Translations under genes and position numbers: made by a program | Part shown: positions 1 through 64,000 of the stretch, one piece after another | Numbering within the stretch: the stretch's first letter is position 1 | Layout: each line of letters begins with the position of its first letter | Notes under the pieces: model-generated | The model's input: only the letters and a program-made list of their open reading frames with translations | Database searches by the model: none | What the model was told of the DNA's origin: nothing | NCBI GenBank assembly: GCA_007125075.1 | Contig: SLDX01000001.1 | Coordinates: forward strand, 16,539-80,538 | Direction of reading: 5' to 3' | Length of the DNA: 64,000 nucleotides | DNA from: Desulfonatronospira sp. | GTDB lineage: Bacteria; Desulfobacterota; Desulfovibrionia; Desulfovibrionales; Desulfonatronovibrionaceae

Positions 1-1657
1 TCATGCGTTCCTGAGCCTCTGAAAGCAGGATCTCCCAGGGCTTCAGTCCGTCGTACTTAAGCGGAGCCAGGCTCAGATCCAGGTCGCAGCCTCCGCTGTC
101 CTGAGCCATTTCCCCGACTGAAGAGGACAGTCCCCCGGCGCCGTTGTCGGTGATGGCATTATAAAGCCCCAGGTCCCTGGCCCGGATAATGAAGTCATAC
201 ATCTTGCGCTGGGTTATGGGATCGCCGATCTGAACCGCGGTTGCCGGGGATCCTGCATGCAGCTCTTCCGAGGAGAAGGTGGCTCCGTGGATGCCGTCCT
301 TGCCTATGCGCCCCCCGGTCATGACGATCTGATCTCCGGACAGGGCCTTTTTGTAATAGCCCGGCCTGTCACCCACTCTGGCCGGAATGCTTCCTATTGT
401 GCCGCAGAAGACCAGAGGCTTGCCCAGGAACCTTGGTTCAAAGACAACCGCCCCATTAACCGTGGGTATGCCTGATTTGTTCCCCCCGTGCTCCACGCCT
501 TCACGGACGCCCTCCATGACCCGGCGGGGATGCAGAAGCCTGGGAGGCAGGGGCTGATCATGAAACGGTGAGGCAAAACAGAAGACATCAGTGTTGCACA
601 AAAGGTTGGCCCCCATTCCTGTGCCCATGGGATCGCGGTTTACTCCGACTATCCCGGTCAGAGCGCCTCCGTAAGGGTCCAGGGCGGAAGGGCTGTTGTG
701 GGTCTCAACCTTGATGCACACGTCCAGATCCCGGTCAAAGGCAATGACTCCGGCATTATCCTTGAAGACCGAGCGGCAGAAGTCATGCTCCTTTTTCTGC
801 CTGCGGATGTTCCTGGTGCTTGAGGCGATGTAGGTGTCAAAGAGGCTTTGAATATTAAATCTGCGTCCGGTTTCCGAATTGAAGTAATCTATGCGGGCAT
901 TGAAAATTTTGTGTTTGCAGTGCTCAGACCAGGTCTGGGCCAGACACTCCAGTTCCACATCCGTGGGCTGTCCGGGAAGGCCCGTTTTTTTTCTCTGCTC
1001 GCGGACGCTGCCCTCCTGATAGTACCTGAGAATAGTGCGCATCTCATCCAGGCTGAGAGCCAGAACCATTTCCCGGCTGAGCTCCATGAGCCTTTCGTCG
1101 CTTAAGCCCTCCAGATTGATCGTCTTTACTTCATCGCTGGGCAGGCCGGTCACCTTCGGTTCAGCCGGAGCAAAGCCAGGAGACTTGATCCAGGAGCTGT
1201 GGTCCCTGACTTCAAAACGCTGAATAAGCTCATTGGCCAGCAGATCTCTGGCTATTCTGACCGCCTGATCCATGTTCAGCTCAGCCCGGATCAGGTATTG
1301 CCTGCTGGTGTAGACCTGTACGTCCGGGCCCGGGCTGTCCAGAGCCTGACACAGAGTTCTGCTTGCAGTACGGCCCTCGTTGTCGGTCACTCCGGGCTTG
1401 AAGCCCACCTCGATGATCCAGTCAAAATCCCTGGCCTGAGGAGCAAATGAAGGATGATGCAGGACAGGATCGAAAAGGATCTGTTTGTTCAGAATTTCCT
1501 GCTTTTGTTCCTGATCTATTCCGGAAATGGTGAAGCAGGTGATTATGCGCACATCTTTGACCACAAGTCCAAGATGCTGACTTATTTTTCTGGCCACGCC
1601 CTCACCCTGGACGTCTCTTACCCGGGGCCACAGGGCTAGTTCCAGCTTAACCGGCAT
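1..1657 (-). CDS. purL: Phosphoribosylformylglycinamidine synthase PurL (3' end runs off the window; absent from the ORF track)
   Basis: Manual translation from ATG at 1657 (RBS AGGAG): MPVKLELALWPRVRDVQGEG... through ...GATFSSEELHAGSPATAVQIGDPITQRKM...DNGAGGLSSSVGEMA...PWEILLSEAQERM. Frame is consistent down to base 2. Confidence 0.92.
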   Translation of the reverse strand, partial: MPVKLELALWPRVRDVQGEGVARKISQHLGLVVKDVRIITCFTISGIDQEQKQEILNKQILFDPVLHHPSFAPQARDFDWIIEVGFKPGVTDNEGRTASRTLCQALDSPGPDVQVYTSRQYLIRAELNMDQAVRIARDLLANELIQRFEVRDHSSWIKSPGFAPAEPKVTGLPSDEVKTINLEGLSDERLMELSREMVLALSLDEMRTILRYYQEGSVREQRKKTGLPGQPTDVELECLAQTWSEHCKHKIFNARIDYFNSETGRRFNIQSLFDTYIASSTRNIRRQKKEHDFCRSVFKDNAGVIAFDRDLDVCIKVETHNSPSALDPYGGALTGIVGVNRDPMGTGMGANLLCNTDVFCFASPFHDQPLPPRLLHPRRVMEGVREGVEHGGNKSGIPTVNGAVVFEPRFLGKPLVFCGTIGSIPARVGDRPGYYKKALSGDQIVMTGGRIGKDGIHGATFSSEELHAGSPATAVQIGDPITQRKMYDFIIRARDLGLYNAITDNGAGGLSSSVGEMAQDSGGCDLDLSLAPLKYDGLKPWEILLSEAQERM

Positions 1658-1676
1658 ATCTGCTCCTTTGCCAATC

Positions 1677-2654
1677 CTAAAATTTTCTGCTCCTGACAAC
1701 CTCTATGATCTCCTCCAGAAGCATTTTTTCTTTTCTTTCCGGAAACAGGCGCAGAGCCTGTGCGGCCAGGTCCAGATAGTTTCCGGCCTCTTCCCGGACC
1801 TCCAGGTGCAGGCCCATGCTCTGGATATTCAGGATAATCTCCTTCATTTCCTCATCGCGCAGCTCATCAGCGGTGATTTTTTCAAGCAGCTCCTGCCTTT
1901 TGCCGTCGTCCACGGACTTTAGATACAATATAAGGGGCAGGGTCATCTTTCCCTCCCGCAGGTCTCCACCCAGGGGTTTGCCCAAAAGACCGCTGTCCGC
2001 GTCATAATCCAGAGCGTCATCAACCAGCTGAAAGGCCATGCCCACATTCAGACCGAAACCTGCGGCCTGCTCCAGCATCTGTCTGTCCGCCCCGGCCAGC
2101 ATGGCCCCGCAGCAGCATGCGGCCCGGATCAGGTCAGCGGTTTTCAAGCGTACAATTTCTAAATAAACATTTCTGTCTGTTTTGGGTCTGCGCAACTGCG
2201 CGATTTCTTCCACCTCTCCCGCGGCGGTGTTCATAATCGCTTCAGCCACACAGTAATTCATGGAGGGAATATCGTACCTGGCCACGATCTTATTGGCCAG
2301 GGCCAGCAGAGCGTCTCCGGCGAGCACGGTGCGATGCAGCCCGAATATAAGGTGTGCTGTCTGACGTCCCCTGCGCAAATCCGCGTTGTCCAGAATATCA
2401 TCATGGATCAGTGTGGCTGAGTGCAGCAGTTCCAGGGAGCAGGCCAGGGGATAGACATCATCTCCGGCGTATCCCAGACATCTTGCGGATAGAATGGTCA
2501 GCATGGGCCGAAGCCGCTTTCCTCCAGCCATAAGGACATGCTCAGCCACTTCCCTGACCAGTGGATTCAGCTCGGCCAGTTCCCGGTAGAGGGAAGCATT
2601 GACCAGGGGCAGTTCCTCATAAAAGAAATCTCTTATTTTGCTCATCTTGTCCAA
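1677..2654 (-). CDS. ispB: Polyprenyl diphosphate synthase (octaprenyl/heptaprenyl type)
   Basis: GGKRLRP, LIHDDILDNADLRRG and FQLVDDALD (two DDxxD motifs); downstream of menaquinone genes. Confidence 0.9.
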   Translation of the reverse strand: MDKMSKIRDFFYEELPLVNASLYRELAELNPLVREVAEHVLMAGGKRLRPMLTILSARCLGYAGDDVYPLACSLELLHSATLIHDDILDNADLRRGRQTAHLIFGLHRTVLAGDALLALANKIVARYDIPSMNYCVAEAIMNTAAGEVEEIAQLRRPKTDRNVYLEIVRLKTADLIRAACCCGAMLAGADRQMLEQAAGFGLNVGMAFQLVDDALDYDADSGLLGKPLGGDLREGKMTLPLILYLKSVDDGKRQELLEKITADELRDEEMKEIILNIQSMGLHLEVREEAGNYLDLAAQALRLFPERKEKMLLEEIIEVVRSRKF

Positions 2655-2693
2655 GATCCATTATTCCGCGGTTCTCATTATCTTTACTGCAGA

Positions 2694-3506
2694 CTATCGC
2701 GCAGCGCGTTTAAGAACTCTCAGGGCTTCCAGGGCCTGTTGCCCGTACCTGCCCATATCCCTGGTATACTCGTTTACGTAAGCCTGAATATGTCTGTCAA
2801 TCACTTTCGGATCGAGCTCCTGGGCCAGATGGACAACCAGGGGCATGATGCGGGAACTTTTCTCTCCGCCCGTATCCAGGCTCGCGCGGATCTGCTCCTC
2901 CACCCGGGATTTCAGGCCGGGCTCCTGGCCTTTGCGCATCACCACGCAGCCCAGGGGCAAGGGCAATCCTGAAGTTCTTTCAACCCACCAGCGTCCAAGG
3001 TCAAGGACCATATCCAGATTATATTCCCGGTAGAGCAGGGCGGTTTCATGAATTAGCAGCCCGGCCTCGGCCTGTCCGGCAAAAACACTGTCCACTATGC
3101 GGTTGAAAGGCACGGGCAGGGGTTCAAAATCATAATCAAGAGCAGAGCGCAACAGGGTGAAGGCCGTGGTCTGCAGACCCGGCACTGCAATTTTTTGCGG
3201 TTTCTTTCCAAGACCTCTTCTGGAAACCAGTTTCGGCCCGTGCTCCAGTCCAAATGCGCCACCAGCGGATAAAATATCGCAGGTCTCTTCCAGATCCAGA
3301 GCCTGGCTTGCCGAGACCTTGATCGCCCGGCACTTTCCCTGTACCGCCCATCGATTGAGAACATCGATGTCCTGCCAGAAAAATCTGGTTCTTAAGCCCT
3401 CAAGATCAGGAATAAGCCCCATCACCCAGGCGCTGAAGATAAAACTGTCATTGGGACAAGGAGATATGGCCACATTTATGGTCTCAGCCGCGGAATGAGC
3501 ACTCAC
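2694..3506 (-). CDS. mqnD: 1,4-dihydroxy-6-naphthoate synthase (futalosine pathway)
   Basis: SPCPNDSFIF, PGLQTTA, GLLIHE and GLPLPLG motifs. Start moved to GTG at 3506, which overlaps the mqnB stop (GTGA). Confidence 0.88.
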   Translation of the reverse strand: MSAHSAAETINVAISPCPNDSFIFSAWVMGLIPDLEGLRTRFFWQDIDVLNRWAVQGKCRAIKVSASQALDLEETCDILSAGGAFGLEHGPKLVSRRGLGKKPQKIAVPGLQTTAFTLLRSALDYDFEPLPVPFNRIVDSVFAGQAEAGLLIHETALLYREYNLDMVLDLGRWWVERTSGLPLPLGCVVMRKGQEPGLKSRVEEQIRASLDTGGEKSSRIMPLVVHLAQELDPKVIDRHIQAYVNEYTRDMGRYGQQALEALRVLKRAAR

Positions 3507-4225
3507 CGCATCTCCTTTTTTCTTTTCCACAGTCTGTCCCAGGTCCTGCCCAGAGATGCGAACGCCGCCTTGAGATTCCAGTCGCTTCCGGCCCTTGATC
3601 CGGCAAGGTTGGAAATGGTGCGGATTTCCACAAAGGGAACTCCGTGCACGCGGCACACATAAGCAAGAGCAAAGCCCTCCATGTTTTCCATGTCCGCCCG
3701 GTAGCCCTGCGCAAGCCTGCGCGCCAGTGCGACACTGCCGCTTACTCCGGATACGCTCAAAGACACAGCCCGGTTCCAGGGAGCATCCGGGCCAAGATGC
3801 AGGATGTCCTTAAAGCCGCTCAGTTCTTCGGCGTCAAGATCTATCCTGTTCCACAGGGCACTTTTGCCCCGGCCAAGCAAAGGAAAGCCCAGAGCACGCA
3901 CATCCACATGCGCATCACCCGTCCTTATCCCGTATTCCGGCCAGATCTCCGCTTTGGCTCTGCAAACAGAGCCCAAAGGATACTCTTCGAGATCATAGCT
4001 TCCGGCTATGCCCACATTGATCACCAGCTCGACACCGGAACCAGAGAGCAGCAAACGCTGCAGCCCAAGAGCGGCATTAAGCGGGCCGAGTCCGCAGACC
4101 AGAAAGCCCACCCTGCACCCGCAGTATACTGCAGCCTGCCTCAACCCGGATTTAAAATCAAATCCTTCATTGCCGGGGCAGAAATGCTCAAGCTCCCTGG
4201 CGGTAGCAGCCGCAAACAGAATCAT
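3503..4225 (-). CDS. mqnB: Futalosine hydrolase (MTA/SAH nucleosidase fold)
   Basis: GLGPLNAA, INVGIAGSY, ENMEGFA and EIRTISN motifs; translationally coupled to mqnD. Confidence 0.85.
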   Translation of the reverse strand: MILFAAATARELEHFCPGNEGFDFKSGLRQAAVYCGCRVGFLVCGLGPLNAALGLQRLLLSGSGVELVINVGIAGSYDLEEYPLGSVCRAKAEIWPEYGIRTGDAHVDVRALGFPLLGRGKSALWNRIDLDAEELSGFKDILHLGPDAPWNRAVSLSVSGVSGSVALARRLAQGYRADMENMEGFALAYVCRVHGVPFVEIRTISNLAGSRAGSDWNLKAAFASLGRTWDRLWKRKKEMR

Positions 4226-4318
4226 GCGCCCGGGCTCCTGAGGCTGGCAACTACTGCGGGCAGGCGCTGCTTTTTCATTGTGTAGACTTTGAACAGGTGT
4301 TCTTGTATGGTATAAAGC

Positions 4319-4519
4319 ATGCAGTTAGACCTGACTCTTTTATTGAGCGCCCTCGGGCTGGCCTTTATCCTTGAAAGCATTCCTTACTTTCTGTTCCCGG
4401 AAAAGATGCCCGGCATCCTGAACACACTGGCCGGACAGCCTCCTTCCAGTCTGCGCCGGCTGGGCCTTGCCGGTCTTCTGCTGGGGATTCTGGTCATCTA
4501 TCTGGGCCAGAGACTTTAG
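4319..4519 (+). CDS. DUF2065-like small membrane protein
   Basis: LGLAFILESIPYFLFPEK...LRRLGL pattern with two hydrophobic helices. Confidence 0.7.
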   Translation: MQLDLTLLLSALGLAFILESIPYFLFPEKMPGILNTLAGQPPSSLRRLGLAGLLLGILVIYLGQRL

Positions 4520-5222
4520 GGTTCTTTTTCCTGGCCACGTGTACATAAACTATCCCGGAGCTCATAGGATAACAAAAAAATCCCGAAAAACCGGCTTCGA
4601 GCAGTTCCTGACCCAGTCTGTCCTCATCCGGAAAATCAGCGATCGTCTGCGCCAGATAGGTGTATGCTTCCCGGTCCTTTGAAAAAAGCCTGCCGATTAA
4701 TGGAAGAATACGGAACAGGTAAAAATTGTAAAGTCCGCCCCAGATTCTTTTTCTCCCGGTGCCGAACTCCAGAATACACAGGCGCCCCCCGTGCCTGAGC
4801 ACCCGCAGAATCTCCTCATAAGCCTGCCTGCGCGGAACAATGTTTCGAATGCCGAAGGCAATGCTCACACAGTCAACGCTTTCATCCTGCAGGGGCAGAA
4901 GACATCCGTCAGCCTGCACTGCATGCATGCGCATGCTGAACAGCGGGCTCAGCTTCTGCCTGCCCCTGACCAGCATGGGCAGAGTCAGGTCCGCAGCCAG
5001 CACGGTCCGCCCGGGAGCAGCGCGCAGAATGTCCCTGGTCACATCCATGGTCCCGGCAGCCAGATCAAGAGCCAGTCCGTTTTCCGGAACACGGACATGA
5101 CTGACCAGTCTGCGCCTCCAGCAGACATCCTGACCCAGGCTCAAAAAATGGTTCAGGAAATCGTACCAGGGCACGATGCTGCTGAAATAGCCGGCTACTT
5201 TCCGGCTGTGCTCCCCATGCAT
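4494..5222 (-). CDS. menG: Demethylmenaquinone methyltransferase (UbiE/MenG)
   Basis: YDFLNHFLSLGQD, LDLAAGTMD, SIAFGIRN and AYTYLAQTI motifs. Confidence 0.88.
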   Translation of the reverse strand: MHGEHSRKVAGYFSSIVPWYDFLNHFLSLGQDVCWRRRLVSHVRVPENGLALDLAAGTMDVTRDILRAAPGRTVLAADLTLPMLVRGRQKLSPLFSMRMHAVQADGCLLPLQDESVDCVSIAFGIRNIVPRRQAYEEILRVLRHGGRLCILEFGTGRKRIWGGLYNFYLFRILPLIGRLFSKDREAYTYLAQTIADFPDEDRLGQELLEAGFSGFFCYPMSSGIVYVHVARKKNPKVSGPDR

Positions 5223-5225
5223 GGG

Positions 5226-5402
5226 CTAACCGGCTTCTCCCGGCTCTGATTGTTCTTCGTGTGCTTTGATGGTGGCCAGGACTTCTTTGTATATGGGTGC
5301 AAAAAACTCATGGAAATTGCCCGGCGAAATACGGCCCACCTCAATAAACTTGACCACTATCTCCTTGGTCACCTGTATGGCCTGCTTCTGTGCCTGGTCC
5401 AT
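5226..5402 (-). CDS. 58-aa conserved-looking hypothetical protein (below the ORF-track cutoff)
   Basis: MDQAQKQAIQVTKEIVVKFIEVGRISPGNFHEFFAPIYKEVLATIKAHEEQSEPGEAG*, with GAGG upstream; stop is 3 nt before the menG ATG. Confidence 0.75.
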   Translation of the reverse strand: MDQAQKQAIQVTKEIVVKFIEVGRISPGNFHEFFAPIYKEVLATIKAHEEQSEPGEAG

Positions 5403-5569
5403 TTCTGCCTCTCATTCTGGTTGAAAAAAACCGCCCGGCGGGGAAATGGTTTTGACCAGACAAAACATCTTCCGGGCGGTCAAAAGGGAAAAACCGGCTA
5501 AGCACTCCCCTTTTGAAAATTTTTTTTGCATGTCTGGAAAAGGATTGAGCGTGGTTTGCGCCTGGCGGT

Positions 5570-5598
5570 AAAACTGGACGGCCTCTGAAAGACCGTCC
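5570..5598 (-). terminator. Probable intrinsic terminator after the 5617-6774 gene
   Basis: GGACGGTCT-TTCAG-AGGCCGTCC stem followed by AGTTTT on the minus strand. Confidence 0.55.
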
Positions 5599-5616
5599 GG
5601 GAAAGAAAAAATGTTT

Positions 5617-6774
5617 TCAGTCCTGTTTTTTTTCTTTCAGCAGGGCCATGATCTCTTCCCTTATTACCTGTGCGGCTGCTCCCGGGACGGTTCTTTGAAT
5701 ATGCTCCTCGAGTTCGTCCTTTATCCTGGAAAGCATGCCGGCCAGCTCATCTTTACCTGCAAAGCTCTGATGCAGGACTTCCAGCTTTTCCAGCAGTTCC
5801 GGATAGGTTTTGTTTTTTTCTTTAACATCGCCTATATCCCGGCTTAGAGAATCGAGCTTTTCAAGCATGTCTTTCTGTGTGTCCCGGGTCTTATCCAATT
5901 CTTCAGTCAAAGACTTTTTTTCCTTTTCCCAGGTTGAAAGGACCTCCTCAATCCTGGCCTCATGACTTAGTGTGAGGTCCTGCATCAATTTATCGAATCT
6001 CTCAGGCAAGCCCTGGTCTTGTTCACGGGACATGCTTTTCTTGATCAGCTCTGAATGCTCCAGGAACAGCTCCTCAAGAGCGTCAACCCTTGAATCCATC
6101 TGTTCAAGACCTTGACTCATCAATGCTGCTTCGGATCCGGTTTTTTCCAGAGCTTTTGCCAGGGACTGGTCGACAATATCCGGAACCAGCTCCTGAATAA
6201 AATTGAGCTGCGGACCTTTTTCTTCAACTATTTTGAGCACCCGCTGTTCCAGATCATCAATAATACCCTGCACCTGTTCCTTTGTGTGCTCAAGGCGCTC
6301 TTCCAGAGATTTGAGCCGGGCAATAACCTGCCGTGCGTGTGCTGAATCAGACTCTGAAGCTTTCTCCTCCTGTTCAAGCTCCGGCTCCTGGAATAAAGCC
6401 GCTTCCGGACCGACAACTTTTTCCGGGACAGTCTCCTCAACCCCGGTTACACCTTCCTCAAACAGGCTGTCCACCCGCTTTCCCCCGGAATGCTCGGCTT
6501 CGTCCGGCTGTATGTCATCCTTGCGTTCATCCTCATCCCTGAACAGATCCTCGAATTCGCTGTCCAGATCTGCATCCTGAGCGGCAGGGCCGGAACCCCT
6601 GTGGGGTCCCAGATTGTCAAAAAGATCCTTCAGTTCTTCGTCTAAAGTATTGTTTTGCTCCGGGGTATCTTTTGCGGCAAGCTCTATTTTCCGCGCATCC
6701 CCTTCCTCAACGACTTCGGTAAGATCTATGATCTCTTTTTCTTTATTTCGGATTTTATCTTTTTCTGAAGCCAT
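5617..6774 (-). CDS. Acidic, low-complexity N-terminal / coiled-coil C-terminal hypothetical protein (PopZ-like architecture, tentative)
   Basis: 385-aa ORF with IIDLTEVV near the N-terminus, a D/E/P-rich tract, heptad-rich helices and a C-terminal VPGAAAQVIREEI. Confidence 0.75.
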   Translation of the reverse strand: MASEKDKIRNKEKEIIDLTEVVEEGDARKIELAAKDTPEQNNTLDEELKDLFDNLGPHRGSGPAAQDADLDSEFEDLFRDEDERKDDIQPDEAEHSGGKRVDSLFEEGVTGVEETVPEKVVGPEAALFQEPELEQEEKASESDSAHARQVIARLKSLEERLEHTKEQVQGIIDDLEQRVLKIVEEKGPQLNFIQELVPDIVDQSLAKALEKTGSEAALMSQGLEQMDSRVDALEELFLEHSELIKKSMSREQDQGLPERFDKLMQDLTLSHEARIEEVLSTWEKEKKSLTEELDKTRDTQKDMLEKLDSLSRDIGDVKEKNKTYPELLEKLEVLHQSFAGKDELAGMLSRIKDELEEHIQRTVPGAAAQVIREEIMALLKEKKQD

Positions 6775-6976
6775 TTTTTCTCCCTTATTATCAGCTCTTT
6801 GCCGAAATGCCAGGCTCTTTTAATAATCTGGACCAGCAGCACTTGAATACTGTCTGTATAGCAAGGACAGGGATTGAACAGGACGGATAAAAAGATTTCA
6901 GCGCCGGAATCAAACAGTTCCTGACTCAAACCTACAACGTGCCTGTCTTCATAAACAGAAAAGCAAGCTTGCAGGC

Positions 6977-7001
6977 AAAAAGGGGGAGCCCTGCTCCCCC
7001 C
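6977..7001 (-). terminator. Intrinsic terminator after cytochrome c3
   Basis: GGGGGAGC-AGG-GCTCCCCC followed by TTTTT on the minus strand. Confidence 0.8.
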
Positions 7002-7022
7002 GCACCGGTTAAAAATTAAACA

Positions 7023-7490
7023 TTACTCATCACGGGGATGGCAGTCAGGGCATGCAGTGGGGCCGGAAGGCTCGCCAGCCCTGGCCAGATCCCGGTGACA
7101 ACCGGTCATGCACATATCATGATAGGCCTTGTAAAAATAACGGATGTCGCGTCTGTCCTGAGGCTCTTCTGCTACAGCCATATCGTGGCATCCTGCATCC
7201 ATACAGCCCTTGATTTCCTTTTCCCCGTCCCAGGTATGGTGACACTCGGTGCAGTCGAAATCTTCGTGCACGCTATGGGAAAAAGGCGAAGGGGCCTCTC
7301 TCATCTCGCCGTACTCCTCCGGAGCATAGAGCAGCATCTCATCTGGAAATGACCCATGCTTGTACTCCATGTCCTGATCTTTGTACTCATGCTGATAGGT
7401 CAGGCCGGCATACAGGGAAGGCAGTACCAGGAAGCCGACAATAAAAGCGCAGATCACACTGATGACAACGGATTTTTTCATACTCCTCAC
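7023..7490 (-). CDS. Acidic tetraheme cytochrome c3 (class III) with signal peptide
   Basis: FSHSVH plus four heme sites: CTECH(H), CMDAGCH, CMTGCH, CPDCH; hydrophobic N-terminus. Confidence 0.9.
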   Translation of the reverse strand: MRSMKKSVVISVICAFIVGFLVLPSLYAGLTYQHEYKDQDMEYKHGSFPDEMLLYAPEEYGEMREAPSPFSHSVHEDFDCTECHHTWDGEKEIKGCMDAGCHDMAVAEEPQDRRDIRYFYKAYHDMCMTGCHRDLARAGEPSGPTACPDCHPRDE

Positions 7491-7508
7491 ACCTCCTTCA
7501 TTGTGTTT

Positions 7509-7534
7509 TAGATTGTAACATAATGCACAATCTA
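7509..7534. promoter_or_regulatory. Palindromic operator (Rex-like) between the cytochrome c3 promoter and its RBS
   Basis: TAGATTGT-N10-ACAATCTA perfect 8-bp arms; the inner 18-mer TTGTGCATTATGTTACAA has 3 mismatches to TTGTGAA-N4-TTCACAA. Confidence 0.5.
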
Positions 7535-7540
7535 ATTATT

Positions 7541-7570
7541 TATATAAGACAGAAACATTTATACTGTCAA
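7541..7570 (-). promoter_or_regulatory. Probable sigma70 promoter of cytochrome c3
   Basis: TTGACA-18 nt-TATATA on the minus strand. Confidence 0.55.
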
Positions 7571-7595
7571 GCAGGACAGATTGTGTAAAACTGCT

Positions 7596-8864
7596 TTAAA
7601 AGCTGATCTTTTCAGCTGCTTCTAATGTACGGTCCCATTCCTTTTTCCCATGGGCAAAAGAATTAAATGCGCACTCAAAATTGGAAGGAGCCGGATAAAT
7701 ACCTTGTTCACGCATTCCCGAATAAAACCTGCAGAATATTTCCTGATCCGATTTTGCGGCTGAGGCGAAATCAACCACAGGCTCGGGCGTAAAAAACAAG
7801 GTAAATATGGAGCCAAGGACATTAAGCTGCACCTGCAGACCCTTTTGACTTAAAATATCTTTAAGGCCCAGAGCCAGATCCCTGGTCTTCTGCTCCAGAT
7901 AAGCATAATCCTGCTCCTGCAGGGCCTTTAAAGTGGCCAGTCCTGCAGTCATAGCCAGAGGATTTCCGGACAGGGTCCCGGCCTGGTAAACATCGCCCAC
8001 AGGGGCCACCTTGTGCATGATCTCCCTTTTTCCCCCATAAGCGCCCACAGGCATGCCCCCCCCGATGATCTTGCCCAGACAGGTCAGGTCGGGAACAACG
8101 TTGTAATAACCCTGAGCGCCTGAATAGGATAGCCTGAATCCGGTAATCACCTCATCAAATACAAGCAGTGCCCCGTATTCTTCGGTAATCCGGCGCAGAC
8201 CCTCCAGAAAGCCGGGTATGGGCGGCACCAGGCCCATATTTCCTGCTGCCGGCTCAACGAATATCGCGGCAATCTCTTCCCCGTGCCCGGCAAAAAGCTC
8301 CCTGACCTGCTCCAGATTGTTGTAGTCTGCCAGCAGTGTCTGGGAGACTACTTCCTGCGGAACTCCCGGAGTGCCCGGGATGCTTAAGGTGGCTGCACCT
8401 GATCCGGCACTGGCCAGAAAAGCGTCCACATGCCCGTGATAACAGCCCGTGAATTTGACCACCTTGGACCTGCCGGTGAATCCTCTGGCCAGCCGCAGAG
8501 CGGACATGGCGGCCTCTGTTCCGGAATTGACCATGCGCACCATATCCACCCCGGGCAAAGCCCGGACGATCTCCCTGGCCAGTTCAACTTCAGGGGCGCA
8601 CGGGGCTCCAAAACTGAGTCCATTCTGCAGGGCTCTTTCCAGTGCTTCTCTGACCCCTGGATGATTGTGCCCTAAGATCATCGGCCCCCAGGACATGACA
8701 TAATCAATGAACTCGTCTCCGTCCTGGGTGTATAGATAAGCTCCGTCGGCTCTGGAGATGAACAAAGGGGACATGCCTACGCTGCTGCATGCCCTGACCG
8801 GACTGTTCACTCCTCCCGGGATGAGTTCCCGGGCCTGATTGAAAAGATCCAGGGAATTACTCAT
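7596..8864 (-). CDS. hemL: Glutamate-1-semialdehyde 2,1-aminomutase
   Basis: [36 protein letters not shown] and GKIIGGG motifs. Confidence 0.96.
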
Positions 8865-8906
8865 TGCAGACCTCCTATTCGGTCTTGGTGATTCGCGATA
8901 AATAAA

Positions 8907-9386
8907 TCAAAAATAGCACATGGAAGTCTTTTTCAGTTCTTTAATGCTGAAGAGCATTTCGTACTGATTTATTCCGGTTTCCACAGCCAGTTCCCGGACC
9001 ACACGGATACAATCCTCGGGGCTGCGGCCATGGATCATGGTATATAGATTGTAGGGCCAGTCCAGACAACTGGCTCTTTCGTAACAATGGGTAATCTCAG
9101 TACGCCCGGCCATGATCTCTCCTACGGCCTGCATATCCCGGCCGTCCTCCACATGCCAGGCAACCATGGCATTGTATCCGTATCCGGCCTGCTGGTGTCT
9201 CAAGGTGGCGCCGAATCTGCGGATATACCCTTTTTCCCTTACGCGGCGCAGCAGATTCAGGACTTCCTGTTCGCTTAACCGGGTCAAACCGGCGATCCTG
9301 GCGAAAGGGGTCTCTGAATCGGGCAGGTCGGCCTGAACAATGCGCAAGACCTCTTTTTCCTGCTCGGTGAATTCTACAGGGCTCAT
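8907..9386 (-). CDS. ahbB: Siroheme decarboxylase subunit (AsnC/Lrp-like, AhbB/NirH type)
   Basis: IRRFGATLRHQQAG, NAMVAW, ITHCYER and WPYNLYTMIHG; co-oriented with hemL. Confidence 0.8.
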   Translation of the reverse strand: MSPVEFTEQEKEVLRIVQADLPDSETPFARIAGLTRLSEQEVLNLLRRVREKGYIRRFGATLRHQQAGYGYNAMVAWHVEDGRDMQAVGEIMAGRTEITHCYERASCLDWPYNLYTMIHGRSPEDCIRVVRELAVETGINQYEMLFSIKELKKTSMCYF

Positions 9387-9471
9387 TTGCTTCCTTCTTA
9401 GAATACAATATTCTATTTCATTTTTTTCTGCTTAAAACCTAGCTGTTTTTCAGGGCAGAAGCAAGCCCTGC

Positions 9472-10461
9472 TCAGCCTCCCCTTTTGTTCCGGCTTTTGC
9501 CCTGCTTTTCTTTTGCGCGGGGATGAGCCTGATCGTAGATGCGCATGACCTCATCCAGATTCATGTGTGTATAGCGCTGAGTGGTGGATATGCGGCTGTG
9601 CCCCAGAAGCTCCTGAACCGTGCGCAGGTCTGCTCCCCCCTGCAGCAGATGGGTGGCGAAGCTGTGGCGCAGGGTATGCGGACTTACGCCCTGCACCTGT
9701 GCTCCAAAAAGAGCAAGGCGCCTGATGATCCTGAAGGCCTCTCTTCTGTTCAGCCTTCTGCCCCTGAGCCCCAGGAAAAGGGCCTTTTCCCTTAGAGAGG
9801 GACCAAAGGCGCTGCGCTGGGGTATATAATTTCTTAGTCTTTCACAGCCGGGTCTGGTCAAAAAAGCCAGGCGCTCCTTGCCCCCCTTGCCCTTGACCCG
9901 GACCAGGCCCTGTCCCAGATCCACATCTTCCAGGTCAAGTCCTGCAGCTTCACTTACCCGCAGGCCTGAACCGTAAAGGACTTCAGCCAGAGCCAGGTCG
10001 CGAAGATTTCTGGGACTTGGATCAATACTGGATTCCACCAGGCTAAGAGCCTGATCCACATTGAGCACCCTGGGCTGGGGGTGGTTTTTTCGGGGATTTT
10101 TGAGCCCTGCACAAGGATCATGGTCGATTTTTTTATTTTTTACCAGAAACCGGAAAAAACCGCGCAGAGAAGAAAGCTTCCGGGTAATAGAAGATTTTGC
10201 AAGTCCCTGCCTGTGCAGCTGAACCAGAAAACCCTGCACGTCAGTTCTGGCTATGGCCCCGGGTTGAGCACAGGATTTGCTTCTGGCCTGCAGAAAGGCT
10301 TCCCATTGTGCCAGATCCCGGCCATAGGCCCTTAGCGTGGCCGGGGAAAAACCTTTCTGCACATCCATATGGGCCAGAAAATACATGACATCTTCAGGCA
10401 GAACATCTGCTGTCCAGGACATATGTCTCTCAGCTCCGTCTTCGGTGTTTTGAACGTTCAT
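9472..10461 (-). CDS. xerC: Tyrosine recombinase XerC-type (true start may be a few codons downstream)
   Basis: LYGSGLRVSE, GKGGKER and HTLRHSFATHLLQGGADLRTVQELLGHSRISTTQRYT. Confidence 0.85.
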   Translation of the reverse strand: MNVQNTEDGAERHMSWTADVLPEDVMYFLAHMDVQKGFSPATLRAYGRDLAQWEAFLQARSKSCAQPGAIARTDVQGFLVQLHRQGLAKSSITRKLSSLRGFFRFLVKNKKIDHDPCAGLKNPRKNHPQPRVLNVDQALSLVESSIDPSPRNLRDLALAEVLYGSGLRVSEAAGLDLEDVDLGQGLVRVKGKGGKERLAFLTRPGCERLRNYIPQRSAFGPSLREKALFLGLRGRRLNRREAFRIIRRLALFGAQVQGVSPHTLRHSFATHLLQGGADLRTVQELLGHSRISTTQRYTHMNLDEVMRIYDQAHPRAKEKQGKSRNKRGG

Positions 10462-10577
10462 GCCAGGCCTGACGCCCGGGCTGCAGCGCGATCAGATTTT
10501 TTGCACCTGCGGCAATGAAAAGCTTATCTGCAGGAGAAAAAGCGGACCAGGCGACAAAAAACACTTGCGTAAGTTAT

Positions 10578-11726
10578 TCAGTTTATTGAAAAATACATTC
10601 CAGGCTCCCTTTTGATCACGCCCTGAATCTCCAGATGAACCAGAATCCGGCTCACCCCGGCCGAATTCATGTCCAGAAGATCGGTCAGCTCATCAATATG
10701 CAGCCTGCCCTGCTCGGACAAAACATTTACCACCTTGAATTCTTCGCTGTTCAGTCCATCACAAAGAGGGCCTTTTTTCCCGCAATTGGCCTTTTTTTCC
10801 AGCTTATCCTGCTTAAGAAGCGCTCCCAGGCTCGGGGCCAAAGCTTCCAGAACATCATCTGCCGACTGGACGAGCAATGCTCCCTGTCTGATCAGATGGT
10901 TGCATCCGGTAAAACTTTCAAGGTTGGCCGCTCCCGGAACGGCAAAAACCTCTCTACCCTGTTCCAGAGCATATCCGGCCGTGAGCATGCTTCCGCTTTT
11001 CAAGGCCGCCTGCACCACGAGCACTCCAAGAGACAGCCCGCTGATGATCCTGTTGCGGAAAGGAAAGTTATGTGCCTCCGGCCTGGTCCCTCTCTGGAAT
11101 TCGGAAAGAAAAAGACCACTTTTTTTTATCGGTTCCCATAGGTCCCGGTTGAGAGCAGGATAGATCAAATCGATGCCTGTACCCAGGACCGCTATGGTCC
11201 CTCCGGAACCGCTGAGCCCGGCCATATGTGCCTGTCTGTCTATTCCTTCGGCAAATCCGGAGACAATGGTCAACCCGCTTCTGGAAAGATCCCGGCATAT
11301 TCCTGCGGCCATCTCCAGACCATACACGGAGCTGTTTCTGGCGCCGACCACAGCAAGACATGGGTTGCTCAGCAGAGATATATCGCCCAGATAGTAAAGC
11401 AGGATAGGGGGTCCGGGAATGTGACGCAGGAGATCCGGGTATTCAGGATCCGTCCAGATGAGCACCTGATCCCGGCCGGACTGGATGCGTTCATACTCAT
11501 CAATGGCTTCCTTTTCCCAATCTCTGGAAAGAAAATTTCCGGCCTGGCTCTTGCTGGCCAGGCCCATCTCCGCCCAATACCCGCTTCTGGCCACGGCCTG
11601 AGCCGGTGAACGGAAAACTTCCAGAATCTTCTGCCAAGTCCGGCACCCCAAATTCCTGGCTTTCGAAAGTGCCAGGCAGGCCCATATTTCCTGAGATCTG
11701 GAATACTTGGACATTGAAGGCTGCAT
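10578..11726 (-). CDS. dprA: DNA-processing protein DprA/Smf
   Basis: AVVGAR, IVSGFAEGID, AVLGTGID, NFPFRNRIISG, SGSMLTA and GREVFAVPG; C-terminal winged helix. Confidence 0.93.
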   Translation of the reverse strand: MQPSMSKYSRSQEIWACLALSKARNLGCRTWQKILEVFRSPAQAVARSGYWAEMGLASKSQAGNFLSRDWEKEAIDEYERIQSGRDQVLIWTDPEYPDLLRHIPGPPILLYYLGDISLLSNPCLAVVGARNSSVYGLEMAAGICRDLSRSGLTIVSGFAEGIDRQAHMAGLSGSGGTIAVLGTGIDLIYPALNRDLWEPIKKSGLFLSEFQRGTRPEAHNFPFRNRIISGLSLGVLVVQAALKSGSMLTAGYALEQGREVFAVPGAANLESFTGCNHLIRQGALLVQSADDVLEALAPSLGALLKQDKLEKKANCGKKGPLCDGLNSEEFKVVNVLSEQGRLHIDELTDLLDMNSAGVSRILVHLEIQGVIKREPGMYFSIN

Positions 11727-12101
11727 AGGTAAAAAACCCTTACCTGCATGAAGTTCAAAAACTCCGGAGGCTTTCAGACAGGCAGGCGCGGTGAAGATCG
11801 GCCGGCTGCCTTTTCTTCAGGACCTGAGCATAAGTCAGCTATAAGCCTCTTTCATGCACAAAGATAATAAATATGCGTAAATCCTTCCCTGTTCTTATGC
11901 AGCAGGACGGTGCGGATTTATGCCCAAGAAAAATTTTTATTTGGATTTCAACTCAAATTACTCAAGCCGGAGCAGGTTACAGGCTACTTGATCCGTAAAG
12001 GCTTTTCAAGAAATTTTAACCGGGGATAAGGGAATATAATCTTGCCAGCTGCTGATTTTTGGGGCAGTATTTTTTGATTACCGCCAAACCGGAGAAAGGA
12101 C

Positions 12102-13058
12102 ATGCACTTTTCCTTCAGCCTTTATGACAGCCTGCTCATCTCTCTTGGGGTCCTGCTTCTGGTCTGCGCTTTGGGAGTTCCCGCCTTGAGCTTTCTTAAC
12201 GCTGCAGCCGGAACACTGAGAAAAAAGCTTTTCATGGTCAAGCTGGCCGGACAGCTTTCCAGGCTGGGCCTTATGTTCATCCTTGCCCTTACACTTATTT
12301 CCGCAGGAATCCTGGCTGCAGCCGTTTTTCTGGAGCCCGGGCCAGGCTTATTGGCTGAACACCAGGAATTCTGGAAGACTGCTGTGTATATCAGCGGCAC
12401 CGCCTTGTTGCTTTACGGACTTTACTTTCTGACCTGGAACAAGCTTGCCCGCTGGCCGGTCCTGCATCTGATTCCCGCAGCCGCAGCCGTTGCCGCCTGC
12501 AAAATATTCCTGGGCCTTCTGTTCTGGTCCGTATGGAGAGAACTGGATCCAATGTCTCCTGTTCATCCGGCTCCTGATTCCATTTTCTGGCCCATTCTGG
12601 CCCAGCTGTTTCTGCTCGGCATGGCTGCCGGTGCAGTTCTGGGCATGTTCTATCTGCTGTACAGAAGAAACCTGGACGATTTCGGAAGAGACTACTACCG
12701 TTATACCCTTGGCCTGCTGGCCAAATGGGGTATCTTCTTTGCAGTTCTTTCTCCTTTGACCTGTGTGTGGGTTTATTTCGTCAGCAGGGAAACATTTGAT
12801 CCCGCCTATCTCATTCTGCCGGGAGCAGGCTTTGCCCTTTTTCTGCTCTTTTTGATCCTCACCCTGTTGCGCATAGCCCGCAGTCAGCAGCCCATGCGGC
12901 ACAAGCCGGCTGTTTTTTTATGCCTAGTGCTTATCTGGCTGGTTTTCGCCCTGCGCCTGGTTTCCTACCTGGAAATGGCTGACATGGTCACTGAAGAAGA
13001 AGTTGTGCGCACCTTCATGCGCGACTGGGCCGATTATCTGGGACTGACAAATATTTGA
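12102..13058 (+). CDS. Polytopic membrane protein of unknown function
   Basis: 318-aa ORF with good RBS (AAAGGAC), about 8 hydrophobic segments and a polar loop RRNLDDFGRDYY. Confidence 0.75.
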   Translation: MHFSFSLYDSLLISLGVLLLVCALGVPALSFLNAAAGTLRKKLFMVKLAGQLSRLGLMFILALTLISAGILAAAVFLEPGPGLLAEHQEFWKTAVYISGTALLLYGLYFLTWNKLARWPVLHLIPAAAAVAACKIFLGLLFWSVWRELDPMSPVHPAPDSIFWPILAQLFLLGMAAGAVLGMFYLLYRRNLDDFGRDYYRYTLGLLAKWGIFFAVLSPLTCVWVYFVSRETFDPAYLILPGAGFALFLLFLILTLLRIARSQQPMRHKPAVFLCLVLIWLVFALRLVSYLEMADMVTEEEVVRTFMRDWADYLGLTNI

Positions 13059-13115
13059 TGCTCGGACGGAAATAAGCCGGTCCAAGGTTCGATCCTGATA
13101 ATTGACGCTTGCATC

Positions 13116-13844
13116 TCAGTCCTGGAGAGGGTATTTGCCGCAGGTAAATTTTTCGCCCTCCGGGCAATACTGAAGGCGCTCACACTTTGGTCCAGCCGGG
13201 TCAAAGACCACTGGAAGCTCGAAGCGGACCAGCTCCAGCATCTTCCAGGCCAGTTTCCGGATTTCCCACTGAGCTCTTTCACAGCACCTCAGCTCAAAAA
13301 AGTTTAAAAGACTGCGGCAGTTCATGGTGACTACAATCTTGGACTCGGCCGCGTTTGGCAAAATAAAGCGGGCATCCTCATTGGCCTCTTCCCGGGTCCG
13401 GCCGTACTGCTTCAGAGTCTGCTGCAGCTCCAGATAGGCCTGCTGGATATTGTCCATGAACCCGAGAAACAAATCTCTGGCTTCGGGAATCCTGTCAATG
13501 GCCGGGGGGAGAATGTATTCAAACCCTGATTCATCCACATAGCGCTGACTTTGCTGGGAATAACTGGCTATTCTGTGTCTGACCAGCTGATGGGTCAAAG
13601 CCCGGGAAACACCCTGTACGGCAAAGGTGAAACTCACGTGCTCTATGGGGCTGGTATGGCCTGAAGCAAGGACATTCTGGATGAGCGCCGCCTGCCTGTC
13701 CAATGAAATTTCCCCGCGCAACAGCCTGGGCCACATGTCTCCCACGTATCCAGGGCTGTAGCATTGCCTGAATGAAGCGTAGATCAAAGTCAAGGGGCTG
13801 GGTGTCGAGCTTAAGAGCTTTACTTCCAGATGGGCTTGAGACAT
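13116..13844 (-). CDS. thyX: Flavin-dependent thymidylate synthase
   Basis: GHTSPIEH, HQLVRHRIASYSQQSQRY, EDARFILPNA and AQWEIR motifs. Confidence 0.95.
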   Translation of the reverse strand: MSQAHLEVKLLSSTPSPLTLIYASFRQCYSPGYVGDMWPRLLRGEISLDRQAALIQNVLASGHTSPIEHVSFTFAVQGVSRALTHQLVRHRIASYSQQSQRYVDESGFEYILPPAIDRIPEARDLFLGFMDNIQQAYLELQQTLKQYGRTREEANEDARFILPNAAESKIVVTMNCRSLLNFFELRCCERAQWEIRKLAWKMLELVRFELPVVFDPAGPKCERLQYCPEGEKFTCGKYPLQD

Positions 13845-13859
13845 TTGCTTCTCCTTGTA

Positions 13860-14858
13860 TCAGATTTCCGGATGGTCCAGAGGCAGCCTGGCCGGGCCGG
13901 GACAGGCAATTCTTAAATGCTGGTAGGCCCTTGGCGTAGCTACCCTGCCTCTTGGAGTCCGCTTTAAGAATCCGCACTGAATAAGATAAGGTTCATAGAT
14001 GTCCTCCAGGGTGCGTACCTCTTCAGAGCAGGCCACCGCCACTGTCTTGATCCCTACAGGACCACCGGCGAACTGACGGATAATGCACTCCAGGATTTTT
14101 CTGTCCATCTGATCCAGGCCCAGCGGATCGACGTCCATGCGTTCAAGAGCGGCGGAAGCCATCCGGGCATCGATCTCATTTCTGCGGTCCATCACCGCAA
14201 AATCATGCACCCTGCGCAGCAGCCGGTTGGCGATCCGGGGGGTACCCCGGGAGCGTTTGCCGATTTCCAGCGCGCCTCGCCTGGATATGGCCATCCCTAG
14301 AATTCTGGCCGAACGGGAGACTATTGTCGCCAGTTCATCCGGGGAATAAAAATCCAGACGGCAGATGACTCCAAATCTGTCCCGCAGGGGGGAGGTCAAA
14401 AGACCGATTCTGGTCGTGGCCCCGACCAGGGTAAAGGGTTCCAGATCAATCTGGACGCTCCTGGCACCCGGTCCCTGACCCAGAATCAGATCCAGCTTGA
14501 AATCTTCAAGAGCAGGATAGAGGATCTCTTCAACTGATGCGGGCATGCGGTGAATCTCGTCGATAAAAAGAACATCCAGACGGTTCAGATTGGTCAGAAT
14601 CGCGGCCAGGTCGGCGCTTCTCTCCAACACCGGCCCGGAAGTGCAGACAATGCTCACTCCCAGCTCCGCGGCCAGGATGCGGGCCATGGTGGTTTTGCCC
14701 AGTCCGGGATTTCCGTAGAGAAGAGTATGATCCAGATGTTGACCGCGTTCCAGGGCTGCTCCCAGATAAACCTTGAGATTGGACCGCACATCGTTCTGAC
14801 CGATGAACTGATCCAGGCTTTGAGGCCTGACGTGCTCGTCTGGAGAATTGTTTGCCAT
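13860..14858 (-). CDS. ruvB: Holliday junction branch-migration helicase RuvB
   Basis: [40 protein letters not shown] and RTPRGR. Start set at ATG 14858; the ORF track extends it to TTG 14897. Confidence 0.95.
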
Positions 14859-15189
14859 GTTGAATACCTGGATACCATCAGTTGCACAAACGGTCAATCA
14901 GGCCAACCCCGGCGCGCCTGTCTGCAGGTACAATTTTCCGGGGCCGGACAGGCAGATGATTGAGGCTTTTTTATTGTTGCCGCAAATAAAACAGTAGTTA
15001 ATTTTAAAGTAACTCCTTTCCAGATTTTTTTCCGGTTTAAAAAAACTGAGAAGCGGTGTTCAATACTGATCCGGAAGAATGTTTGCATAAAATACACTTT
15101 GATCAATCTCCTGCAGCTATTTCCTGCAGCAGCCCGGGGCTCGCAAAGCAGGGACTGCTCAGGAATTATTTAAGGCTTTGATTGCCGCC

Positions 15190-16590
15190 ATGGATGTTTC
15201 ACTGTTTTTGTATAATCTGATCAAAGCAATGGCCATGCGCCGCACGCGCCTGCGCAGCATCAGAAGGGTTCCCCGTTCCGAAATCCTTGCCCTGCAGCGC
15301 AGGCGCCTGGCTCACCTTCTGGAGTACGCCGCAAAGACGTCTTCTTTTTACCGCCGCCGCTGGAATGCAAGGGTACCACAGCCCGAAGATCTGTCCCGGC
15401 TTGAGCCTCTGGATAAGACAACGCTTATTGAACACTATGATGAAGTCCTGAGCGTTAAAGACCTGAGCCTGGATGACACCAGAAAATGGCTGAACGGAAA
15501 ACAGGATGCTCAACCTAAAAAATATATCTTCGCGGCTACTTCCGGAACTACCGGGCAACCCCTGGTCATTCCTTACCGGCTCAATGAATGGCGCGAAGGT
15601 ATGGCCTATATTATCAGAAGTGCAGAACTGGCCATTGAAGGCACCTGGGGCAGGGGCAGCGACCCGCTGTCCCTTCTTTACCTGATGCGCAAGCGCCCCA
15701 GAATTGCCGGGGTGAGCACTTTAAACCCTATTCATGTCAGCGCCCGGCTGACCAGAAGCTTTCGCGCAGGTATTGTGCCCAGCCTGCTTCTTTCCGCAGG
15801 AACGCCTCTGGAGCAGCAGCTGGAAGAGCTGAACCGCTTCAAGCCCACTGTGCTGGGAGGCTATCCGTCGGCAATAGCTCCTCTGGTAAAGGCAGCAGAA
15901 AAAAATAAACTGCACATAAGTCCAGAGCTGATAGTCACCGGAGGAGAAACCGTATCTCAGGCCCTGCGCCGGCTGGTGCGGAAAGTCTGGGGTCTTGAGC
16001 TTTTCGATTATTACGGCCTGGCCGAAACTCTGGTCATTGCGGGAGAGTGCCGCAGGCATCAGGGCCTGCACATCTATGAGGATGCCGTAGTTCTTGAAGT
16101 GGTCGATGAACAGGGCAAGCCTCTTCCGCCGGGCAAAACTGGACACAGTGTCCTGCTGACCTGCCTGTTCAACAAAACACTGCCCGTGATCCGCTATGAT
16201 GTCGGGGACATACTCTCTGTAAACGAGGAACCCTGTGCCTGCGGAACGCCCTTAAAACGCATAGTCTCCCTGGAGGGGAGAAAAGATGAACTGCTTGTTC
16301 TGCGCAGAAAAAACGGACAGCCGGTTGAGGTGCATCCGATTGTATTTGAGTCCGCTTTGCTGGGAATGGCTGAAATACGGCAGTTTCAGATTGACGTCCT
16401 TGCCGGGGAAAAGGTGCGCATCACCATCGTCCCTCATGGACACGCCGGAGATACCGTGCCCAAAGCTTTGTCAGCCCTGTCTGAAGCTCTATCACCTCTG
16501 GGGATCGGCGAGGATGTGCTCCAGATCAGGACCGCAACAGGCATCAAGAGCAGAAGAGGTCCCACTGACAAGCTGCTCCTTCGAACCTGA
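15190..16590 (+). CDS. Phenylacetate-CoA ligase family (PaaK/CapK-like) adenylate-forming enzyme
   Basis: ATSGTTGQP P-loop, YYGLAET, PVIRYDVGD and LEGRKDE motifs. Start at ATG 15190 or TTG 15178. Confidence 0.8.
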   Translation: MDVSLFLYNLIKAMAMRRTRLRSIRRVPRSEILALQRRRLAHLLEYAAKTSSFYRRRWNARVPQPEDLSRLEPLDKTTLIEHYDEVLSVKDLSLDDTRKWLNGKQDAQPKKYIFAATSGTTGQPLVIPYRLNEWREGMAYIIRSAELAIEGTWGRGSDPLSLLYLMRKRPRIAGVSTLNPIHVSARLTRSFRAGIVPSLLLSAGTPLEQQLEELNRFKPTVLGGYPSAIAPLVKAAEKNKLHISPELIVTGGETVSQALRRLVRKVWGLELFDYYGLAETLVIAGECRRHQGLHIYEDAVVLEVVDEQGKPLPPGKTGHSVLLTCLFNKTLPVIRYDVGDILSVNEEPCACGTPLKRIVSLEGRKDELLVLRRKNGQPVEVHPIVFESALLGMAEIRQFQIDVLAGEKVRITIVPHGHAGDTVPKALSALSEALSPLGIGEDVLQIRTATGIKSRRGPTDKLLLRT

Positions 16591-17126
16591 GATAGTTTTC
16601 TGCCTGTTCATAAGTGCATAAGATCAGAAGCTTTCTGCAGCCATTATCAAGTTACTGCTTGAATTTATTTGCAGCGGTTCTGAACAATTATGTCTTTGAA
16701 TAAACTGGAAAGGTTTACTTTGAACTTTTTCTTTCCAGCATGCATCTCTCAGGCTGCCGGGGCAACCCTGAATGCCAGCTCCAGAAACTGTTTCGTTTTT
16801 TTTCTTAAAACCTGCCAAACTCTGCCTGCATTCCTTTTTGCAGACAACTGAGCAGAAGACGTGCGGAATATCGCTCATTGACCTGGACCTGGCGGCGCTG
16901 CAAAGGATTGAAATCCTGTTTCGAGTTTTGCAAAAAAATGTTGCTCTGAGTGCTGATGAGCTGTAGTTTAAAAAGAACTGCATGAAGTGTTTGATTCAAG
17001 TGTACAGATAAATGTTGCTCACTTCTGATTTTCTGTATTCATTGCTGAGAATATATTTCAGAAATCAACAATGACCAGAAAATAGATATCCAGGCATGAA
17101 ATTAATATACAGCATAAGGTTAAGAT

Positions 17127-18689
17127 ATGAGATTATTGCACTTGTTCCGTGATTCCATCACAGTAAAAGTCATCTCATTGATTTCACTATTGGCGGTTAT
17201 CGTTTTTATAGTTTTGATTATTGTGAATTCTTACTGGCAAAGAGAGGATACAATAAATCAGATACAGTACATGGGACTTAGAACAACGGATCTTATAGAG
17301 CTCAACATTGAAGAACCAATGCTGATGGGAGACAACCTGGGAACCCACGAACAATTCGCAAGAATTGATAAGCTGTACGATGATCTTACGGTTTATCTGA
17401 CTGATTTTCGGGGTAATATCACCTATTCCACACGCAGGGATATGCTGCGCCAGGATGTAGATACAGTATACCCGGGCCGGACAGTGTCCAGGGCGGTCCA
17501 CGACAGTCTGAGCAGAGAGCTGGAAAGATCCGTCCTGGTGGAACTGGATGAAGGCTCCTTTTTCATGACCGTGCGTTCAGTGCCCAATGAATTCGATTGT
17601 TATCACTGCCACGGCAGTTCCCAGCCCATCCTGGGCAGCATGCTGGTCATGCAGAACATCGATGACGACCTGGCCCTGCTTCAAAGACATCAGATTCAAA
17701 ATGTGCTTCTGGGCCTTGGCTGTCTTCTGCTTTTGATCTTCACCCTGGTGTATTTTCTGAAAAAAACGGTCATCAACCGGATAACCAGCCTGCATGAAGT
17801 GGAAATGGAGGTCAGCCGGGGCAACCTGGACGCGCAGTTCAAGGACCTGGGTTCTGATGAACTGGGAAGGCTGGCCCATGGCTTTGCGCTGATGGTCAAC
17901 ATCCTGAAGCAGAAAATAAAAGAAGCTCAGGACAAGTCGGCCCTGGCTGAAAAACAGACCAGGGAAACCAGCCTGGCCATGCGGGAACTTATGGAAACTC
18001 AAAAAAAGCTGGTCCAGTCTGAAAGGCTGGCTGCCATTGGCGAAGCTGCGGCTCATCTGTCCCATGAAATTAAAAACCCGCTTATGCTCATGGCCGGATT
18101 TGCAAGGCAGGTAAAGCGCGGGGTGCCCCAAAACAGTGCAGAGCAAAAAAAACTGGATATCATTGTTGAGGAAGCCAGGCGTCTGGAAAAAATGCTCTAT
18201 CAGGTAAGGGACTTCACCAGACCGCGAAAACTTGAAAAGGAAAAGTGCCTGCTCAATCAGTTGATCTGCGATACACTAAAAATATTTGAAGATGAATTGC
18301 GGGAAATGAGGATCAGATGTCAGCTGGACCTGGAACCTGAACTGCCCATGATATACGTGGATAAAGACCAGATCAAACAGGTCCTGCTCAATCTGATCAA
18401 AAACTCCCTGGAAGCCATGTCCTCTGAAGACACCCTGACTATAGGCTCTCGTCTGGAGGAAGGTTTCCTACGTTTGTGGGTGGAGGACACAGGGTCCGGC
18501 ATTCCTCAGGAAAACATTAAAAACATTTTCAATCCCTTCTTCACCACAAAGGAGAGGGGCTCCGGCCTGGGTCTGGCCGTCAGTTACCGCATCATTCAGG
18601 ACCATGGTGGAGACATGCATCTGGAGAGCAAGTCCGGCTTGGGAACAAGATTCATACTTTATCTGCCGGTTAATGAATCGGAAAAATAA
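17127..18689 (+). CDS. Membrane sensor histidine kinase with periplasmic c-type heme motif, HAMP, HisKA and HATPase
   Basis: Two TM helices flanking a domain with CYHCH (17598-17612); H-box LSHEIKNPL; N/G1/F/G2 boxes (NLIKNS, DTGSGI, FNPFFTTK, GSGLGL). Confidence 0.9.
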   Translation: MRLLHLFRDSITVKVISLISLLAVIVFIVLIIVNSYWQREDTINQIQYMGLRTTDLIELNIEEPMLMGDNLGTHEQFARIDKLYDDLTVYLTDFRGNITYSTRRDMLRQDVDTVYPGRTVSRAVHDSLSRELERSVLVELDEGSFFMTVRSVPNEFDCYHCHGSSQPILGSMLVMQNIDDDLALLQRHQIQNVLLGLGCLLLLIFTLVYFLKKTVINRITSLHEVEMEVSRGNLDAQFKDLGSDELGRLAHGFALMVNILKQKIKEAQDKSALAEKQTRETSLAMRELMETQKKLVQSERLAAIGEAAAHLSHEIKNPLMLMAGFARQVKRGVPQNSAEQKKLDIIVEEARRLEKMLYQVRDFTRPRKLEKEKCLLNQLICDTLKIFEDELREMRIRCQLDLEPELPMIYVDKDQIKQVLLNLIKNSLEAMSSEDTLTIGSRLEEGFLRLWVEDTGSGIPQENIKNIFNPFFTTKERGSGLGLAVSYRIIQDHGGDMHLESKSGLGTRFILYLPVNESEK

Positions 18690-18872
18690 TACAGAACATC
18701 ATGATCAGGTTGCACCTGCTGAAAGTCTTTTTGTCAGGCTTTACGAGTCACAGGGGCAAGGATTCAGGGTTCAGCAATTCAAATGTTGTCAGTGCGAACC
18801 AGATTCAAAATTTAAACTTTCGGCATTTGCAGGTACATTTGATCAATTATCAGCTCCCGGTATTCAGATTGT

Positions 18873-19934
18873 TTAAAAAAGACCGTACCTGTGCAGCTTG
18901 CGATAAATGGTTCTCCTGGATACCCCAAGCAGTCTGGCTGCTTCAGCCTTCTTGCCCAGCGCAGCCTCAAGGGCGCAGACCAGTTTTTCCCGTTCAGCCG
19001 CGCCTGAGTCCTGCTGGTGCCTGGCCCCGGCATTATGCTCCAGAATTTCTTCCGGCAGGTGTTCCGGTTCGACCATTTCTTCAGAGCAAAGCAATACACC
19101 GTGCTCCAGAGCGTGTTCAAGCTGGCGCACATTTCCCGGCCAGGGATAATCAAGCAGAATGCGCATGGCCTCCGGCGAAACTCCTTGAACGGGTTTCTTA
19201 AACTTCTCAGCATAAAGCCTGCAGAAATGATCAACAAGAAGGGGTATGTCCCCGGCTCTTTCCCGCAAACGGGGCATGTGGATATTCACCACCTTGAGAC
19301 GGTAATAAAGATCTTTGCGAAAACTTCCCTCAGCCACCTTACGCACCAGATCGGCATTGGTCGCGGCCACTATGCGCACGTCAGCCTTGCTCGTTTTTGA
19401 TTCTCCAACACGTTCATACTCCTTCTCCTGAAGAAAACGCAGAAGCTTAAGCTGGATATGCTGTGAGAGATCCCCGATTTCATCGAGGAATAATGTTCCA
19501 TTCTGAGCAGCCTCCACCCTGCCGGTCCTGTCGGTATGCGCCCCGGTAAACGCTCCCCGGACATGCCCGAAAAGTTCGCTGTCCAGAAGATTTTCAACCA
19601 GAGCCAGACAGTTGACCTTGATCTTGGGTCCTTTCCTGCGCGGACTTATGGCGTGCAGAGCCTCGGCGACGAGTTCCTTGCCTGTGCCGGTCTCTCCGGT
19701 GATGAGCAAGGTGGTGTCCACCCCGGCCACCTGCTGCAGCAATGTGAACAGATTCCGCATCTGCCTGCTGCGGCCGATAAGTTTATGAAAAGAATTCATG
19801 GGACAGGAATGCTGCTGACCATAAAATTGCGGATCAGGCTTCTTTAATTTGCCCTGACTGAGCAAATCCCTCTCCGGCAAGTCCCACAGCGGAACAGTGG
19901 AGGAATCTTTCCGGATTATTGGCAAATACTGCAT
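18873..19934 (-). CDS. Sigma54-dependent enhancer-binding protein lacking an N-terminal sensory/receiver domain
   Basis: AGGAGG RBS before ATG 19934; ~45-aa leader, then GETGTGKE, GAFTGA, LFLDEIG, FRKDLYYRL, WPGNVRQL and a Fis-type HTH. Confidence 0.9.
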   Translation of the reverse strand: MQYLPIIRKDSSTVPLWDLPERDLLSQGKLKKPDPQFYGQQHSCPMNSFHKLIGRSRQMRNLFTLLQQVAGVDTTLLITGETGTGKELVAEALHAISPRRKGPKIKVNCLALVENLLDSELFGHVRGAFTGAHTDRTGRVEAAQNGTLFLDEIGDLSQHIQLKLLRFLQEKEYERVGESKTSKADVRIVAATNADLVRKVAEGSFRKDLYYRLKVVNIHMPRLRERAGDIPLLVDHFCRLYAEKFKKPVQGVSPEAMRILLDYPWPGNVRQLEHALEHGVLLCSEEMVEPEHLPEEILEHNAGARHQQDSGAAEREKLVCALEAALGKKAEAARLLGVSRRTIYRKLHRYGLF

Positions 19935-20047
19935 TCCCTGCCTCCTTAGTCTTTCCAGTTTCACAGATCCTTTAAAAGACCTGCAACTTTAATCCCCTGC
20001 CATGGTGTTGTCAGTCAGCAAAGCGCATGATGCTCAAAAATAATACT

Positions 20048-20063
20048 AGCAAGGCAGATGCCA
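20048..20063 (-). promoter_or_regulatory. Sigma54 (-24/-12) promoter of the input-less EBP gene
   Basis: TGGCATCTGCCTTGCT with GG-N10-GC spacing; predicted TSS ~20037. Confidence 0.75.
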
Positions 20064-20113
20064 GAATCTTTTTCAGCAGAAATAAGCGGATTCATGTCTC
20101 AGGGATCCGAACA

Positions 20114-20150
20114 TGACAAAATTTTGCGCTCGAGTTACGTTTCTTGCGCA
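20114..20150 (-). promoter_or_regulatory. Tandem upstream activator sites (UAS) for promoter 20048-20063
   Basis: Plus-strand TGACAAAATTTTGCGCT (20114-20130) and GTTACGTTTCTTGCGCA (20134-20150), matching the pair at 21743-21780. Confidence 0.6.
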
Positions 20151-20391
20151 CCCAGAGCTTGACTGCAATGATCCATGAATCAAAAGGTTCCCTGGACGGT
20201 TTTCAGCCTACCCTGAATCCGTGAAAACAGGCTGCGAAAAATGACTTCACTGATTCAGCGCCTACCACAAAATCCGGTCTGTCCAGGAGCATGCAGCTGG
20301 ACCTTTTGAAAACCGGACTTAATGATTAAGGACAGTACCGGTGAGGTCAGTTGTCAGGTGAAAAGATGAAGGAAGGGTAAGAGATTTTTGG

Positions 20392-21303
20392 CTATGAATT
20401 CTCTAGAGCCAGCTCGGGGTATACTTTCTGGAGGAAGCTCAGCTGGGAATTATTAAATCCCTTAACTATTCCTGGTTCAAGATTCAAAAAGTAATTTACG
20501 GCTTTGCCGCTTAAATTGTTATGCAGCAGCATCAGCTGAAAATTTCCCGCCTGCCTATACTCTTTGTATCTCTTGTATGTGTTGCTGGTCAGTTTATATA
20601 TGTAATCGTACAAGGGTATTTTGGATGGCAGCCTGTTGCATAAATCCATCATGCACTGCAAAGATTTATACACATTTGCACGCAGACCGACTGCCGGAGC
20701 GTTTACTTTGGAATAATAACGCTCAGGCCCGAACGCTTCAAAAGGAAAAAGCTTCGTATAGAATTTCTTATGTCTTGGATGGACCATTATACATATGTCA
20801 TCTACACCATGATACAGGCAATACCAGTAAATCGCCTGTATCTGATACAGAAATATCTTCTTGTTCCTGAACTGGCAACTGGTAGCTAGAGAAGATATTT
20901 CTACAATACTGCGTCCCCTGTCTCTGAGGATATCCAGTTCAGGTCTGTATAAAGCATCCATTGGCAGGCCGAACTCTTCAGAACTTTGAATTCCTGTCAG
21001 ATTGGAAACCGCTTTTTGATGATCACTTGCAACAGCATGAACAGTTCCTGGAAGAAGGGAATAAACTGAAAAAAGCATTCCATGATCTTTTTCTTCAGGA
21101 ACAAGACCTCTTTTCAGGTAGCTTTCATATACCAGTGAAAATATTTTTTCCAGGTCATAGGTGCAGCTTGCGTATTTGATGTCAAGACTGCTCATCTCAA
21201 TTTCATTAAAACCGGATACTCTGAGCCGTGCATCCTGATCACTGTTTAAAGTATCATATTTAATGTTGTCATATGAATTTTGCAAATCTGGTAAGTGACC
21301 CAT
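20392..21303 (-). CDS. FeeM-like N-acyl amino acid synthase (GNAT fold)
   Basis: LVYESYLKRG, FGLPMDALYRPELDILRDRGRSIVEISSLA, DDICIMVHPRHKKFY and YYSKVNAPAVGL resemble the FeeM/NAS family. GAGG RBS 8 nt before ATG 21303. AT-rich. Confidence 0.72.
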   Translation of the reverse strand: MGHLPDLQNSYDNIKYDTLNSDQDARLRVSGFNEIEMSSLDIKYASCTYDLEKIFSLVYESYLKRGLVPEEKDHGMLFSVYSLLPGTVHAVASDHQKAVSNLTGIQSSEEFGLPMDALYRPELDILRDRGRSIVEISSLATSCQFRNKKIFLYQIQAIYWYCLYHGVDDICIMVHPRHKKFYTKLFPFEAFGPERYYSKVNAPAVGLRANVYKSLQCMMDLCNRLPSKIPLYDYIYKLTSNTYKRYKEYRQAGNFQLMLLHNNLSGKAVNYFLNLEPGIVKGFNNSQLSFLQKVYPELALENS

Positions 21304-21675
21304 AATAAGCACCTCGAATATATTAGATGTTGATCATTAATACAAAATACGCCAAGAATTAATTATATAACTGTATTAATATATGCAAACATAAAACGCT
21401 ATCAAACTGGATAATAAATAATTAAATATTAATAATTGTTAAAGGTTGCTCATATTTTACAATGAATTCTTTAATTTCTGCATTAAAAATGCCTTCCAAA
21501 AATTTTATCATTGATAATCTTCAGACTTCAACGTCAGCTTGCTCAGACACTGGACTGTTGATGTAAATATTTCGCTGGTTTTTCTAATGGAAAAACATGG
21601 AAATTAACTCGAAAATGAATTAGCATGGATTGCATTGAGATTAATGTCCGCCTGAAGGCAAATCGGGAACGCTCA

Positions 21676-21691
21676 TGCAATCCAGGTGCCA
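21676..21691 (-). promoter_or_regulatory. Sigma54 (-24/-12) promoter directed at the feeM-like gene
   Basis: TGGCACCTGGATTGCA, near-consensus with GG-N10-GC; predicted TSS ~21665. Confidence 0.78.
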
Positions 21692-21742
21692 ACAATTGTG
21701 TCCAGTAAAAATAATTGCTTGCAAATTTTTGTTTGTCTGCTC

Positions 21743-21780
21743 AAAACAAATTTTGTACATTTGGTTACAAATTTTGCGCA
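21743..21780 (-). promoter_or_regulatory. Tandem upstream activator sites (UAS) for promoter 21676-21691
   Basis: AAAACAAATTTTGTACA (21743-21759) and GTTACAAATTTTGCGCA (21764-21780), 21-bp period; also contains TTTGT-N10-ACAAA. Confidence 0.62.
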
Positions 21781-22035
21781 CCGGGGTTTAAGCAAGGTAA
21801 TTATTTTTCCTGAATTTTTTTTAACCCTATAAAACCTGTTTCTTATCCTGATATATACGTCCTGAGATGTAAGCATGACGACTTAGAAACCTTCAGGCCG
21901 AATCCGGGCAGCTTGCAGGGCAGGACGCACATAATGCCTTACAGGAATAATCCTGGAACTTTTTTTAGAAGGTCATCAAGCTGCAGCTGATATTTTTTAT
22001 AAATATTTCAGAGACATAGGAGATTTATTACGCCT

Positions 22036-23505
22036 ATGAAACATACTTTTTCGCGGATGAGCATCACCGCAAGACTTTTATCCTGGTCTCTGGTCCTGAT
22101 GCTGATCTTTTACTCAATAACCATATACTTTTTTTTCAGTATAAGAGATCTGGTTTCGACCACCGACCGGATAGTGAACAAGGATCTGGAAGTAGTCGCG
22201 ATCACAGAGCAGCTGGTTGATACCACTCTTCTTTTTGTTGAAAACCGCAGAAAATACCAGATTCTGGGACGGGAACAGTATTTTGAAGCTTCTCTTAATC
22301 ACCTTAATCTGCTGGAAGAGCTCCTGGAGGATCTGCCGAGGGATTTTTCCTTTGCCGGAATCAATCCCGAGGTGCGGGAACTGGTCCTGAACATGGAAGA
22401 GTTCGGTTCATCCCCGGTACAAGATATCTCCCTGCCCAGCGAAGAGGCCCTGTCCTCGTGGATCCAGGACATAACCAACCTGCGGGCAAGCTATCTGGAA
22501 AACGTCAATGACCGGATGCAGAGCATGTATGTCCGGGGTGTTCAGGCTCAGACCTTCGGCTTTCTAGGCCTGGGCCTGGTTGCTTTTCTGGCCATTGCAG
22601 GCAGCCTGGCAATTGCTTTTTTTCTCAACAGGTCAATGCGTGAATTCAGAAAAGGTCTATTCAGACTGGCCCGCAACGAAGAATTCGAACCGGTCAGAGT
22701 AACTTCTCACGGAGAACTTGGTGAACTGGCCCGGGCATTCAACAAAATGGGCTTGAAACTCAAACGGGAGGAGGAAATGCGCTCCCAGTTCATATCCACC
22801 CTGAGCCATGAGATAAGAACGCCTTTAACCAGCATCATGGAGTCCATTAACCTGGTCCGGGACGGTGTGGCAGGCAACAGCCGTGACGCACAATCCAGGT
22901 TTCTGGACATAGCCCACAAAGAGACCCTGAGACTCTCAGAGCTTTTACAGCGCCTTATGCAGACCGCTACCATGGAATCCGGAAGCATACAGCTGGAACC
23001 GGGAGAAATCGCTATTGACAAACTCCTCTGGGATGGGGTTGACAGAATATATCCGACAGCCAGGGCTGCAGACGTGCGGGTCAAGGTAGTCAGCAGCGGT
23101 ACCGGCAGAAATGTGATGGCGGACATCAGCCATGTCCAGCAGGTTCTTTTTAATCTCCTGGGCAATGCAGTGAAATTTTCTCCTCCCGGTTCAGAAGTGA
23201 TTCTTTCATACGAACCCTGCGCCCAGGGAAATACCCTGCAGATCTGCGTTGCCGACCAGGGATCCGGAGTGTCTGAGGATGAAAAGGATCTGGTCTTCGA
23301 GCGCTACTACTGCGGAAAGAATACGAAGAACATTACTGATGGTGCAGGGCTGGGCCTGAGCATTTCCAGACAGATAATCAGAGCCCATGGAGGTGATCTG
23401 TGGCTGGAAAGCACCTCTTCGGCGGGAAGCATGTTCTGCTTCACACTTCCTCTGGCTGATGAACGAAACAAAGACAACAGGGTAGACCATGAGCATACTG
23501 TATAA
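22036..23505 (+). CDS. HAMP-domain sensor histidine kinase (GlrK/QseE-like position)
   Basis: Two TMs, helical periplasmic domain, HAMP, LSHEIRTPL, NLLGNAVKF, DQGSGV and GAGLGL. Confidence 0.9.
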   Translation: MKHTFSRMSITARLLSWSLVLMLIFYSITIYFFFSIRDLVSTTDRIVNKDLEVVAITEQLVDTTLLFVENRRKYQILGREQYFEASLNHLNLLEELLEDLPRDFSFAGINPEVRELVLNMEEFGSSPVQDISLPSEEALSSWIQDITNLRASYLENVNDRMQSMYVRGVQAQTFGFLGLGLVAFLAIAGSLAIAFFLNRSMREFRKGLFRLARNEEFEPVRVTSHGELGELARAFNKMGLKLKREEEMRSQFISTLSHEIRTPLTSIMESINLVRDGVAGNSRDAQSRFLDIAHKETLRLSELLQRLMQTATMESGSIQLEPGEIAIDKLLWDGVDRIYPTARAADVRVKVVSSGTGRNVMADISHVQQVLFNLLGNAVKFSPPGSEVILSYEPCAQGNTLQICVADQGSGVSEDEKDLVFERYYCGKNTKNITDGAGLGLSISRQIIRAHGGDLWLESTSSAGSMFCFTLPLADERNKDNRVDHEHTV

Positions 23506-24160
23506 ATTAAGATATGGATATCGATTTGCCTGGCCGGTGCTGCTGCTTATAATCCTTATGACCGGCTGTGTGGGGATCAAAAGCGATAACAGGGACACTC
23601 CGGCGACACGGCAAGGCCTGTTATTGACGGATCCGGGGGGTGAATACCTGCAGACTGCACTGGCCGGTTTTGCGGCGGGCAACTATCTGGAGGCAAGAAA
23701 GGATTTCCTGCAGGCAAAAAATAACACAGACAACCCAAAGATAAGCAGTCAGGCTGAATTCGGGATAATTCTGACCAGAATGCTCAGCGCTGAAAATCTT
23801 ACTGAGTTCAGCATCCACCAGAGAAATTTTGAACAATTTTTAGACCGGGACGATGAAAAGTATCTGCCGGACCGGAAGATGACTGCTCCATTCGTATCTG
23901 CCATGGCTGATAATCTACTCATGAAAAAGAGAATAGAATCATTGCAGGCCGATTACAGAAAAGCTCTTGATCAGCTGCACCAGGCAGAAGACGACAAGGA
24001 AGCTCTCAAGACCCGGTATAATATAAGCATGCGCAAATTAAGCGAACTGGAAGAAAAGAATCAAAGCCTTAAGAATCAGATTAAAGAGCTGGAAGAGCTC
24101 TTTGAGTTGATTGATCAACAAAAACGTCTCCTTGAACAAAATGAATCAAGACAAAGATAA
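23489..24160 (+). CDS. Lipoprotein with TPR-like helices and C-terminal coiled coil (QseG/YfhG-like position)
   Basis: Lipobox LMTG|C; overlaps both the kinase and the regulator genes; heptad-rich C-terminus. Confidence 0.75.
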   Translation: MSILYKLRYGYRFAWPVLLLIILMTGCVGIKSDNRDTPATRQGLLLTDPGGEYLQTALAGFAAGNYLEARKDFLQAKNNTDNPKISSQAEFGIILTRMLSAENLTEFSIHQRNFEQFLDRDDEKYLPDRKMTAPFVSAMADNLLMKKRIESLQADYRKALDQLHQAEDDKEALKTRYNISMRKLSELEEKNQSLKNQIKELEELFELIDQQKRLLEQNESRQR

Positions 24161-25508
24161 GAACAACGACCTGTATTCAATCCTGGTAGTCGATGATGAC
24201 GAGAGCATCCTTCAGCTCCTGGAGGCCCGTCTTTCAGCGGCCGGCTACCAGGTAACCACCGCCTGTAACGGCACACAGGCTCTGGAAATGATGGAGCTGC
24301 TGCCTTTTGATCTTGTCCTGACCGATGTCAAAATGCCCGGGCTGGACGGCCAGGAACTGCTCGCGGAAATAAAAAGGACCTGGCCGGGAATTCCGGTGAT
24401 GCTGCTCACAGCATATGGAAACATACCTGATGCGGTTAAAGCCATTCAACTTGGAGCTGCCGATTATCTGACCAAGCCCTTTGACGGACAGGAGCTTGTG
24501 TCCGGAATCAAGGACCTGCTTGCCAGGACATATCCTACTGTAAACGCGGAACTGGTTGAAGAATGCGGTATTGTCTGCGGAAAAAGCTCTTCCATGTCCA
24601 CCCTTCTCCGGATGATGCACAGAATTGCCGGCAGCGATGTCTCTATTTTGATTCAGGGAGAATCAGGAACCGGCAAGGAACTGGTGGCCAACGCCATCCA
24701 CAAATGGAGCAGCCGCAGTAAAGGACCATTCGTAGTCATCGATTGTGGATCGACTCAGACCACTCTTATTGAGAGCGAACTTTTCGGGCATGTAAAAGGC
24801 GCTTTCACTCATGCGGTCCAGGACAAGAAGGGCCTTATCGAGACCGCTCACAAAGGGACACTGTTCTTTGATGAGATCGGAAATATTTCCATGGAGATGC
24901 AGACCAGGCTTCTGCGCTTCCTGCAGGAAAGGACGCTTAGAAGAGTCGGGGATACCCGCTCAATTGAGGTTGACTGCAGAATCCTGGCCGCGACCAATGC
25001 CAACCTGAGTGAAATGGTCAGATCAGGCGCTTTCAGAGAAGACCTGTTCTACAGGCTTAAAGTAGTCAGGCTGGAAGTTCCGGCGCTGCGCCAGCGCATC
25101 GAAGACCTGCCCCTTCTGACAGATTATTTTTTGAACATCTTAAAAAGCAGGCATGAAATTGGAAATCTTGAATTAACCCCTGCTGCACTGGAAAAAATGC
25201 ATGAACATGCCTGGCCTGGAAATGTGAGAGAGCTGTTCAATGTGCTGGAGGCGGGAGCGCTTCTATCCCCGGACGGGCTGATCAAGCCTGAGGACCTTCA
25301 GCTGGAACATGCTTTTGCTGAAATTGAGCAGGCCGATGAATCCTTTTCCCTGGATGAAAATGAAAAAAAGGCGGTTATTCGAGCACTGGAAAAAACCGGC
25401 TGGGTGCAGAAGCGAGCCGCTGAAATACTGGGAATAAGCAGAAGGGCCATACATTACAAGATTCGCAAGCACAATATTGCCATTCCATCCCGGTGCTCAA
25501 GCAAATGA
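24141..25508 (+). CDS. Sigma54-dependent response regulator (REC-AAA-HTH, GlrR/NtrC family)
   Basis: ILVVDDD, LTDVKMPG, YLTKPF; GESGTGKE, GAFTHA (variant of GAFTGA), FDEIG, FREDLFYRL; HTH SRRAIHYKI. Start set at ATG 24141. Confidence 0.92.
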   Translation: MNQDKDKNNDLYSILVVDDDESILQLLEARLSAAGYQVTTACNGTQALEMMELLPFDLVLTDVKMPGLDGQELLAEIKRTWPGIPVMLLTAYGNIPDAVKAIQLGAADYLTKPFDGQELVSGIKDLLARTYPTVNAELVEECGIVCGKSSSMSTLLRMMHRIAGSDVSILIQGESGTGKELVANAIHKWSSRSKGPFVVIDCGSTQTTLIESELFGHVKGAFTHAVQDKKGLIETAHKGTLFFDEIGNISMEMQTRLLRFLQERTLRRVGDTRSIEVDCRILAATNANLSEMVRSGAFREDLFYRLKVVRLEVPALRQRIEDLPLLTDYFLNILKSRHEIGNLELTPAALEKMHEHAWPGNVRELFNVLEAGALLSPDGLIKPEDLQLEHAFAEIEQADESFSLDENEKKAVIRALEKTGWVQKRAAEILGISRRAIHYKIRKHNIAIPSRCSSK

Positions 25509-25564
25509 GCAGTACCGCCTGAACGGATTGCCGACCCCTTCAGTACATTTCAGCATGAGACGGC

Positions 25565-28500
25565 TCAGAGAAGACCGTACCTGTGCAGCTTGCGGTACAG
25601 AGTTCTGCGGGAAATGCCCAGGATCCTGGCAGCCTCGGTCTTTTTTCCCTTTGCCATCCGCAGAGCATCCGCAAGACTCTCCTTGTCCACTTTTCCAACG
25701 CTTTCCTGGAGCCGGCTGGACTCTTGAACTTCAAAAATCTCATCCGGCAGGTGTTCGGGCTCTATCAGTCCTCCGGGGCAGAGCAGGGTCCCGTGTTCCA
25801 GGACATGCTCCAGCTCGCGAACGTTTCCGGGCCATGTGTGTTCGCGGAGCCTGCGCATGGTTCTGGTGGATACGCCGCGGACGGGTTTGTCGAACTTCTC
25901 CGCGAAATGCCTGCAGAAGTGATGAATAAGCATGGGGATGTCCTCGCCCCGCTCTCTGAGGCCTGGCGCCCGGATATGGATTACCTTGAGCCTGTAATAC
26001 AGGTCCCTGCGAAAGTTGCCCTCTTCTATTTTTGCGGCCAGGTCGGCATTGGTTGCGGCCACTATGCGCACGTCCGCCCTGCGGGTCTTTGATTCCCCCA
26101 CCCGTTCATACTCCTTTTCCTGGAGGAAACGCAGCAGCTTGAGCTGAATACGCCCGGTAAGATCCCCTATCTCGTCCAGAAACAGGGTTCCCCCTTCAGC
26201 CGCCTCCACCCGCCCGATCTTGTTCGCGTAGGCCCCGGTAAAGGCCCCGCGGACATGCCCGAACAGCTCGCTGTCCAGGAGCTCCTCGGACAGGGTCAGG
26301 CAGTTGACCTTGATCAGCGGGGCATTGCTGCGCGGGCTTGATGCATGCAGGGCCTCGGCGATGAGCTCCTTGCCCGTACCGGTTTCACCGGTGATGAGCA
26401 CGGTGGTGTCCACACCGGCCACCTGCTGGAGCATGGCGTATATATGCTGCATCTTCCTGCTGCGCCCGATGATGCCGTGAAATGAATTTTTCCTGGTTGA
26501 ACTCTCGAGCAGGTATTCATAGCGCTGCCTGCTTTCACGCAAAGCCTCCTCAGCCTGCTTGCGTTCGGTGATGTCGATGGCCGCCTGAAGCCTGACCATA
26601 TGTCCGTCAGTCCATCTTATGGCTATATCCTGACAATCAAACCATTTCTTTGTTTTTGTATTCTGACACTCCCAATGATAAAAGCCGGTTGACCGGCCCT
26701 GATCGTCAATCAGCCTGGAGTTTGTACAAAAGGAGCATGGCCCGCTCTGATCCGCCTGGAAAACCGCCCAGCACTTTTGGCCCACAACGTTTCCATGAGT
26801 TTTTCTGACAGCCTCATTTGTAAACAGGATCTCGTGGGACTGCATGTCCGCCACATATATATTAGAATTTGCATTATCAAGTATGGCCAGAAGAGTCTGG
26901 TGCGCTTCCCTGATCCGGCTTTCAGCCTGCTTGCGCTCTGTAATGTCCATCATCACTCCATTCCAGACAATGCACCGCTCATGCACTTTATTGGGGCTGG
27001 AATGGGCATGCACCCATTTTGTTTTCCCTTCAGGAGTAAAGATGCGCAATTCCTGCTCCCAGGGCTTAAGGGTTGTGGCTGATTCATGAATGGAGGCCAT
27101 GAACTCGTCCCTGTCCTCGGGATGGACTTTGTTTACAATCCGTTCCAGAGTCAGGGGCATATCAATATCCAGAGCAGGTTTGCCGTATATTTCCTCAATG
27201 CCGGAGCTGATATACTCTATTGACTGATTGCCGCTGTCTTCCATGAGAAACTGAAAAACCGCTCCGGGTATGCCTTCATTCACGTCCCGCAGGAACTTTT
27301 CACTGTTTCTAAGCTTTTCTTCTGCATCCAGCCTGGCCATGACATTGGAGACGATTTCAGCCAGGACCTTTAAAAGACCAATCTCTGACTCAGCAAAGGA
27401 CCTGTTCTCCTGGATGATGTCAAAGCCTACAAAGCCGGAATTTATTCCCTTGTGCATCAAAGGAATATTGACAATGGATTTGATCCCCTGGTCCTGCAGA
27501 TGGCTTCTCAGATCCACATTCCCGGATATTTCAGCAAGGTCATGGATGTAGAACGCCTTATTTTTTTGAAGGACTTCAAGAATTTCAGAAAAAAAGCTGA
27601 AGGGTATCTCCTGCAGGCTCTCAATTTCAGAACACACTCCTTCAGCGCACCATTCATGGGTGTTCCTGGTGATCTGCCGGACATGGTCGTGCATGAAAAT
27701 ATACGCCCGGTCCACGCGGGTGAACATGCCGATGGTTTCAAGCATTTCATTGAGGGCCTTGTCCACCTCCTCCAGGGAAATATTAATGAATCCGGTGGCC
27801 AGATTCATGAGCAGGCGCTGCAGAGCCTCATATTCACGCATCTTGGTTTCAGCCTGCCTGCTCTCGGTAACATCCACGCCCACAGCCCAGGTATCGATTC
27901 CTGAAAAGGTAATTTCCGGGGGCAGGTTGGACCAGAGAATGTGACGTACGCTTCCGTCCCTGGCGGTCAGGGCAAGTTCCCTGTTTTTGAACGACAGCTC
28001 TTTTTTCCATTCGCTCAGGATCTGCTCGCCAAGATCCGACTCCGGGTACAAAATGGACATGGCCTCGGGATTGCCTATTATCTCACGGCTTGAATAACCG
28101 GTTATTTCTTCACAGGCCTTGTTCCAGTAGGTAAACAGCCCCTCCTTCGTTCCGGCATTGATCATAATTGGAAGGTTTTCAACCAGGGTTTGAAATCTTT
28201 TCTCGCTTTCCCTGAGGTCCTTTTCCGTCCGCTTTGCTTCCGTAACATCCAGGGCAAAACCGATGGTTCCGGTGATTCCGCCCTGATCATCGCGGCAGGG
28301 AAATTTCTCGGTCAGGCTCCAGCCTAACTGCCCTGCTGACTTCTTGTGTCTTTCAGAAATATTTTTGAGCGGCCTGCCGGAAGTAATTACTTTCTGGTCG
28401 TCTTGACTGCATTTCCTGGCCACGCACTTGGAGTTGATATCAAAATCGGTTCTGCCCTTAAGATCTTTAAGCTCGATGCCCACGGTTTTGCAGAACAGCC

Positions 28501-29023
28501 TGTTGGCATGAATATACCGCCCCTGAACATCCTTGTACCAGACCATGACCGGAACCGTATCCAGGATGACGGACATTTCCTTGCGAGTGGCCTCAAGCTC
28601 CAGCTCTGCCCTCTTTTTTTCGGTGATGTCTGAAACAAAGCCTTGATAACAAGCTATGTTTCCCTGGCTGTCCCTTATGGCCTGAATGCTTCTGAACCCC
28701 CAGAACAAAGAACCGTCCCTGCGAAGAAACCGGCATTCATGGTTGAGCATTTCTTCTGATTTTTCCAGAAGAAGATGCATTTTTTCTCTGTCCATCGGGT
28801 CGGCATAGAGCTGGTTGGGGATGTCTGTGACTGAATCGATCATTTCTTGAGGAGAATCATAGCCGAACATCCTGGCCAGAGCGGAATTGACCAGAACAAA
28901 GCGCCCGTCAGGGGTGGAAACTGATACGCCGATGGGGGCGTTATTCAGAATCTCCTGATAGTTGAGAATGCTTAAATCCATATTTTGACATCCGTCTTGC
29001 CGCAGCAAGCTCTCGTTAAGCAT
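25565..29023 (-). CDS. Multi-sensor sigma54 enhancer-binding protein (3 PAS, GAF, 2 PAS, AAA+, HTH)
   Basis: Repeated PAS starts (ILNNAPIG, ILDTVPVM, LVENLPIM, VNEGIPGA, ILDNANSN) with DITE-type ends; GAF (VDRAYIF...THEWCAEG); intact GETGTGKE/GAFTGA/DEIG; GGAGG RBS. Confidence 0.92.
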   Translation of the reverse strand: MLNESLLRQDGCQNMDLSILNYQEILNNAPIGVSVSTPDGRFVLVNSALARMFGYDSPQEMIDSVTDIPNQLYADPMDREKMHLLLEKSEEMLNHECRFLRRDGSLFWGFRSIQAIRDSQGNIACYQGFVSDITEKKRAELELEATRKEMSVILDTVPVMVWYKDVQGRYIHANRLFCKTVGIELKDLKGRTDFDINSKCVARKCSQDDQKVITSGRPLKNISERHKKSAGQLGWSLTEKFPCRDDQGGITGTIGFALDVTEAKRTEKDLRESEKRFQTLVENLPIMINAGTKEGLFTYWNKACEEITGYSSREIIGNPEAMSILYPESDLGEQILSEWKKELSFKNRELALTARDGSVRHILWSNLPPEITFSGIDTWAVGVDVTESRQAETKMREYEALQRLLMNLATGFINISLEEVDKALNEMLETIGMFTRVDRAYIFMHDHVRQITRNTHEWCAEGVCSEIESLQEIPFSFFSEILEVLQKNKAFYIHDLAEISGNVDLRSHLQDQGIKSIVNIPLMHKGINSGFVGFDIIQENRSFAESEIGLLKVLAEIVSNVMARLDAEEKLRNSEKFLRDVNEGIPGAVFQFLMEDSGNQSIEYISSGIEEIYGKPALDIDMPLTLERIVNKVHPEDRDEFMASIHESATTLKPWEQELRIFTPEGKTKWVHAHSSPNKVHERCIVWNGVMMDITERKQAESRIREAHQTLLAILDNANSNIYVADMQSHEILFTNEAVRKTHGNVVGQKCWAVFQADQSGPCSFCTNSRLIDDQGRSTGFYHWECQNTKTKKWFDCQDIAIRWTDGHMVRLQAAIDITERKQAEEALRESRQRYEYLLESSTRKNSFHGIIGRSRKMQHIYAMLQQVAGVDTTVLITGETGTGKELIAEALHASSPRSNAPLIKVNCLTLSEELLDSELFGHVRGAFTGAYANKIGRVEAAEGGTLFLDEIGDLTGRIQLKLLRFLQEKEYERVGESKTRRADVRIVAATNADLAAKIEEGNFRRDLYYRLKVIHIRAPGLRERGEDIPMLIHHFCRHFAEKFDKPVRGVSTRTMRRLREHTWPGNVRELEHVLEHGTLLCPGGLIEPEHLPDEIFEVQESSRLQESVGKVDKESLADALRMAKGKKTEAARILGISRRTLYRKLHRYGLL

Positions 29024-29175
29024 CTTCAGCCTCCATGACTGTCGGGTCAGGGCTGGAAAGTTAATTTGAAATAAATTTTATAGATACTATAAATTATCAC
29101 AATCTATTACAACTGGCAATAAAAAACAAATATGGTTCATAAAACCGCAAGATCCTGCACTCATTCAAAACATGA

Positions 29176-30123
29176 TTAAAACCAGAAGCTCAGGACGTAG
29201 CGCCCGCCCGTGAAAACCAGAATAAAGGCCAGTATCCATTTTATCAGCTTGGCCGGAACAAATTTCTGGGTTCTGGCTCCGGCGTACATGCCGATCATCC
29301 CTCCGACGCCCATAAGCACTCCAAGCATCCAGTCCGGGGCCACGGCCATGTCCGGATAAAAAGGGGCCAGAAACTGGAAAAACAGGGCCGCCACCACTGA
29401 GGTAATAAATGTCCCCATGAGGCAGGCGCCGGCAATGGTATACACAGGGAGATGAAACACCGCCACAAAAAAAGGCGCGATTATGGCTCCGCCTCCGATA
29501 CCGTACATACCCCCCACAACTCCCACGATGGCGCTGAGAATGAATATGCCCATGGTGGGCGCGGTTATGTTTTCACCGTAAAAGGAATACTCAACAGATT
29601 TCAGGCCGAACTGATTAAGCTTCACTCTGGGTAAAGGTTCACGGGTGGCTGCGTCCATTTTGTGAAACCTGCTGACCAGTTCCTGGAACCGCCTTTCAGA
29701 GGAGGCCTTGTCAGTACCGGGGGGAGGACCTTTTATCAGGGACCGGACCATGACGTAACCGATATACAGAAGGACGACTCCGGCAAAGACACGGAAGTGG
29801 GTGGGGTCGGGAAGATATTGAATTCTGAAAAAAACGCCGATGAAAACCCCGGGCACTGTTCCGGCTATGACTATCCAGGTCAGGGGCCAGACCATTCGTC
29901 CCTCTTTGATATACCTGTAAACGCCGCTGGGTATGGCCACAATGTTGAACAGATGGTTGGTCGCGCTTACGGCCGGAGTGGTGAAGCCCAGAACGCTGAC
30001 CTGAAAGGGCAGAAGAAGATTGGCTCCGGACACGCCGCCCATACTGCACATAAAAGCCACAAAAAAACCCGCCACAAACGGAATCCAGGGAGCAACCTCG
30101 ATTTCTGCAACCGGGAAATACAT
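29176..30123 (-). CDS. TSUP (TauE/SafE) family anion permease/exporter
   Basis: SMGGVSGANLLLPF, GGMYGIGGGAIIAPF and GMYAGARTQKFVP; multiple TMs; GGAGG RBS. Confidence 0.85.
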   Translation of the reverse strand: MYFPVAEIEVAPWIPFVAGFFVAFMCSMGGVSGANLLLPFQVSVLGFTTPAVSATNHLFNIVAIPSGVYRYIKEGRMVWPLTWIVIAGTVPGVFIGVFFRIQYLPDPTHFRVFAGVVLLYIGYVMVRSLIKGPPPGTDKASSERRFQELVSRFHKMDAATREPLPRVKLNQFGLKSVEYSFYGENITAPTMGIFILSAIVGVVGGMYGIGGGAIIAPFFVAVFHLPVYTIAGACLMGTFITSVVAALFFQFLAPFYPDMAVAPDWMLGVLMGVGGMIGMYAGARTQKFVPAKLIKWILAFILVFTGGRYVLSFWF

Positions 30124-30200
30124 GTGTCCACCTCCTGGAGGTCAGCAGGCCTTGGGTTTAGGATGAATCTGTTTCAGGGGACAAAAAATTGGGGCTGAAT

Positions 30201-30236
30201 AAAAAAAAGGGGTTACGCCTAACGACATAACCCCTT
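30201..30236 (-). terminator. Intrinsic terminator after tRNA-Ala
   Basis: AAGGGGTTA...TAACCCCTT stem with a U8 tract on the minus strand. Confidence 0.8.
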
Positions 30237-30244
30237 GAAATTTC

Positions 30245-30320
<76 letters not shown>

Positions 30321-30333
30321 TTTGAAAAAAAAT

Positions 30334-30362
30334 TTTATACAGTTGATTTCCAAGACTGTCAA
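30334..30362 (-). promoter_or_regulatory. Sigma70 promoter of tRNA-Ala
   Basis: TTGACA-17 nt-TATAAA. Confidence 0.8.
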
Positions 30363-30393
30363 GCAACATCGTAGTTCACCGCTTCATTTTTTC

Positions 30394-30422
30394 TTGCCAA
30401 GCCTGAAAATTTAAGCTATGCT
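30394..30422 (+). promoter_or_regulatory. Probable sigma70 promoter of the adenylate cyclase gene
   Basis: TTGCCA-17 nt-TATGCT, divergent from the tRNA promoter. Confidence 0.55.
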
Positions 30423-30550
30423 AAAATAAAATCCAATAAATTTAATGTTGTACCAGCCCAAAGCACATCCTTAATTTGCTAAAAAAGCTGATAAGGACAT
30501 TCAGGTTATATTAGACATCTTCTTTTGTCCACAGGCAAGGAGGAGGGAGC

Positions 30551-32005
30551 ATGCGTCTGGGGTTAAAAATCTTTATACTTATGTTCGTTGTGGCCTTCAC
30601 TGTTTCCGGAGCAACCGGCTCATATTTTTATCTCCAATCCCGGGACACGATGCTGCAAACGGTCCAGAGCCAGCTTCTGACCGCTGCCGCATCTTATGCA
30701 GGACTTATTCCCGGAGACACCCTGCTGAAGCTTACCACTCCTGAAGACATGGATTCTTTAGAGTACAAACAGATCCAATCCATCCTTTATCAGATAACCC
30801 AGACCAACCAGGACTTTTTATTCGCCTACACCATGCGTCTCCAGGACGATCAGGTCCTTTTCGTGGTGGATTCTCCGCCCAGTGACGATACCGGGGACGG
30901 GATCATTTCCGAGGATGAAATGCCTGAACCCATCGGCGCGGTATATCCAGATCCTCCGCATACTCTGCTCAAGGGCTTTGCCCGTCCCAGCGTGGACGAC
31001 ACCATCTACGAAGACCAGTGGGGATGGACCATTTCAGGCTATGCACCTGTTCTTGATTCACAGGGAAGACATGTTGGCCTGCTTGGAATCGATATGTGTG
31101 CCGACCATCTCGGAGACAAGCTGGCCGACATCAGAAAAGCAGGCCTGCTGTCCCTGGCCGTATCCGGGCTGCTGGCTGTCTGTTTTACCATGGTTCTGGC
31201 CCGAAACATCACCAGGCCCATAAAAGAACTGCATTCAGGGTTCAGCAGGGTGGGCAACGGGGACCTCAGTGTGAGCATCCCGGTACAGGGCAGGGATGAA
31301 CTGGCTGATCTGGCCGGTCAGTTCAATGAAATGGTCAGCGAGTTGAAGGAAAAGCAGCTGCTGAAATCCAGCCTGGGCAAGGTGATGCACAAGGAAGTGG
31401 TTTCCAGGCTGCTCACCAATGACCTGAAGCTGGGCGGGGAGACGGCCCAGGCCAGCATTCTGTTCTGCGACCTGCGCGGTTTTACCGGGATAAGTGAAAA
31501 GCTGCCGCCCAAGATTCTGGTAAGTCTACTAAACGATTATTTTTCGCTCATGGTCAGGATTGTGGAAAAAAACGGAGGAATGGTGGATAAATTCATCGGA
31601 GACAAGTTAATGTCCGTTTTCGGCCATCCAAACCCTTTTCCAGGCTCCGCTGCCAGCGCCTTTCAGGCCGGCCTGGAGATGCTTGAGGCCTGCGATGACA
31701 TGAACGCAAGCCAGGGACTGCAAAAAGAGCTGCATCTGGAAAACAGCATAGGGCTGCACACTGGACTGGTCCTGGCCGGCAACATAGGCTCACCTGAGAG
31801 AATGGAATATACAGTCATTGGCGACGCGGTCAACACGGCTGCCAGGCTGGAGGCCAAGACCAGGCAGCTGAAGACCAGGCTGGCTGTCAGCTCCATCACA
31901 GTGCAGGAACTGGACTCTGTGCCGGAAAATCTCATCTACTGCGGAGAGGTGGATCTGGAGGGCAGAAGAGAAAAGCTTGGCGTATATACTTTGGCCGTCA
32001 GATAA
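30551..32005 (+). CDS. Membrane class III adenylate/guanylate cyclase (periplasmic Cache-like domain, HAMP)
   Basis: ILFCDLRGFT, VDKFIGDKLM, IGLHTGLVLAGNIGS and YTVIGDAVNTAARLE; Lys/Asp pattern of the ATP-specific type. Confidence 0.9.
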   Translation: MRLGLKIFILMFVVAFTVSGATGSYFYLQSRDTMLQTVQSQLLTAAASYAGLIPGDTLLKLTTPEDMDSLEYKQIQSILYQITQTNQDFLFAYTMRLQDDQVLFVVDSPPSDDTGDGIISEDEMPEPIGAVYPDPPHTLLKGFARPSVDDTIYEDQWGWTISGYAPVLDSQGRHVGLLGIDMCADHLGDKLADIRKAGLLSLAVSGLLAVCFTMVLARNITRPIKELHSGFSRVGNGDLSVSIPVQGRDELADLAGQFNEMVSELKEKQLLKSSLGKVMHKEVVSRLLTNDLKLGGETAQASILFCDLRGFTGISEKLPPKILVSLLNDYFSLMVRIVEKNGGMVDKFIGDKLMSVFGHPNPFPGSAASAFQAGLEMLEACDDMNASQGLQKELHLENSIGLHTGLVLAGNIGSPERMEYTVIGDAVNTAARLEAKTRQLKTRLAVSSITVQELDSVPENLIYCGEVDLEGRREKLGVYTLAVR

Positions 32006-32126
32006 ATTTTTTATGGATGCCGACCAGCCTTCAGTCCTTGCTCTTTGATTTTTTTAAAATCCAGGGCCGGACAAGCCTTCCAGTATGAGTATTGATCTGT
32101 TCTCCGGGAATGCTGGAGGCGCGGGC

Positions 32127-33554
32127 CTACAGCTTTTCCGGATTCAAGATATTGTGCGGGTCAAAAACCTTTTTAATCCCACGCATAAGCCTCAGTACTC
32201 CTGAACCCGGCTGGCTGGTTAAAAACGGCCTCTTGCTCAGGCCCACTCCATGCTCTCCGGAGATGCTGCCGTCAAGTTCGAGCACGAGTCTGAGCATTTC
32301 TCTTCTGCATCCAGCCACCTGGTTTTTCATACCCTGTATGCTGCCGTCATACATGAAATTAACGTGCAGGTTGCCGTCGCCGACGTGGCCGAAGACAAGC
32401 ACCGGCAGAGAATAATCATCTGCAATACTTCGAATTCCCTGAACTGCATTAAGTATCCTGCTCCTGGGCACACAGACGTCGTCGCTGCACTTGTCCGGGC
32501 CCAGGCGGAAAGAAGCTGGATTTATCAGTCTGCGCAGTTCCCAGATGTGCTCCTGCTCCTTCTGCCGGGCAATTTCCAGATGAAGCGTATCTGTAAGCTT
32601 CGAACAGACAAGACTTATTTCCTCCTTCACTTTGGCCTCAGTGCCGTCAACCTGTATAATCAGCGCCGCGCCGGCACTTTCAGGCCAGGGCATGCTCGCG
32701 TATCCGGAAAGACAGGATAAAACCTCGGCAGGCAAAAACTCCAGGGCCGCAGGCAGCATTCCGGTGGTAAACACTTTGTCCACAGCATCAAGGGCCTGGT
32801 TCTCTTCCGCAAAGCAAACCAGAATGGTCGCCGAACAAGGGGGCTGGGGCAAAAGCTTGAGCCAGGCTCCCACAATAACCCCCAGAGTTCCTTCCGCTCC
32901 CACAAGAAGTGAGGTCAGGTCATAGCCGACAACGTTTTTGTGCACCCGGCCCCCGGTGCGGATCAGTTCGCCTCCAGGCAAAACAACCTCTAGTCCCAGG
33001 ACGTAATCCCTGGTCACCCCGTACTTGACCGCATGCATGCCCCCGGCATTGGTGGAGATATTCCCGCCGATGGTGCATACGCGCAAACTTGCCGGATCAG
33101 GAGGATAAAAAAGGCTCTTTGCCCTGACAGCCTGCTGCAGTTCATATGTTATGACCCCGGGCTGGACATGCGCTGTGAAATCTCTTTGGTCCACAGACAA
33201 AATACTGTTCATTTTCAGGCAGGACATGACTATCCCGCCCATGTGAGGGACACAGGCCGAAACCACATTGGTTGCACTGGCCCTGGGAATTACTGGAACC
33301 CTTTCCTGTTCAGCCCAGTGCATGATCTGCTGTACCTGATCAACCGTCTGCGGCCGAACCACCGCCCAGGGCATGGCAAACCTTCCACCGGCATCCGTAC
33401 CGTATATAAGCTTTTCCTGGGGAGTCAGCAGCAGAGCGTCAAGGGGAAGTATACTTTTAAGAGTTTTGATCTGGGCTTTGGACAGGCCTGAAGATTTCAG
33501 GTTTTTAATAAGTGTTTTCATTTTTTCTGCGCACAAGCCAAAGAGCTTGATCAA
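32127..33554 (-). CDS. glcD: FAD-linked oxidase, GlcD / D-lactate dehydrogenase family
   Basis: YPPDPAS, TIGGNISTNAGG, KYGVTRDYVLGL, KNVVGYDL, GHVGDGNLH and SGEHGVG motifs. Confidence 0.82.
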   Translation of the reverse strand: MIKLFGLCAEKMKTLIKNLKSSGLSKAQIKTLKSILPLDALLLTPQEKLIYGTDAGGRFAMPWAVVRPQTVDQVQQIMHWAEQERVPVIPRASATNVVSACVPHMGGIVMSCLKMNSILSVDQRDFTAHVQPGVITYELQQAVRAKSLFYPPDPASLRVCTIGGNISTNAGGMHAVKYGVTRDYVLGLEVVLPGGELIRTGGRVHKNVVGYDLTSLLVGAEGTLGVIVGAWLKLLPQPPCSATILVCFAEENQALDAVDKVFTTGMLPAALEFLPAEVLSCLSGYASMPWPESAGAALIIQVDGTEAKVKEEISLVCSKLTDTLHLEIARQKEQEHIWELRRLINPASFRLGPDKCSDDVCVPRSRILNAVQGIRSIADDYSLPVLVFGHVGDGNLHVNFMYDGSIQGMKNQVAGCRREMLRLVLELDGSISGEHGVGLSKRPFLTSQPGSGVLRLMRGIKKVFDPHNILNPEKL

Positions 33555-33557
33555 AAA

Positions 33558-34025
33558 TTATTTATATCCGGATATCTCCCGGGCAGTATCCCTTTCCACT
33601 GCTTTGCGCTTGAGGGTCTCCCGGCGGTCGTGCACTTTCAGACCCCGGGCCAGAGCAAGCTCAACCTTGACTCTGCCCTGTTTGAAATACATTTTCAGAG
33701 GCACCACAGCCAGACCCTTCTGCTCCACCTTACCGGTCAAGACAGCAATTTCATCCTTATGCAGCAGAAGTTTTCTCGGGCGGACGGGATCATGCTGGGC
33801 GTAACCCGCATTTTCATAAGGAGCGATGTGCACATCAACCAGAAAGGCCTCGCCCTGCTCAAAGCGGACGTAACCTTCCTTGAAACTGACCCTGCCGGCC
33901 CTGAGCGATTTGACCTCGGATCCGGTCAGAACTATTCCCGCCTCCAGTGTTTCCAGAATTTCAAAGAAATGGCGGATTTTTCTGTTTACCGCTATGGTTT
34001 TTATTCCCGGCTTTGTTCTGTTCAT
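33558..34025 (-). CDS. smpB: SsrA-binding protein
   Basis: NRKIRH, EAGIVLTGSEVKSLR, RPRKLLLH and KVHDRRE motifs. Confidence 0.96.
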   Translation of the reverse strand: MNRTKPGIKTIAVNRKIRHFFEILETLEAGIVLTGSEVKSLRAGRVSFKEGYVRFEQGEAFLVDVHIAPYENAGYAQHDPVRPRKLLLHKDEIAVLTGKVEQKGLAVVPLKMYFKQGRVKVELALARGLKVHDRRETLKRKAVERDTAREISGYK

Positions 34026-34027
34026 AT

Positions 34028-34624
34028 TTATTTCTTGTTCCTGCGTTCAACCCACCAGCACTTATCCTGCCCGGCGAACCACCAGTTGGTATGATCGCTC
34101 TTGACAATCTCCTCAGCCAGCCTGCGGCCGGGTTCGGTTTTCAGCCTGGCCAGGGCGCATTCCAGCCATTTGGTGGCGTATTTATTGCCCAGATCTTCCT
34201 GCTCCTTGAGAGTCAAAATCAGCTCCAGCTGATCAGCATCCTCGGCCAGCAAGGCTTCCAGGGTTCCGGCTTCGGCCAGCTCGTCGTGCAGAGGCATTAT
34301 ATCCGGAGCCAGACCGGTGTCCTTTAATGCGTCAGCCAGGGCGGAGCGGTCATCCGTGCTGTTGTACAAGCGGTTGACGTAGTTCATGTCCCCGACTCTT
34401 GATTCGTGCACATCGTGAAACAGACAAAGGTAGACGGTCTTTTCCCGGTTTGCTCCGGATATCTTGGCCAGTATAAATCCGATTACAGCAGTGCGGAAAC
34501 TGTGTTCAGCCACGTTTTCCGATCCACTGCCCAAAAACTGAAAACCGGAGCGCGGAGTTTTTTTAAGCATTCCCACTTCATGCAGAAAATCAACAGTTTT
34601 AGCCAGGTTAAGTTTTTCAGACAT
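34028..34624 (-). CDS. HD-domain hydrolase (YfbR/5'-deoxynucleotidase-like)
   Basis: LKKTPRSG, ENVAEHSFR, LFHDVHESRVGD and EDADQLE motifs. Confidence 0.85.
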   Translation of the reverse strand: MSEKLNLAKTVDFLHEVGMLKKTPRSGFQFLGSGSENVAEHSFRTAVIGFILAKISGANREKTVYLCLFHDVHESRVGDMNYVNRLYNSTDDRSALADALKDTGLAPDIMPLHDELAEAGTLEALLAEDADQLELILTLKEQEDLGNKYATKWLECALARLKTEPGRRLAEEIVKSDHTNWWFAGQDKCWWVERRNKK

Positions 34625-34645
34625 GAGTATAAGTTTTCCTATGGT

Positions 34646-34687
34646 TTAAGCAGCAACAGCAACAACAGCAACAAGAAATGGAAGCAT
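34646..34687 (-). repeat. GTT/GCT codon-like microsatellite forming a 13-codon mini-ORF (MLPFLVAVVAVAA*)
   Basis: ATG CTT CCA TTT CTT GTT GCT GTT GTT GCT GTT GCT GCT TAA between argJ and the HD gene. Confidence 0.5.
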
Positions 34688-34695
34688 GGGTCCGA

Positions 34696-35880
34696 TCAGC
34701 TGCGGTAATCGGCGTTGATGCGTACATATTCTTCGCTGAGATCCGAGGCCAGCAGCGTGTAGAAGCCCTGTCCCGCTCCCAGATCAATTTCCACCCGGAT
34801 ATCTTTTGGCTTCATCCCGGAGGCGACAACCCGGTCTATATCCAGATCAGCGGGCCTGCCTCCGGAAAAGATCTCATGTCCGGCCAGACTGAGACGCACT
34901 CCGAGAGGATCAAACCCGGCCCTGCTGCGGCCAAGGGCGGCCACAATCCTGCCCCAGTTGGGGTCTTGTCCGAACATGGCTGTTTTGACCAGGCAGGAAT
35001 TGCCCACTGCCCGGGCAGCGGCTTCAGCTTCTAACCGGTTCCTTGCCCCGGTGACGCAGATATGCATGACCTTGGTTCCCCCCTCTGCGTCGCAGACGAT
35101 CTGGTAGGCCAGATCCCCGCAGATATCCTCAAGAGTCCGGGCCACCTTTTCCTCTTCTTCCCGGCTGCCTGGACCGGCTTCAGAAGCTCCGTTGGCCAGG
35201 GCCAGTACACAGTCGTTGGTACTTGTGTCCCCGTCCACAGTGATGGCGTTAAAGCTGTCCCCGGCTGCTTTTAGCACCAGTTCAGACCATAAATCACCTG
35301 CAATCTCAATATCACTTATGATAAAGGCCAGCATTGTGGCCATGTTGGGGCAGATCATGCCCGCTCCTTTGGCCATGCCCATGAATCTGACTTTTCCTCC
35401 TTCGAGTTCAAGCTCCCTGGAGGATGTTTTGGGGAACTTATCCGTGGTCATAATCCCCCGGGCAGCCTCAATTGAACCGGTTTGCCCCAGAGTCTGCATC
35501 AGAAGGGGCAGTTTTTCGCTCCAGACATGCATGGGCATCCTGGCCCCGATAACTCCGGTGGAGGCCGGCAGGATTTCCCCGGCTGAAACATTAAGAAGCC
35601 CGGCTGCCACTTGCAGGGTCCTGCGGCAGTCCTCAAGACCTTCATCTCCTGTACAGGCATTGGCCTGGCCAGCATTGATCAGTACGGCTCTGAACCGGCT
35701 GGAGCTGCCGAGATTTTCTCTGGCCACCTGTACGGGTGCAGCCTGAAACACATTGGTGGTGAAAACCCCTGCTGCCCGGGCAGGCCTTTGGCTGTAGATC
35801 AGAACCAGGTCCGGACGGTTCGTGTACCTGAATCCGGCTTCCACCGCGCCAAGCTGAAATTCTTCAGGAATGTCACGCAT
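34696..35880 (-). CDS. argJ: Bifunctional ornithine acetyltransferase / N-acetylglutamate synthase
   Basis: GVFTTN, NAGQANACTG, STGVIG, IMTTD, AKGAGMICPNMATML, DGDTSTND, DAEGGTK and DPNWGR. Start set at ATG 35880. Confidence 0.95.
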   Translation of the reverse strand: MRDIPEEFQLGAVEAGFRYTNRPDLVLIYSQRPARAAGVFTTNVFQAAPVQVARENLGSSSRFRAVLINAGQANACTGDEGLEDCRRTLQVAAGLLNVSAGEILPASTGVIGARMPMHVWSEKLPLLMQTLGQTGSIEAARGIMTTDKFPKTSSRELELEGGKVRFMGMAKGAGMICPNMATMLAFIISDIEIAGDLWSELVLKAAGDSFNAITVDGDTSTNDCVLALANGASEAGPGSREEEEKVARTLEDICGDLAYQIVCDAEGGTKVMHICVTGARNRLEAEAAARAVGNSCLVKTAMFGQDPNWGRIVAALGRSRAGFDPLGVRLSLAGHEIFSGGRPADLDIDRVVASGMKPKDIRVEIDLGAGQGFYTLLASDLSEEYVRINADYRS

Positions 35881-35963
35881 GTTATGCTCGTGTGCTGATC
35901 GTTTATTCTCAAATTGCATATCCAAGGGCTTCGAACGCTTCACCAAAAAAGGGGCTGCCTTTC

Positions 35964-38474
35964 TTATCCGCAGCATTTTTTGTGCTTTTTCCCGCTGCCG
36001 CAGGGACAGGGGTCATTTCTGCCTACTTTGGGTTCGCTTCGGCGCACCGGTTCTTTTTTGTTTTCCTTTTCCCTGATCTGAGCACCACCGGCATACTGCA
36101 GGTTCTCCTGTTCCTTATGCTTGAAGCCCTCGGCCTCGACTTTCTTGTGGATTCTAAGCCTGCACAGCGCCCGGATCACATTTTCCTTCATTCGGTAGAG
36201 CATATCCTCGAACTGCTCATAGCCTTCGCGCTTGTATTCGCGTTTGGGATCCCTCTGTCCGTAACCGCGCAGTCCGATGCCCTGCTTTAAATGGTCCATC
36301 TGCAGGAGATGTTCTTTCCAGTTACGGTCCAGGCTTTCCAGGAGGAAAAAGCGCAGCACTTCATCATACTGATCTCCGGCATCAGCTTTGAGCTGCTCCA
36401 GATGTGCATTGATCGCTTTAAGGGCCTGTTCCCTGTCCGGGAGTTCTTCATCAGGCAGGTGGCGTTTGATATTGAAAAGTTCATCGAGCCGCCCCTTGAT
36501 CAGGTCCCTGGGTTCCTCTTCCAGACTTTCCGGGCTGCTCTCGCCCATGGGCGCATACACTTCATCCATCATCTCCTGGATAATGTCCTGAACATGCTCC
36601 TCCAGGCTTTCAGCGTGCATCAGGTCGCGGCGCTGCGTATAGATAACCGCTCTTTGCTGGTTCATCACGTCGTCGAAATCAAGAAGCTGTTTGCGGATAT
36701 TGAAGTTGTGCGCCTCCACCTTTACCTGGGCATTTTCAATGGCCTTGGTGATCATATTGTTTTCAATGGGCTGTCCCTCTTCCATACCCAGCTTGTCCAT
36801 CATTCCGGAAATGCGTTCCGAGCCGAAAAGTCTGAGCAAAGTATCGTCAAGGGCCAGATAGAAGCGCGAGGAACCCGGGTCGCCCTGTCGACCGGCCCGA
36901 CCTCTCAGCTGGTTGTCTATGCGCCTGCTTTCATGCCTTTCTGTTCCCAGAATGTGCAGGCCGCCCAGTTCGCGTACCCCTTCGCCAAGAACTATATCCG
37001 TACCCCGGCCGGCCATGTTGGTGGCCAGGGTCACCCGGCCCATCTCACCGGCCTTGGCGACTATCTCAGCTTCGCGTTCGTGATGTTTGGCGTTTAAGAC
37101 CTCGTGGGGCACCTGTCTTTTCTTGAGCAGTATGGACAGGTGTTCGGATTTTTCAATAGAAGTGGTGCCTACCAGAACCGGCTGCCCTCTGGAATGAAGC
37201 GTCTGGAGATCATCGGCTATGGCCTTGAATTTCTCAGCCTGGGTCTTGTAGACCACGTCTGCATTATCCTTGCGGATCATGGGTTTGTGCGTAGGGATGA
37301 CCACTACATCCAGATCGTAGATCTCCTTGAACTCTACAGCCTCAGTGTCCGCTGTACCGGTCATGCCGGCCAGCTTGTCATAAAGCCGGAAATAATTCTG
37401 GAAGGTTATCGAGGCCAGGGTCTGGTTTTCGGCTTCGACTTTGACCCTTTCTTTAGCTTCCAGAGCTTGATGCAGACCGTCGCCGAATCTTCTGCCGGGC
37501 ATGAGTCTGCCGGTAAACTCGTCAACAATGATGACCTGACCGTCCTTGACGATATATTCCGAGTCCCTGGAAAAAAGATGATGCGCCTTGAGCGCCTGAA
37601 GGACATGATGCTGGTAGCTGATGTTTTCCGGGTCGTACAAATTGTCCAGACCCAGAATCTTTTCCGCCCTGTGCACGCCTTCCTCAGTCAGCGTGACTGT
37701 CTTGGCTTTTTCATCGATATTGAAATCCTCGTCTTTTTTCAATCTGGGCACAATGGAGTTCATCCTGGCGTACAGATCTGTGGAAATATCAGCCGGACCG
37801 GAAATGATCAGCGGAGTCCTGGCTTCATCGATCAGAATGCAGTCCACTTCGTCCACAATAGCGTAATGCAGATCCCGCTGCACCAGTTGATGAGCATAGA
37901 ACTTCATGTGATCGCGCAGATAATCAAATCCGAATTCATTGTTCGTACCATAGGTGATATCTGCTGCATAAGCTTTTTTGCGCTCTTCGTCGTTCAGCCC
38001 GTGGACCACCACACCAACTTCCAGACCGAGAAAATTATACAGCCGTCCCATCCATTCCGCGTCACGCTTGGCCAGATAGTCATTGACCGTAACTATGTGC
38101 ACTCCCTTGCCGGAAAGGGCGTTCAGGACCACAGGCAAAGTGGCCACTAGAGTCTTTCCTTCACCGGTCTTCATCTCGGAGATGCGCCCTTCGTGCAGGG
38201 CCATGCCGCCGATGAGCTGAACATCAAAATGGCGCATGTCCAGGGTTCTGCGGGACGCCTCCCTGACCACGGCAAATACATGGGGCAGAAGATCGTCCAG
38301 ATTTGCGCCACTGGCCACTTCCTCTTTCCAGGCCTGTATCTGTGAACGAAGCTGCTCCTCTCCAAAAGAGCTGAACTCTTCTTCCAGTGAGTTGATCCGT
38401 TCCACCATCGGCATCAGTTTTTTTATATATCGATCATTCTTGCTGCCGAATATCTTTTTTACAATATTAAACAT
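35964..38474 (-). CDS. secA: Preprotein translocase ATPase SecA
   Basis: [34 protein letters not shown] and C-terminal SEC-C motif [14 protein letters not shown]. Confidence 0.98.
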
Positions 38475-38495
38475 TTTATCCTCTTTGAACTTATC

Positions 38496-40547
38496 TCAAT
38501 CTTCCCAGGCTTCCAGGACATGGATTTCGTTGCTCAGCGGATCTATCTTTCCCAGCCGCAGTTGAAAAACCTGACCTATTCTGGTTTTCCCGCCAAAAGT
38601 CTCATGTCCGGCCCGGACCAGGATCTGCTCCCTGGGCAGACACAAAACCACGGGGCCGCTGTTGTCCACTACCACACCTCTCCAGGTGGCGTTTTTGCCT
38701 CGCTGCTTGAAATGCAGAAGCTTCCAGTATCTGGGCCTGAACTTCTGAACGCGCCCCACAACCCCTGTGCGGGCGTTAAGCACCGGAAGCATTGCCTCCA
38801 GGCCTTCGCGATCAAAAGGAGGTTTTTTTTCCCTTAGAACCGCTGCGATCTGTGCCTGATTGACCAGATCCACATAGCGTCGAAGCGGCGAGGTGACCGA
38901 AGCGTAGGCCGAAACCCCGATAGACCTGTGAGGTCTGGGGGCGGTTTCGGTCAAAGTGGCTCCCAGGGATCGGATTACCCTGTAGATATCTTCGGGACTG
39001 CTCCATACTCCGCAGAAATCTCTGGGCAAAGCTATGTCCTGGGTGCGGTACAGAAGAGGCAGTTTCCTGTCTTTGGCCCAACCTGCAAAGGCAGTATTGC
39101 ACAAAAGCATCAGTTCGGAAACGATAAGTTGAGCTCCCGGACAGGATTCGTCCTCCTCAAGGTGCACCTGGATGCCTTCCTGGGTATTAGTTAGCATAAT
39201 CATTGGATCGCTCTGGTCAATAATCACCGCGCCCTGTTCCACCCTTTTTCTGCGCAGGATCGAGGCCAGAGTGTATGCACATTTAAGGCTGGATTCGCTG
39301 TTTGCGGCAAGCTCTTCCTCCACATCGCTGTAGGTGCGGTTGGCCCGGACCAGGACACGGTCCAGCCTTGGCTCAAATTTTTTGATTTCTCCAAGGGCAT
39401 CAAGTTCAAGATGCAGCACCAGAGCCGGACGTACCTGATTTTGCTTCAGGCTGAACAGATCTTCAGCAAATTCCCTGGGCAGCATGTCGCTATTTCCTTC
39501 GGGCAGGTACAGGCTGGTGGCCCGGTTAGCCACAGCCCGATCCAGTTCGCTGCCGAACTGCCAGAAAAGACCCGGTCCCGCCAGGGCAATGGAAACGGAA
39601 AAACCCTGCCCATGTTCACGGACAAGGAAGGCATCGTCAATATCCCTGGTAGACGTCGAATCAATGCTGATAAGATCCTCAAGACCCGGGTCTCCAGCGC
39701 TTTTTGACAGCTCATCTTTGATGGACTCGATGTCCGGTAAATACTCTTCTGCCCACTCATCTCCCCACATATATTCAGCCTGATCCAGCAGATAATTGTA
39801 ATGGTCAGGATATATCCCCCAGGCCCTGGCCAGCAGAAAAGGCAGGTGCACCTCCTGGGGCAGACCCGCGGTAAGCTTTGCCCACAGATCCTGTGTGTGG
39901 GGATCATCTGGATACTTGACCCGGCGCACCAGAACTTCTTTCAACTTCTGCGCAATGTCAGGATCAGGAGGTTCCGGTGCAGGCCCTGCTCTGAACGCAT
40001 GGCTGTACAAGCTCATCAGGAATTCTTTGCCTCTACTGATAAGCCTTTCCTTTTCTCTGGCTTTGTGCTGCTCTTCCAGCTTTTTTTCAACTATTTCTTC
40101 AGGATATATCTCAAAATCCGGAGGATTAAACCTGAAATACGCCTTGGCCTGGAGCAGGGCCCGGCCCAAGGCGGCTATCCGGTCATGATCGGGTTGCTCC
40201 CACACCAGACCGGCCAGCCAGTAAACCGAAACCTGTTGGATTTCTCCCTGGGTCATGGACCACACTTCATGCACGTCCAGATCTTCCTGCAAGTGCACGC
40301 GCTTTTGCTGGTGCTGCTTTAATAGCTCCAGGACTTCCTGCCTGGACAGTTCCGGTGAGTATATGGGTCCTTTCCAGGGCAGCACTCTTGAACCGGGCAG
40401 CTTCAGCTCTCGCTGGTTTATGTTCAATATCCGGACCCGCGATGATTGTACCTCCTGGACCCATGCCGGAACAGGCTGATTGTTGTGCAGGTATTCCACC
40501 ACCTGTCCGGGCCGAAGCTCTTCTGAGACACCTTGCTGATTGCTCAA
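38496..40547 (-). CDS. RNB-domain exoribonuclease (RNase II/R family)
   Basis: SIDSTSTRDIDDAF, ATSLYLP, VSELMLLCN and TSPLRRYVDL. Start estimated at TTG 40547. Confidence 0.88.
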   Translation of the reverse strand: MSNQQGVSEELRPGQVVEYLHNNQPVPAWVQEVQSSRVRILNINQRELKLPGSRVLPWKGPIYSPELSRQEVLELLKQHQQKRVHLQEDLDVHEVWSMTQGEIQQVSVYWLAGLVWEQPDHDRIAALGRALLQAKAYFRFNPPDFEIYPEEIVEKKLEEQHKAREKERLISRGKEFLMSLYSHAFRAGPAPEPPDPDIAQKLKEVLVRRVKYPDDPHTQDLWAKLTAGLPQEVHLPFLLARAWGIYPDHYNYLLDQAEYMWGDEWAEEYLPDIESIKDELSKSAGDPGLEDLISIDSTSTRDIDDAFLVREHGQGFSVSIALAGPGLFWQFGSELDRAVANRATSLYLPEGNSDMLPREFAEDLFSLKQNQVRPALVLHLELDALGEIKKFEPRLDRVLVRANRTYSDVEEELAANSESSLKCAYTLASILRRKRVEQGAVIIDQSDPMIMLTNTQEGIQVHLEEDESCPGAQLIVSELMLLCNTAFAGWAKDRKLPLLYRTQDIALPRDFCGVWSSPEDIYRVIRSLGATLTETAPRPHRSIGVSAYASVTSPLRRYVDLVNQAQIAAVLREKKPPFDREGLEAMLPVLNARTGVVGRVQKFRPRYWKLLHFKQRGKNATWRGVVVDNSGPVVLCLPREQILVRAGHETFGGKTRIGQVFQLRLGKIDPLSNEIHVLEAWED

Positions 40548-40563
40548 TAGACTAATCTGCTTT

Positions 40564-41847
40564 CTAATGTTTAAATGACCGCTGTCCGGTAAAGACCATT
40601 GCCGCCTGAGGCACGGCCTCATTTACCGCCTGGATGACCTCGTGATCGCGCATTGAGCCTCCCGGCTGGGCAATAGCGGTAATACCCTGCTTCAAGGCCA
40701 GGTCCACTCCATCCCTGAAAGGAAAAAAACCGTCGGAAACCATTACCGCGCCCGGGAGATCGGCCCTGTTCCGGCGCGCTTTTTCCTGAACAGATTCCAG
40801 AAGTTCTCTGGCCCCGGCATCAGTTTCAGCCTGCTCCTGAACCTGATAAATGGATTGACCGGTCTGATTGAAGATCTCCAAATCCACGTATTTGGTGTAG
40901 GCCTTATGTATGGTCAGGTCCACACATCCAACCCTGTCCTGCTCTCCTGTACCGATGGACAGGGTGCGGCCGTCCCGGGCGAAAAGAACTGAATTGGAAG
41001 TTACCCCAGCTTCCACAGCCCAGGCAAAGATAAGGTCGTCCATCTCCCGGGGATCAGGATGCCTGGAGCTGACCACTGCATCTCCAGCCTGAGCCTGGGC
41101 GGGTAAAAAATCCTCGGGTTCCCGGATACGGTTGGTAAAGGAAAACTGGATGATCAGCCCGCCGTCCTGCAAAGACTTTATGTCCAGGAACGGATAATCC
41201 GCAAATTCCTCCAGACGGCCCAGGGCGGACATCTTGATAATCCGCAGATTTTTGCGCGTCTTCAGCTTTTCCAAAGCTCCGGGATCGAAATCCGGAGCAG
41301 CGACCACCTCCAGGTAGTTGTCAGCCAGAAATTCCGCTCCTGGCAGATCCACTGAACGGTTCAAGACCACTGCTCCACCAAAGGCTGCTATCCTGTCGGA
41401 AAAATATGCCTTCTTGACCGCGTCCAGGACTCCCTGATCCGACCAGGCCGCTCCTGAAGGGTTGTTGTGCTTGAGGATGACCGCAGCTGTCTTTTTGTGC
41501 AGATACTGCAAAATATTGATTCCGTTATCCACATCCGTAAGATTTATCTTCCCGGGATGCTTCCCGGCCTGGAGCATATCAGCTTCATTTATGGCTGATA
41601 CCAGTCCCTGGCCAGGGCCCTTGAATTTTACTCCTGCCAGTTCCAGGGCTCCGCCTGCCGGCTCATACATTGCCGCCGGCTGATCCGGGTTTTCTCCGTA
41701 GCGCAGGCCCCTTTCCTGATCCTGAACTGTCCAGGTTCTTTTGCGCATCTTGATTTCTTGATCCCCCAGTTTTATGATCATTTCTCTGGGAAAAGGATCC
41801 TTTTGAATATCCCGGTACATTTTTCTTAAATCCTGCATGACTTTCAT
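40564..41847 (-). CDS. purH: PurH-family AICAR transformylase domain protein (no N-terminal MGS-like IMP cyclohydrolase domain)
   Basis: LRYGENP, KHNNP, AAFGG, SDGFFPFRDG, QPGGSMRD and FTGQRSFKH motifs. Confidence 0.8.
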   Translation of the reverse strand: MKVMQDLRKMYRDIQKDPFPREMIIKLGDQEIKMRKRTWTVQDQERGLRYGENPDQPAAMYEPAGGALELAGVKFKGPGQGLVSAINEADMLQAGKHPGKINLTDVDNGINILQYLHKKTAAVILKHNNPSGAAWSDQGVLDAVKKAYFSDRIAAFGGAVVLNRSVDLPGAEFLADNYLEVVAAPDFDPGALEKLKTRKNLRIIKMSALGRLEEFADYPFLDIKSLQDGGLIIQFSFTNRIREPEDFLPAQAQAGDAVVSSRHPDPREMDDLIFAWAVEAGVTSNSVLFARDGRTLSIGTGEQDRVGCVDLTIHKAYTKYVDLEIFNQTGQSIYQVQEQAETDAGARELLESVQEKARRNRADLPGAVMVSDGFFPFRDGVDLALKQGITAIAQPGGSMRDHEVIQAVNEAVPQAAMVFTGQRSFKH

Positions 41848-42040
41848 CCTCCTGAAAAATTACTTTTTGGGGGTTGCTCAAGACATTTTTTTTACTTACC
41901 ACAGGGCTGGTATGGGAGCAAATCCAAACATAGGCCTGCAGGTCTTCAGCACCTGTTTTGGGCAAACCTGTGTAAAACATGGTGTTGAAGATTTCTTGGA
42001 ATTTTTACAATTCAGTCTCTCTGCTTCAAGGACAAATATT

Positions 42041-42343
42041 ATGGAAAAAGTGCTCAAAAAACTTGCTGATGAGTTAAACAATCTGGACGAGGCTTCACTT
42101 ATCAGTTTGTGGGATAAATATTATGAGCGGGTGCAAAGCTTTACTCCGAGCAGGCAGTGGGAGGAGGACATTCTTATTTTGTCCATGATCCAGGCTGTGC
42201 GCTGGAAAAACCAGCTTTTTAACCAGTGCATGAGCGAGCATCCGCAGGAAAAAAGTCAGGACAAAAAGAGTCTACTCAGGCCAGTCAGGCGGAACAAAAT
42301 CAAGAAAACCGCCAAGGTGCTCAGTTTCCGGCCGCGAGAGTGA
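42041..42343 (+). CDS. Hypothetical protein (100 aa)
   Basis: ATG 42041 after AAGGAC; MEKVLKKLADELNNLDEASLISLWDKY...QAVRWKNQLFN; helical, protein-like composition. Confidence 0.7.
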   Translation: MEKVLKKLADELNNLDEASLISLWDKYYERVQSFTPSRQWEEDILILSMIQAVRWKNQLFNQCMSEHPQEKSQDKKSLLRPVRRNKIKKTAKVLSFRPRE

Positions 42344-43726
42344 AATCATTCCATATGCCAGATAGTAATAATAACGAACATTTTCCACAAACCGAACCGC
42401 TTCAAATCCCCGGGCATAGCCCCTGGGCATATCCTGATAATATTTTTCATTGCTTAACAGCGGGTAGATCTGTTTAAGCACTGACCATGCATCCGGATTT
42501 TTTTCCTTGCGCTGCGCAAGAGCTCTGGCATCGTATACATGCCCGAGGCCCTGGTTGTATGCGGCCAGAGCCAGAAACCATTTATCCCATGACTCAATCC
42601 CGATATCCTCCATTCCATGAGCCAGCATGCTCAAGTACCTCGCCCCGCCAAGAATGCTTTCATGAGGATCCAGCCGGTTCTCCATCCCCAAAAATTCTGC
42701 TGTCTGGGAAGTTATCTGCAAAAGTCCCTGGACTCCTGTCCGGCTGACGGCATGGGAATCAAAGTGTGATTCCTGATAGATCAATGCGACCAGAAACAAA
42801 GGATCTATGCTGTATTTCCGGGAGGCATCGAGTATGGTTTGAGCATATTCCGGAACCTCATCCTGCAGAACCCGCTGAAAATGCCTGAGCTGATAAGGAT
42901 CCTGGTTTTCAGGGAAAAAACCGAAATACTTCTCGTACAGTTCCTCCAGTTCTCCTGATTTCTTGAGCAGCTTCCAAAAGGCTGCAAGCTGTTCGTGAAT
43001 ATCCTGGTAATTTCTTGACCAGAGCCAGACATGTTCAAATGCCGGTTGAAAAAGATGGGTTTTGTGCACCTGAGGATAAAACCCTTTCCAGATCCTGTAG
43101 GTCAACTCATCCACCATTCCGAAACGAAAGCTTCTTTCGGACAGCGTCTCAAAGAACGACCACCCGTTGTCCGTTTTTTTTGCAGGCTTAATAGCGCATT
43201 GCAGTTCTTTTGAAAGCGTCTCCAGCTTAATGCTGAAGACTGTCCCGTCTATCACTGCCAGATCACTGGAGCAGAGATCGCTTAAAGTATTTAAAGGATA
43301 CCGCAGATGATTGTGCACGACAAGCAGGCTGCTTTCCAGGTAGGGATGTCCTTTGACCAATCCTTTATCTTCCGGGGGCTTATGCGGGGGGCCAATTAGA
43401 AGAAGCTGCAGCCTGCCCTGTTTCAAATCATCCAGAGCCTGCTCGTAGTCCTTCAGTTCTACAAGTTCGGCCTTAAGCCCTTGTTCCTGATGAAAAAGAT
43501 CCAGAAGTTCCCTTTCAAAACCAGGACCATAAGGACTCAGCTTTGAAAGCACCCTTTCAGAGGGAAAGTAGCCTGCTTTGATTGTTTCTTTACTCCATGC
43601 CGGCAGTTCATCAAATTTTCCAATATACCATATTATCAATCCTGCCTGTATTAGAACAAGTATGACAAGACTGAAAATCTCTCTTAAGCTCACAGCAGCT
43701 TTGCAAAAACAGCGGTATTGCATCAA
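42272..43726 (-). CDS. mltF: MltF-like lytic transglycosylase (PBP + SLT domains)
   Basis: N-terminal PBP3-like region; ALIYQESHFD, GLLQIT, LAAYNQG and ARGFEAVRFVENVR motifs. Confidence 0.85.
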   Translation of the reverse strand: MMQYRCFCKAAVSLREIFSLVILVLIQAGLIIWYIGKFDELPAWSKETIKAGYFPSERVLSKLSPYGPGFERELLDLFHQEQGLKAELVELKDYEQALDDLKQGRLQLLLIGPPHKPPEDKGLVKGHPYLESSLLVVHNHLRYPLNTLSDLCSSDLAVIDGTVFSIKLETLSKELQCAIKPAKKTDNGWSFFETLSERSFRFGMVDELTYRIWKGFYPQVHKTHLFQPAFEHVWLWSRNYQDIHEQLAAFWKLLKKSGELEELYEKYFGFFPENQDPYQLRHFQRVLQDEVPEYAQTILDASRKYSIDPLFLVALIYQESHFDSHAVSRTGVQGLLQITSQTAEFLGMENRLDPHESILGGARYLSMLAHGMEDIGIESWDKWFLALAAYNQGLGHVYDARALAQRKEKNPDAWSVLKQIYPLLSNEKYYQDMPRGYARGFEAVRFVENVRYYYYLAYGMISLSRPETEHLGGFLDFVPPDWPE

Positions 43727-44057
43727 TGCCTTCCTGATAAAGTTAACTGAGATGCACCGAACAAAATATCAGTCCCGGATTCAAAAATATCCGTAATACA
43801 GGGCACTAATGCTCCAGTATTCAGTTTGATGCTATTGAAACATAAGATCTGCAATCAATTGGATTACAAACCTGTTAAAAGTACTTATATGTAATTTCTA
43901 AAATACTTCCCTTGAAATAGCAAACTTTGACTCGGATGGGCTCATTGACTTTGCTCTGCCGGTATTTTAAACAAAAAAGCAATTTCAAGAAATTGTGCTT
44001 GAAGCCCGCAGGACGGTTTTGTTCCAATTCCGGACCGGAAATTTTTTCCGGTCATAG

Positions 44058-46207
<2,150 letters not shown>

Positions 46208-46209
46208 TT

Positions 46210-48096
46210 ATGTTTAGTGAACAGGATATATATCTATTTAAACAGGGGCGGCACTTTCGGCTGTACCGCCATCTGGGCGCCCATGTGGTAATGCACGGCG
46301 GAGTCCGGGGGACATATTTTGCGGTCTGGGCTCCGAATGCGGCCAGGGTCAGCGTGACCGGGGATTTCAATTCCTGGAACAAAGAATCCCACCAGCTGAA
46401 TTTTCGCAGCGACAGCTCAGGTATCTGGGAAGGTTTCGTACCTGAAGCAATGCCCGGTCAGAGGTACAAATATCACATACAGTCCAGGTTCCACAGCTAT
46501 TCTGCAGATAAAGGCGATCCTTTCGCCTTTTTCTGGGAAACAGCTCCCGACACAGCCTCCATTATCTGGAAAATGGACCATGACTGGGGGGATCAGGAAT
46601 GGATGCAGAACCGGCACAAGACTAATAAGCACGACAAACCTCTGGCCATATATGAAATGCACATGGGCTCCTGGCAAAGAGACCCTGCAGAACCCTGGCG
46701 CCTGCTGAGCTACCGGGAGCTGGCTGAAAAACTTCCTCCCTATCTTCTGGAAATGGGCTTTACCCATGTGGAATTAATGCCGGTTTGCGAGCATCCCTTT
46801 TACGGTTCGTGGGGCTATCAGATCCTGGGCTTTTTCGCTCCGACCAGCCGCTACGGCACTCCGCAGGATTTCATGTATCTTGTGGATGTTCTGCATCAAA
46901 ACGGCATCGGGGTTATCCTGGACTGGGTTCCTTCCCACTTTCCCACTGACGAGGTCGGACTTGGCTATTTCGATGGAACGCATCTGTATGAACACATGGA
47001 CCAGCGCAAGGGATTTCATCCGGAATGGAAAAGCTTTATCTTCAATTACGGCCGCCATGAAGTGGTCAATTTTCTGATCAGCAACGCTCTCTTCTGGCTG
47101 GATTTTTACCATATCGACGGACTGCGCCTGGATGCGGTGGCCTCCATGCTCTACCTGGATTATGCCCGCAATGAAGGAGAATGGGAGCCAAATGAATTCG
47201 GAGGCAATGAAAACATCGAGGCCATCGAGTTTCTTAAAGCGCTGAATAAAGAGGTTTACCGCTCCTATCCGGACGTGCACACCTTTGCTGAGGAATCCAC
47301 TTCCTGGCCTATGGTTTCCCGGCCGACATATGTCGGGGGACTGGGATTCGGGTTTAAATGGAATATGGGCTGGATGAACGACACTTTGAGCTTCATAAGC
47401 AAAGAACCTGTTTTTCGCAAATACCACCATAACCAGATGACTTTCAGTATCTGGTACGCTTTTACTGAAAATTTCCTCCTGCCCCTGTCCCATGATGAAG
47501 TGGTACATGAAAAAGGTTCCCTGCTGACCAAGATGCCCGGGGATTACTGGCAGAAGTTCGCCAACCTGCGTCTTCTGCTGGGTTATATGTACGCCCATCC
47601 AGGAAAAAAAATGCTGTTCATGGGTGCTGAACTGGCGCAATGGAACGAATGGAATCATGACAACAGTCTGGACTGGCATCTTTTGGAATATGATCCGCAC
47701 AGACAGGTGCAGAACTGGCTCAAAGAGCTGAACAGGTACTATCAACACCACTCCCAGTTGTATGAACTCGATTTTGAACCAGAGGGGTTTGAATGGATAG
47801 ACTGTCAGGATTCTGATTCAAGCGTACTGTCGTTTATCCGCCTGGATAAGAATAAAAAGCCCCTTCTGGTGGCAGCCAATTTTACCCCGGTGCCTAGATC
47901 AGATTATGTTTTGGGCGCTCCCTTGCCCGGTCAGTGGGAGGAAGTCTTAAACAGCGATGACGGCCGCTTCGGGGGTTCAGGCGTACTCAACAACTTCCCC
48001 CGTCATACTGAGGCATTTGCCGCACATGGACGTCCCCAGTCCCTGCGTCTTAACCTGCCTCCTTTAGGGATTATTTTTCTGGAGCCAGTCTTATGA
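46210..48096 (+). CDS. glgB: 1,4-alpha-glucan branching enzyme
   Basis: FAVWAPNA, ELMPVCEHP, WGYQ, DWVPSHF, GLRLDAVASM, AEEST and LSHDEVVH. Start set at ATG 46210. Confidence 0.96.
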   Translation: MFSEQDIYLFKQGRHFRLYRHLGAHVVMHGGVRGTYFAVWAPNAARVSVTGDFNSWNKESHQLNFRSDSSGIWEGFVPEAMPGQRYKYHIQSRFHSYSADKGDPFAFFWETAPDTASIIWKMDHDWGDQEWMQNRHKTNKHDKPLAIYEMHMGSWQRDPAEPWRLLSYRELAEKLPPYLLEMGFTHVELMPVCEHPFYGSWGYQILGFFAPTSRYGTPQDFMYLVDVLHQNGIGVILDWVPSHFPTDEVGLGYFDGTHLYEHMDQRKGFHPEWKSFIFNYGRHEVVNFLISNALFWLDFYHIDGLRLDAVASMLYLDYARNEGEWEPNEFGGNENIEAIEFLKALNKEVYRSYPDVHTFAEESTSWPMVSRPTYVGGLGFGFKWNMGWMNDTLSFISKEPVFRKYHHNQMTFSIWYAFTENFLLPLSHDEVVHEKGSLLTKMPGDYWQKFANLRLLLGYMYAHPGKKMLFMGAELAQWNEWNHDNSLDWHLLEYDPHRQVQNWLKELNRYYQHHSQLYELDFEPEGFEWIDCQDSDSSVLSFIRLDKNKKPLLVAANFTPVPRSDYVLGAPLPGQWEEVLNSDDGRFGGSGVLNNFPRHTEAFAAHGRPQSLRLNLPPLGIIFLEPVL

Positions 48097-49604
48097 AAAG
48101 ATTATCCGGAATCCTCCTGCACGTTTCTTCACTGCCGGGATCATATGGTGTAGGTGATTTCGGAGCTCATGCCTACAGGTTCGTGGATTTTCTGGTCAGC
48201 TGCAGCCAGAAGATCTGGCAGATTCTGCCATTGAATCCCACAACTTCAGGCGCGGGCAATTCTCCATATTCAAGCTACAGCGCTTTTGCTGGCAATCAAT
48301 TGTTCATTGATCCCGAACAGTTGATGGACCAAGGCATGCTCGATCTGCGTGATCTGAACCATGCGTTTTCATTCCCCACGCACCGGGCAGACCATGCTCA
48401 GGCGCAAGTCTTGCGCTCAGCCCTGCTGAAGAAGGCCTTTGACCGTTATCAGGGGCGACTTGAAGATGATGCCAGGTTTGCACTTTTTTGCGATCAGAAT
48501 GTTTACTGGCTTGAAGACTTTGCCCTGTTCAGCGCGCTCAAGGCCCGTTTTCAGGGAGCACCCTGGTATGAATGGCCTGAAGAACTGCGGCAGCGACAAG
48601 AAAAGGAGATTAAGCGGTGGAGGGAAACACTGCACATAGAGATTCTGGAGGAAAAATTTTACCAGTATCTGTTTTTTTCTCAATGGCTGAAGCTTAGAAC
48701 CTATGCCAATAACCGCAAAATCGTCGTCTTCGGTGACCTGCCCATATACGTAAGTCTGGACAGCTGCGATGTCTGGGCGCATCCGCATCTGTTCCTCCTT
48801 GATGACCAGAAAAAACCTACTTTTCTGGCAGGTGCCCCTCCGGATTATTTCAGCGAACATGGCCAGTTCTGGGGCAATCCTCTGTATAACTGGGAAGAGT
48901 GTGCCAGGGAGAACTATAAATGGTGGCTTAAGCGCATCCGTCAGAACATGGTCATGTTTGATCTGTTAAGGTTTGACCATTTCAGAGGCTTTGCTTCCTA
49001 CTGGAGTATTCCTGCCGGTTCTGAAACAGCCGCCAGTGGGCAATGGGTTCAGGGACCCGGAGAACATTTCTGGTCCGTACTGACCCGGGAAATTCCTCCG
49101 GTTCATTTCGTTGCTGAAGACCTTGGTTGTATAACTTCGGATGTGCACGAGCTCAGAGATAAATACAATCTTCCGGGCATGAAGGTACTGCAGTTCGCTT
49201 TTGGAGACGACATGCCTTCCAACCCGTATATTCCGCACAACCATATTCCAAACAGCGTGGTCTATACCGGAACACACGACAACAACACAGTACGCGGGTG
49301 GTACGAGGAAGAACTGGATCAAGGTTCAAGGATCAGGCTGGAAAAGTATGCAGACCGTGAGATCAACCGTAAAAATGTAGCCAGGGAAATGATCCGGCTG
49401 GCCCTGTCTTCCACATCACTTTATTGTGTACTGCCCATGCAGGACGTATTGGGCCTGGACTCCTGGGCGCGCATGAACAAACCTTCAGTGGGCGGAAACA
49501 ACTGGGAATGGAGGGTCGACTGGTCCGGATTCGATATGCAGGTCAAGGATTTTCTGCATCATTACACGGTCATATATGGACGAAACGATTTCAGAAATGC
49601 ATAG
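48093..49604 (+). CDS. malQ: 4-alpha-glucanotransferase (GH77)
   Basis: SGILLHVSSLP, WQILPL, GDLPIYV, WGNPLY, RFDHFRG, AEDLG and YTGTHDN motifs. Confidence 0.95.
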   Translation: MKRLSGILLHVSSLPGSYGVGDFGAHAYRFVDFLVSCSQKIWQILPLNPTTSGAGNSPYSSYSAFAGNQLFIDPEQLMDQGMLDLRDLNHAFSFPTHRADHAQAQVLRSALLKKAFDRYQGRLEDDARFALFCDQNVYWLEDFALFSALKARFQGAPWYEWPEELRQRQEKEIKRWRETLHIEILEEKFYQYLFFSQWLKLRTYANNRKIVVFGDLPIYVSLDSCDVWAHPHLFLLDDQKKPTFLAGAPPDYFSEHGQFWGNPLYNWEECARENYKWWLKRIRQNMVMFDLLRFDHFRGFASYWSIPAGSETAASGQWVQGPGEHFWSVLTREIPPVHFVAEDLGCITSDVHELRDKYNLPGMKVLQFAFGDDMPSNPYIPHNHIPNSVVYTGTHDNNTVRGWYEEELDQGSRIRLEKYADREINRKNVAREMIRLALSSTSLYCVLPMQDVLGLDSWARMNKPSVGGNNWEWRVDWSGFDMQVKDFLHHYTVIYGRNDFRNA

Positions 49605-49655
49605 TTTTGTGGTGCAGCATTCTGGGAATCAATACCAAAAACCGGAGGGGGATAC

Positions 49656-50498
49656 GTGAACGCCTTTAGAGTAATATTCTTCATGCTGGTTATTGCAGCT
49701 GCGTTGCTTGTACTTGTTCAAAACACGGATACACTCGGTCACCAAGCCCCCCTGGAACTTGATCTATGGCTTTTTCAGCTGACTTCGCCGGCAATTGCCA
49801 TGTATGTTGTCGTATTTCTGATTTTTATCCTTGGTATCATTTTCGGGGCTCTAACCTTTTATCCCGGAAACCGGGAGCTCAAAGAAAACCTGAGGCTGCT
49901 CAGAAACAAAGCAGATTTGCTCAAGGAGGAACTCCGGACTGTTGAGAGTCAAAGAGCGCATAAGCTTAGAGAAATCCGGGTACAGACAGGTACTGAGGAA
50001 GCTGTCTCCCCTGACCAGACGATAGAGGCCTATTCCGGTCAGGTCTGGGGAAAGTCGGCCATGGCCGGATGTGTGATAGTGATCATTCTTCTGGTTGTTT
50101 TTTATTATTATACCCTGAGGGACATGGAACAGACACATCAGCGCATGGACCAGGCCGAAGAAAGTTTGGCATCCCATGATCAACAGCTGGAGGAGGTTGA
50201 GTTGCTTATCGAGTATGAGGCGGAAAGGTCCCACTCAAGAATTGATGATCTGCAGGATCAGCTTGATGCTCATTCAGGAGAAATTGAGACCTTAAAGCTT
50301 CAGCCCCAGAAGACAGTGGACTTTATTACCCTGCTGCATCTCAGGGAGACATTGCAGACTCTTAGATACCTGGTAATGGAGGCTGAAACCGAAGAGGACC
50401 GCGATAGCCTGATCGATGCCGGACAAATGCTCCAAAGAGCAATTGAACATTACGAGGACAAGCTTCAGGATAACGCTTTAAAATATGAAAATGAATAA
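49656..50498 (+). CDS. LapA-domain membrane protein with extra TM and coiled coil
   Basis: LVQNT...LDLWLF...TM typical of LapA, followed by a coiled coil, a third TM and a long helical tail. Confidence 0.6.
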   Translation: MNAFRVIFFMLVIAAALLVLVQNTDTLGHQAPLELDLWLFQLTSPAIAMYVVVFLIFILGIIFGALTFYPGNRELKENLRLLRNKADLLKEELRTVESQRAHKLREIRVQTGTEEAVSPDQTIEAYSGQVWGKSAMAGCVIVIILLVVFYYYTLRDMEQTHQRMDQAEESLASHDQQLEEVELLIEYEAERSHSRIDDLQDQLDAHSGEIETLKLQPQKTVDFITLLHLRETLQTLRYLVMEAETEEDRDSLIDAGQMLQRAIEHYEDKLQDNALKYENE

Positions 50499-50534
50499 AT
50501 ATTTAAACTGAAGCCATGCCCGGAAGTCAAGTTT

Positions 50535-50761
50535 TCAGGCTTTTTTGACAATTGCTTGAGGCTGATTCTTAACCGCATCCAGAAAAGCTGCACCCGGCAA
50601 TTATTTGAGAATTGACCTGGATGTTGTTCATAATGTATGCTGGTTTTGCTTTTTTTCTGCGTCGGCAAAGAGTTCTTCAGCGCTCAAAGGCATCAATTAT
50701 TTTTTGAATCAGCATTCAGACATCCGGCAAAAAGTAATAAAACCAAAGTCTGCTTCTGCAT
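50535..50761 (-). pseudogene. Possible decayed small lipoprotein (TPR-like) gene downstream of gyrA
   Basis: ATG 8 nt after the gyrA stop gives MQKQTLVLLLFAG|C..., stopping after 22 codons. A shifted frame continues LSAEELFADAE...ILK*LPGAAF with two internal stops. Confidence 0.35.
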
Positions 50762-50769
50762 AAGCCTGT

Positions 50770-53214
50770 CTACTCCAGACTTATGTCTTCAGTACCCAGA
50801 TCCTGTTCGTGAATAATCAAATCCACACAAATGACCTTTTGATCGTTTTTCAGATTGACCAGCTTGACCCCCTGTGTTGAACGCCCGACCTGCCGGATAT
50901 CAGCAGTACTCAATCTTATGATCTTGTTGGCCGAAGTGAAGATGATCAGTTCATCCTGATCTGAAACCATCAAGGATCCGACTACTTGCCCTGTTTTCAG
51001 GGTGACCTTCATATTGATCATTCCCATGCCTCCCCTGGACTGACATCTGTACATTTCCAGACCGGTCTTCTTTCCAAAACCATTTTCAGAAATGGTAAAC
51101 AGATCAGCAGCCTGATCCTTGTCGACAATCACAGCTGAGACCACCTCATCGCCTTCGCGAAGATTAATGCCTTTGACTCCTGCTGCACTGCGGCCCATAG
51201 CCCGGACCTGAGTACATTCAAAGCGTATGGAATAACCAAGCAGAGTGGACAGAATAACCTGTGATTCCTCCCGGACCACCCGGACCCCGATCAGCTCGTC
51301 CCCTGGTCTGAGCGTAAGGGCGATAAGCCCTGGCGAGCGCATGTTCTTAAAATTGTCGATGGAGGTTTTTTTAACCACGCCCTTACGGGTGACCATCAAA
51401 AAGTAGTTCTGCTGATCGAAGTTCCGCTCGGACAGGGCTGTGGCGATAAACTCGTCAGCATTAAGAGGAAGAAGATTCTTGATGTGCACTCCCCTGGCGG
51501 TGCGCAGACCTTCCGGAATTTCAAAAGCCTTAAGCCTGTAAGCTTTGCCGGTGTTGGAAAAGAGGTAGATATCCTGATGATTGCTGGTAGTCAGAAGGGT
51601 GGAAATGAAATCCTCATCACTGACATTGGCTCCGGCTATGCCTTTTCCTCCTCTTTTCTGCTGATGATAAAATTCTAGAAGAGTTCTCTTCACATAGCCT
51701 TTTCTGGACATGGTTATGACCACTTCGTGATCAGGAACAAGATCCATTATATCAATGCTGTCCGGTTCCTGTTCCATGATCACGGTTTTGCGTTCAGTGG
51801 CATAGTTCTTTTTCAACTCGTGAAGTTCTTTGCGGATTTCTTCTTTCAGAACCTCGATGTTCTCCAGAATGCTTTTCAGAAATTCTATCTGCTGCAAAAG
51901 ATCCCGGTACTCCTGAACCAGCTTTTCCCGTTCCAGATTGGTCAGTCTCTGCAGCCGCATTTCCAGAATGGCCTGAGCCTGGACATAAGTCAGCTCAAAA
52001 CTGCTCATAAGCTTTTCTCTGGCCTCGGAGGCATTGGAAGACCCCCTGATTAGTCTGACCACCTCATCTATGTTGTCCAGAGCAATCTGCAGCCCTTCTA
52101 GGATATGAGCCCGGTGTTCCGCCTTTTTCAGATCATAGCGCGTTCTTCTTAAGATTACCTCTTTTCTGTGCTCCAGGAAATATTCCAGAATCTGTTTAAG
52201 ATTAAGAAGTTGCGGCCGGTTGTTGACCACAGCCATCATATTGATCCCGAAGCTGGTTTCCAGAGCGGTCAGTTTGTACAGCCTGTTGATGATCACATCA
52301 GGAATGACTCCCTTTTTCAGATCAATGACAATTCTTATTCCTTTGCGGTCTGATTCATCGCGAAGATCTGACACGCCTTCAATTTTCTTTTCATTGATGA
52401 GGCCGGCCATTCTTTCCACCAGATTGGCCTTGTTCAAGGCATAAGGAATCTGGGTGACCACTATGGACTCATATCCTCTGGTTCTTGATTCAACCTCCAG
52501 CCTGGATCGGATCTTAAAACTGCCTCTTCCTGTGTGGTATGCATCCGATATTCCCCGCCGGTTGTAGATATAAGCACCTGTTGGCAGGTCAGGGCCTTTT
52601 ATTCTGGTCATCAGATCCCTGATCTCAACGTCCGGATTTTCCAGGAGCATAAGCAGTGCGTCGGCAACCTCCTCCAGGTTGTGCGGCGGGATGTTGGTGG
52701 CCATACCCACAGCTATGCCGGAGCTGCCGTTGACCAGAAGGTTGGGCGCCCTGGCCGGCAGAACTTCCGGTTCGCTCAGGGTGTTGTCGTAATTGGGCCT
52801 GAAATTTACTGTTTCTTTTTCAATGTCAGCCAGAAACTCTCCGGACAGTCTGGACATGCGTACTTCTGTGTAGCGCATGGCTGCCGGAGCATCTCCGTCA
52901 ATCGAGCCGAAATTGCCCTGTCCGTCCACTAATGGGTCGCGCATGTTGAAATTCTGGGCCATGCGCACCAGGGCGTCATATACGGCAGAATCACCATGAG
53001 GATGGTATTTACCGATCACATCACCCACTACCCTGGCGGATTTCTTGTATGGACGGTTATAGGTGTTGCCCAGTTCATGCATGGCAAAGAGAATCCGCCG
53101 ATGCACAGGTTTAAGCCCGTCCCTGACGTCGGGAATGGCCCTGCCGATGATTACGCTCAGGGAGTATTCCAGATAAGATTTCTTTATTTCCTGCTCAATG
53201 CTTATATTGCTCAA
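50770..53214 (-). CDS. gyrA: DNA gyrase subunit A
   Basis: YHPHGD, AAMRYTE, GyrA-box QKRGGKG and C-terminal pinwheel repeats. Confidence 0.98.
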
Positions 53215-53270
53215 TGAAAGACTCCAATACTAAAAATTTAAGAAAAACAGATGAAACAGCTTAAATTTTG

Positions 53271-56839
<3,569 letters not shown>

Positions 56840-57383
56840 ATAGTATCCTTATTAGCCTCTGTTTATAAGTATAAAATTCGAATAAGTATCGAAAATTTAT
56901 GATCTTTGAGGTGGATATCTTTATCTTGGTCTTTTTTAAGTGCTGTAGATTGTGTTCCAAACTTCAGACATTGGTCCTTTCAACTGACCAATTGTTCACA
57001 GCCACATCAATAAGGTGTTGATAAAAGTATTATTTACTTGAAATGATTAAGAAAAATTAAGAAAGTCTTCTTGACCGACATGACCCTGGCCGGTCCAATT
57101 TTTTTAGAAGAGATCTATTTACAGGATCAAAAACAACATAGCACAACTTTTAATTAATGTAAAAAGAACAAATAGTTGATATATATTAATTTTTAATTTA
57201 AAAAAATTAATTGAATCCTTCGTGTTTTTCAGCTTTAAATTACTGGGGATTGTTGTTTTTCTTGCAGCTTTGCTCAGCTTAAGCTAAGGAGCACAAAAAC
57301 GGGTATCCCAAGTTTAATCTGAAAAGGCTTTTATCAAGTGATTATGAAAATCCGGATCTGCAGATGAAAAATCAAGGTGAACC
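56840..57383. other. AT-rich divergent intergenic region; weak oriC candidate
   Basis: Degenerate DnaA boxes TTGTTCACA (56992-57000) and TTATCAACA (minus strand, 57016-57024); GATCTATTTACAG (57112-57124); very AT-rich 57150-57240; no perfect box. Confidence 0.3.
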
Positions 57384-58556
57384 ATGTCCAGCATTTATGA
57401 AGTGAACAAGAGTATTGAAGAAATAAATGAAAGAATAAAAAAGAAAAAGGCTGTGGTGGTCAATGCCAGGGAAATGTCCAGTCTGGTACGCAGCAAAGGC
57501 GAAATCAAAGCTGCCCGGGAAGTTGATGTTGTTACCACCGGGACATTTTCTCCGATGTGTTCCTCGGGAATGATCTTTAATTTCGGCCAGAAACCTCCGA
57601 TGATCAAAGCTCACAGGTTATGGCTGGATAACGTTCCCTGCTATGCCGGTCTAGCTGCGGTGGATGCTTATCTGGGTGTTACCGAGCCCACGGAAAGCGA
57701 TCCGCTGAATAAGGTCTACCCCGGGAAGTTTGCCTATGGAGGAGGGCATGTAATTGAAAATCTGGTCAAAGGCCGGTCAGTCCACTTGAAGGCGGTAGGA
57801 TACGGAACTGACTGCTACCCGCGCAAACTCCTTGAAAAGGATGTCACCCTGAACGAACTTAAATCCGCTGTACTTTTCAATCCCAGAAACGGCTATCAGA
57901 ATTATAACTGTGCGGTCAATCTGACCAATAAGATCAAGTACACGTACATGGGTCCCTTAAGAGCCAATCTGGGCAATTTGAATTTCGCCACTTCCGGGTG
58001 CTTAAGTCCTCTCTTCAATGATCCCTATTTCCTGACCACCGGGCTTGGCACAAAAATATTTCTGGGCGGAGGCACCGGTTACGTCATTGGAGCAGGAACC
58101 CAGCATAACAGCGACCCTCCACGCAATGAACGAGGCGTTCCCAAAATGCCGGCCGGTACGCTTATGGTTAAAGGTGATTTGAAAGGAATGAATCCAAGGT
58201 ATCTGCGCGGAGTAAGTTTTGCCGGTTACGGCTGCTCCCTGTCTGTAGGGCTTGGAATCCCGATCCCGGTATTAAATGAGCAGATCGCCTGGTACACCGG
58301 TGTTGATGATTCTGACATTCACATGCCGGTTATTGATTACGGTTACGACTATGGTGCCGGTAAAGCCAAGATACTGAGCTACGTAACTTACGAGCAGCTT
58401 ATGTCCGGAAGAGTGGAAATACATGATAAAAAGACAGCAGCAGTACCTCTGACCAGTTATTCTATGTCACTTGAAATAGCTGATGTCCTCAAAGACTGGA
58501 TTCTATCCGGAGATTTTTTGTTGACTGCTGCCCAGGAAAAAATTGAATCCAACTAA
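57384..58556 (+). CDS. Homocysteine biosynthesis protein (DUF39 / aspartate-semialdehyde sulfurtransferase family, no CBS domains)
   Basis: VDVVTTGTFSPMCSSG, YGGGHVIE, YGTDCYPR, NPRNGYQNYN, YTYMGPL, SPLFNDP and GLGIPIP motifs. Confidence 0.82.
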   Translation: MSSIYEVNKSIEEINERIKKKKAVVVNAREMSSLVRSKGEIKAAREVDVVTTGTFSPMCSSGMIFNFGQKPPMIKAHRLWLDNVPCYAGLAAVDAYLGVTEPTESDPLNKVYPGKFAYGGGHVIENLVKGRSVHLKAVGYGTDCYPRKLLEKDVTLNELKSAVLFNPRNGYQNYNCAVNLTNKIKYTYMGPLRANLGNLNFATSGCLSPLFNDPYFLTTGLGTKIFLGGGTGYVIGAGTQHNSDPPRNERGVPKMPAGTLMVKGDLKGMNPRYLRGVSFAGYGCSLSVGLGIPIPVLNEQIAWYTGVDDSDIHMPVIDYGYDYGAGKAKILSYVTYEQLMSGRVEIHDKKTAAVPLTSYSMSLEIADVLKDWILSGDFLLTAAQEKIESN

Positions 58557-59343
58557 AGAATTATACGCTTATCTTCAACATATTTCTCCAGTGGCGATCG
58601 CCTTGTCCGGGGGAATGGACAGCAGTACTCTGACGGCTTTCTGTGCGCGCAACAGGATTGCTTACAAGGCTTATACCCTGCTTGGTCCCCACCTGACAGA
58701 CTTTGAGCTGGAAAGGGTGTTTTCATGGACCCGCAGGCACTCGATCAATCATCAGTTTTTATATTTCAATCCCCTGGCGGACAAAAATATCCGAATGAAT
58801 ACAACTTTGCGCTGCTATTACTGCAAATCGGCTTCTTTTGCCTTCTTACTGAAAGCATCTGCTGATAAGTTTAAAACATTCATTGACGGTACTAGGGCAG
58901 AAGACTTAGATTCATATCGTCCCGGGGTAAAGGCTTTGCAGGAGCTGAATGTCAAATCGCCCTTTGCCGATCTTGGATTTGATCGAAGCATGATCATTGA
59001 TCTGGCCAGGAACATTGATCTTTCTGACTTCGACAGGTATTCCAGGTCCTGCATCCTGACCAGATTCGAGTATGATTTTTCCCTGTCCGGAAATCTTGTT
59101 GAAAAAGTTCGGCGGATTGAAGATTATCTTTTAAGGATGCAGGTTTCCGGCTTCCGATTGAGGGTATTCAGGCCCATGCGCATAGTGCTGCAGGTTGATG
59201 GAGAATATATGGAAATGATTAAAATACTTGGCGGCAATCTGGAATCCTTGATGCGGGAGCAGGACTTATATCCTTATGAACTGCAATTTATGGATTTTGA
59301 TAAAATATCGGGTTATTTCGATCAAAAACGAAAAGAAATGTAA
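58543..59343 (+). CDS. LarE-like PP-loop ATP-dependent sulfur transferase
   Basis: ALSGGMDSS PP-loop, RCYYCK, IDGTRAEDLDSYRPG and SCILTRF motifs; overlaps the preceding gene. Confidence 0.75.
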   Translation: MNPTKELYAYLQHISPVAIALSGGMDSSTLTAFCARNRIAYKAYTLLGPHLTDFELERVFSWTRRHSINHQFLYFNPLADKNIRMNTTLRCYYCKSASFAFLLKASADKFKTFIDGTRAEDLDSYRPGVKALQELNVKSPFADLGFDRSMIIDLARNIDLSDFDRYSRSCILTRFEYDFSLSGNLVEKVRRIEDYLLRMQVSGFRLRVFRPMRIVLQVDGEYMEMIKILGGNLESLMREQDLYPYELQFMDFDKISGYFDQKRKEM

Positions 59344-59354
59344 GGAAGGACATA

Positions 59355-59915
59355 ATGCATGAGGTCAGCTTGAACCAGGTGATCAGCGACTATCTGACGG
59401 GTGAGGATATAGAGCTCACCACCTATGAGGACATCAGGCAGGCTCTGGCCCGGATTCTGGTCGAGGAGAAGGGCTATCCTCCGGAAAACATAGTGCCTAA
59501 ATACAGGCTAACTCTTGATCTTGGAGACAAACACTATGATATTTTCATTGATTTTGTTGTATATATAGATAAAAGGCCGGCTTTAATTCTGGGATTTTGT
59601 CCGGGTGCTGTTTCCACGTTTATCACTCAGTATGTATGTGTTGCCAGACTGTTTCCCGGAGGTCCTGTACCCTATGCCGCAGTCACCGACTCCAAGGATG
59701 TGGCTTTAATGCGTGTTCAGGATAAATCTGAATTGTGCAGAGGTTATCACTGCATTCCACATTGGACAGATTTGAAAAAGATGTTTGCTGATTTTCAGGG
59801 GTTCACCCTGTCCAGGGAAAGACTGGATAAAGAAAAAAGAATTGCTTATGCCATGTTTGCCCTGAGCGACGGCAGCTGCAGTTCAGTCTGTCAGGTCACC
59901 ACTGATAAATCTTAG
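59355..59915 (+). CDS. Stand-alone type I restriction HsdR N-terminal-like domain protein
   Basis: EDIRQALARILVEEKGYP..I..., IDFVV pattern; strong RBS AAGGAAGGA. Confidence 0.6.
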   Translation: MHEVSLNQVISDYLTGEDIELTTYEDIRQALARILVEEKGYPPENIVPKYRLTLDLGDKHYDIFIDFVVYIDKRPALILGFCPGAVSTFITQYVCVARLFPGGPVPYAAVTDSKDVALMRVQDKSELCRGYHCIPHWTDLKKMFADFQGFTLSRERLDKEKRIAYAMFALSDGSCSSVCQVTTDKS

Positions 59916-60888
59916 GCGCTTCCAGCAGTTCTATTGCCTGGAGTATACTTTCTTTGTCAGCAGCTGCGGTTCCCACCTGACCCACAACGTAACCCGCCGC
60001 ATAGTTGGCCAGCATGCAGGATTCAGACAAGCTCATCCCTGCCTGGATTCCGGTTCCCAAAGCGGCTATGACCGTATCCCCGGCTCCGGTTACATCGTAT
60101 ACTTTCCGGGCACTGGTAGGAAAATGAGTGATGGGACCGTCCCCGGAAAAAAGGACCATTCCTTCCGGCCCCATAGTGATAAGCAGGTTGCTCAGTCCTT
60201 TAGAACTTATCAGTTTTTTTCCAGCCCTTATGATGCTTTTTTGATTTTCTATACTGATTCCGCTGCCTTGTTCAGCTTCCTTCTGATTCGGGGTCATGAT
60301 GAATAAATTTTTGTAATCTCTGAAATTTTTGTTTTTAGGATCGAGTACCACCTTTCTATCGGTCAGTGCGCAAAGAATCTTTTTTTTGACCAGTCCCTTT
60401 CCATAGTCGGAAACAAGTACATATTCTCCGTATCGATGCTCTGCTATCTTTTTCAGGACCAGGGCTTCATCCCTTGCATCGATATGCGAGTTGTTTTCAA
60501 TATCCACACGCACTATCTGCTGACTGTTTCCAATAACTCTGGTCTTTAGAGTCGTTTTCCTTCTGGTGGAGACAATCAGATCACAGGCGATATTCTCAGA
60601 CTTAAGCTCTGCAAAAATCCTTTCTCCATGCTCATCATCCCCGACAATTCCTACCAGAAAAGGTTCTCCCCCGAGTGTTTTTATATTTCTGGCTACGTTG
60701 CCCGCGCCACCCAGGCTGTAGGTCTCTTTATGGATAAAGACCACCGGAACCGGAGCCTCCGGTGAAATTCTGGATACCTCACCCCACTGATAATGATCAA
60801 GCATGATGTCTCCGAGAACTAGGGTGACCTGCCCATTGATCTGTTCAAGGCTGGATATAAGCTTGTTTTTGATATGCATTTGTATCAA
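59896..60888 (-). CDS. rfaE1: D-glycero-beta-D-manno-heptose-7-phosphate kinase (HldE/RfaE kinase domain)
   Basis: GDIMLDHY, RISPEAPVPV, GGAGNVA, SDYGKG, TPNQKE and DVTGAGDTV motifs. Confidence 0.88.
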   Translation of the reverse strand: MIQMHIKNKLISSLEQINGQVTLVLGDIMLDHYQWGEVSRISPEAPVPVVFIHKETYSLGGAGNVARNIKTLGGEPFLVGIVGDDEHGERIFAELKSENIACDLIVSTRRKTTLKTRVIGNSQQIVRVDIENNSHIDARDEALVLKKIAEHRYGEYVLVSDYGKGLVKKKILCALTDRKVVLDPKNKNFRDYKNLFIMTPNQKEAEQGSGISIENQKSIIRAGKKLISSKGLSNLLITMGPEGMVLFSGDGPITHFPTSARKVYDVTGAGDTVIAALGTGIQAGMSLSESCMLANYAAGYVVGQVGTAAADKESILQAIELLEAPKIYQW

Positions 60889-61760
60889 ATTCCTTGTTCT
60901 TCCAGACCCAGGTGTTGAAGCAGGCTTTTTAATTCTTTATTGTTTTTATATTTAAGAATGACCTGTCCCTTTTTTTCATCTCCTTTCAAGCTGACCTGAA
61001 CAGCATTATTTAATTTTTCCTTGATTCTTTTTTCCAGAACCCTGCATGCGGAATTTCTGGACACTTGAGACTTGCAGTTCCGCGGCTTCATTTCAATGGC
61101 CTTTTTGACCAGATCTTCGGTCTGACGCACTGAAAGATTTTTGCTGATGATTTTCTGACACAGCTCCGTGAGCTGCTGTTCATCCTTGACAGCCAGCAAT
61201 GCCCTGGCGTGCCCGGAACTCAGGGTATTGTCCTCCACCAGTTCGCGTATCTTTTCCGGCAGTCTGGTCAACCGCAGGATATTTGTCAGCTGTGGTCTGC
61301 TCTTGCCGAGTCTTGCGGCAAGCTGATCATGACTTATGTCTAGTTCATTCTGGAGCCTGTGCAGGGCATAGGCCTGCTCCATTGGGTTCAGATCCTCTCT
61401 TTGCAGATTCTCGATCAGGGCAATGGCCAGGACTTCCTGGTCGCTGAAGTCTCTGACCAGTGCAGGGATAGTTCCAAGTCCGGCCTCCAGGCTGGCCCTC
61501 CATCTTCTTTCTCCTGCAATGATTTCATATTCACAGTTCTGATCAAGTCGGACCAGAATTGGCTGCAGTACTCCGTTTTCTCTTATTGACGAGGCAAGCT
61601 CCTCGATTTTTTCCGGGTCTAATTTTTTGCGCGGCTGAAAATGATTGGGTCTGATTTTGTGCACGCTGATCTGAATGGTGTCGGTATTTTTTTCTTCATA
61701 AAAGCTCGGCTTGATCAAGGCATCCAAGCCTTTGCCCAGACCCTTTCCCCCGGTTTTCAT
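60885..61760 (-). CDS. parB: Chromosome partitioning protein ParB/Spo0J
   Basis: GLGKGLDALI, QPRK, GVLQPILVR, IIAGERRWRA, ENLQREDL and HTH GKSRPQLTN. Confidence 0.95.
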   Translation of the reverse strand: MKTGGKGLGKGLDALIKPSFYEEKNTDTIQISVHKIRPNHFQPRKKLDPEKIEELASSIRENGVLQPILVRLDQNCEYEIIAGERRWRASLEAGLGTIPALVRDFSDQEVLAIALIENLQREDLNPMEQAYALHRLQNELDISHDQLAARLGKSRPQLTNILRLTRLPEKIRELVEDNTLSSGHARALLAVKDEQQLTELCQKIISKNLSVRQTEDLVKKAIEMKPRNCKSQVSRNSACRVLEKRIKEKLNNAVQVSLKGDEKKGQVILKYKNNKELKSLLQHLGLEEQGI

Positions 61761-61928
61761 AACAGCTCCTTGTTTTAAAATTGGTAGTATAAACTTGCAA
61801 AAAAATTATTGCCGATTAATTTGCTGGCATTCAGGGGTTGCGGTTAATCCTGGCTGTTTTTTAATAATTGTGTACAATTAAAAAAAATTAATGTATGATT
61901 TTTTTCAAAAAATAATTAGGAGGAAACC

Positions 61929-62333
61929 ATGATTAATTCAAAAAAGGTACAGCCCATATACAGCGAATCCGGAGATCTGATGGCAGTTCTTATTTCTGCT
62001 GAGAAATGGCTGAAACATCAAAATCAGCTGGAAAAAATCCTGTTCGAAGAGCCTGCTCAGCCGCCTGCTTCTCCTGAACCCATGTCTGACTGGAACAGAT
62101 TCTTATCTTACTGGGACTTCAACTATCCGATTGAAAAGAGCACTCGGTGCAGGAACTGCGGAACCAGCACTGAGGACTGGACCATAGATGCACCGCGGAA
62201 ATTTACCTTGAGAAACGCCAATTTGGGCGGACTGGTTGTATTTAGATGCCGGACCTGCAATTACCTTGTAAGAAAAAAACACTTTAAAGATCATACTTAT
62301 TACGAAAGTTCACCGAGTTCATGTCGGGTATAA
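61929..62333 (+). CDS. Hypothetical protein with C-terminal CxxC...CxxC zinc-ribbon
   Basis: GGAGG RBS; CRNC and CRTC pairs. Confidence 0.75.
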   Translation: MINSKKVQPIYSESGDLMAVLISAEKWLKHQNQLEKILFEEPAQPPASPEPMSDWNRFLSYWDFNYPIEKSTRCRNCGTSTEDWTIDAPRKFTLRNANLGGLVVFRCRTCNYLVRKKHFKDHTYYESSPSSCRV

Positions 62334-62340
62334 GAACACG

Positions 62341-63126
62341 TCAGGAAGCTTTGCGGACGGGCGTCAAAATTTTCCTGGTAATCTCCCTGGCCAGACGCAG
62401 ATAAGCATGTGAGCCAGTGGACCGGATATCGTATGCAATGACAGGCTTGCCGTGACTCGGTGCTTCGGACAGACGTACATTTCGGGGGATAACAGTTTCC
62501 ATGACTTTGTCCTGAAAGTGACCCTTGACTTCCTTTGCTACCTGGTGACAGAGCCTGTTTCGCTTGTCGAACATGGTCAGCGCGACCCCAAGCATTTCCA
62601 GGTCGGAGTTCAGCCTTTTCTTGATCAGTTCGTAGGTTTCGATAAGTCTGGCTATCCCTTCCAGGGCGTAATACTCGCATTGCAGAGGAATAAGAAGTCT
62701 GTTCGCTGCGCATAGAGCGTTGATGGTGATCAGCCCGAGAGATGGCGGACAGTCCAGGATTACAAATGAATATTGAGAGTTTATTTTTTGCAGTAACCTG
62801 TACAGGCTGAATTCTCTGTCTTTTTCATCGTTCAGCTCCAGTTCCGCGGCCACCAGATCTTTACCTGCCGGAACAACATCCAGAAACTTAAGCTCTGTGG
62901 AGTGTATCAACTGTTTTTCATCCACATCTCCCGCAATGCCCTGATAAAGTGAACATCTGACAGATTCCGCGTCCAGGCCGACTCCACTGCTGGCGTTGGC
63001 CTGGGCATCGCAGTCGACCAGAAGCACCTTTTTCTCCATAACAGCCAAAGATGCCGCCAGATTTACAGCGGTGGTGGTTTTGCCCACCCCTCCTTTCTGA
63101 TTGGCTACAGCAATAGTCCATCTCAA
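62341..63126 (-). CDS. parA: Chromosome partitioning ATPase ParA/Soj
   Basis: NQKGGVGKTTT deviant Walker A, DCPPSLG, PLQCEYYALEG and IPRNVRLSEAPSHG; TTG start. Confidence 0.96.
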   Translation of the reverse strand: MRWTIAVANQKGGVGKTTTAVNLAASLAVMEKKVLLVDCDAQANASSGVGLDAESVRCSLYQGIAGDVDEKQLIHSTELKFLDVVPAGKDLVAAELELNDEKDREFSLYRLLQKINSQYSFVILDCPPSLGLITINALCAANRLLIPLQCEYYALEGIARLIETYELIKKRLNSDLEMLGVALTMFDKRNRLCHQVAKEVKGHFQDKVMETVIPRNVRLSEAPSHGKPVIAYDIRSTGSHAYLRLAREITRKILTPVRKAS

Positions 63127-63148
63127 GGGTATAAACTCCTTTTGTTAA

Positions 63149-63164
63149 TGTTTCACGTGAAACA
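63149..63164. promoter_or_regulatory. parS centromere site
   Basis: Perfect palindrome TGTTTCACGTGAAACA, 22 nt upstream of parA. Confidence 0.95.
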
Positions 63165-63211
63165 CATGATGCGTAATGGATTAAAAGAAAGAGGGATAAA
63201 TATCAAGAAAT

Positions 63212-63240
63212 AAAACCGGCAGGCAAGCCTGCCGGTTTTT
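63212..63240. terminator. Bidirectional-type intrinsic terminator
   Basis: AAAACCGGCAGG-CAAG-CCTGCCGGTTTT. Confidence 0.85.
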
Positions 63241-63311
63241 ACAGGCTGTTGGCACAGCTAAAGCTTGATGTGGGTCAAGCAGTTGAAATATTTGAATATT
63301 TTTGTGCAGAT

Positions 63312-63605
63312 TTATTTGTATTCAAAGGAGTCAGGGAAAAAGGACCAGGCCTCTCTCAAAGAATCGACAAGCTGCACGGCATCTTCAAATTTATTTTTTT
63401 TCACTGCCTTAAGCAACTGGACCGCCAGGTGGGCGAAATCTTCTGCCTCAGCAGCCCAGGAATCATCAGCGTGCAATGGCAGACGCCCGGCCAGGTGGTT
63501 GAAGTTTTGAACCAGTTTCATATCCGGCATCTGATTATTTACCTGCGCAGAATAGATGTCAGCCAGCATTTCTTCAAGACTGACATAAGAAATCGCCGCT
63601 TTCAT
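63312..63605 (-). CDS. Small helical protein resembling the XXXCH-domain family but lacking the CH
   Basis: WAAEAEDFAHLAVQLLKAVK...AVQLVDSLREAWSFFPDSF; family resemblance from memory only. Confidence 0.55.
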   Translation of the reverse strand: MKAAISYVSLEEMLADIYSAQVNNQMPDMKLVQNFNHLAGRLPLHADDSWAAEAEDFAHLAVQLLKAVKKNKFEDAVQLVDSLREAWSFFPDSFEYK

Positions 63606-63658
63606 TCTTGAAACCCTTTGTACTTTTCACTCTCGATTTATGGTTGATGTTTAATACC

Positions 63659-64000
63659 TTAAACTTTTTGTTCCTTGGCCAGTTCATCTTCGGGCACTTC
63701 AGGTTCAGGCAGATCTTCAGGATCAATTTTTTTCCTGGGTTGAGCCTGTTCAGCAAATATAGAGCCTAAGCCTTTCAGCAGGTCCACAGGAATGGGGATA
63801 ACCGTTGCATTTTTAGCTTCTGAGGTCATTTCGCGCATGGTCTGCAGATACCTTAACTGCAGGGCCTCTGGATAAGCGGAGATTATCTGCGCCGCCTGGG
63901 TCAATCTCTTGGCTGCCTGGAATTCACCCTCAGCATTGATGACCTTGGCCCGTCTTTCACGTTCAGCCTCAGCCTGAGCGGCCATTGCCCGTTGCATTTC
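63659..64000 (-). CDS. SPFH/Band-7 (stomatin/slipin) protein, C-terminal part (5' end outside the window)
   Basis: [29 protein letters not shown]...ALQLRYLQT. Confidence 0.92.

Follow-up and report, generated by a model that had tools for sequence, protein, structure and literature searches.

A putative envelope-sensing operon and two matching sigma-54 promoters predicted to control a FeeM-family acyltransferase and a truncated activator

Results

Gene content of the locus

Data are from a 64-kb window (the whole stretch of DNA that was analysed) of a 97%-complete genome of 2.17 Mb; the host is a soda-lake sulfate reducer. Domains were assigned by a Pfam scan of the window. The locus begins with a PaaK/F390-like AMP-binding ligase (15178–16590, plus strand) and a HAMP histidine kinase, HK1 (17127–18689, plus), followed by EBPshort, a sigma-54 activator with AAA+ and HTH domains only (18873–19934, minus), and a FeeM gene (PF21926; 20395–21303, minus). 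Next come a second HAMP kinase, HK2 (22036–23505, plus), a 223-residue protein in which alignment reveals a conserved lipobox cysteine, lipo223 (23489–24160, plus), a REC-AAA+-HTH regulator, RR_EBP (24111–25508, plus), a PAS/GAF-AAA+-HTH activator, PAS_EBP (25565–29023, minus), and a TauE/TSUP gene (29176–30123, minus). Every gene listed in the original prediction was found.

The physical proximity of ligase, FeeM, TSUP and activators invites the view that the entire 15 kb is one circuit, in which the ligase would supply acyl-CoA, FeeM would make a signal exported by TSUP, and EBPshort would activate itself in a bistable or quorum-like manner. CoA-dependent LuxI-type enzymes are indeed the next-best structural matches of FeeM, and in one of 78 related loci (L049) a PaaK-like ligase gene immediately precedes FeeM. 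Among those 78 loci, however, neither TauE nor the ligase was seen as a companion of FeeM, bar ligase-like matches in three; the sole ligase ortholog lies between different flanks in a genome that lacks FeeM (G002); the HK1 sensor domain is widespread (30 of 41 relatives), irrespective of FeeM; three genomes (G020, G028 and G035) combine the sensor with FeeM but have no ligase, TauE or EBPshort; and the enhancer described below follows RR_EBP, not EBPshort. Because the genes do not co-occur, this reading was already weakened, and it is the least probable of those considered here. The proposal that the 15 kb is a single system was not borne out: on comparative grounds we regard the ligase, HK1 and the TauE gene as unrelated neighbours, and we place the functional, conserved unit at about 6.6 kb (18873–25508). 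The original interpretation is supported only in part.

A FeeM-family synthase

The FeeM protein matches PF21926 with 144.6 bits (E = 2.8e-42, residues 57–213) against a gathering score of 27. A GNAT/FeeM core (residues ~40–210) precedes a conserved helical C-terminal extension (~215–294), and the gene has a GC-content of 40%. The only PDB sequence match is FeeM itself (2G0B), chains of which also occupy Foldseek ranks 1–6 for the AF2 model (pLDDT 81; target-normalised TM 0.80–0.85), ahead of CoA-dependent AHL synthases. The FGLPMD motif at 111–116 and Glu135 (in VEIS) align with GLPMD and LAEV of FeeM, and are at least 90% conserved among 58 homologs. Family, fold and catalytic motif together identify a true member of the FeeM family, as had been claimed. 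The protein differs from 2G0B in sequence (~21% identity) and in the ~90-residue helical extension, for which there was no structural match; moreover, its gene has no adjacent ACP or fee-type cluster and is predicted to be under sigma-54 control. From the computed fold and catalytic motif we infer that the product is most likely long-chain N-acyl amino acids, made from acyl-ACP or acyl-CoA.

Three more specific assignments were considered and rejected. A LuxI-type AHL synthase is disfavored in that the Pfam scan returned FeeM alone, with no LuxI-type family, AHL synthases are structurally weaker matches than FeeM, and the annotated neighbours at the locus include no LuxR-type gene. The second candidate was the class of PEP-CTERM/exosortase-associated N-acyl amino acid synthases (TIGR03694), found with PrsK/PrsR (Craig, Cherry and Brady 2011, as cited in PMC4897644). 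Some Desulfobacterota relatives do lie near PEP-CTERM, MMPL, DUF1302 and LolA-like genes, but at E ≤ 0.01 the only NCBIfam match was PRK14852, with none to TIGR03694, and exosortase (PF09721) is absent from the 97%-complete genome; RR_EBP, for its part, scores 352 bits against a PrsR cut-off of 503. The third was an acyl-oxazolone pathway of the kind encoded by OxzA/OxzB in Pseudoalteromonas rubra and TyzABC in M. tuberculosis (PMC10404671). Desulfovibrio relatives of the FeeM subfamily carry ThiF and nitroreductase domains in one fused protein (~988 aa) and share this three-enzyme logic, whereas the window FeeM stands alone, and a tblastn search with the ThiF–nitroreductase part of a fused relative gave a single weak ThiF match genome-wide. 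Given that the genome has neither a ThiF–nitroreductase partner nor an exosortase, we take the product to be an envelope lipid or surfactant that the cell would make when it is needed.

A kinase–lipoprotein–regulator operon

HK2, the first gene of the sensor operon, encodes two TM segments, a periplasmic domain, HAMP, HisKA and HATPase; in at least 15 genomes its orthologs (35–91% identity) adjoin orthologs of the lipoprotein and the regulator. The lipo223 protein has a conserved LxGC lipobox, with G26–C27 invariant in the alignment, a helical domain and a C-terminal coiled coil, and is probably a lipoprotein. Of 201 genomes of the order, 19 encode a homolog, and at each locus where tblastn detected it the gene sits between those for kinase and regulator. 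It overlaps both flanking genes, so HK2, lipo223 and RR_EBP are probably translationally coupled. RR_EBP is an NtrC-type REC-AAA+-Fis HTH protein with reading helix GISRRAIHYKIRK (core GISRRAIHYK) and a variant GAFTHA loop in place of the canonical GAFTGA.

The arrangement recalls the E. coli three-component system QseE(GlrK)-QseG-QseF(GlrR), which activates the sigma-54 promoters of glmY and rpoE (PMC6075780). Both have the order kinase, lipoprotein, sigma-54 response regulator in a single operon (PMC6075780), and in both this operon adjoins a sigma-54 promoter that has activator sites upstream; the role is in both cases likely envelope-related. At our locus, the gene order, the overlaps between reading frames and the conserved lipobox all fit such an operon. 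There are also clear differences: an hhalign comparison of lipo223 with E. coli QseG detected no homology (probability 1.9%), the promoter here is divergent and drives protein-coding genes, and the contact loop is GAFTHA. Nor can RR_EBP be treated as a GlrR equivalog, being 40% identical, scoring 379 bits against the NF011695 cut-off of 763 (a score that does not exceed those for NtrC or AtoC), and being associated with an enhancer unlike the TGTC-N10-GACA sites of GlrR.

Two sigma-54 promoters share an enhancer

A sigma-54 promoter, TGGCACCTGGATTGCA, lies ahead of FeeM (21676–21691, minus) with no mismatch to the –24/–12 consensus; a second, TGGCATCTGCCTTGCT, lies ahead of EBPshort (20048–20063, minus) with one mismatch. 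They are the best and second-best –24/–12 matches in the 64-kb window, and just 22 sites genome-wide reach their quality. Each has GG at –24, GC at –12, correct spacing and upstream activator sites. The latter form tandem enhancers (UAS) on the minus strand: GCGCAAAATTTGTAAC (21779–21764) and GTACAAAATTTGT (21758–21746) at the FeeM promoter, and GCGCAAGAAACGTAAC (20149–20134) and GCAAAATTTTGT (20127–20116) at the EBPshort promoter. The shared motif GCGCAA-N5-GTAAC occurs exactly twice in the 2.17-Mb genome (both strands searched), 88 nt upstream of the FeeM promoter and 86 nt upstream of the EBPshort promoter; the chance expectation for its 12 fixed bases is about 0.26 occurrences genome-wide. 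Some 21 bp past each copy lies a (G/A)CAAAATTT(T)GT site. A comparison of the two promoter regions detected no likeness beyond the motifs.

Both modules are kept in a congeneric MAG. G003 retains promoter and enhancer of FeeM and of EBPshort alike; those of FeeM are also retained in G020. The host genome contains rpoN and 18 EBP genes. These data agree with the original prediction of two matching promoter/UAS modules ahead of the synthase and an input-less activator, which most likely drive FeeM and EBPshort.

Between the FeeM promoter and the start codon is a long AT-rich leader (21304–21675, minus; ~360 nt, 33% GC) that contains two sigma-70-like promoters, each with 10 of 12 matches, at 21405–21362. 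Its small ORFs lack conservation. With such hexamers in so long a leader, sigma-54 control of FeeM could be incomplete. Taken further, the 21676–21691 promoter might mainly produce a non-coding leader or small RNA, in the way that GlrR promotes glmY in E. coli, and transcription of FeeM would start at separate sigma-70 promoters; in its layout the locus is analogous to glmY-glrK-qseG-glrR. We consider this distinctly unlikely: across the leader no terminator was predicted and an Rfam search gave no match; conservation of the leader is low; the gap between promoter and FeeM shrinks to ~160–200 nt in G020 and G028; and sigma-70-like matches arise by chance in AT-rich DNA.

The enhancer follows the sensor operon

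At least three families of this order share the HK2–lipo223–RR_EBP operon together with its promoter and enhancer. In G020 (Desulfonatronovibrio) FeeM (65% identity) is divergent from HK2, lipo223 and RR_EBP (77, 46 and 79%), and the nearest relative of EBPshort is just 47% identical. The operon with a divergent sigma-54 promoter is also present in G008, G058 and several Desulfomicrobium genomes, where enhancer-related sites (at locus L137 in G058) stand at equal distance; most such loci have the form G(C/T/G)GCAAAAA..GAAAC/GTAAC. At the G103 locus the promoter is present and an obvious enhancer motif is absent. The expected co-occurrence of genes and UAS thus holds for the operon with its promoter and enhancer, but not for the ligase, HK1 or TauE.

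In five genomes (G000, G003, G020, G028 and G035) the promoter is followed by FeeM, and in a tree these FeeM genes fall in two deeply separated clades. What follows the conserved promoter varies from genome to genome, so FeeM is not a universal output.

Orthologs of RR_EBP (G003 92%, G020 79%, G008 69%, Desulfomicrobium about 57%) keep both the HTH and the GAFTHA loop along with the enhancer. The joint recurrence of operon, promoter and enhancer, with a regulator whose helix and loop are retained, makes RR_EBP, and not EBPshort, the likely enhancer-binding protein.

EBPshort is a truncated paralog of PAS_EBP

EBPshort has no sensory or receiver domain but retains intact Walker A, GAFTGA, Walker B and HTH motifs; being sensor-less, it is presumably constitutively active. 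PAS_EBP has PAS-PAS-GAF-PAS ahead of its sigma-54 activator output. EBPshort matches the C-terminus of PAS_EBP at 65% protein and 74% DNA identity, and the HTH domains are nearly identical, which suggests that EBPshort is a copy of the PAS_EBP output module. The clade they form was seen solely in this species group, and PAS_EBP is tied to the module within this genus only, being adjacent in Desulfonatronospira MAG L023.

In this genus EBPshort, PAS_EBP or both might bind the shared enhancer, instead of or besides RR_EBP, so that EBPshort would be autoregulated and PAS_EBP would co-control FeeM. PAS_EBP, the sensor operon, FeeM and EBPshort do stay together in both Desulfonatronospira genomes, there is no further sigma-54 promoter near PAS_EBP, and transcription running on from the FeeM promoter might supply feed-forward. 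The enhancer, however, is kept, along with the sensor operon, in genomes where no homolog of this clade above 50% identity was found. In addition, the reading helices of EBPshort and RR_EBP differ at 7 of 13 positions (RRTIYRKLHRY versus RRAIHYKIRKH), and the motif is missing from the promoter beside a paralog with the same helix (C16). We judge enhancer binding by EBPshort or PAS_EBP unlikely. An enhancer that travels with the RR_EBP operon in the absence of EBPshort-clade neighbours, together with the unlike helices, argues that an EBP-to-EBP cascade is more likely than autoactivation of EBPshort. The self-reinforcing activator loop that had been envisaged is not supported; local sensory input, the other half of that idea, survives, with the neighbouring sensor operon as its probable source.

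A proposed regulatory circuit

We think it reasonably probable that HK2–lipo223–RR_EBP switches on FeeM and EBPshort through the two sigma-54 promoters; the non-canonical GAFTHA loop of RR_EBP counts against this. Judging from their architecture, HK2 and lipo223 would sense a periplasmic or envelope cue, and HK2 would phosphorylate RR_EBP. Comparative footprinting suggests that RR_EBP would then act at the tandem enhancer sites ~85–110 nt upstream to turn on both promoters. The first would give a transcript carrying the long leader and the FeeM-family acyltransferase; the second would express EBPshort, a counterpart of the PAS_EBP output module. After its synthesis, EBPshort would turn on targets of the PAS_EBP paralog group, which would hence also come under the envelope sensor.

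A dedicated envelope-type sensor and a recognisable enhancer would, on this proposal, be wired to FeeM genes of two clades in two bacterial families, raising the hypothesis that cells produce FeeM lipids when needed, in a response of the cell surface or envelope. Regulator, binding site and promoters are named, making the hypothesis testable and offering a lead on the purpose of lipid-amide enzymes.

As to the quorum-like or bistable module originally suggested, there was no sign of quorum behaviour or bistability, nor of a diffusible signal or a receptor. It is conceivable, if very unlikely, that HK2–lipo223 senses FeeM's own lipid amide, forming a LuxR-independent sigma-54 autoinduction loop in which EBPshort would lock in the response, with hysteresis. 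That the sensor is paired repeatedly with two different FeeM clades would then reflect a ligand–receptor relationship.

The predicted cascade resembles those from NtrC to NifA, where the sigma-54 promoter of a second activator is driven by a first, and is distinguished by the nature of that second activator: EBPshort is a shortened version, devoid of sensor domains, of a multi-PAS paralog encoded nearby. Its placement under another activator would be a natural case of a sigma-54 regulon rewired via paralog truncation.

The locus and its paired promoters

The window is part of contig C87 in a metagenome-assembled genome (MAG) of 2.17 Mb that is 97% complete, and whose nearest public relatives are soda-lake sediment MAGs of Desulfonatronospira and Desulfonatronovibrio. 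The original prediction described a 15-kb sigma-54 circuit here, and every gene that it listed is borne out by Pfam: a PaaK/F390-like AMP ligase (15178-16590, forward strand), the kinase HK1 (17127-18689, forward), the input-less sigma-54 activator EBPshort, which has AAA+ and HTH domains only (18873-19934, reverse), a FeeM-family protein (20395-21303, reverse; PF21926, 144.6 bits), the kinase HK2 (22036-23505, forward), a 223-aa lipoprotein (23489-24160, forward), the NtrC-type response regulator RR_EBP (24111-25508, forward), the PAS/GAF activator PAS_EBP (25565-29023, reverse) and TauE (29176-30123, reverse). HK2, the lipoprotein and RR_EBP form a sensor operon divergent from the FeeM gene. 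The genome also encodes rpoN. In HK1 a haem-c binding motif, CYHCH (CxxCH), is present in the periplasmic domain (residues 158-162, window 17598-17612) and suggests that this kinase senses redox state through haem.

The predicted pair of sigma-54 promoter and enhancer modules likewise stood up to motif searches of the window and the genome. The promoters on the FeeM side (TGGCACCTGGATTGCA, 21691-21676, reverse) and the EBPshort side (TGGCATCTGCCTTGCT, 20063-20048, reverse) rank as the top two -24/-12 matches of the window, and genome-wide just 22 sites reach their quality. The genome has exactly two copies of GCGCAA-N5-GTAAC, one 88 nt upstream of the FeeM promoter and the other 86 nt upstream of the EBPshort promoter, and each copy is followed after ~21 bp by a (G/A)CAAAATTT(T)GT site. 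Recent segmental duplication could have placed the same elements in both promoter regions; this is ruled out by the fact that the likeness is limited to the motifs. Given that the regions are dissimilar elsewhere, the elements that they have in common appear to be binding sites that have been maintained, as opposed to a segment that was copied.

Scanning 19800-22100 against Rfam at E <= 1 gave no match, and the small ORFs of the FeeM leader were dropped as genes, their conservation being absent in the congeneric MAG. GC content is 40% in the FeeM gene and 33% in the region upstream of it (together 20395-22035), well below the genome mean of 49%, as is also seen in the congeneric MAG; despite its composition FeeM clusters with family relatives in the tree described below.

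Extent of the conserved unit

The congeneric MAG (G003, locus L023) retains the order PAS_EBP / RR_EBP-lipoprotein-HK2 / FeeM / EBPshort together with both promoter-enhancer modules. In a Desulfonatronovibrio genome (G020), the FeeM gene (65% identity) is likewise divergent from HK2, lipoprotein and RR_EBP (77, 46 and 79%, respectively) and has a sigma-54 promoter and a much-alike enhancer, GTGGGCAAAAACGTAAC...GTACCAAATTGGT; EBPshort, PAS_EBP, the ligase and TauE are all absent nearby. Among 40 relatives an ortholog of the ligase occurs in one genome only, G002, where FeeM has no match and the flanks are unlike those of the window. In 78 loci with FeeM relatives there are ligase-like matches in three, adjoining FeeM in one (L049), and neither TauE nor a close HK1 homolog in any. 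The HK1 sensor domain is found in 30 of 41 relatives whether or not FeeM is present, and on this independent distribution HK1 was rejected as a member of the module. From this pattern of co-occurrence it follows that the conserved unit spans ~6.6 kb rather than 15 kb, with PAS_EBP a lineage-specific neighbor. The proposal of a single 15-kb system thus fails, since the ligase, HK1 and TauE lack linkage to FeeM; a ligase-fed synthase finds no support, and nor does quorum-like or bistable behavior.

What remains is a sigma-54 regulatory module that is real and conserved. Of 201 genomes of the order, 19 gave homologs in a profile search with the lipoprotein. At every locus for which DNA was fetched, kinase and regulator orthologs occur together, and in most the lipoprotein gene was detected between them. 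At least nine genomes have a strong sigma-54 promoter that faces away from the operon and in most cases lies ~250-600 nt upstream of the kinase gene. Most such loci also have an enhancer of related sequence, G[C/T/G]GCAAAAA..TGAAAC or CGTAAC, ~85-90 nt upstream of the promoter; at one (L139, G103) the promoter is there and a match to the enhancer motif is not obvious. The 20 best FeeM loci of 301 Burkholderiales genomes showed no adjoining kinase-lipoprotein-activator genes, and no RR_EBP ortholog was found in that order at E <= 1e-120, with five candidates scored per genome.

The predicted enhancer-binding protein

RR_EBP orthologs, down to 51% overall identity, retain the reading helix GISRRA(I/M)HYK(I/V)(R/K)K. 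The corresponding helix of EBPshort and its three paralogs differs, RRT(I/L)YRKL(H/L)(R/K)(Y/F), and the promoter adjoining the paralog on contig C16 lacks the enhancer motif. On this comparative footprinting, the simplest reading is that both window enhancers are bound by RR_EBP. The sigma-54 contact loop is GAFTHA in most RR_EBP orthologs and GAFTGA or GSFTNA in the three most distant; the replacement of GAFTGA by GAFTHA, seen in RR_EBP and in orthologs of several families, is also present in a second activator of the source genome.

In EBPshort the Walker A, GAFTGA and Walker B motifs are all intact; the protein has an HTH and no sensory domain. It shares 65% protein and 74% DNA identity with the C-terminus of PAS_EBP, and the clade that they define (>60% identity) was found only in the source genome and its congener; nothing above 50% was found in G020, G008, G004 or G006. 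Within this species group the clade has four members (contigs C16:9405-12905 and C3:1208-2686 of the source genome, and window 25565-29023 and 18873-19934), with output modules 63-65% identical and HTHs nearly identical; one of the four, EBPshort, has lost all sensory domains. Activation of the EBPshort promoter by RR_EBP would create a cascade from one activator to another, and PAS_EBP-type targets would thereby come under the envelope sensor. Nothing supports autoactivation of EBPshort.

Genes behind the conserved promoter

FeeM is the lone gene behind the promoter in four genomes (G000, the source, and G003, G020 and G028). In G035 small membrane proteins come first behind the promoter, then an SH3/coiled-coil protein, with FeeM after it, and in other Desulfomicrobium genomes the same small protein stands behind the promoter and FeeM is missing. 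In these Desulfomicrobium-like loci (L131:12085-12330, L133-L136) the first gene encodes a conserved protein of 81 aa that has a membrane helix at its N-terminus and matches no Pfam family, followed by a protein with SH3, coiled-coil and C-terminal-anchor regions; homologs of the small co-operon proteins were sought in the source genome and none was found. In G008 the promoter drives an operon of Zn_protease (PF05618), inactive-transglutaminase-7TM and ATP-grasp_ST genes (L101:12880-16188); this locus has the ortholog of the sensor operon along with its promoter and enhancer, and a stand-alone receiver gene separates the kinase gene from the promoter. In G058 secreted lectin-like and NosD-like proteins follow. 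In all of these genomes the genes behind the promoter have cell-surface or extracytoplasmic functions.

When 62 FeeM-family proteins were placed in a maximum-likelihood tree, the sensor-linked FeeMs fell into two deeply separated, well-supported clades, one of Desulfonatronovibrionaceae and the other of Desulfomicrobium. This argues that the sensor became linked to FeeM either long ago or on two occasions, and that the adjacency is not due to chance. Across 78 Desulfobacterota loci, a good -24/-12 site lies within 700 nt upstream of 18% of FeeM-family genes versus 5.8% of their neighbors (odds ratio 3.6, Fisher p = 2e-4, a value that overstates the case because the loci are related to one another).

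Comparison with known sensor systems

The QseE-QseG-QseF system of E. coli (PMC6075780) has the same layout of kinase, lipoprotein and sigma-54 regulator. However, the window lipoprotein shows no detectable homology to QseG, RR_EBP falls under the cut-off for GlrR, scoring no better than against NtrC or AtoC, and the enhancer sequences differ; membership was rejected on these three grounds. The score of the regulator against PrsR was also below cut-off. In the literature we found no link between such a sensor and N-acyl amino acid synthases. What is new is the predicted output of the module, a synthase of the FeeM family together with a truncated activator; the kinds of parts are known, and together they do not make a new kind of system.

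The FeeM-family enzyme and its relatives

The sole PDB sequence match of the FeeM protein is FeeM itself (2G0B). An AlphaFold model (58 homologs, pLDDT 81) has a FeeM-like core, and CoA-dependent AHL synthases rank next among its structural matches. Both the FGLPMD motif and the catalytic Glu are conserved. Members of the subfamily also share a helical extension of ~90 residues at the C-terminus, for which no structural match was found. The protein falls below the cut-off of TIGR03694 (exosortase-associated), and neither an exosortase nor a ThiF-nitroreductase partner was found in the source genome; given these absences, our best guess for the predicted product is a stand-alone N-acyl amino acid. 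The acyl-oxazolone pathways OxzA/OxzB and TyzABC (PMC10404671), in contrast, have a ThiF and a nitroreductase partner.

Some Desulfovibrio MAGs encode FeeM-ThiF-nitroreductase fusions of ~975-1050 aa (L080:9908-12871, L084, L086:9968-13111, L088), which share the C-terminal extension of the window protein and match NCBIfam PRK14852 'hypothetical protein'. These fusions, some of ~988 aa, follow the same enzyme logic as OxzA/OxzB and TyzABC (PMC10404671), and look like all-in-one acyl-oxazolone synthases.

An MMPL/RND-like transporter, a DUF1302 protein and a LolA-like/DUF1329 protein often flank FeeM-family genes, at 15-16 loci each (including L027, L029, L031, L043, L053, L055, L058, L063 and L073); at other loci the flanks are PEP-CTERM proteins, PilZ, Rce1-like proteases or giant TPR proteins. 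Such neighbors hint at dedicated export to the cell surface. In 13 loci (L025, L028, L039-L048), mostly of Syntrophobacteraceae and other unclassified deltaproteobacterial MAGs, FeeM is adjoined by a FAD_binding_4 (PCMH-type) oxidoreductase of ~530 aa, which could serve as an alternative enzyme for tailoring the N-acyl amino acid.

What the first reader, a model, noticed from the sequence alone, without database searches (positions are those of the whole stretch)
20048..21780. Two sigma54 promoters with the same tandem enhancer geometry
Seen: promoter B TGGCATCTGCCTTGCT (TSS ~20037) has sites at about -77..-93 and -97..-113. Promoter A TGGCACCTGGATTGCA (TSS ~21665) has sites at about -78..-94 and -99..-115. 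The distal sites share GTTAC-N5-TTGCGCA, and the proximal sites share ACAAA(A)TTTTG. The flanking DNA otherwise looks unrelated, so the matched motif and phasing point to selection. Inference: one activator controls both genes, defining a new binding motif and mini-regulon.
Basis: partly seen in the sequence, partly recalled or inferred. Interest (0 to 1): 0.75.

Follow-up and report, generated by a model that had tools for sequence, protein, structure and literature searches.

The report
Two sigma-54 promoters sharing one enhancer
Two genes in a soda-lake sulfate reducer, a lipid-amide synthase and a sensor-less activator, have sigma-54 promoters with the same pair of upstream binding sites, and comparison with relatives points to the neighbouring kinase-lipoprotein-regulator system as their switch; this is a well-supported but ordinary kind of bacterial gene control.

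Summary
Both -24/-12 promoters (20048-20063 and 21676-21691, minus strand) are canonical. They are the only strict matches in the window.

Each promoter has two copies of one asymmetric 17-bp motif, GTTAC-N5-TTGCNCA. The copies lie 20-21 bp apart, at about -116..-97 and -94..-77. DNA outside the sites and promoters is no more alike between the two modules than shuffled sequence.

The same motif, at the same distance from the -12 element, precedes sigma-54 promoters in eight species-level sequences from at least two families.

The protein that travels with the motif is the divergently encoded response regulator at 24111-25508. It has REC, AAA+ and HTH domains, a GAFTHA loop and the recognition helix ISRRAIHYKIRKHNI. 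It sits in a kinase-lipoprotein-regulator operon.

The input-less activator (18873-19937) and the PAS activator have a different helix. No orthologue of either was found in relatives that keep the motif.

Most likely this two-component system switches on a FeeM-like N-acyl amino acid synthase. In this genus it also switches on a second, input-less activator, giving a short cascade.

This is a new motif and regulon for an uncharacterised NtrC-family regulator, so a new member of a known kind. The scan had not noted this on other DNA.

The parts
21676..21691 (-). Sigma-54 promoter A (TGGCACCTGGATTGCA). Predicted +1 is near 21665. It drives the FeeM-like gene through a leader of about 360 nt.
   Evidence: The GG and GC elements are kept while the spacer varies in G003 (TGGCACTTGGATTGCA) and G020 (TGGCATCAGATTTGCT).
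21764..21780 (-). Upstream site A, distal. The sense strand reads TGCGCAAAATTTGTAAC, at -115..-99.
   Evidence: It is 100% identical in G003. G020, L049 and L051 carry equivalent sites at the same position.
21743..21759 (-). Upstream site A, proximal. The sense strand reads TGTACAAAATTTGTTTT, at -94..-78, 21 bp from the distal site.
21692..21742 (-). Spacer between site A and promoter A. It is unusually conserved and contains AAATTTGCAA near -60, which G020 also has. It may be a bending or accessory site; its role is unresolved.
   Evidence: It is 86% identical to G003, against 50-55% in the flanks.
20048..20063 (-). Sigma-54 promoter B (TGGCATCTGCCTTGCT). Predicted +1 is near 20037. It drives the input-less activator through a leader of about 100 nt.
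   Evidence: G003 has TGGCATCCAACTTGCT at the same place.
20134..20150 (-). Upstream site B, distal. The sense strand reads TGCGCAAGAAACGTAAC, at -113..-97.
   Evidence: G003 has TGCGCAAAAAGCGTAAC.
20114..20130 (-). Upstream site B, proximal. The sense strand reads AGCGCAAAATTTTGTCA, at -93..-77, 20 bp from the distal site.
20392..21303 (-). FeeM-family N-acyl amino acid synthase gene, the target of promoter A. Its GC content is below the genome average.
   Evidence: PF21926, 144.6 bits against a cut-off of 27. A 303-aa product is on record. GC is 33-43% against 49% for the genome.
18873..19937 (-). Input-less sigma-54 activator, the target of promoter B. It has an AAA+ domain with GAFTGA and an HTH, and no sensory domain. 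It is a paralogue of the C-terminal third of the PAS activator.
   Evidence: Pfam. It is 68% identical in protein and 74% in DNA to residues 837-1152 of the 25565-29023 product. Its HTH is SRRTIYRKLHRYGLF.
22036..23505 (+). Sensor histidine kinase. It has two membrane helices around a periplasmic domain of about 135 aa, then HAMP, HisKA and HATPase domains. It is the first gene of the operon divergent from promoter A.
   Evidence: Orthologues are 62-91% identical in G003, G020, G008 and G042.
23489..24160 (+). Lipoprotein with lipobox LMTG|C and a coiled-coil C-terminus. It lies between the kinase and regulator genes and has no family match.
   Evidence: A gene of about 200 aa with no Pfam family sits in the same position in L013, L046, L047, L048, L049, L050 and L051.
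24111..25508 (+). Response regulator of the NtrC family (REC, AAA+ with GAFTHA, HTH_8). It is the proposed binder of the four sites.
   Evidence: Its HTH, ILGISRRAIHYKIRKHNI, is unique among about 16 activators in the genome and nearly invariant in orthologues. Its operon lies next to the motif in every species examined.
25565..29023 (-). Multi-PAS sigma-54 activator, shown as context. It has the same type of recognition helix as the input-less activator and is probably not the binder of these sites.
   Evidence: No orthologue of this clade was found in G020 (best hit 47%).

Best explanation
Both elements are sigma-54-dependent promoters with a short enhancer. The enhancer consists of a strong distal and a weaker proximal copy of one asymmetric 17-bp site, GTTAC-N5-TTGCNCA. 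The two copies lie two helical turns apart, and the proximal copy ends about 50 bp upstream of the -24 element.

Proposed mechanism:
- The phosphorylated response regulator encoded at 24111-25508 (REC, AAA+ with GAFTHA, Fis-type HTH) binds both sites.
- It assembles into the active AAA+ ring and contacts sigma-54 holoenzyme bound at -24/-12 by looping the short intervening DNA.
- Its partner kinase (22036-23505) has a periplasmic sensor domain and is co-encoded with a lipoprotein (23489-24160). The input is therefore probably an envelope or periplasmic signal.

Outputs:
- Output 1 is a FeeM-like N-acyl amino acid synthase. This output is conserved across families.
- Output 2 is an input-less sigma-54 activator. 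It is specific to this genus. Its amount, not its activity, would be what is controlled, so the system forms a two-tier activator cascade.

What is shown: the sequences, their conservation, their constant geometry, and their co-occurrence with the regulator operon. What is inferred: binding, sigma-54 dependence in vivo, the start sites, the signal and the targets of the second activator.
For: 1. Promoters. Both are canonical, correctly oriented and intergenic. rpoN is present in the genome. In relatives the GG and GC elements are kept while the spacer bases change.

2. Footprint against G003. Identity is 100% for the A sites, 94% for promoter A and 86% for the A spacer, against 50-55% in the flanks. 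It is 86% for the B sites and 81% for promoter B, against 52% in the flank.

3. Specificity. Weight matrices built on one module find the other. The tandem pattern hits only these modules in 401 genomes, with an empty control.

4. Geometry. In nine modules (G000 A and B, G003 A and B, G020, G008, L049, L051, L022) the distal site starts at -116 to -113 and the proximal site ends at -78/-77.

5. Regulator assignment.
- Orthologues of the regulator (55-93% identical) all carry G[AS]FTHA and LGISRRA[IM]HYK[IV].
- In G003, G020, G008, G042, L048, L049 and L051 the kinase-lipoprotein-regulator operon lies next to the motif.
- This holds even where the target is not FeeM. In G008 it is a Zn_protease / 7TM-transglutaminase / ATP-grasp operon. 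In G042 it is small secreted and DUF1328 proteins plus a glycine-zipper lipoprotein.
- G020 keeps the motif and the regulator (79-80% identical, same helix) but has no orthologue of the other two activators (best 47%).

6. The regulator's helix is unique among the activators of this genome.

7. GAFTHA is a tolerated natural variant (PMC4641369).
Against: - There are no transcript or binding data.
- In locus L022 (a FeeM paralogue) the same motif and geometry lie next to a different regulator set: a 415-aa protein, a stand-alone REC and a 342-aa activator with another helix. No orthologue of the proposed regulator is on that 17-kb contig.
- In L050 and L052 no site was found next to the orthologous operon.
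- The site is asymmetric, whereas Fis-type HTH dimers usually bind inverted repeats.
- The orientation of the proximal copy differs between lineages: direct in G000, G003, G020 and L051; inverted in G008, L049 and L022.
- No integration-host-factor site was recognisable in the short loop.
- Sigma-70-like hexamers occur in the AT-rich FeeM leader, so promoter A may not be the only promoter.
Confidence: 0.72

Rival explanations
1. The sites are bound by the input-less activator (18873-19937), by its parent the PAS activator (25565-29023), or by both. Promoter B would then be a positive autoregulatory latch, and promoter A its output.
For: Both proteins are encoded beside the sites, and they share a near-identical recognition helix (SRRT[IL]YRKLHRYGL[FL]). 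The arrangement is conserved in G003. Autoregulated input-less activators are known.
Against: G020 keeps the promoter, both sites and the geometry, yet has no orthologue of this clade (best 47%; genome 89% complete). G008, G042, L049 and L051 carry the motif next to the kinase-lipoprotein-regulator operon, with no such activator nearby. The recognition helix differs from that of the regulator at most specificity positions.
Confidence: 0.12
2. The 17-mer is recognised by another factor tied to FeeM-type loci, not by the divergent response regulator. It could be an unlinked regulator, or an activator of the L022 type.
For: In L022 the same motif and geometry occur with a different adjacent regulator set. 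Related palindromes such as TGGGCAAAATTTTGCCCA lie upstream of other FeeM paralogues that have other regulators.
Against: The motif also occurs next to the regulator operon where no FeeM gene is adjacent (G008, G042, L048). No other DNA-binding protein is shared by all the loci. An orthologue of the regulator could lie elsewhere in the L022 genome, and L053 shows such an orthologue beside a DUF1302 gene like the one that follows FeeM in L022.
Confidence: 0.1
3. The resemblance is chance, or a leftover of a segmental duplication, with no regulatory meaning.
For: Two strict promoter matches in 64 kb arise in 9 of 100 shuffles. The region is AT-rich.
Against: The modules predict each other genome-wide. 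The pattern has no hits in the control and no other hits in 401 genomes. The sites are conserved against diverged flanks. The same geometry recurs in other genera and another family. The spacer and flanks of A and B are no more alike than shuffles.
Confidence: 0.02

Closest known systems
NtrC at glnAp2, and similar NtrC-family enhancers such as DctD and ZraR
   Same: A REC-AAA+-Fis-HTH regulator, paired upstream sites on the same face of the helix about 80-140 bp upstream of a -24/-12 promoter, and a partner histidine kinase.
   Different: The site is a different, asymmetric sequence (GTTAC-N5-TTGCNCA). The activation loop reads GAFTHA. The protein scores below the NtrC equivalog cut-off (399.6 against 558.6). 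The distance to the promoter is fixed and unusually short, with the proximal site ending at -77.
GlrK(QseE)-QseG-GlrR(QseF) and the glmY promoter of enterobacteria
   Same: The gene order kinase, lipoprotein, sigma-54 response regulator, with a sigma-54 promoter next to the operon. This comparison rests on general knowledge of that system.
   Different: The regulator scores below the GlrR cut-off (379 against 763). The lipoprotein matches no Pfam family. The known GlrR site, TGTC-N10-GACA in three copies, is unlike this motif (from memory). The targets here are protein-coding genes, not a small RNA.
PrsK-PrsR-PrsT and the PEP-CTERM box (Haft 2006, PMC1569441)
   Same: A kinase, a sigma-54 response regulator and a lipoprotein; a 17-nt motif, sometimes repeated, about 63 nt upstream of a sigma-54 motif; and an assignment made by co-occurrence. 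FeeM-type synthases are often annotated as associated with exosortase systems, and some paralogue loci here carry PEP-CTERM genes.
   Different: The regulator is below the PrsR cut-off (352 against 502.6). No exosortase was found in this 97%-complete genome. The PEP-CTERM motif ends in TTTACA and is not the same site.
Sigma-54 regulators of Desulfovibrio vulgaris mapped by DAP-chip and comparative genomics (PMC3333781, PMC4641369)
   Same: The same order of bacteria, many activators per genome, and motifs defined by operon-adjacent conserved sites. The DVU3334 site CGTTACATTTTGTAACG shares the GTTAC half-site and the AT-rich centre. GAFTHA occurs in DVU2894.
   Different: No listed D. vulgaris motif equals GTTAC-N5-TTGCNCA. 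The only D. vulgaris GAFTHA protein is a one-component flagellar regulator. No FeeM-type target is described there.
Activator cascades and input-less activators (FleQ to FleR, Myxococcus Nla cascades, PspF, HrpR/HrpS)
   Same: One sigma-54 activator drives transcription of another. The second activator lacks a sensory domain, so its level sets its output. This comparison rests on general knowledge.
   Different: The input-less protein is below the PspF cut-off (265.9 against 443.55). No anti-activator partner is evident. Its targets are unknown.

Membership tests
Sigma-54-dependent promoter | GG at -24 and GC at -12 with the canonical TGGCAC-N5-TTGCW spacing, in an intergenic region and oriented toward a gene | tested here: met
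   The conserved GG/GC with variable spacer in relatives is shown.
Sigma-54-dependent promoter | The organism encodes sigma-54 (RpoN) | tested here: met
   PF04552 at G000:C77, 208.7 bits.
Sigma-54-dependent promoter | The transcript starts about 12 nt downstream of the GC, and transcription depends on RpoN and an activator | not testable with these tools
Upstream activator sequence of an NtrC-family regulator | Repeated sites roughly 70-150 bp upstream of the promoter, conserved in orthologous regions and co-occurring with the regulator gene | tested here: met
Upstream activator sequence of an NtrC-family regulator | The site is an inverted repeat, as expected for a Fis-type HTH dimer | tested here: not met
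   Only an inner CAAA-N-TTTG dyad is seen in some copies. The outer arms, GTTAC and GCNCA, are not symmetric.
NtrC-family response regulator (bacterial enhancer-binding protein) | REC domain, sigma-54 interaction AAA+ domain and HTH_8 | tested here: met
   PF00072, PF00158 and PF02954.
NtrC-family response regulator (bacterial enhancer-binding protein) | GAFTGA loop that contacts sigma-54 | tested here: inconclusive
   The loop reads GAFTHA in all orthologues. The literature lists it as a tolerated variant, but it is untested for this protein.
NtrC proper (TIGR01818), GlrR (NF011695), ZraR (NF007689), AtoC (NF008469), PrsR (TIGR02915) | Score above the curated equivalog cut-off | tested here: not met
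   The scores are 399.6 against a cut-off of 558.6, 379.3 against 763, 376.1 against 760, 396.6 against 714 and 352.2 against 502.6.
QseE-QseG-QseF type trio | The lipoprotein belongs to the QseG/YfhG family | tested here: not met
   The 223-aa lipoprotein has no Pfam or NCBIfam hit. Only the gene order and a lipobox are shared.
PEP-CTERM/exosortase regulatory system | Exosortase present in the genome | tested here: not met
   PF09721 was not found in G000, which is 97% complete.
FeeM N-acyl amino acid synthase family (PF21926) | Domain score above the gathering threshold | tested here: met
   144.6 bits against a cut-off of 27. Enzyme activity was not tested.
PspF-type input-less activator | AAA+ domain plus HTH with no N-terminal regulatory domain | tested here: met
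   The AAA+ domain begins at residue 62 and no other domain is present.
PspF-type input-less activator | PspF equivalog score (TIGR02974) | tested here: not met
   265.9 bits against a cut-off of 443.55.

The most novel reading that the evidence does not exclude
The kinase-lipoprotein pair senses the lipo-amino acid made by the FeeM-like synthase, or the envelope state that it creates. The conserved kinase-lipoprotein-regulator/FeeM unit would then be a self-inducing, quorum-sensing-like loop built on sigma-54. In this genus it would be coupled to an input-less activator that locks in or broadcasts the decision.

The conserved pairing of FeeM with this system across two families is compatible with this reading. 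The loci where the same regulator drives unrelated envelope genes instead argue for a more general envelope sensor.
Probability: 0.1. Interest if true: 0.75.

Novelty: new member of a known kind. Interest (0 to 1): 0.38.

Why it matters
It gives an uncharacterised but widespread clade of sigma-54 response regulators a predicted binding site, a strikingly fixed enhancer geometry and a conserved target. The clade is marked by G[AS]FTHA and ISRRA[IM]HYK. It occurs in Desulfonatronospira, Desulfonatronovibrio, Desulfonatronum and Paucidesulfovibrio, as well as in metagenome sequences labelled only as other Thermodesulfobacteriota.

The conserved target is a FeeM-type N-acyl amino acid synthase. 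The physiological role of these enzymes in their native hosts is mostly unknown. Knowing that one is under tight, signal-dependent control by an envelope-type sensor makes its function testable in cultured relatives such as Desulfonatronovibrio hydrogenovorans and Desulfonatronum species.

The second promoter shows how a truncated activator paralogue can be wired beneath an existing two-component system. The mechanism itself is textbook.

Tried and rejected
- A metagenome scan with the FeeM protein found no relatives. The genome-contig scan returned only the sister MAG.
- Weight-matrix and pattern scans of the whole genome for further regulon members found only chance hits, either inside genes or with no sigma-54 promoter and no second site nearby.
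- An Rfam search of 19800-22100 found nothing in the long FeeM leader.
- I looked for an integration-host-factor consensus between the sites and the promoters by eye, and none was convincing.
- I tried to derive the site of the PAS/input-less activator clade from the promoter next to its paralogue on contig C16. tRNA genes intervene and no clear motif emerged.
- Module B as a recent duplication of module A is rejected, because similarity outside the sites is at shuffle level.
The genes are 74% identical in DNA.
Full report
**Context**

The window comes from a Desulfonatronospira metagenome-assembled genome. The sister genome is labelled as such. The assembly is 2.17 Mb, 49% GC and 97% complete.

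Around the finding the genes are:

| Coordinates | Strand | Product |
|---|---|---|
| 15178-16590 | + | adenylate-forming ligase |
| 17127-18689 | + | histidine kinase |
| 18873-19937 | - | sigma-54 activator with no sensory domain |
| 20392-21303 | - | FeeM-family N-acyl amino acid synthase |
| 22036-23505 | + | histidine kinase, first gene of a divergent operon |
| 23489-24160 | + | lipoprotein, 223 aa |
| 24111-25508 | + | response regulator (REC, AAA+, HTH) |
| 25565-29023 | - | multi-PAS sigma-54 activator, 1152 aa |

**Observation**

- TGGCATCTGCCTTGCT (20063..20048, minus strand) and TGGCACCTGGATTGCA (21691..21676, minus strand) are the only matches to TGGCAY-N5-TTGCW in the window.
- They are two of nine such matches in the genome.
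- They score well above all weaker -24/-12 candidates in the window.

Each promoter points at a gene. Promoter B has a leader of about 100 nt before the input-less activator. Promoter A has a leader of about 360 nt before the FeeM-like gene. The leaders are AT-rich.

The four sites, read on the sense strand, are:

| Site | Sequence | Position |
|---|---|---|
| A distal | TGCGCAAAATTTGTAAC | -115..-99 |
| A proximal | TGTACAAAATTTGTTTT | -94..-78 |
| B distal | TGCGCAAGAAACGTAAC | -113..-97 |
| B proximal | AGCGCAAAATTTTGTCA | -93..-77 |

They align in one register as variants of a single 17-mer. Each promoter therefore has two direct copies 20-21 bp apart, not two different motifs.

**Is it more than chance?**

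- A weight matrix made from B alone ranks A first in the genome after B itself. A matrix from A plus the G020 sites ranks B second apart from the A module itself and its one-base-shifted copy.
- No other tandem pair exists in the genome. The two other matches to the single-site pattern lie inside genes.
- A degenerate tandem pattern derived from the five modules then known was searched in 401 genomes of the order. It hit only those five modules, and the reversed control hit nothing.
- Between modules A and B, only the site block is more alike than shuffled sequence (0.65 against a maximum of 0.60). The spacer, the upstream flank and the leader are at shuffle level. The shared layout is therefore not a leftover of a recent duplication.

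**Conservation**

In the sister species (G003, also held as L021) both modules are present. Identity to G000 is as follows:

| Region | Module A | Module B |
|---|---|---|
| Sites | 100% | 86% |
| Promoter | 94% | 81% |
| Spacer | 86% | 75% |
| Upstream flank | 55% | 52% |

The leader downstream of promoter A is 50% identical and the 5' leader of B 67%. The flanks are also interrupted by insertions and deletions.

In a second genus (G020, FeeM 65% identical) the FeeM gene has the promoter TGGCATCAGATTTGCT. Its sites are TGGGCAAAAACGTAAC and TGTACCAAATTGGTTCA, at the same positions.

The same layout appears in several other sequences:
- L049, a metagenome contig: TGCGCAAAAAACGAAAC plus an inverted GTTTCACTTTTTGCCCA.
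- L051, from Desulfonatronum parangueonense, which belongs to another family.
- G008, which is Desulfonatronovibrio hydrogenovorans.
- L022, a locus with a FeeM paralogue.

In nine modules the distal site starts at -116 to -113 and the proximal site ends at -78/-77.

G042 has two further promoters with site pairs in the opposite orientation and further upstream, at -160..-123 and -144..-105. Orientation independence is expected of an enhancer.

The consensus across all copies is GTTAC-N5-TTGCNCA with an AT-rich centre. The distal copy is always the better match. In some lineages the proximal copy is degenerate or inverted.

**Which activator?**

The response regulator at 24111-25508 has orthologues at E <= 1e-125 in only five of 27 genomes of the family. 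More orthologues, 55-74% identical, exist in metagenomes, Desulfonatronum and Paucidesulfovibrio. All of them carry G[AS]FTHA and the helix LGISRRA[IM]HYK[IV].

In G003, G020, G008, G042, L048, L049 and L051 the kinase-lipoprotein-regulator operon lies beside a copy of the motif. In all of these except L048 a canonical sigma-54 promoter follows the motif. The regulated gene differs between loci:
- FeeM in G003, G020, L049 and L051.
- A Zn_protease / 7TM-transglutaminase / ATP-grasp operon in G008.
- A small secreted protein, a DUF1328 protein and a glycine-zipper lipoprotein in G042.
- A decayed remnant of the Zn_protease gene in L048.

The regulator is the only DNA-binding protein common to these loci, and its helix is unique among the activators of this genome.

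The input-less activator and the PAS activator share a different helix, SRRT[IL]YRKLHRYGL. They belong to a clade with no orthologue in G020 (best hit 47%). G020 nevertheless keeps the motif.

I therefore assign the sites to the response regulator, with about 0.7 confidence.

GAFTHA is listed as a tolerated variant of the sigma-54 contact loop in Desulfovibrio vulgaris (PMC4641369). The consistent pairing of these GAFTHA proteins with canonical -24/-12 promoters supports that view.

**Mechanism**

What is shown:
- The kinase has two membrane helices around a periplasmic domain of about 135 aa.
- The middle gene encodes a lipoprotein with the lipobox LMTG|C.

What is inferred:
- An envelope or periplasmic signal leads to phosphorylation of the regulator.
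- The regulator occupies the strong distal and weak proximal sites cooperatively and forms the active ring.
- It contacts the closed sigma-54 complex over a loop of only about 50 bp. The invariance of that distance suggests a strict face-of-helix requirement.
- The A spacer is also conserved (86%, with AAATTGCAA shared with G020), which may reflect a bending element.

Output 1 is the FeeM-like synthase, which is the conserved partner of this system.

Output 2 occurs only in this genus. It is an input-less activator 68% identical to the C-terminal third of the neighbouring PAS activator. It would be controlled by its abundance and would presumably act at the PAS activator's targets, which remain unknown. 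No strong terminator separates FeeM from promoter B, so read-through from promoter A may add to its expression.

**Caveats**

- L022 has the motif and geometry next to a different set of regulators.
- L050 and L052 have the operon but no recognisable site next to it.
- The site is asymmetric, which is unusual for a Fis-type HTH dimer.
- Sigma-70-like hexamers occur in the FeeM leader.

**Comparison with known systems**

The layout is the classical NtrC-type enhancer.
- The gene trio resembles GlrK-QseG-GlrR and PrsK-PrsR-PrsT (PMC1569441).
- The regulator is nevertheless below every curated equivalog cut-off.
- The lipoprotein has no family match, and no exosortase is present.
- None of the D. 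vulgaris motifs tabulated in PMC3333781 equals this one. The nearest is the DVU3334 site CGTTACATTTTGTAACG, which shares one half-site.
- The tandem-site pattern was not found outside these lineages.

**Verdict**

It is a new motif and regulon for an uncharacterised regulator clade, which makes it a new member of a known kind. Interest is moderate at 0.38. It lies mainly in the conserved link between an envelope-type two-component system and a FeeM-like synthase, the fixed enhancer geometry, and the wiring of a truncated activator beneath it.

Earlier notes of this scan cover only this same window. Nothing similar had been noted on other DNA.

Noticed in passing
window 18873-19937 and 25565-29023: The input-less activator is a paralogue of residues 837-1152 of the PAS activator. 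Identity is 68% in protein and 74% in DNA, and the recognition helices are near-identical. A third member of this clade (1167 aa) sits on contig C16 of the same genome.
   Followed up: partly
window 21692-21742: The spacer between site A and promoter A is 86% identical to G003. It holds AAATTTGCAA near -60, and G020 has AAATTGCAA at the same position. It may be an accessory or bending site. No integration-host-factor consensus was seen.
   Followed up: partly
window 20095-20110; L046 11924-11930: GGATCC lies just downstream of the proximal B site in both G000 and G003, and between the two sites in G008. This may be coincidence.
   Followed up: no
window 21362-21405 (minus strand): Two sigma-70-like promoter matches (TTGATA-16-TATATT and TTTGCA-16-TATAAT) lie in the AT-rich FeeM leader. 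They could give basal expression independent of sigma-54. The region is poorly conserved in G003.
   Followed up: no
window 20392-21800: The FeeM gene and its leader have 33-43% GC against a genome average of 49%, which suggests acquisition from elsewhere. Even so, FeeM is the conserved neighbour of this two-component system across families.
   Followed up: partly
L022 6690-6729 (PWGP01000359.1): A FeeM paralogue followed by DUF1302 and TP_0789-like genes has the same motif as a perfect inverted pair, at the same distance from CGGCACTGGCTTTGCT. The divergent genes there are a 415-aa coiled-coil protein, a stand-alone REC and a 342-aa activator with a different helix.
   Followed up: partly
L048 about 1040-1240 (ERZ27265986 contig; offsets 177-370 of the reverse-complemented 425-1414 segment shown): An orphan copy of the site (TGCGCAAAAATCGTAAC) lies next to the operon. 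It has no canonical promoter, and what looks like the 3' remnant of a Zn_protease gene follows, suggesting a decayed target.
   Followed up: no
L015 about 9600-9850 (G008:C14): Another FeeM paralogue has the sigma-54-like promoter TGGTATCCATTTTGCT. A perfect palindrome, TGGGCAAAATTTTGCCCA, lies about 190-205 bp upstream, beside a different response regulator (35% identical). FeeM-type genes in this family seem to be placed under sigma-54 control repeatedly.
   Followed up: no
L025 10899-12877: FeeM paralogue pairs in related metagenome contigs lie next to PEP-CTERM-domain proteins. The window's own genome shows no exosortase.
   Followed up: partly
window 20046-20064 (minus strand): The terminator scan reports a weak hairpin followed by a T-run that overlaps promoter B itself. 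It is probably an artefact of the promoter sequence and the AT-rich start region.
   Followed up: no

Follow-up and report, generated by a model that had tools for sequence, protein, structure and literature searches.

[quoted passage not shown] While this kind of enzyme is itself known, the novelty lies in the combination: in a sulfate reducer, a synthase of this family that bears a family-specific C-terminal extension and is predicted to be controlled by a two-component sigma-54 switch of its own. Taken as a whole, the observations are best explained by a sigma-54-induced FeeM-type enzyme that would make a plain, saturated N-acyl amino acid lipid, a reading that we regard as moderately probable. 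The conserved, dedicated sensor and regulator, together with a clean sigma-54 promoter, offer an experimental handle on when and why the bacterium makes such a lipid.

The description of the host as a sulfate reducer was supported by the presence of dsrA, which scored 627 bits (cut-off 393) and has dsrB next to it. It should be added that the host is of soda-lake type and has a small genome (2.17 Mb), represented by a MAG of 149 contigs with a completeness of 97%.

Enzyme family, catalytic residues and C-terminal extension

The minus-strand open reading frame opens at 21312 with GTG. The ATG at 21303, which a GAGGTG ribosome-binding site precedes by 6 nt, is the likely start codon and is shared with the closest orthologue; it gives a protein of 303 amino acids followed by a stop codon. 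In a Pfam scan the protein produced a single match, to PF21926 (FeeM), with an E-value of 2.7e-42 and 144.7 bits (curated cut-off 27), spanning positions 2-158 of the 158 positions of the profile and residues 54-210 of the protein; nothing besides FeeM was found at E<=1, the OlsB-type PF13444 being absent. Neither the LuxI profile PF00765 nor TIGR03694 (exosortase-associated acyltransferase) matched at E<=1 in the protein or in the whole genome. The sole match in NCBIfam was the N-terminal part of PRK14852, with the alignment restricted to the GNAT core, and a sequence search of the PDB returned FeeM (2G0B) as the only match (E 1.1e-8), at an identity of about 21%.

The AlphaFold model, built on 63 homologues, had a mean pLDDT of 81.7 and a pTM of 0.79, and most of the residues 40-225 were above 90. 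Its best Foldseek matches were the chains of 2G0B (E 2.3e-13, target TM 0.80-0.86, rmsd 2.6-3.2), followed by the CoA-dependent AHL synthase BjaI, by LasI and by ordinary GNATs. Both the FeeM-type motifs noted in the preliminary description of this DNA and its preference for an NAS over another GNAT class therefore hold: the profile search gave FeeM, and 2G0B was the best match by sequence and by fold.

The catalytic GNAT/FeeM core (residues 54-210; 20674-21144, minus strand) is defined by the full-length Pfam match and the alignment with 2G0B. In the HMMER alignment to 2G0B, E135 pairs with the Glu of the FeeM sequence 'KKLAEV'. The active-site Glu is Glu95 in FeeM and Glu103 in Nas354, and the E103A variant of Nas354 is inactive (PMC4897644). 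Invariant in the 63-sequence alignment are E135, GLPMD (112-116), R127, P176 and Y182, and H178 is near-invariant. H178 and F181 align with the His/Phe pair of FeeM (His145/Phe148), which is cited as important for the interaction with the carrier protein and phosphopantetheine (PMC11685415). The published numbers Glu95, His145 and Phe148 are shifted by 1-2 relative to E96, H147 and F150 of the PDB SEQRES, and the residues were matched by their local sequence context.

Because residues 136-150, which follow the catalytic strand, contain no glycine, the CoA pyrophosphate loop (Q/R-x-x-G-x-G/A) is absent. Together, H178/F181 and the missing CoA loop would favour an acyl-ACP donor; OxzA and TyzA, the nearest pathway enzymes that have been characterised, draw on acyl-CoA, not on acyl-ACP (bioRxiv 10.1101/2020.06.11.147165; PMC10404671). 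Sequence and model thus support the prediction of a FeeM-family fatty-acyl-amino-acid synthase. Judged from its coding sequence, the gene is selectively maintained, with a dN/dS of 0.11 over its whole length and of 0.083 in the core against the orthologue from the same genus (Desulfonatronospira MAG G003). Twelve positions that are strongly conserved in the family are altered in the clade of the window protein, e.g. W147N, N149K and N175H, and this clade lacks the basic N-terminal motif ERRRTxRIKRS present in most homologues. On account of these changes the substrate may differ, and the substrate or activity of the clade may have shifted.

The residues after the core, 211-303 (20395-20673, minus strand), form a family-specific helical extension, recognised by its conservation and dN/dS. 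Its length after the Pfam domain is 93 residues, in good agreement with the approximately 90 given in the preliminary description. About 60 homologues, each close to 300 aa in length, have the extension in alignable form, and nearly all members of the full set of 80 homologues measure 280-350 aa and align through it. Its residues F272, L283, Q287 and Y295 show a conservation of at least 90% among homologues and, with a dN/dS of 0.112 against the G003 orthologue, the extension is under purifying selection. It has no Pfam family, and a phmmer search against 1.8 billion representatives retrieved only the protein itself, two short fragments and one weak match. Its last three short helices (266-294) are confidently modelled. 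When modelled alone, the extension was helical (pLDDT 72.9, pTM 0.40) and had no fold match in the PDB; according to this model it is not a stable domain on its own and is probably packed against the GNAT core. The NCBIfam model PRK14852 (989 aa) describes a fusion in which a FeeM-like domain, extension included, reaches to roughly position 276 of the profile and is joined to ThiF and nitroreductase domains; the extension sits just before the ThiF domain. Since it is kept within this fusion, the extension would be integral to the enzyme type, and it may touch a downstream partner.

FeeM (2G0B) thus belongs to the same Pfam family and has in common with the window synthase the active-site Glu, a GLPMD-type motif and the His/Phe pair, whereas the latter has about 50 extra N-terminal residues and the 93-aa helical extension, both absent in FeeM. 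In Nas343/354 a PilZ domain stands where the window synthase has its extension. LuxI-type enzymes (LasI, BjaI, TofI), which came second among the structural matches (E from about 1e-8 to 1e-6), share the GNAT-derived fold, the predicted acyl-thioester donor and a catalytic Glu on the equivalent strand; the window synthase differs from them in having no PF00765 match, no evidence of SAM binding and no LuxR-type receptor nearby.

Predicted sigma-54 promoters and the divergent kinase operon

Upstream of the synthase gene, 372 nt from its ATG, lies a predicted sigma-54 promoter, TGGCACCTGGATTGCA (-24 GG / -12 GC; 21676-21691, minus strand), which reads as an exact TGGCAC-N5-TTGCA from 21691 to 21676. 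Across the 2.17-Mb genome, only four sites match this consensus exactly. When the 64-kb window was searched for TGGCAC-N5-TTGCW with at most one mismatch, only two sites were found, both flanking the synthase gene and both on the same strand. The promoter is exact in G003 as well and has one mismatch in the Desulfonatronovibrio MAG G020. The genome contains rpoN (456 bits), and three activator genes are located within 8 kb.

A three-way alignment with the orthologous counterparts in G003 and G020 identified a conserved block of 65 nt (21716-21781, minus strand) as a putative enhancer (UAS), in which a CAAAATTTG-like repeat occurs three times. The block contains the 11-mer GCGCAAAATTT (21769-21779), 89 nt upstream of the promoter. 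The same 11-mer, which has five occurrences in the genome in total, is found again at 20119-20129, 66 nt upstream of the second sigma-54 promoter, TGGCATCTGCCTTGCT (20048-20063, minus strand), which reads TGGCAT-N5-TTGCT from 20063 to 20048 and precedes the gene of a sensor-less activator. Within 450 nt upstream of FeeM-like genes, sigma-54-like sites with at most one mismatch were present in the sense orientation in 10 of 95 cases versus 1 of 95 in antisense, on which basis sigma-54 control appears to be a family trait. The sigma-54 control of the synthase gene proposed in the preliminary description is, with an exact and conserved promoter, rpoN and the enhancer block, a well-supported prediction.

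The leader between promoter and start codon (21304-21675, minus strand) is AT-rich and about 360 nt long; a promoter-to-start distance of 372 nt is unusually long. Over the full intergenic region (21304-22035), the GC content is 33%. Sigma-70-like hexamers, which are consensus matches only, occur in the leader at 21405-21362; a second promoter in the leader is possible, and the sigma-54 promoter might not be the sole or main one. No Rfam family matched the leader or either intergenic region at E<=1. A small ORF of 29 aa in the leader (21422-21511) was dropped from consideration, as it is not conserved in G003.

Divergently from the synthase gene, three genes follow each other on the plus strand. 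A sensor histidine kinase (22036-23505) has two TM segments, HAMP, HisKA and HATPase domains and a periplasmic loop of about 135 aa. Next to it, between the kinase and regulator genes, is encoded a lipoprotein (23489-24160) with the lipobox LMTG|C and a coiled-coil C-terminus, and then an NtrC-type response regulator (24111-25508) with REC, sigma-54 AAA+ and HTH_8 domains. The sensor-less sigma-54 activator of 353 aa mentioned above (18873-19934, minus strand) has the AAA+ and HTH_8 domains and no receiver domain.

Orthologues of the kinase and regulator were found in the same divergent layout beside a FeeM-like gene in four other genomes. Identities for FeeM, kinase and regulator, respectively, were 84%, 91% and 92% in G003; 65%, 77% and 79% in G020; 44%, 50% and 61% in G030; and 41%, 46% and 56% in G037. 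The identity of the lipoprotein was 77% in G003, 46% in G020 and 28% in G037. Among these, two genomes of another family have FeeM-like genes of a second clade next to the kinase and regulator orthologues. Five other genomes of the same genus have neither a kinase orthologue (at E<=1e-40) nor a FeeM gene of the window clade, so that the gene and its regulator come and go together. The NtrC-type regulator is most likely the activator of the FeeM promoter, because it is co-conserved with FeeM, whereas the sensor-less activator adjoins FeeM in this genus only.

Nothing else in the neighbourhood is co-conserved with the synthase. An adenylate-forming ligase (15178-16590) and a TauE/TSUP transporter (29176-30123) were considered as pathway partners and rejected, since neither is co-conserved with FeeM at any other locus.

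Similar arrangements are known. In QseE/QseG/QseF (GlrK/YfhG/GlrR) and LuxN-LuxO, a kinase, a lipoprotein and an NtrC-type regulator in one operon are likewise combined with a divergent sigma-54 promoter; there, however, the target is an sRNA and here an acyltransferase gene, and the window regulator scored 379 bits against a cut-off of 763 with the GlrR model and 317 against 800 with the LuxO model. The PEP-CTERM/exosortase-associated N-acyl amino acid synthases (TIGR03694) with PrsK/PrsR resemble the present locus in that a long-chain NAS gene is tied genomically to a sigma-54-dependent two-component regulator, and a PEP-CTERM protein is present in one related FeeM cluster (L012). They differ in that the window regulator reached 352 bits against a cut-off of 502 with PrsR (TIGR02915), and in that neither TIGR03694 nor an exosortase (EpsH) was found in the genome.

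Base composition and descent of the gene

The GC content of the gene, said in the preliminary description to be lower than that of its flanks, is 40.1% (GC1/2/3 47/32/41%; GC3 41.1%), compared with 49.2% for the genome and a GC3 of 49-62% for the flanking genes. Relative to 912-nt segments of the genome (SD 4.0%), the gene falls at the 2.4th percentile. Ranked among the 1243 ORFs that reach at least 200 aa and do not overlap, it is in the lowest 0.8% for GC and has the 18th lowest GC3, while its codon-usage distance is only in the top 10%; the low GC noted in the preliminary description is thereby confirmed. The low GC3 is limited to the window (41%) and G003 (40%), as the orthologue in G020 has 54% and the next relatives 54-58%. 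Since the GC deficit is genus-specific, it speaks for local drift, or for relaxed selection on codons, and not for a foreign donor.

The closest relatives of the synthase are those in the MAGs G003 and G020, and the isolate names of both begin with 'CSSed16'. A maximum-likelihood tree built from 22 FeeM-like proteins of relatives places G003, G020, G004 and the G008/G020 paralogues in this order outward from the window protein, with support of at least 99%, and every one of these nearest relatives comes from the same bacterial family. In the comparison of the window with G003, dS was 0.73 for FeeM and 0.30-0.37 for three adjacent genes. The distribution of the cassette within the genus is patchy, and synteny with the genomes of the same genus stops just after ruvB, the contigs being short. 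The tree relatives, the genus-limited low GC3, dS and dN/dS, taken together, indicate an accessory cassette inherited within the family, in which the synthase gene is the faster-evolving part and has drifted to AT in the genus.

Likely product and competing readings

In related genomes, FeeM-like genes often occur as tandem pairs of different subtypes, and their neighbours encode an MMPL/RND transporter, an outer-membrane protein of the DUF1302 family, a protein resembling LolA and a ThiF-nitroreductase fusion; the cultured Desulfonatronovibrio hydrogenovorans is one relative with such a FeeM/DUF1302/LolA-like/MMPL/ThiF-nitroreductase cluster. The fusion is about 680 aa long; its score with NCBIfam PRK14851 was 1060 bits, and it also gave matches to models of the Rv1355c family and of the Acg type. 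Across the 78 loci from named genomes, the fusion was present within 8 kb at 22 and at least one of the four partner genes at 40. In the window genome (149 contigs, 97% complete), tblastn detected no nitroreductase-domain, MMPL, LolA-like or DUF1302 homologue, and two ThiF-nitroreductase fusions used as queries gave just a generic ThiF/MoeB-like match (30-35% identity over 150-174 aa).

The partner logic of OxzA/OxzB, TyzABC and TrzAS leads to acyl-oxazolone or N-acyl-dehydro-amino-acid lipids (bioRxiv 10.1101/2020.06.11.147165; PMC10404671; PMC12856293; PMC12479983), and clusters devoid of ThiF and nitroreductase genes yield saturated N-acyl tyrosines (PMC12479983). As no partner genes were found in this genome, the end product here is, by analogy, likely a plain N-acyl amino acid. 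For known FeeM-type cases a single gene suffices to obtain the product in E. coli (PMC4897644). Unlike the FeeM locus, that of the window synthase has no adjacent ACP or fee-type tailoring genes and is associated with sigma-54 and two-component control, and its host is an anaerobic sulfate reducer. The acyl-oxazolone lipid pathways of Pseudoalteromonas (OxzA/OxzB) and Mycobacterium (TyzA/B/C and TrzA/S) differ in having the ThiF/FDO partner and the transporter which the window genome lacks; moreover, the known systems include an O2-dependent desaturation step, whereas the hosts of the FeeM-like genes considered here are anaerobes.

According to the mechanism that we propose, a periplasmic or envelope cue would be sensed by the kinase-lipoprotein-regulator operon, and an enhancer-binding protein, most likely its NtrC-type regulator, would act at the CAAAATTTG-repeat block to turn on the sigma-54 promoter, so that transcription would begin about 360 nt upstream of the gene. 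The genus-specific second promoter with its enhancer copy would also drive the sensor-less activator. The GNAT-fold enzyme would then move a fatty acyl chain from a thioester donor, probably acyl-ACP of fatty-acid synthesis or else acyl-CoA, to the alpha-amino group of a free amino acid, with Glu135 as the presumed general base. The end product would probably be a plain, saturated N-acyl amino acid lipid, made only on induction. It may serve as an envelope lipid, a surfactant or a signal; the preliminary description had suggested a signal, an antimicrobial or a surfactant.

Several other readings were weighed against this one. An autoinducer circuit, comparable to the two-component quorum-sensing loop LuxM/LuxN-LuxO, would have an N-acyl amino acid or a related acyl amide act as a diffusible signal, to be sensed by the adjacent periplasmic kinase and lipoprotein, upon which the NtrC-type regulator raises transcription of the synthase. 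As at many signalling loci, the genes of synthase and sensor are divergently oriented and are conserved or missing together, in a cassette that is accessory within the genus; the fold is nearest to FeeM and then to AHL synthases, and the regulator is a sigma-54 activator of the NtrC/LuxO class. Moreover, sulfate reducers have been reported to make AHL-like signals, and no LuxI homologues were found in them (PMC5187520), with which the missing LuxI profile match in this genome is in line. We nevertheless consider such a circuit unlikely: the kinase matches no LuxN/LuxQ model above the cut-off, lipid binding by it is conjecture, the gene adjacency fits stress-induced production equally, and the position of the relatives' FeeM-like genes beside lipid-export and outer-membrane genes suggests surface lipids over signals. 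Quite unlikely, too, is the wider proposition that synthase, kinase, lipoprotein and NtrC-type regulator constitute a self-contained acyl-amide quorum-sensing module which would explain the 'AHL-like' activities reported from sulfate reducers. The frequency of the ThiF-nitroreductase fusion and of the other partners at family loci raises another option, namely that the enzyme performs the first step of an acyl-oxazolone or N-acyl-dehydro-amino-acid pathway, OxzA/TyzA-like and acyl-CoA dependent, with its cyclase/oxidase and exporter encoded elsewhere or on unassembled DNA. PRK14852, a natural FeeM-ThiF-nitroreductase fusion that retains the C-terminal extension, is consistent with this option; the generic character of the only ThiF match in the genome, the position of the window protein in the kinase-linked clade and its alignment to PRK14852 over the GNAT core alone make it very unlikely.

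The preliminary description had instead regarded the gene as acquired and since wired into a local sigma-54 regulon. In favour of a recent foreign low-GC gene captured by a resident regulon, one may cite GC and GC3 values in the lowest 1-2% of the genome, a FeeM dS twice that of the adjacent genes, the patchy distribution and the end of synteny just after ruvB. The regulator operon, however, is co-inherited with FeeM and diverges in step with it in G003 and G020, sigma-54 sites occur family-wide, and the codon-usage distance is only in the top 10%; the phylogeny, one of the checks proposed in that description, places the nearest relatives within the same family, and the GC3 of the G020 orthologue is ordinary. 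We give this scenario little credence, and the view of a recent foreign gene later captured by a resident regulon is not supported. Finally, the 12 departures from strongly conserved family positions, the lost ERRRTxRIKRS motif and the loss of all pathway partners could be seen as signs of a catalytically shifted protein acting on another acyl acceptor (amine, peptide or lipoprotein), or of a non-enzymatic remnant with a structural or regulatory role. Given that the catalytic Glu, GLPMD and His/Phe are retained and that purifying selection is strong over the full length, this appears extremely unlikely.

Beyond the window, the FeeM-like family of about 300 aa is widespread in Thermodesulfobacteriota; producers of N-acyl tyrosine have been reported from only three phyla (PMC12479983). 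The family may also bear on which enzymes make acyl-amide signals in sulfate reducers. Its genes are frequently found together with those of OxzB-like oxazolone synthetases and with a lipid-export set of three parts, a linkage which suggests that anaerobes have surface or secreted lipids of a class still unexplored.

Putative sigma-54 control of the synthase and of its relatives

The gene for a sigma-54 activator lacking a sensor domain (18873-19934), which lies beside the FeeM-like synthase gene, has a sigma-54 promoter of its own, and within the same region (20048-20129) it carries the same 11-mer as that found at the FeeM promoter. The common 11-mer together with the activator's own promoter suggests a cascade or feed-forward arrangement. 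Such an activator adjacent to FeeM was found in the genus of the window organism only. Across 78 FeeM-like loci of relatives (L037-L114), sigma-54-type promoters, accepted with at most one mismatch and at most 450 nt upstream of the gene, were present in 10/95 cases in the sense orientation versus 1/95 in the antisense, and genes for NtrC-like activators were located within 8 kb in 18 of these loci.

Divergence and gene neighbourhood

Comparison with orthologues in the same-genus MAG G003 gave a dS of 0.73 for the synthase (20392-21303), about twice the 0.30-0.37 obtained for the neighbouring kinase, lipoprotein and regulator (22036-25508), with dN/dS equally low in all of them. Relaxed codon selection, AT-biased drift and allelic replacement are candidate explanations for the raised dS. 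The gene order at 13860-15178 was common to four other genomes of the genus and ended directly to the right of ruvB. In the 4-8 kb of contig available past ruvB in these genomes (~1 kb in G001), no gene of the window's 15178-40622 stretch was found. Comparison of neighbours between genomes revealed no conserved downstream partner of kinase-linked FeeM genes: these neighbours varied, being a cNMP-binding protein in the Desulfonatronovibrio MAG G020 (L016:9414-10160) and a KaiB-domain protein in the related genome G030 (L019:9460-9972).

FeeM-like clusters with export genes and a natural fusion

A conserved FeeM-like cluster was also observed in Desulfovibrionales relatives (L011:7914-17005 in genome G008; L012, L010, L013, L020, L023 and L024), in which one FeeM-like gene, or two of them, are accompanied by genes for a DUF1302 outer-membrane protein, a LolA-like protein, an MMPL/RND transporter and an OxzB/TrzS-like protein of ~680 aa that unites ThiF and nitroreductase domains (NCBIfam PRK14851, 1060 bits). 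The cluster resembles a pathway for acyl-oxazolone or dehydro-amino-acid lipids that includes a dedicated export route. The desaturases known for such pathways are O2-dependent, whereas the hosts of this cluster are strict anaerobes. The 989-aa model NCBIfam PRK14852, curated as ‘hypothetical protein’, seems to represent three naturally fused parts, a FeeM-like acyltransferase (C-terminal extension included), ThiF and nitroreductase; this predicted fusion is Rosetta-stone evidence tying the FeeM-like acyltransferase family to oxazolone synthetases.
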